DNA of 32,000 bases from Faecalibaculum rodentium (lineage in GTDB: Bacteria; Bacillota_I; Bacilli_A; Erysipelotrichales; Erysipelotrichaceae), in assembly GCF_001564455.1 (NCBI RefSeq), contig NZ_CP011391.1, positions 240,001 to 272,000 on the forward strand, in the 5' to 3' direction. Positions 1 to 32,000 of the stretch are shown in pieces; position 1 is the first letter of the stretch; every line of letters starts with the position of its first letter. The position numbers and the translations under genes are program-made. The notes under the pieces were generated by a model, which did no database searches, had not been told where the DNA came from, and saw only the letters and a list, made by a program, of their open reading frames with translations.

Positions 1-16841: not shown

Positions 16842-17159
16842 AAGCGTGTAAAGCTGATAAGGAAGAGAAGACGATAATTAGGTCATGTTTGAAACCTCAA
16901 TCTTATACTAGGTAAGTTGACTGAACCCCTCTTAGGAGTGGTGAGATTCGTCGCATATTGTGAATAATCGATAGTGACAGGAACTTTTAACCAAATTAAA
17001 ACCATGTATGGAGTAAACAGGGGAGTGAATCTTTACGATTGATATGTAAGCCTTTACGGAAATTGTACTAGAGCATCTGTGAGTATGCTATGATTATTTA
17101 TCATATCGTTTATTTCTATAGTTTTTTGATTGCTTCGATATAAGAAGGGGATTGACTTT

Positions 17160-17882
17160 ATGCTTGAAGTTTGGGAAGAAGAAGGAATGCAGGAAGAGGT
17201 TATCCATTTGGATGCCTTGGAAAAAGATATAAGCCGAGAAATCAGCCGTTTGGAATTTAGAATCCAGGGACTGGATCTAAGCTCTGCAGTCGACTATGAC
17301 GATGTGGAACGATTAAAAGACGAGAGAAGAAGATTCAAGAAATATAAAGATTCTATCTGCCTTTTGAATATACAAGCAATGGAACCATATCATGGGCGAA
17401 TAGATATGGAAGATTCGGAAACAGGGGAATTGAAACAGTTTTATATTGGTCGAGAGGATTTAACTTTTAATTATACAGACCAGCGTGTTGTTGACTGGAG
17501 ATCTCCAATGGGCAATATTTTCAGCTCTAAGAAGAAGGAGTTTCTTTTTGATGGTCGAATTCATAGATTAATTTTGAGACGAGACATAACCATCAAAAAT
17601 AAAGAGCTGAAAGAAATCAACACAAGCTTCGATATCAACAATGAGATTCTGGGCAGCGAAGTTGTAGATAAGTTTCTGTTATCAGTGCTGAAAGATAAGC
17701 GAAGAGAGAATCGGTTGACAGACATTATTCAGACAGTAAACGCTACTCAAAATGAAATCATGAGAAGGCCCTTTGAAGAAAATTTCATTGTTCAGGGCTG
17801 TGCTGGATCTGGAAAAACCATGGTACTGCTTCACCGACTATCGGTTTTAAGTTTTGAAAATCAGTATCTGGATATAGAAAAA
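17160..17882 (+). pseudogene. HelD-like (UvrD-type SF1) helicase, N-terminal fragment cut by an IS
   Basis: ATG at 17160 follows AAGAAGGGG. HelD N-domain motifs are EPYHGRID, FYIGR and VVDWRSP. Walker A VQGCAGSGKT lies at 17796-17819. As it stands, the ORF reads on into the IS and stops at 17990. Confidence 0.85.
17875..17882. repeat. Left 8-bp target-site duplication TAGAAAAA
   Basis: Identical to 19003-19010 and immediately flanks the IS terminal inverted repeat. Confidence 0.85.
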
Positions 17883-19002
17883 CTTGATAGGCTACGAAGC
17901 TCAGTAAAGCTAAGCTGCAACCAGTTGTTTCTGGACGTCTTTAAAGTAGTCGATCATACCCTGCCGGGTCTGGTGAGCACCGCTGATTAGAGTTCTTCCC
18001 AGTGATGCAAAGATACTCTTTTTCTTCCATTTCCGGCGACTCAGTTTCCACTCGAAGTCTGCTAATTCGTTCTCCAGAAACTGCAGTGCGATCCCGTGTG
18101 CAGTCCCCTGTACCTTGCTTCTGAAGTTGGAAATGATGTGATCCAGAGAGGACAGATGATCTGTATCCACTTCGAACTTTTGGGCATCCACCAGTTTGCC
18201 GGCTATATCCAGAGCCAGGTTGGCCGAACTCCGGTCACAATGCACTACACAGTCACTGGGGACTTCTTCTTCCAGAAACTTCTTCAGTTCTGCCTTATTC
18301 TCGCTGTGAACGATTCTGAATTTGACAGCATCTGTGGCTTCGAATACTTCCTCATCACCATCCATGTCGTCCCAGACATAGTGTTTGATCACAGCTGCAG
18401 CCACATTGACTTTACCTTCTGCTCCCCATCCACGCTTTCCATGCTTCTTTCCGCCATAGGAAAAGACATCCAGTTCGATCGCATCGCAATCAACGGCTAT
18501 GTGAGTTTCGTTGTCCTGCTTCTGAGCCTGTTTGATCTTGCGAAGCATGAGTTTTGTGGTGTGGTAGCTGACACCTGTCAGATCACTGATGTATTTGGCA
18601 GAAGTTCCCGTCTTGGAGATAACATAGGCGAACATCACGAGGATCCAGGAAAACAGAGGAGCCTTGGTGCTTTCCAGCGCTGTCCCGGCAGTGACAGATT
18701 CCTGATGACCACAGTGAGCGCACTGATAGACAGTTCTGAGAGAGCCGTTTTTTCGTACAACAGTCGTGTAGTGGGTATGACCGCACTTTGAGCACACAAA
18801 ACCATCCTTCCACTTCAGATCAAAGAAGAAGCGTTCTGCGTCATGGGGGTCTGAATACTGGGCATGGATATCAGCAAAAGTCAGGTCTTTGAACAGCGAT
18901 TTCTTGAACATAGGGTGCCTCTCTTCCTGATTCAAGTATCGCATTATTACTGGCGCTATTTATGCGTGATAAGCTATTAACTGAGCTTGGTAGTCTATCA
19001 AG
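17883..19002 (-). mobile_element. IS1595-family insertion sequence (1120 bp)
   Basis: Imperfect terminal inverted repeats: CTTGATAGGCTACGAAGCTCAGT on the left versus the reverse complement CTTGATAGACTACCAAGCTCAGT on the right (21 of 23). It has a single transposase gene and 8-bp direct repeats, as expected for IS1595. Confidence 0.85.
17910..18911 (-). CDS. IS1595-family transposase (N-terminal zinc ribbon plus DDE domain)
   Basis: Zinc-ribbon motif FDLKWKDGFVCSKCGH...YQCAHCGHQESVTAGTALESTKAPL, then ...IELDVFSYGGKKHGKRGWGAEGK. The MFKK start at 18911 has the RBS GGAAGAGAGG. The longer ORF starts at 18944. Confidence 0.85.
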   Translation of the reverse strand: MFKKSLFKDLTFADIHAQYSDPHDAERFFFDLKWKDGFVCSKCGHTHYTTVVRKNGSLRTVYQCAHCGHQESVTAGTALESTKAPLFSWILVMFAYVISKTGTSAKYISDLTGVSYHTTKLMLRKIKQAQKQDNETHIAVDCDAIELDVFSYGGKKHGKRGWGAEGKVNVAAAVIKHYVWDDMDGDEEVFEATDAVKFRIVHSENKAELKKFLEEEVPSDCVVHCDRSSANLALDIAGKLVDAQKFEVDTDHLSSLDHIISNFRSKVQGTAHGIALQFLENELADFEWKLSRRKWKKKSIFASLGRTLISGAHQTRQGMIDYFKDVQKQLVAA

Positions 19003-19010
19003 TAGAAAAA
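19003..19010. repeat. Right 8-bp target-site duplication TAGAAAAA
   Basis: Identical to 17875-17882. Confidence 0.85.
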
Positions 19011-21017
19011 ATCAGAGTGATAACACCAAACCCTAATTTCAGTTTATTTATAGACGAATTAAGCACCGACTTAAAGATTGGGCTGATTAAAAAACAATCC
19101 GTTGAAGAATATTACATGGATCTGGTAAAACGATTCCATTCTTCTTGGAAACCAAGTGGATCTTTAAGAACTGAGACATCACTCGATACGGAGGTTCTGG
19201 AGTATATTTACTCAATCGATTTTCAAAAAATGATTTCTAATGAGCTCAGGAAGAAATGGAAGAAATCTATAAATATCTTGACGAAATGTGGTTTTCCAGA
19301 AATTGTCAAGAACAGTGGTTTGGCTTATCCGGACATATCGGAGCCTGGTTATAAATCATTTGCAATGCTTCAAAATATGATTACTGCATTAAATGTGCAA
19401 AAGCAAAAACACCAACAGAATGCAGAAAAACTGGGTATAGAACTTAAGGCAAAAGAAAGGCAATTTGCTGTTATTCAATTTGTAGAAGTGATACTGCGGA
19501 AAAAGCTGCAAAACCAGATTACAGGCTTACATAGATTCATAGAGGATACTCTCGCAAAGAAAACTGTTGAGAGAAGAACTATTAGTATTCAGTATCCTGA
19601 TTTGCACAGAATAATAAATAAAATCAAAAAAGATATTGAAGAGGAAAAGGAGAGACTGAACCAGCTTCAATTAGAAGCATCTAAATGTGATCCGGATTCG
19701 GCTGAGAATCGTGATTTTTGGTTTAGTAGCTGTCCTGAGATGCGATCCACTTATGAGGAAATGAAATTATTGCAAGAGCAACTTAGAAAGGTTCCGGCTT
19801 ACAATTTCACAAAAAAGAACAAATTAAAGAAACGGATTTCTGTATTGTCCAATTCTCTTGATCGGACAATCCTGGTCAACATGGAAAAGCAGAGAAATGA
19901 AAAGCTTAGGGAAATTAAAAAAATAGAGGCAGATATTGAAATTAAAGAAACTGATTTTAATGGATATATCAATAAACTAAGTGAGTTGAGGACACAGTTT
20001 AATGACCTGACCAATGAAATTACCCGGCTGAATATTGCTGCAACAGGAACAATGGATAATACTTCTTTGCCTTCTCCGGAATTGTTAAAATCTATAACCC
20101 AAAATGAAGAAGTAGATAACTACAGTTCTGTGTATAAAAAATGGGTAGATATTTCTTTCGCAAGGGAAAACTTGGATTATGATTTAATCAATGAAAAGAC
20201 TGACAACTATAAAAGCGAATTAAACTGGATTCAATCGTTTATGACAGCAGAAAAGGAAGTACAGAGTCTCACATTTGATGCCTTATACAAGAATCTAGTT
20301 AAAAAAGCTATAACTAAACTTTTTTCTGAGAGTGACAAGGATAAGCGCCCAAAATCAGGATATTATCGATATAACATTTATACAGTGCTGTTCTTGTGCA
20401 GCTTGTACTATTCAACGTTGCCGGAGAAAGATATTCTTCTTTGCATTGATGAGGCACAGGATCTTTCCTTGTGTGAATATATGCTCCTTCACCACATTCA
20501 GGGGAAGAATTGCATATTTAACCTATACGGAGATGTAAACCAACTTGTGTATTCCTATAAGGGAATACCTGACTGGGAGATGCTCGAAGATATTCGAGAA
20601 TTTCAGCTCTATCAATTAAATGAAAACTACAGAAACACTAATCAGGTTACTGAATTCTGTAATGATGAATTGGATAGCGAAATAACATCAATCGGCATTT
20701 CTGGACCAGAAGTGAAGAAAATGACTATTGTCGATGCACTAAATGAACTCTATATTCAAATTCTAAGCGAGGAAGGCTCCAGAGCTGTAATCTACAGTTC
20801 CAATAACGTAACCTCGAAAAAACAAATCCAACAAATGGGTAAGGATATATGCTTCTGTCCGGGAAAGGTTGAAAAGGGAAAAATAGCCCTTTTAACTGTT
20901 GAAGAGTCGAAAGGGCTGGAGTTCCAAACTGTTCTCGTTATCCCTGAAAACATGGAATACAATGACTTGTATGTAGCATACACACGGACTTTGAACGAGC
21001 TGATCATTGGATTATGA
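19011..21017 (+). pseudogene. HelD-like helicase, C-terminal fragment (coiled-coil arm plus Walker B and 2A domains)
   Basis: It continues in frame from 17882 (…LDIEK|IRVITPNPNFSLFIDEL…). Motifs are CIDEAQD (20448-20462), YGDVNQ, NENYRNTNQV, ESKGLEFQTV and YVAYTRT. ORF 18987.. begins at a TTG inside the IS inverted repeat. Confidence 0.85.
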
Positions 21018-23593
21018 AGGATTATATTAATCAAAGATGCACTCACATACGTTACGGTTCTGGAACCATTATCAGCCAAAATTCAAAAATAATTGAAGTA
21101 ATATTCGATGATATTGGTGAAAAAAAGAAATTTGCGTATCCCTCATGCTTTGAAAAGTTTATAACTTTAGTCGATTCGGAGGTGCAATTAGCGGCTAAAA
21201 GTCAGGCAGCAGAATTGGAGAATCAGAATTTACAGCAAGCCAAAAGACGAGAAGAGGAGAAAAGAGCTCAACAGTTTCGAGAGCGTCATGAGGATGAATT
21301 GAAAGAAATGTTTGATATTCCTCAATATGAAACTTTATCGAGTTTTTCCAACCATTTTAAATCATTGGTTTTAGACGAAATTCAAAGCGTACGAATGCAT
21401 CCCAAGCGAAAGTATAAACTGAGGGATGGGAGGCTTATAAAACGGCAGGGTGGAGAGTACATTTATTCTTATGACTTGGAGGATAATCTTCAGCTTCCTG
21501 AAGATCAGGTAATTAATTTGTATATCAGTGCAAATGGAATATATATAGTTAATGATTTTGCTCGGGTCATTTCCTGCGAAGACTTCGAAATCACATTCAG
21601 TACTCTTGTAGATTTATCAGCTAATCTGAAGGTATTGGAAATCTCTTCGAGCCTGACGTGGCTATTGGAAGCTACAGTTGAACGACTTGAAGAATTAAGT
21701 GAGAGCCATTCTCCTATTGCTACAGAATTGGTTACTGCTGGAAAAAAACACATCATCAATGATAATTCGTTGATATGTATAGGGCAGGATACAGCAAGAG
21801 AAATGGCAACTCATCAACAAATAACATTTATTTGGGGGCCGCCAGGAACTGGAAAAACTGAGGTACTTGCACGAATTGGGAGTGATCATTTGAAACAAAA
21901 TCATCGAATTCTCCTAGTTTCTACAGCCAATACTGCGGTTGATGGAGCAGCCTTACGACTGATACGGATGGGCGACAAAGATAGTTTTTCCCCAGGCCAA
22001 ATTATCCGGTATGGGTTTCCCAAAGATCGTGCAGTCACCGAACACCCGTATTTATGGGTACAAACACTTCTGGAAACCAGATATCCTGAAGTATTTGCCA
22101 GGAAAAAGAAACTGATAGAGTTGCGTAAAGATGCATCCAATACAGATGATCATATAAAAGCAGAACTTAGCAAAATAAATCTATACATTAAAGAGTTGAC
22201 AGCCGGTATTGTGGAAAATGCACAGTTTATAGCTACATCTATAGCCAAAGCTAAAACGGACAAACTAATTTGCAAACCAGGAAACTTCGATGTAGTGATT
22301 TTCGATGAAATTTCTATGGCATTGATTCCGGAAGTTGCAATCCTTGCAAACTTATGTAAGAAAACGTTCATTGGAATCGGTGATTTCCGGCAGCTGGCTC
22401 CTATTGCTCAATCTGGAGAAATACATAATGAATTAATCAGTGACATGTTTAACTATTGCGGTATCCATCAAGCTGTGGATAGTGGCTGCAGTCATGAATG
22501 GTTATGTATGCTGGATACACAATATAGAATGCATAGGGATATTGCGACTTTCATTTCTCGAAGCTCATATAAAAATAAGCTCAAAACAGCAACTGGGATT
22601 AGTGAAAAACGAATAATAGGAATAGAATCTAAGCCGTTATCAGGATTTCCAGTTGGGATTCTTGATTTATCAGGAATGATGACTGTATGTAGACAAACAG
22701 CCGAAAAATCAAGATTCAATATATTATCTGCTTTTATTTCTGTTATACAGATTATTCAGGCAAAAGAATGTGTTACATTGGGAATCATTACTCCATATAA
22801 TGCACAATCGAGATTGTTGAAGGCCATTACACGTGATTTAGAAGATAATGGCTTTGAAAAATCATTATTAGAGTGCAGTACAGTACATAGCTTTCAGGGG
22901 TCTGAAAAAGACATAATACTGTTTGATTTGGTTGAATGCTACCTAATGCCTAGTCCAGGGGTTCTTGTAACCGGTATAACAAATGGAACCGCCAATCGGC
23001 TGTTTAATGTAGCTATGTCACGAGCTAAATGCAAATTTATCTGTGTAGCAAATTTGCTCTATTTGAGCAGAAAAAAGTTAAGCCGAAAGCTGGCGTTAAC
23101 TGATTTCATTCATCGACTAAAATCAGAAGCGTATACCCCAGAAATGTACCTTAATACAGCTTTTACAGATTATTATGGTTTTTCAATTTTCACTGATTCC
23201 CGGTCTGCAACCAGACGATTCTTTCAGGACATAAAAAGCGCAAAGAAAACTGTGTATCTGGATATCCCGGATCCTATAAATAAAAGAAATTCATATAGTC
23301 CGCTTGTCGAGGTACTTTTCGACTATAGAGATCATGTGAAAACTACTATACGAGCCCAAAATGTCGAGAATCTTCCGGAAGAGTTTCAAAAACTGAAGCC
23401 TATTGAAGATCGATATAATCCAAGAGACCCGATTGCAATTATTGATGATCATATTCTTTGGTATGGACAGCCTTTGACGGACTCGGCCTTCCTCATAGGC
23501 GATAAAGTAGAACCTGCTTTATACAGGCCTATAATTCGATTCACAGGGAAGCATACAATTGCCCTTCTTTATGATTTTCTCCATATCGAGTAA
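21014..23593 (+). CDS. Upf1/DNA2-type SF1 helicase (AAA_11/AAA_12-like) with N-terminal Tudor-like motif and C-terminal PLD-like domain
   Basis: ATGA overlap with the upstream gene. Motifs are GPPGTGKT (21836-21859), VVIFDEIS, GDFRQLAP, DTQYRMH, ITPYNAQ, TVHSFQGSEKD and NVAMSRAK. Confidence 0.85.
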   Translation: MKDYINQRCTHIRYGSGTIISQNSKIIEVIFDDIGEKKKFAYPSCFEKFITLVDSEVQLAAKSQAAELENQNLQQAKRREEEKRAQQFRERHEDELKEMFDIPQYETLSSFSNHFKSLVLDEIQSVRMHPKRKYKLRDGRLIKRQGGEYIYSYDLEDNLQLPEDQVINLYISANGIYIVNDFARVISCEDFEITFSTLVDLSANLKVLEISSSLTWLLEATVERLEELSESHSPIATELVTAGKKHIINDNSLICIGQDTAREMATHQQITFIWGPPGTGKTEVLARIGSDHLKQNHRILLVSTANTAVDGAALRLIRMGDKDSFSPGQIIRYGFPKDRAVTEHPYLWVQTLLETRYPEVFARKKKLIELRKDASNTDDHIKAELSKINLYIKELTAGIVENAQFIATSIAKAKTDKLICKPGNFDVVIFDEISMALIPEVAILANLCKKTFIGIGDFRQLAPIAQSGEIHNELISDMFNYCGIHQAVDSGCSHEWLCMLDTQYRMHRDIATFISRSSYKNKLKTATGISEKRIIGIESKPLSGFPVGILDLSGMMTVCRQTAEKSRFNILSAFISVIQIIQAKECVTLGIITPYNAQSRLLKAITRDLEDNGFEKSLLECSTVHSFQGSEKDIILFDLVECYLMPSPGVLVTGITNGTANRLFNVAMSRAKCKFICVANLLYLSRKKLSRKLALTDFIHRLKSEAYTPEMYLNTAFTDYYGFSIFTDSRSATRRFFQDIKSAKKTVYLDIPDPINKRNSYSPLVEVLFDYRDHVKTTIRAQNVENLPEEFQKLKPIEDRYNPRDPIAIIDDHILWYGQPLTDSAFLIGDKVEPALYRPIIRFTGKHTIALLYDFLHIE

Positions 23594-23606
23594 TTGAGAA
23601 GATAAT

Positions 23607-23653
23607 AAAGCTGCAGCCTTCCCCTGTACCGGGTGAAAGCCGCAGCTTTTTTT
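23607..23653. terminator. Bidirectional terminator between the helicase gene and fda
   Basis: AAAGCTGCAGC (23607-23617) pairs with GCCGCAGCTTT (23639-23649) with one mismatch, followed by a T7 run. The A/T-rich tract upstream serves the minus strand. Confidence 0.6.
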
Positions 23654-23684
23654 CATGTGTCGGATGGAATACGTGTGTCAGACT

Positions 23685-24569
23685 CTACGCAATGGATGCT
23701 TCGTAGATCGACTGGATGCTGTCGTCCATCATTTTGTCGAAGGCTTCCTCTGTCTGATTTGCGTTCAGCCCCTCGGACAGTGCCCTGGAGAAGCTGGCAA
23801 TCAGGCCGGGGTTCTTCTTCAGCAGCTCGTTGGCTTCCTTGCGGGAGTAGCCGCCGGAAAGAGCCACGATCCGGACAACATGGGGATCCTTCATGAGTTC
23901 TGTGTAGAGACCGGGTTTCGTGGGGATGGACAGCTTCAGCATGATCTTTGTGTCTGCCGGCAGCTTTTCCAGTTCTTTCTGGATGTCCTTCAGGAGAAGG
24001 TCCTCGGCTTCGGCTTTGTCCGCAATGGTGATGTCCACCTCGGGTTCCAGAATGGGCACCAGCCCTGCATCGGCAATCTGTTTTCCGATCTCAAACTGCT
24101 GCCTGACGATTTCCTCGATGCCCTTCGGGTTGGCGGCGTGGATCACAGAACGCATCTTGGTTCCGAAAATGTGCTTGCCCTTTGCCTTCTCCAGCGTCTG
24201 GGCCAGATTGGGGATGGGTTTCATGAGCTGCACGCCGTCTTTCTCCGGCTCCAGCCCCTTGTCGACTTTCAGGAACGGGATGACGCCTTTTTCTTCCCAC
24301 AGGAAGTCCGCGGTGTCTTTTCCGTCCACCTGACGGTCCATGGTGTTTTCAAACAGGATCGCTCCCAGGATCCGGCTGTCAAAGGACGGGGACTTCATCA
24401 TGCGGGTCCGCATTTCATGCATGAGATCATACATTTCCTCGTCGGTTTTCCAGGCATCCGATGTGATTCCGTAGCGTTCCAGTGCCTTCGGGGAGCTGCC
24501 GCCGGACTGGTCGAGTGCCGCAATGAAGCCCTGGCCGTCGGACATACGTTCAAGCTGTTTCTGGTTCAT
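23685..24569 (-). CDS. fda: Fructose-bisphosphate aldolase, class I
   Basis: [30 protein letters not shown]...FLKVDKGL...GTKMRS...ILEPEV...LSGGYSR closely parallels staphylococcal Fda as I recall it. Confidence 0.95.
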
Positions 24570-24807
24570 ATTGACCTCCTTTTGTCATCTGTTTCCTTCA
24601 TCATAACGAAGGCCGTCGCCCAGACCCTGCAGCATGCCTGCCATTGGGACAGAAGAGCGCTTTTATATAGATGAATGGTCTGCAGACCGGCTGGTCTCAA
24701 AGCACGGGATACGCCAAAAGCATGGGTGCCTATGCCGGAAAACAATGGACCTGAACCTTGGTTAAAGCAGTATAATGAGAACAGAAAGAACAAAGAGGAT
24801 TTTTTTT

Positions 24808-32000: not shown

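Follow-up and report, generated by a model that had tools for sequence, protein, structure and literature searches.

The window analysed here, a 32,000-nucleotide stretch of the Faecalibaculum rodentium genome, contains a low-GC island flanked on one side by a gene for a PhoR-like histidine kinase and on the other by the shared terminator of an aldolase gene. The island is 6905 bp long (about 5777 bp without its insertion sequence and one target-site repeat), and GC content is 0.34-0.38 over 17-23 kb as compared with 0.53-0.61 in the flanks. Its limits were set by aligning the empty-site alleles L177-L182, with which only window positions 16615-16701 and 23607-23737 align. The aldolase gene directly follows the histidine-kinase gene at no fewer than six places in the 25 contigs that were read; most assemblies of this species lack the island, and the strains carrying it are a minority. 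The features, in window coordinates, are these:

16702-23606, no strand assigned: low-GC island, delimited by empty-site alignment and GC profile
17160-17882, plus strand: gene A, 5' part (residues 1-241), with coiled coil, DYDD tip, DWRSP and Walker A
17883-19002, minus strand: IS1595-family insertion sequence (1120 bp) splitting gene A, recognised by inverted repeats, an 8-bp duplication and Pfam and NCBIfam IS1595 matches
19011-21017, plus strand: gene A, 3' part (residues 242-909 and stop), with the long arm, motif II, GDVNQ, YRNT and an unsplit 2A
21014-23593, plus strand: gene B, 859 aa
21014-21181, plus strand: putative Tudor-like N-terminal beta-barrel of B (residues 1-56), from predicted strands and profile matches
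21776-23113, plus strand: Upf1-like SF1B core of B (residues about 255-700), from Pfam AAA_11 and AAA_12, MkoA, Foldseek and motifs
23156-23593, plus strand: C-terminal PLD-like domain of B (residues about 715-859 and stop), from a profile match to NucT

A preliminary description had presented this region as an AT-rich island with two helicase genes as its sole cargo, and the GC profile, the empty-site alleles and an ORF scan agreed with it: gene A, gene B and the insertion sequence are all that the island carries. Besides frames overlapping these three, the scan gave no ORF reaching 60 aa, and the 460-bp leader holds only ORFs of 40 aa or fewer. The ATGA overlap of the A stop and the B start was likewise seen at 21014-21017. 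On reading the sequence, we found no obvious ribosome-binding site belonging to B, and translation of B may therefore depend on that of A.

The insertion sequence has inverted repeats at 17882-17908 and 18977-19003 and is flanked by an 8-bp direct repeat, TAGAAAAA (17875-17882 and 19003-19010), which is its target duplication. Its transposase ORF (17910-18944, minus strand, 344 aa) matches Zn_ribbon_IS1595, DDE_Tnp_IS1595 and NCBIfam transpos_IS1595. Excising the element and dropping one repeat copy yielded a gene A ORF of 909 aa from the ATG at 17160, the size proposed earlier. The product is 100% identical to a protein (P0121) that is intact in other assemblies, for example L001. Because A is split by the element, the copy of the module in the window is probably inactive. 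A possibility was that the whole cassette is decaying and no longer serves F. rodentium: A is disrupted in the window, several assemblies contain fragments of A (248, 276, 666 and 676 aa) split by the element, and in a different strain the element lies 70 bp upstream of A, which means that it has struck the island at two positions. However, more than 20 contigs carry an intact 909-aa A and 859-aa B with every ATPase motif kept, and full-length relatives are numerous, those of B at E<=1e-30 forming 1088 clusters. We consider a functionless remnant very unlikely.

Gene A encodes a divergent member of the HelD family by sequence and fold, as had been proposed. In a family-profile search, it matched B. 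subtilis HelD (6wvk_H) at 6.6e-55, over HelD residues 4-297 and 390-753, and in Foldseek the first six ranks were all HelD-RNA polymerase complexes (1.9e-20 to 3.5e-15), with UvrD/PcrA coming after them at about 1e-6. Class I HelD (B. subtilis; PDB 6WVK, 6ZCA) was thus the best match in both sequence and fold. The protein is not an equivalog: it scored 91.4 bits on NCBIfam HelD_BACSU, far below the equivalog cut-off of 419, and 64-66 bits on the HelR models, whose cut-offs are 750-1100.

HelD is built with an N-terminal secondary-channel arm, whose acidic tip holds D56/D57 in B. subtilis, and a clamp arm of 247 residues (PMC7749167); the DWR[A/S]P Trp-cage motif of its N-terminal domain is conserved absolutely (PMC8655204). 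The predicted model of A (m71242b3bb548, pLDDT 81) has helices at residues 8-37, 46-74, 355-465 and 507-589. The first two form an antiparallel coiled coil of the secondary-channel-arm type with an acidic DYDD tip (residues 45-48; 17292-17303), which the profile alignment places opposite the HelD NFDD segment containing D56/D57. DWRSP lies at residues 112-116 (within 17487-17507), and among 20 members of the A family W113 is invariant and R114 nearly so. As in HelD, the ATPase motifs are intact, the 1A domain is split by an arm inserted between Walker A (GCAGSGKT, residues 213-220, within 17790-17819) and motif II (DEAQD, residues 721-725, within 20442-20462), and 2A is continuous. The two proteins differ in that A has, in place of the clamp arm, a coiled-coil arm of roughly 400 residues (about 19185-20357), in that about 16% of residues are identical when the structures are aligned, and in that A is encoded on an accessory island and coupled to a second helicase. 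All motif strings quoted earlier for A and B were found where they had been placed. Gabija, which combines the OLD nuclease GajA with the UvrD-like helicase GajB, was rejected as an assignment. GajB models matched A only partially (best 7.7e-14) over about 130 residues, via shared SF1A motifs, and lack its HelD-specific N-terminal domain; the island has no GajA/OLD nuclease.

The earlier assignment of B as an 859-aa Upf1/DNA2-type helicase was confirmed, the best Foldseek matches being SETX/Sen1, Upf1, IGHMBP2 and Dna2 (SETX, Upf1 and IGHMBP2 at 1e-27 to 1e-25). The core carries GPPGTGKT, DEIS, GDFRQLAP, QYRMH, FQGSEKD and MSRAK. Ahead of it (21176-21646), the predicted model shows residues 55-128 as one long helix and residues 133-211 as a beta-barrel, and these resemble the accessory stalk and barrel of Sen1/SETX and Upf1. 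These eukaryotic SF1B RNA helicases share the core with B, whereas identity is 18-20% and the terminal domains differ. A termination-like role for B might be imagined by analogy with Sen1.

The preliminary description had also likened the start of B to the Tudor domain of PcrA/UvrD, which in those SF1A helicases is C-terminal and binds RpoB and UvrB. Five strands were predicted in residues 1-56 (pLDDT 81-89), and UvrD/PcrA Tudor domains ranked first in PDB in the profile search, with weak E values of 0.0016-0.0028. The right domain came out on top, but the likeness did not reach curated thresholds: 10 of 12 members of the B family matched Pfam PcrA_UvrD_tudor (PF21196), all below threshold (best E 0.0011), and B of the window gave 14 bits against a cut-off of 23.9. 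A Tudor-like N-terminus of the PcrA/UvrD type, here on an SF1B helicase, is weakly suggested.

At the other end of B, a C-terminal PLD-like domain had been overlooked in the preliminary description; its profile matched the PLD nuclease NucT (6ehi) at 1.7e-5. The HxK...D...GSxN signature was absent from the alignment of this domain, His and Lys being replaced and GSxN missing. The NucT stretch holding the motif Lys (MNQKVAIIDD as deposited) aligned to VtnPiaiiD in the B family and to RDPIAIIDD in B, and Pro806 is invariant in the family at the Lys position. No catalytic effector domain was found in the A-B cassette.

In Mokosh, the helicase MkoA is combined with the PLD nuclease MkoB; type II has both in a single protein, MkoC. 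The preliminary description knew of no named system with the A-B pairing, and the pair had no match among PADLOC 2.0 systems. B by itself, however, strongly matched a Mokosh model: its residues 52-703 aligned to MkoA (PDLC03920) at 3e-58, over model positions 405-1098 of 1112, and its PLD-fold domain occupies the place of some 170 extra positions in the MkoC model. B differs from Mokosh in that it lacks the HKD His and Lys, has nothing corresponding to roughly the first 400 MkoA model positions, and has a putative Tudor-like N-terminus and a HelD-like partner. Membership in Mokosh was rejected, the helicase part being there and the catalytic PLD nuclease, whether MkoB or MkoC-fused, being absent; no MkoB gene is present in the island. 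By sequence, B appears to be a Upf1/Sen1-like helicase of the MkoA lineage, and taken alone it resembles a degenerate type II Mokosh protein.

Hhe and the PADLOC candidate PDC-S37 (DUF4011-helicase-MTES_1575) are single-gene systems, also based on COG1112-type helicases with a nuclease-type C-terminal domain. Pfam found neither DUF4011 nor MTES_1575 in B, and PDC-S37 matched it only round Walker A (residues 260-316, E 4.8e-6); B was not assigned to this group, since the flanking DUF4011 and MTES_1575/Vsr-type endonuclease domains are missing. Other HelD-like genes (L095, L153 and the L131 group) adjoin DUF4011-helicase-MTES_1575 proteins matching PDC-S37 and Hhe, an arrangement that parallels A-B.

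The helicases that B resembles most closely in fold, Sen1 and SETX, are described in the literature as RNA/R-loop helicases, and this is in line with a function other than immunity. The cassette would then be an acquired accessory island that raises fitness through HelR/HelD-like maintenance of transcription or protection of RNA polymerase: it would free the polymerase from inhibitors, for example rifamycin-like ones, or remove R-loops and conflicts between transcription and replication. Published work describes recycling of stalled RNA polymerase by HelD and protection against rifampicin by HelR and B. subtilis HelD (PMC7749167, PMC10719064, PMC12802891), and PcrA provides a precedent for the Tudor domain, through which it suppresses R-loops on RNA polymerase (PMC8318588). 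Yet B sides with the Mokosh MkoA model and not with housekeeping helicases, the enlarged arm of A is unlike that of characterised HelD and HelR, the island is missing from most strains and repeatedly struck by an insertion sequence, and both families lie in defence-island or mobile-element neighbourhoods. Such a role seems unlikely to us.

The preliminary description had asked whether the pair sits in such neighbourhoods, and they were found for each family. B-family loci lie beside type I R-M and McrBC, beside BREX PglZ/BrxL and GmrSD, and beside a type III-like R-M system. Loci of the A family occur within clusters of BrxC-like, cysteine-desulfurase and PLD genes, and others adjoin an integrase or a relaxase.

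The expectation that a HelD-like gene would accompany B in other genomes was borne out in part. The closest relatives of both proteins are unpaired: P0002 (39% identical to B) has no A-like partner, and P0123 (32% identical to A) no B-like partner. In reference genomes, not one of 79 B-like loci had an A-like neighbour, these loci being, short local matches apart, at most 29% identical to B, and among 80 A-like metagenome loci a B-family gene was present only at L107 and L108. Pairing does recur, in reversed order and with another HelD-like subfamily. At L107/L108, the first gene encodes an 845-aa B-like protein that shares 35% identity with B, and 17 nt containing an AGGGAG ribosome-binding site separate it from the gene for an A-like protein of 890 aa. 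At L185-187, the B-like and A-like products have 827 and 959 aa, respectively, and their genes overlap by 8 bp. L184 opens inside a B-like gene, of which the final 80 residues are present, and an A-like gene follows immediately. In this subfamily, the B-like gene is directly upstream in all three lineages sampled, and the partners diverge in parallel (48.5% identity for A-like and 61% for B-like proteins). All paired B-type proteins are without the two Top1-type zinc ribbons of unpaired relatives. NJ trees place the A protein of the window in one HelD-like clade and the L107-type A-like proteins in another, and the two pairings may therefore be independent, without necessarily having a common mechanism.

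Since the A and B families mostly occur without each other, each might be a defence (or selfish) gene working on its own, and defence-island clustering would have brought the two together without any interaction between them, A being a stand-alone HelD-like defence gene and B a stand-alone degenerate type II Mokosh-like gene. Lone B relatives indeed sit between unrelated systems, and in PADLOC large helicases of a similar kind (PDC-S37, Hhe) each count as a system by themselves. Against this, A and B are the only cargo of the island and overlap by ATGA, in a second lineage the two genes have stayed tightly linked over 48-68% divergence, in three of three samples, and the zinc-ribbon tail is consistently missing from paired B forms. 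We regard two non-interacting genes as somewhat unlikely.

Collectively, the low-GC island is a horizontally acquired two-gene cassette that most likely has a defence role against phages or other mobile elements. Our preferred reading, to which we give about even odds, is that A and B form a defence module without a name so far, in which two helicases work on transcription complexes. The computations establish the families and folds of A and B, the coupling of their genes, the recurring pairing and the surroundings in defence islands. As we infer it, RNA polymerase binding by A or B, contact between them, the trigger and the outcome would be as follows. By analogy with HelD, A would dock on RNA polymerase, its acidic-tipped N-terminal coiled coil entering the secondary channel, and, using ATP, it would open the polymerase with its second, roughly 400-residue arm and free nucleic acids. 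The Tudor-like N-terminus would tether B to RNA polymerase or to A, and the motor of B, a Upf1/Sen1-like 5'-3' helicase, might work on nascent RNA, R-loops or displaced DNA. Because its catalytic residues are missing, the PLD-like domain would probably serve binding or dimerisation rather than cleavage. A and B could jointly dismantle or block transcription of invading DNA, or stop transcription once the polymerase is hijacked.

We also put forward, as a tentative possibility, that HelD-type secondary-channel motors repeatedly team up, as modules, with Upf1-like immune helicases or helicase-nucleases. In the loci analysed here, Mokosh-like B proteins, proteins of the Hhe/PDC-S37 type and BREX-like clusters are the partners that were seen. 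Together they may define an unrecognised class of defence in which host RNA polymerase is the platform for detecting or aborting the transcription of foreign DNA.

The cassette lies on a low-GC island whose cargo, apart from an insertion sequence (IS), consists of two helicase genes only:

16702-23606: low-GC island, with limits taken from aligning the island-free site to the window
17160-21017, plus strand: gene A, HelD-like helicase, split by the IS
17883-19002: IS1595-family element of 1120 bp, with a 344-aa transposase on the minus strand, 27-nt inverted repeats and an 8-bp target duplication (TAGAAAAA)
21014-23593, plus strand: gene B, Upf1-like helicase of 859 aa, coupled to A by an ATGA stop/start overlap at 21014-21017

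A profile of 20 A-family members matched Bacillus subtilis HelD (6wvk_H) at 6.6e-55, in two blocks covering HelD residues 4-297 and 390-753. Mycobacterium smegmatis HelD came next (1.9e-22), well ahead of UvrD and PcrA (1e-9). With the AlphaFold model of A (pLDDT 81), the top six Foldseek matches in the PDB were all RNA polymerase-bound HelD (1.9e-20 to 3.5e-15), while ordinary SF1A helicases scored near 1e-6. The preliminary description had called A collinear with HelD, and every motif that it listed for A and B was found. HelD hallmarks, as published, are a coiled coil, a DWRSP Trp-cage motif, an inserted arm and an unsplit 2A domain (PMC7749167, PMC8655204). A shows all of these: predicted helices 8-37 and 46-74 form an N-terminal antiparallel coiled coil with a DYDD tip that aligned to the segment containing HelD D56/D57, a DWRSP motif is present, the arm sits between Walker A and motif II, and 2A is unsplit. 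The ATPase motifs are likewise intact. However, where HelD has its 247-residue clamp arm, A has a coiled coil of ~400 residues (helices of 110 and 83 residues), and A scored far under the NCBIfam equivalog cut-offs. Accordingly, A belongs to the HelD family as a divergent member, and it is no orthologue of the characterised HelD or HelR proteins. Since the HelD-specific N-terminal domain is conserved, A probably binds RNA polymerase.

Incidentally, we noticed that DSETGEL, at A residues 85-91 (window 17412-17432) on a predicted beta-hairpin, matches the core of the helicase interaction motif of RpoB and UvrB, D-x-x-T-G-E-[VIL], which is bound by the PcrA Tudor domain. This core pattern was rare, with two further matches among 360 related proteins, neither at A's site, where the solo A relative P0123 has SDTGEL. 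The flanking positions in A do not fit the motif, and no motif of this type was found in the paired A-like proteins of the L107 subfamily, a separate HelD-like clade considered below. A Tudor-binding role for DSETGEL might be entertained as an idea only.

Protein B (WP_067554489, annotated as 'AAA domain-containing protein') matched AAA_11 and AAA_12 in Pfam, the IGHMBP2 family in NCBIfam and, over residues 52-703, the PADLOC model for the Mokosh helicase MkoA (3e-58). The best fold matches of its model (pLDDT 71) were SETX/Sen1, Upf1, IGHMBP2, Dna2 and ZNFX1, in agreement with the Upf1/DNA2-type assignment made earlier. Residues 1-56 were predicted to form a five-stranded barrel (pLDDT 81-89). 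The best PDB matches to a profile of this N-terminal segment were Tudor domains of UvrD and PcrA (E 0.0016-0.0028), and Pfam PcrA_UvrD_tudor matched 10 of 12 B-family members, all below threshold. A Tudor-type domain at the N-terminus of B is likely but unproven, and it could conceivably bind RNA polymerase or A. The last 145 residues of B, a region absent from the preliminary description, matched the PLD nuclease NucT (1.7e-5). In this alignment, RDPIAIIDD of B faced the motif-Lys stretch of NucT, MNQKVAIIDD in the deposited chain, whose Asn may stand for the catalytic His. The B family has an invariant Pro at the position of the motif Lys, and the GSxN part of the PLD motif was absent from its C-terminal domain. 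B thus shares the domain order of type II Mokosh, helicase then PLD, but with a PLD domain that is predicted to be catalytically degenerate.

As for the pair itself, neither PADLOC 2.0 nor the Pfam, NCBIfam and PHROGs scans returned a named system for A plus B, as had been proposed; matches to GajB, RecD and Dda in these scans reflected shared helicase motifs only. No A-B fusion protein was found among the best 150 representatives of the B family (1088 or more clusters), and in P0471 (1479 aa) the C-terminal extension is an unrelated one.

We then asked how far the pairing is conserved. The closest B homologues (37-40% identity, 965-991 aa) belong to a large family with two extra Top1-type zinc ribbons and stand without an A-like partner in defence islands:

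after a type I R-M system and McrBC
after BREX PglZ/BrxL, GmrSD and an SF2 helicase
between an SNF2 helicase and a type III-like R-M system
adjoining HNH and polymorphic-toxin genes

The closest A homologues (30-34% identity), many of which have a C-terminal SF2 helicase module, were solo beside an integrase or relaxase gene, or embedded in larger clusters, and none of the 79 reference-genome loci with a B-like gene had an A-like neighbour. A rival explanation is that A and B are two single-gene systems adjacent by chance. The co-localisation put forward as a check in the preliminary description failed for these nearest relatives, but it held, in reversed order (B-like then A-like), in the L107 subfamily:

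L107 and L108: 845-aa B-like and 890-aa A-like genes, with a 17-nt spacer containing a ribosome-binding site
L185-187: 827-aa B-like and 959-aa A-like genes, with an 8-bp overlap
L184: last 80 residues of a B-like gene at the contig start, directly upstream of an A-like gene

The pair was found in all three sampled lineages of this subfamily, and the partners had diverged in parallel (A-like proteins 48.5% identical, B-like 61%). The paired B-like proteins are without zinc ribbons, which are present in unpaired relatives and in the outgroups L006 and L007. In neighbour-joining trees, A of the window grouped within the A family, most members of which are unpaired, and a separate deep clade was formed by the L107 subfamily, so the two pairings may be independent; these trees did not separate ancestral from independent pairing. 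Zinc-ribbon B-family genes were also seen directly after other helicase genes on the same strand, namely a 1074-aa SNF2 helicase gene in L169 (4755-10913) and a 751-aa MTES_1575-ResIII-Helicase_C gene in L172 (5648-10904), and it may be common for genes of this family to stand next to another helicase gene.

Other HelD-like genes adjoin, on the same strand, very large DUF4011-AAA_11/12-MTES_1575 helicase-nuclease genes, whose products match PADLOC PDC-S37 (E = 0) and Hhe:

L095, 2886-11354: HelD-like and PDC-S37/Hhe-type genes, 33-bp gap
L153, 2845-8612: HelD-like and PDC-S37/Hhe-type genes
L131 (7647-16588), L137, L140, L142, L151, L155 and L157, a group of seven loci: HelD-like and PDC-S37/Hhe-type genes, 837-bp gap

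Proteins of 350-369 aa encoded near A-like genes (L173, L123) also carry the Tudor-like segment found at the N-terminus of the B family. At L173 (1-16381), a 921-aa A-family gene follows genes for a BrxC-like protein, a DUF7862-7864 protein, BrxL and a cysteine desulfurase, and precedes a 666-aa gene, a 350-aa gene (12832-13884) and a DUF2779 gene; the 350-aa protein has an N-terminus that matches the Tudor-like one of the B family (1.3e-8). At L175 and L176 (1-12377 each), and with the same layout at L087, L088 and L101, a long A-family gene is the last of a tightly packed six-gene operon, after genes for a BrxC/PglY-like ATPase, an Aminotran_5 cysteine desulfurase, a DEAD/ResIII helicase, HATPase_c and PLDc_2. 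Its products (1352-1458 aa) combine a HelD-like part with a C-terminal SF2 Helicase_C module. This operon seems to be a BREX- or phosphorothioate-related system that has not been described.

The island stood out in the composition profile of the window (GC 0.34-0.38 at ~17-23 kb vs 0.53-0.61 outside). It is flanked by histidine kinase and class I aldolase genes, both exact matches to named F. rodentium proteins. Among other assemblies with the same response regulator gene (25 contigs read), the kinase gene was directly followed by the aldolase gene in all six long places shown. The island is inserted after the stop codon of the kinase gene and ahead of a hairpin terminator common to both genes in island-free strains. 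No integrase or obvious attachment repeat was found in the island, and its 460-bp leader holds only ORFs of ≤40 aa, hence no third small gene. An Rfam scan of the window found no RNA element, and promoter sites in the leader were no more numerous than in shuffled sequence. Identity to island-free alleles at the borders was only 93% on the left (16615-16701) and 79% on the right (23607-23737), so the island and its divergent flanks may have been brought in together by homologous recombination. A phage origin was rejected, as IMG/VR contained no B relatives and only weak UvrD-type matches to A; plasmid searches gave no more than helD genes of the canonical type and distantly related SF1 helicases. 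A second variable spot, ~8-10 kb upstream of the response-regulator gene, differs among F. rodentium strains (L178, L181, L182, 1-2755, vs L177, L179, L180, 1-2753), with a group II intron reverse transcriptase and a Flg_new protein in some and MatE, an HTH protein and a DUF6591 protein in others.

Annotated as two fragments, A in the window became, on removal of the IS, the predicted 909-aa ORF starting at 17160. Its product is identical to P0121, the intact A of other strains such as L001, another F. rodentium assembly in which the same operon adjoins the same aldolase gene. In L001 (1-139), a copy of the same IS ends at window 17089/17090, ~70 bp ahead of the start codon of A and not inside the gene. 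The L001 copy is a second, independent insertion, and the island has been struck at least twice. The window copy of the cassette is probably non-functional, and decaying genes are a further rival explanation; A was recorded as pieces of IS-disrupted alleles on about a dozen contigs and intact on more than 20.

In their behaviour the A and B families resemble defence genes: their genes occupy accessory islands, neighbour R-M, BREX and McrBC systems and show modular, variable architectures, and the island is carried by a subset of strains and was disrupted by IS more than once. The simplest interpretation would be a two-gene module that combines a Mokosh-type SF1B helicase with a motor of the HelD type that docks on RNA polymerase. 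As no catalytic effector was evident in A or B, the outcome would be release or blocking of transcription complexes and not nucleic-acid cleavage. A rival explanation is HelR-like protection of RNA polymerase, or an R-loop function. To our knowledge, only housekeeping or antibiotic-protection roles have been assigned to HelD and HelR, and the literature searched gave no link between HelD and phage defence, and nothing useful on the Mokosh mechanism or 'PLuB'. The feature first described is real and its domain calls were largely right, and an 'undescribed RNA polymerase-directed defence module' is plausible but unproven. Small and with intact alleles, the pair is directly testable. Should HelD-like proteins turn out to be components of bacterial immunity, RNA polymerase would itself take on the role of a surveillance platform there, and the poorly understood Mokosh-type helicases would gain a mechanistic context.

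Follow-up and report, generated by a model that had tools for sequence, protein, structure and literature searches.

The window, a 32,000-nucleotide stretch of Faecalibaculum rodentium DNA, carries two overlapping plus-strand helicase genes that we refer to as helicase A and helicase B. Helicase B is a complete 859-residue open reading frame in the ORF list (21014..23593, +) and encodes, in order, a Tudor domain, a helix, an Upf1-like SF1B motor, and a degenerate PLD-like domain. Its protein start reads MKDYINQRCTHIRYGSGTIISQNSKIIEVIFDDIGEKKKFAYPSCFEKFITLVDSEV, and in an alignment about 120 homologues begin at the same codon. The 90%-identity protein cluster of helicase B includes WP_067554489.1 from F. 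rodentium, named "AAA domain-containing protein", a label seen on both named clusters that were checked.

Upstream, helicase A is interrupted by an insertion sequence. Its HelD-like N-terminal part, with the Walker A motif GCAGSGKT, occupies 17160..17882 (+) and is truncated by an IS1595-family insertion (17883..19002, −) whose transposase ORF lies on the minus strand at 17910-18944 and matches the Pfam models Zn_ribbon_IS1595 (E = 7.7e-11) and DDE_Tnp_IS1595 (E = 1.6e-7). Imperfect 27-nt inverted repeats (17882-17908 and 18977-19003) form the ends of the element, the target duplication is TAGAAAAA, and the site is empty in sample L079. The C-terminal part of helicase A follows at 19011..21017 (+), and its stop codon and the start codon of helicase B share the sequence ATGA at 21014-21017. 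Deleting 17882-19009 rejoins the gene into a 919-residue frame from the listed TTG, or 909 residues if it begins at the ATG that is called as start in other samples (L079-L082), where helicase A is intact at 909 residues and likewise overlaps helicase B. Because of this overlap, helicase B is probably translationally coupled to the HelD-like gene in F. rodentium, and the IS element may lower helicase B expression in this strain. Scans of the island for tRNAs, Rfam families, promoters, and terminators gave nothing significant.

Like HelD and helicase IV, helicase A is a UvrD-like SF1A protein, with both the HelD-specific N-terminal region and a UvrD-like 1A domain. Phmmer aligns its residues 58-288 to 71-299 of Bacillus subtilis HelD, taken from complexes with RNA polymerase (6wvk_H, E = 6.2e-21), and also detects Mycobacterium smegmatis HelD (6yxu_H, E = 3e-7). 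It differs from HelD in being distant, in carrying a coiled-coil-rich insertion of roughly 400 residues, and in being split by the IS element in this strain. Residues 1-60 appear helical and charged.

The SF1B core of helicase B (aa 258-700; 21785..23113, +) is delimited by Pfam, NCBIfam, and PADLOC matches and by invariant alignment columns. It matches AAA_11 (E = 1.6e-20), AAA_12 (E = 3.5e-28), and the NCBIfam IGHMBP2 family (E = 2.7e-42), and contains the Walker A motif GPPGTGKT (aa 275-282), a motif II DE pair (431-432), QGSE (628-631), and Arg670; the Walker A motif, the DE pair, and the arginine finger are invariant in the family alignment. Preceding the core, AF2 secondary structure places a helix, a β-barrel, and a helical stalk (aa 108-246; 21335..21751, +) that resemble the accessory barrel and stalk of Upf1-like helicases and are also kept in relatives without the Tudor domain. 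The protein thus has the two RecA domains, SF1 motifs, barrel, and stalk of an Upf1-like SF1B helicase. The full-length AF2 model reaches a pLDDT of 81.5 and a pTM of 0.72, and Foldseek with helicase B retrieves SETX, Upf1, IGHMBP2, and Dna2 at E-values of 1e-32 to 1e-29. Together with the Pfam matches, this bears out the Upf1/DNA2-type motor that an earlier sequence-only reading had placed behind the N-terminal domain. Sen1/SETX and Upf1 are the best whole-protein structural matches and share the barrel and stalk, whereas sequence identity is about 17-20% and these eukaryotic proteins have other recruitment domains and neither a Tudor nor a PLD-like domain. They are 5′-3′ RNA/DNA translocases, and Sen1 works on R-loops and on complexes of RNA polymerase II.

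The C-terminal domain (aa 720-859; 23171..23590, +), defined by a family profile and alignment, is PLD-like and lacks the HKD catalytic motif. The family profile matches the PLD nuclease NucT (6ehi) at E = 4.5e-4. The pattern HxK..D..GSxN occurs in 0 of 145 family members, with NP..IDK..WFG in its place in 139 of them; helicase B reads NPRDPIAIIDDHILWYGQP at this position. In the alignment helicase B ends directly after this domain, whereas its relatives continue into a double Zn-ribbon tail.

Comparison with Mokosh shows that the family is related to the type II system (helicase plus PLD) and has lost the HKD catalytic residues. The Upf1-like core is common to both, with PADLOC matches to MkoA (3e-58, aa 52-703) and MkoC (1e-21, aa 504-699); as in Mokosh type II, a PLD-fold domain follows the helicase in one polypeptide within a defence island, and MkoC and MkoB are matched by those relatives that lack the Tudor domain and keep HKD intact. 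Mokosh type II defence requires an intact HKD site (Millman et al., bioRxiv 10.1101/2022.05.11.491447), whereas the PLD-like domain of helicase B has neither the His nor the Lys of HKD. Two further features set the family apart: the N-terminal Tudor domain and helix, absent from Mokosh proteins as the preprint of Millman et al. describes them, and the two topoisomerase-type Zn ribbons that most relatives of helicase B add. The idea that gaining the Tudor domain went together with losing HKD is rejected in that form, since the motif is also missing from closer relatives that have no Tudor domain (Bacillus, Cellulosilyticum, Roseburia).

The sequence-only reading had likened residues 8-52 of helicase B to the RNA polymerase-binding Tudor domain of PcrA and UvrD, and these residues do map to 21035-21169 of the window, within the ORF at 21014..23593 (+), exactly as it quoted them. 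Residues 1-55 (21014..21178, +; core aa 8-52) are homologous to the PcrA/UvrD C-terminal Tudor domain: a profile search of the PDB, hhalign, an AF2 barrel, and Foldseek all agree. In a single-sequence Pfam scan of residues 1-100, just two families appear, both below threshold, namely Tudor_1_RapA (E = 0.071; 13.5 bits against a cutoff of 26.3) and PcrA_UvrD_tudor (PF21196; E = 0.16; 12.3-13.4 bits against a gathering cutoff of 23.9). Of the two Pfam models that the earlier reading had suggested as a check, PcrA_UvrD_tudor is therefore found at a sub-threshold score, and DUF3553 has no match at E ≤ 1 in helicase B or in the family N-termini. PF21196 is matched at E < 1 by 6 of 8 family N-termini, and its gathering cutoff of 23.9 bits is exceeded by the family member P0197 (29.5 bits) and by the six-repeat protein P0167 (34.9 bits).

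A domain profile built from 29 homologous N-termini and searched against 177,635 PDB sequences finds UvrD C-terminal domains (CTDs) as its best three matches: 6yi2 (E = 4.5e-4), 7egs_B (5.3e-4), and 7egt_B (3.6e-3). The scores of 20-23 bits are comparable to those of true UvrD orthologue CTDs among themselves, the E. coli domain scoring 23.2 bits against that of Thermus thermophilus and 17.1 bits against M. smegmatis UvrD1. Profile-profile comparison by hhalign with the CTDs of E. coli UvrD and Geobacillus stearothermophilus PcrA gives a probability of 95.7% (P = 8.6e-9) over 35 columns. A T. thermophilus UvrD fragment, used as a short PDB query to extend the CTD alignment, gained nothing.

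AF2 models residues 1-62 at a pLDDT of 83.8 as a Tudor/SH3-like five-stranded barrel (strands 8-11, 15-22, 26-31, 36-41, and 50-52) that recurs in the full-length model. Foldseek of the domain model against 350,542 PDB chains places RapA first, and the nine best matches include the UvrD CTDs 7egt_B and 7egs_B, the PcrA CTD 5dma, and the UvrD1 Tudor domain 9dqs; a single PWWP domain chain is the sole intruder among the RapA, UvrD, and PcrA matches. Superposition on 5dma, the structural comparison that the earlier reading had called for, gives a TM-score of 0.78 (normalised by target length) and an rmsd of 1.8. None of these E-values is better than 0.02, however (range 0.02-0.07), and SH3-like folds that are unrelated (PWWP, KOW, 53BP1 Tudor) rank closely behind. 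A Foldseek search of viral structures (BFVD) with the domain returned generic small barrels alone, at E ≥ 2e-3. That the likeness to PcrA and UvrD is a chance property of some generic, small, β-rich N-terminus would fit the sub-threshold single-sequence Pfam scores and Foldseek E-values above 0.01; we consider it very improbable, as profile, profile-profile, structural, and transitive evidence converge on UvrD/PcrA and the functional residues are conserved.

These functional residues are known from mutagenesis. Sanders et al. (2017) mutated PcrA His681, Trp684, Lys712, and Leu714 singly to test RNA polymerase binding; point mutations in the PcrA CTD greatly reduced that binding, and UvrD K708A reduced RNA polymerase remodelling (PMC5397179). 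In the hhalign alignment His11 of helicase B pairs with the PcrA histidine, Tyr14 with Trp684/Phe, and Lys38 with Lys708/Lys712; Phe40 falls on PcrA Leu714 by ungapped extension of the alignment. Across 187 unique domains these positions are conserved at 98% (His11), 98% (Tyr14), 90% (Lys38), and 98% (Phe40). Helicase B has Cys9 where 94% of the family has valine.

The same residues bear on what the barrel might hold. An SH3/KOW/PWWP-like barrel could instead grip single-stranded DNA or RNA without docking on any protein, and the ssDNA-binding PWWP domain 6kco and the Spt5 KOW domains do reach Foldseek E-values near those of UvrD and PcrA. Weak DNA binding by the UvrD CTD is mentioned, by citation, in PMC8318588, and a BREX survey allows that Tudor domains of this sort may act as anchors on DNA (PMC12839542). 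Against this, the sequence-level kinship seen by profile and hhalign is specifically with UvrD/PcrA CTDs, the isolated PcrA CTD binds neither ssDNA nor dsDNA (PMC5397179), and the conserved residues of helicase B coincide with the protein-binding face of PcrA. We regard nucleic-acid gripping as improbable and favour a protein-docking module, in which the face formed by His11, Tyr/Phe14, Lys38, and Phe40 would clamp an exposed acidic β-hairpin of the partner, as in PcrA and UvrD.

The domain shares with the PcrA/UvrD Tudor domains (PF21196; 5DMA, 6YI2, 7EGS, 7EGT) the five-stranded barrel, the signature V-x-H-x-x-(F/W/Y)-G-x-G-T-(I/V), the lysine/hydrophobic pair K-x-L/F, and a long linker to an SF1 motor. 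The PcrA Tudor domain hangs from such a linker (PMC8318588). The helicase B domain differs in lying at the N-terminus rather than at the extreme C-terminus, in serving an SF1B Upf1-like rather than an SF1A UvrD-like motor, and in having its own signature, KKF-x-YP-x-CF, in its second half. The linker of helicase B is also a predicted helix and not a disordered stretch (aa 55-98; 21176..21307, +). It is rich in E, K, R, and Q (E10 Q7 A6 R5 K4 among 46 residues) and weakly conserved across the family alignment, and its pLDDT falls from about 82 to 44, with lower confidence at residues 90-98. The charged coiled-coil linker proposed from the sequence thus holds as a long charged helix, whereas a coiled coil is not shown by the monomer model, which contains one long helix. 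This modelled helix could be a single-helix spacer.

Searches with full-length helicase B retrieve 1506 protein clusters at 90% identity, and searches with the Tudor domain 2085 clusters at 50% identity. Homologues lie inside BREX loci or adjoin type I restriction-modification (RM), McrBC, GmrSD, and type III-like RM genes, which shows that helicase B belongs to a large, unannotated family residing in anti-phage defence islands. Tudor-less relatives either begin directly at the barrel domain or bear other N-terminal modules, and their tblastn matches start at about aa 104-122 of helicase B. When GTDB species genomes were scanned with the alignment of the family, distant relatives alone came up (≤35% identity over the segment that matched best), and the Tudor HMM has no match in any of them. 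They serve as a contrast and are of no use for taxonomy.

N-terminal Tudor domains on helicases have published precedents. RapA and the BrxHII helicase of BREX type 3 and the BR-system carry a Tudor-like domain at this end, and BrxHII, which is RapA-like, does so in an anti-phage setting (PMC12839542). Their motors are SF2 Swi2/Snf2 enzymes, whereas that of helicase B is SF1B, and the sequence of the helicase B domain resembles that of UvrD/PcrA more closely than that of RapA. N-terminal adaptor domains are also swapped among Upf1-like defence helicases (PMC11090510). The arrangement, described as an unusual domain shuffle in the earlier reading, is therefore unusual only relative to textbook PcrA and UvrD, being the architecture of a large family. 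Helicases with Tudor domains are an emerging theme in anti-phage loci, to which it adds a further case.

A defence setting raises the prospect that the Tudor domain senses the invader, with a phage protein or a phage-modified host protein switching the helicase on. The consistent location of the family in defence islands and the swapping of N-terminal modules among related helicases, as expected of sensor domains (PMC11090510), agree with this. The face of the domain, however, is very strongly conserved over 187 unique domains, which speaks more for a conserved target in the host than for phage targets, which evolve fast, and we think invader sensing still less probable than nucleic-acid gripping.

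Among host proteins, RNA polymerase β is the likeliest candidate for the docking partner. RNA polymerase is contacted by the RapA N-terminal domain and the UvrD/PcrA CTD, and also by the Tudor-like domains of Mfd and CarD (PMC5397179). The homology suggests that helicase B may dock on RNA polymerase through its Tudor domain. Docking would put a 5′-3′ RNA/DNA translocase beside the transcribing enzyme, where helicase B might remove R-loops or nascent RNA, or displace the polymerase itself, in the way that Sen1 acts on Pol II, as part of defence against invading DNA. The family has no nuclease motif, and therefore the motor itself or a partner would be the effector. We give this account as a whole, from Tudor docking on RNA polymerase β to Sen1-like action in defence, a probability of roughly 55%.

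A Tudor domain of this class can serve other partners. In mycobacteria the Tudor domain of UvrD1 may be its Ku-binding site. A preprint describes UvrD1 unwinding as stimulated by M. tuberculosis Ku (bioRxiv 10.1101/2023.09.29.560180), and the PcrA Tudor domain recognises in UvrB the same hairpin motif, UvrB competing with RNA polymerase (PMC8318588). PcrA Lys727 is modelled as pairing with UvrB Glu233. Since the class binds UvrB and perhaps mycobacterial Ku, the partner of helicase B, with neither RpoB nor UvrB encoded in the window, is not assignable by homology alone. It could be a protein other than RNA polymerase that offers a PcrA-type hairpin, either UvrB, which would direct the helicase to excision repair and damaged DNA, or helicase A itself. 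Among the real ORFs of the window, D..TGE occurs solely in helicase A, as the hairpin DSETGEL, which lies between β-strand-like segments (GRIDMEDSETGELKQFYIG), in a gene that overlaps helicase B by ATGA. DSETGEL resembles the published motif [VIL]-D-x-x-T-G-E-[VIL]-[VILT] but misses both flanking positions. Moreover, the hairpin region can be located in 52 helicase A homologues, and just 2 of them have TGE there; the loop is a variable acidic hairpin that reads ENGEEQ in B. subtilis HelD, and the Tudor domain is kept in family members that lack a HelD-like neighbour. The rarity of the motif and the absence of the A-B pairing elsewhere lead us to downgrade the helicase A hairpin, and we judge a partner of this kind, UvrB included, to be unlikely. 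A conserved D..TGE that might act as an intramolecular partner motif is absent from 131 full-length family proteins.

HelD is a class of RNA polymerase-binding helicases, and a HelD-like neighbour therefore fits an RNA polymerase-centred function for helicase B, although such a neighbour is not conserved beside other members of the Tudor-helicase family. A doubtful extension of the preferred reading is that the overlapping genes form an RNA polymerase-coupled immune or surveillance module that clears or terminates transcription complexes on invading DNA, with the HelD-like protein engaging through its N-terminal arm and the Upf1/Sen1-like translocase clipped to β by its Tudor domain. Such a module would amount to Sen1-type transcription termination put to use for defence in bacteria, in a nuclease-free offshoot of Mokosh.

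Tudor domains of the PcrA/UvrD type are the established means by which SF1A repair helicases of bacteria reach RNA polymerase and UvrB. A module of this type thus fronts a widespread, unannotated, Mokosh-related defence helicase with its partner-binding residues intact and its nuclease residues lost. The annotation of well over a thousand clusters labelled "AAA domain-containing protein" could be corrected accordingly, and target finding by such helicases gains a testable explanation, namely docking on the host transcription machinery, for which the conserved face offers four point mutants (H11A, Y14A, K38A, and F40A). The module also varies in number and context: P0197 carries two N-terminal Tudor domains, and stand-alone Tudor proteins exist (P0161 and P0153), on short contigs or among uninformative neighbours.

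Helicase B, a Upf1-like enzyme of 859 residues, is encoded on the plus strand at 21014-23593 and begins with MKDYINQRCTHIRYGSGTIISQNSKIIEVIFDDIGEKKKFAYPSCFEKFITLVDSEV. Residues 8-52, in which the sequence-only reading saw a relocated PcrA/UvrD Tudor domain, correspond exactly to 21035-21169, and the residues it quoted are correct. The N-terminus is genuine, since the ATG shares an ATGA with the stop codon of the upstream helicase A gene and the start aligns with the first residue of ~120 homologues. In a Pfam scan of residues 1-100 the sole matches were Tudor_1_RapA (E 0.071) and PcrA_UvrD_tudor (E 0.16), neither of which reaches its gathering score, and the suggested DUF3553 model gave no match there. 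The single sequence offers a weak yet pointed indication of a Tudor domain.

The domain is kept in every listed homologue of helicase B, with the subfamily consensus MDLIGKKVxHxKFGEGxI..Q....VSVKF.....KKFxYPSCFKTFLKLLD. A profile built from 29 N-termini and searched against all PDB sequences finds UvrD C-terminal domains (CTDs) as its best three matches (6yi2, 4.5e-4; 7egs_B, 5.3e-4; 7egt_B, 3.6e-3) and also matches the C-terminus of D. radiodurans UvrD. The scores against UvrD CTDs, 20-23 bits, are at the same level as those of true orthologues among themselves (E. coli versus T. thermophilus, 23.2 bits; E. coli versus M. smegmatis UvrD1, 17.1 bits). Profile-profile comparison with the CTDs of E. 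coli UvrD and G. stearothermophilus PcrA gives a probability of 95.7% (P 8.6e-9). Two proteins with repeated domains pass the Pfam threshold for PcrA_UvrD_tudor: the family member P0197, with two N-terminal copies (29.5 bits; threshold 23.9), and P0167, with six tandem copies, which likewise passes that of CarD_TRCF_RID.

AlphaFold2 models residues 1-62 (pLDDT 83.8) with strands at 8-11, 15-22, 26-31 and 36-41, a short helix, and a last strand at 50-52, the order of a Tudor/SH3 barrel, which recurs in the full-length model. The nine best matches in a Foldseek search of 350,542 PDB chains include RapA (6bog), the UvrD CTD (7egt_B, 7egs_B), the PcrA CTD (5dma; TM 0.78 normalised by target length, rmsd 1.8) and the UvrD1 Tudor domain (9dqs). 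A PWWP domain chain ranks in between these, with further PWWP chains, KOW and 53BP1 Tudor domains at lower ranks. The E-values, 0.02-0.07, are modest, which is unsurprising for a domain of only 50 residues. The proposed PcrA/UvrD-type Tudor domain at the N-terminus is borne out by the profile search of PDB, the profile-profile comparison, the predicted barrel and the structural match to the PcrA CTD, and we regard both fold and homology as established (probability about 0.9).

The partner-binding face is also retained. In PcrA, His681, Trp684, Lys712 and Leu714 were each mutated to test RNA polymerase (RNAP) binding, point mutations in the CTD were reported to reduce that binding greatly, and UvrD K708A weakens RNAP remodelling (Sanders et al., PMC5397179). 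His11 of helicase B aligns with PcrA His681, Tyr14 with Trp684 (Phe in UvrD) and Lys38 with Lys712 (Lys708 in UvrD), while Phe40 falls on Leu714 by ungapped extension of the alignment. Helicase B thus has all four, and these positions rank among the most conserved of the domain (H 98%, F/Y 98%, K 90% and F 98% across 187 unique subfamily domains). Elsewhere in the domain, Cys9 in the first strand (21038-21040) stands where 94% of the subfamily have Val, and position 6 is Asn where Gly is usual.

The full-length model (pLDDT 81.5, pTM 0.72) places a single long helix rich in Glu, Lys, Arg and Gln after the Tudor domain (residues 55-98). Residues 108-246 then form a helix, a beta-barrel and a stalk; the Walker A, DE and Arg motifs are intact in the two RecA domains that come next (258 to ~700), and the C-terminal domain (720-857) is of alpha/beta type. 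Helix 55-98 is poorly conserved, with confidence falling to 44 at residues 90-98. A charged linker had been read here as a coiled coil; the model predicts the long charged helix but, being a monomer in which this helix stands alone, does not demonstrate a coiled coil. Whole-protein Foldseek matches to SETX/Sen1, Upf1, IGHMBP2, Dna2 and ZNFX1 (E 1e-32 to 1e-26) confirm the Upf1/DNA2-type, SF1B lineage assigned from sequence. The C-terminal domain profile matches the PLD nuclease NucT (E 4.5e-4); 139 of 145 family members carry NP..IDK..WFG in place of the HKD motif, and none of the 145 has HxK..D..GSxN. In helicase B a Tudor domain of the PcrA/UvrD class, its partner-binding face conserved, is tethered through a long helix to an apparently active SF1B motor without a nuclease motif, within a defence-island family. 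In almost all relatives the chain continues for another ~110 residues that hold two topoisomerase-type Zn ribbons; helicase B lacks this tail and ends right after the PLD-like domain (23171-23593), and the GC shift of the island edge starts directly past the stop codon. Many assemblies carry the same 859-residue form, which is therefore no assembly artefact.

PADLOC matches the helicase core to MkoA (3e-58) and MkoC (1e-21) of the anti-phage system Mokosh. Eight of 43 more distant relatives from GTDB genomes keep the canonical HKD motif, and the two of these that were scanned match MkoC and MkoB. On these matches, helicase B is placed in a Mokosh-type-II-related clade. A local HMM search found no Tudor domain in the more distant relatives: the Bacillus protein starts at the barrel domain, and those of Cellulosilyticum and Roseburia bear other N-terminal modules. 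The nuclease site decayed within the clade, and one branch gained the UvrD-type Tudor domain and helix N-terminally. Mokosh defence requires the HKD site (bioRxiv 10.1101/2022.05.11.491447), whereas the helicase B family lacks the motif, and we therefore do not class helicase B as Mokosh.

The low-GC island (about 17000-23600; GC 0.34-0.48 against ~0.57 in the flanks) holds only the two helicase genes and an IS element, between genes for a PhoR-like histidine kinase and a class I aldolase; no tRNA or Rfam elements were found at its borders. WP_067554489.1, an "AAA domain-containing protein" of Faecalibaculum rodentium, lies within the 90%-identity cluster of helicase B. Helicase A (17160-17882 plus 19011-21017) is split by an IS1595-family element (17883-19002) with a minus-strand transposase ORF (17910-18944), imperfect 27-nt inverted repeats (17882-17908 and 18977-19003) and the target duplication TAGAAAAA. 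Removing the element restores a single frame of 919 aa from the listed TTG, or of 909 aa if translation begins at the ATG annotated in other samples; in other F. rodentium metagenome samples the site is empty, and helicase A, intact at 909 aa, overlaps helicase B. By sequence, helicase A resembles the B. subtilis HelD of RNAP-HelD complexes (E 6.2e-21), and it contains a coiled-coil-rich insertion of ~400 residues. Since it is HelD-like and overlaps helicase B, the two form a cassette in F. rodentium. The ATGA overlap suggests translational coupling; in this strain, the IS element may exert a polar effect on helicase B.

PcrA and UvrD dock on a hairpin of RNAP beta and UvrB known as the "helicase interaction motif", [VIL]DxxTGE[VIL][VILT] (PMC8318588). 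The Tudor domain of helicase B would dock on a host protein that exposes such an acidic hairpin; that it docks on some protein with a hairpin of this kind is fairly probable. RNAP is the most likely partner, because the bacterial domains among the top fold matches, the RapA N-terminal domain and the UvrD/PcrA CTD, contact it, as do the Tudor-like domains of Mfd and CarD (PMC5397179), and because the operon partner is HelD-like; RNAP binding as such falls a little short of an even chance. The partner could instead be UvrB or helicase A. A predicted hairpin of the latter, GRIDMEDSETGELKQFYIG, has at its tip DSETGEL (residues ~95-101, window ~17412-17432), a 7/9 match to the published PcrA motif; no other D..TGE occurs in the real ORFs of the window, and only 2 of 52 helicase A homologues with a locatable hairpin region conserve it. 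Other candidate roles are nucleic acid binding and the sensing of an invader protein. If RNAP is the partner, a 5'-3' Upf1/Sen1-like motor held there could remove RNA or R-loops, or displace RNAP itself.

The family is common: the full-length query finds 1506 clusters at 90% identity, and the Tudor domain alone 2085 at 50% identity. Other architectures (P0167, P0125, P0197, P0161, P0163, P0153 and P0190 in the representative-protein search) include two Tudor copies without a helicase (P0125) or ahead of one (P0197), stand-alone proteins of ~115 aa with a charged tail, and proteins of 343-631 aa, those of 343-360 aa having unknown C-terminal domains. The Swi2/Snf2 defence helicases BrxHII and those of BR systems bear an N-terminal RapA-like Tudor domain (PMC12839542), and Upf1-like defence helicases swap N-terminal adaptors, as in CnuH with SmpB-like or wHTH domains (PMC11090510). 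Given these precedents, the common family and the other architectures, helicase B is no new category. Full-text literature searches found neither a co-mention of Tudor and Mokosh nor a Tudor domain linked to Upf1-like defence helicases; the Tudor domain of helicase B is a so far unannotated assignment from which a clear, testable functional prediction follows.

Neighbours of the homologues vary, always within defence loci among those examined. At two loci (L006, L007) the homologue and a 278-aa gene without a Pfam match separate pglX from pglZ in type 1 BREX; others adjoin type I RM plus McrBC, or BREX, GmrSD and SNF2 genes, or belong to a type III-like RM cluster that includes DUF4391. Helicase A homologues, too, occur in mobile or defence regions, adjoining a DUF4011-AAA_11/12-MTES_1575 helicase in two of three examined. 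At L086, L087 and L088 the genes immediately upstream of them encode an 1820-aa DUF4011-AAA_11/AAA_12-MTES_1575 helicase and a 388-aa protein without a Pfam match; the first gene of L088 runs off the contig and bears no domain annotation. These loci hint at a recurring pairing of HelD-like with Upf1-like helicases.
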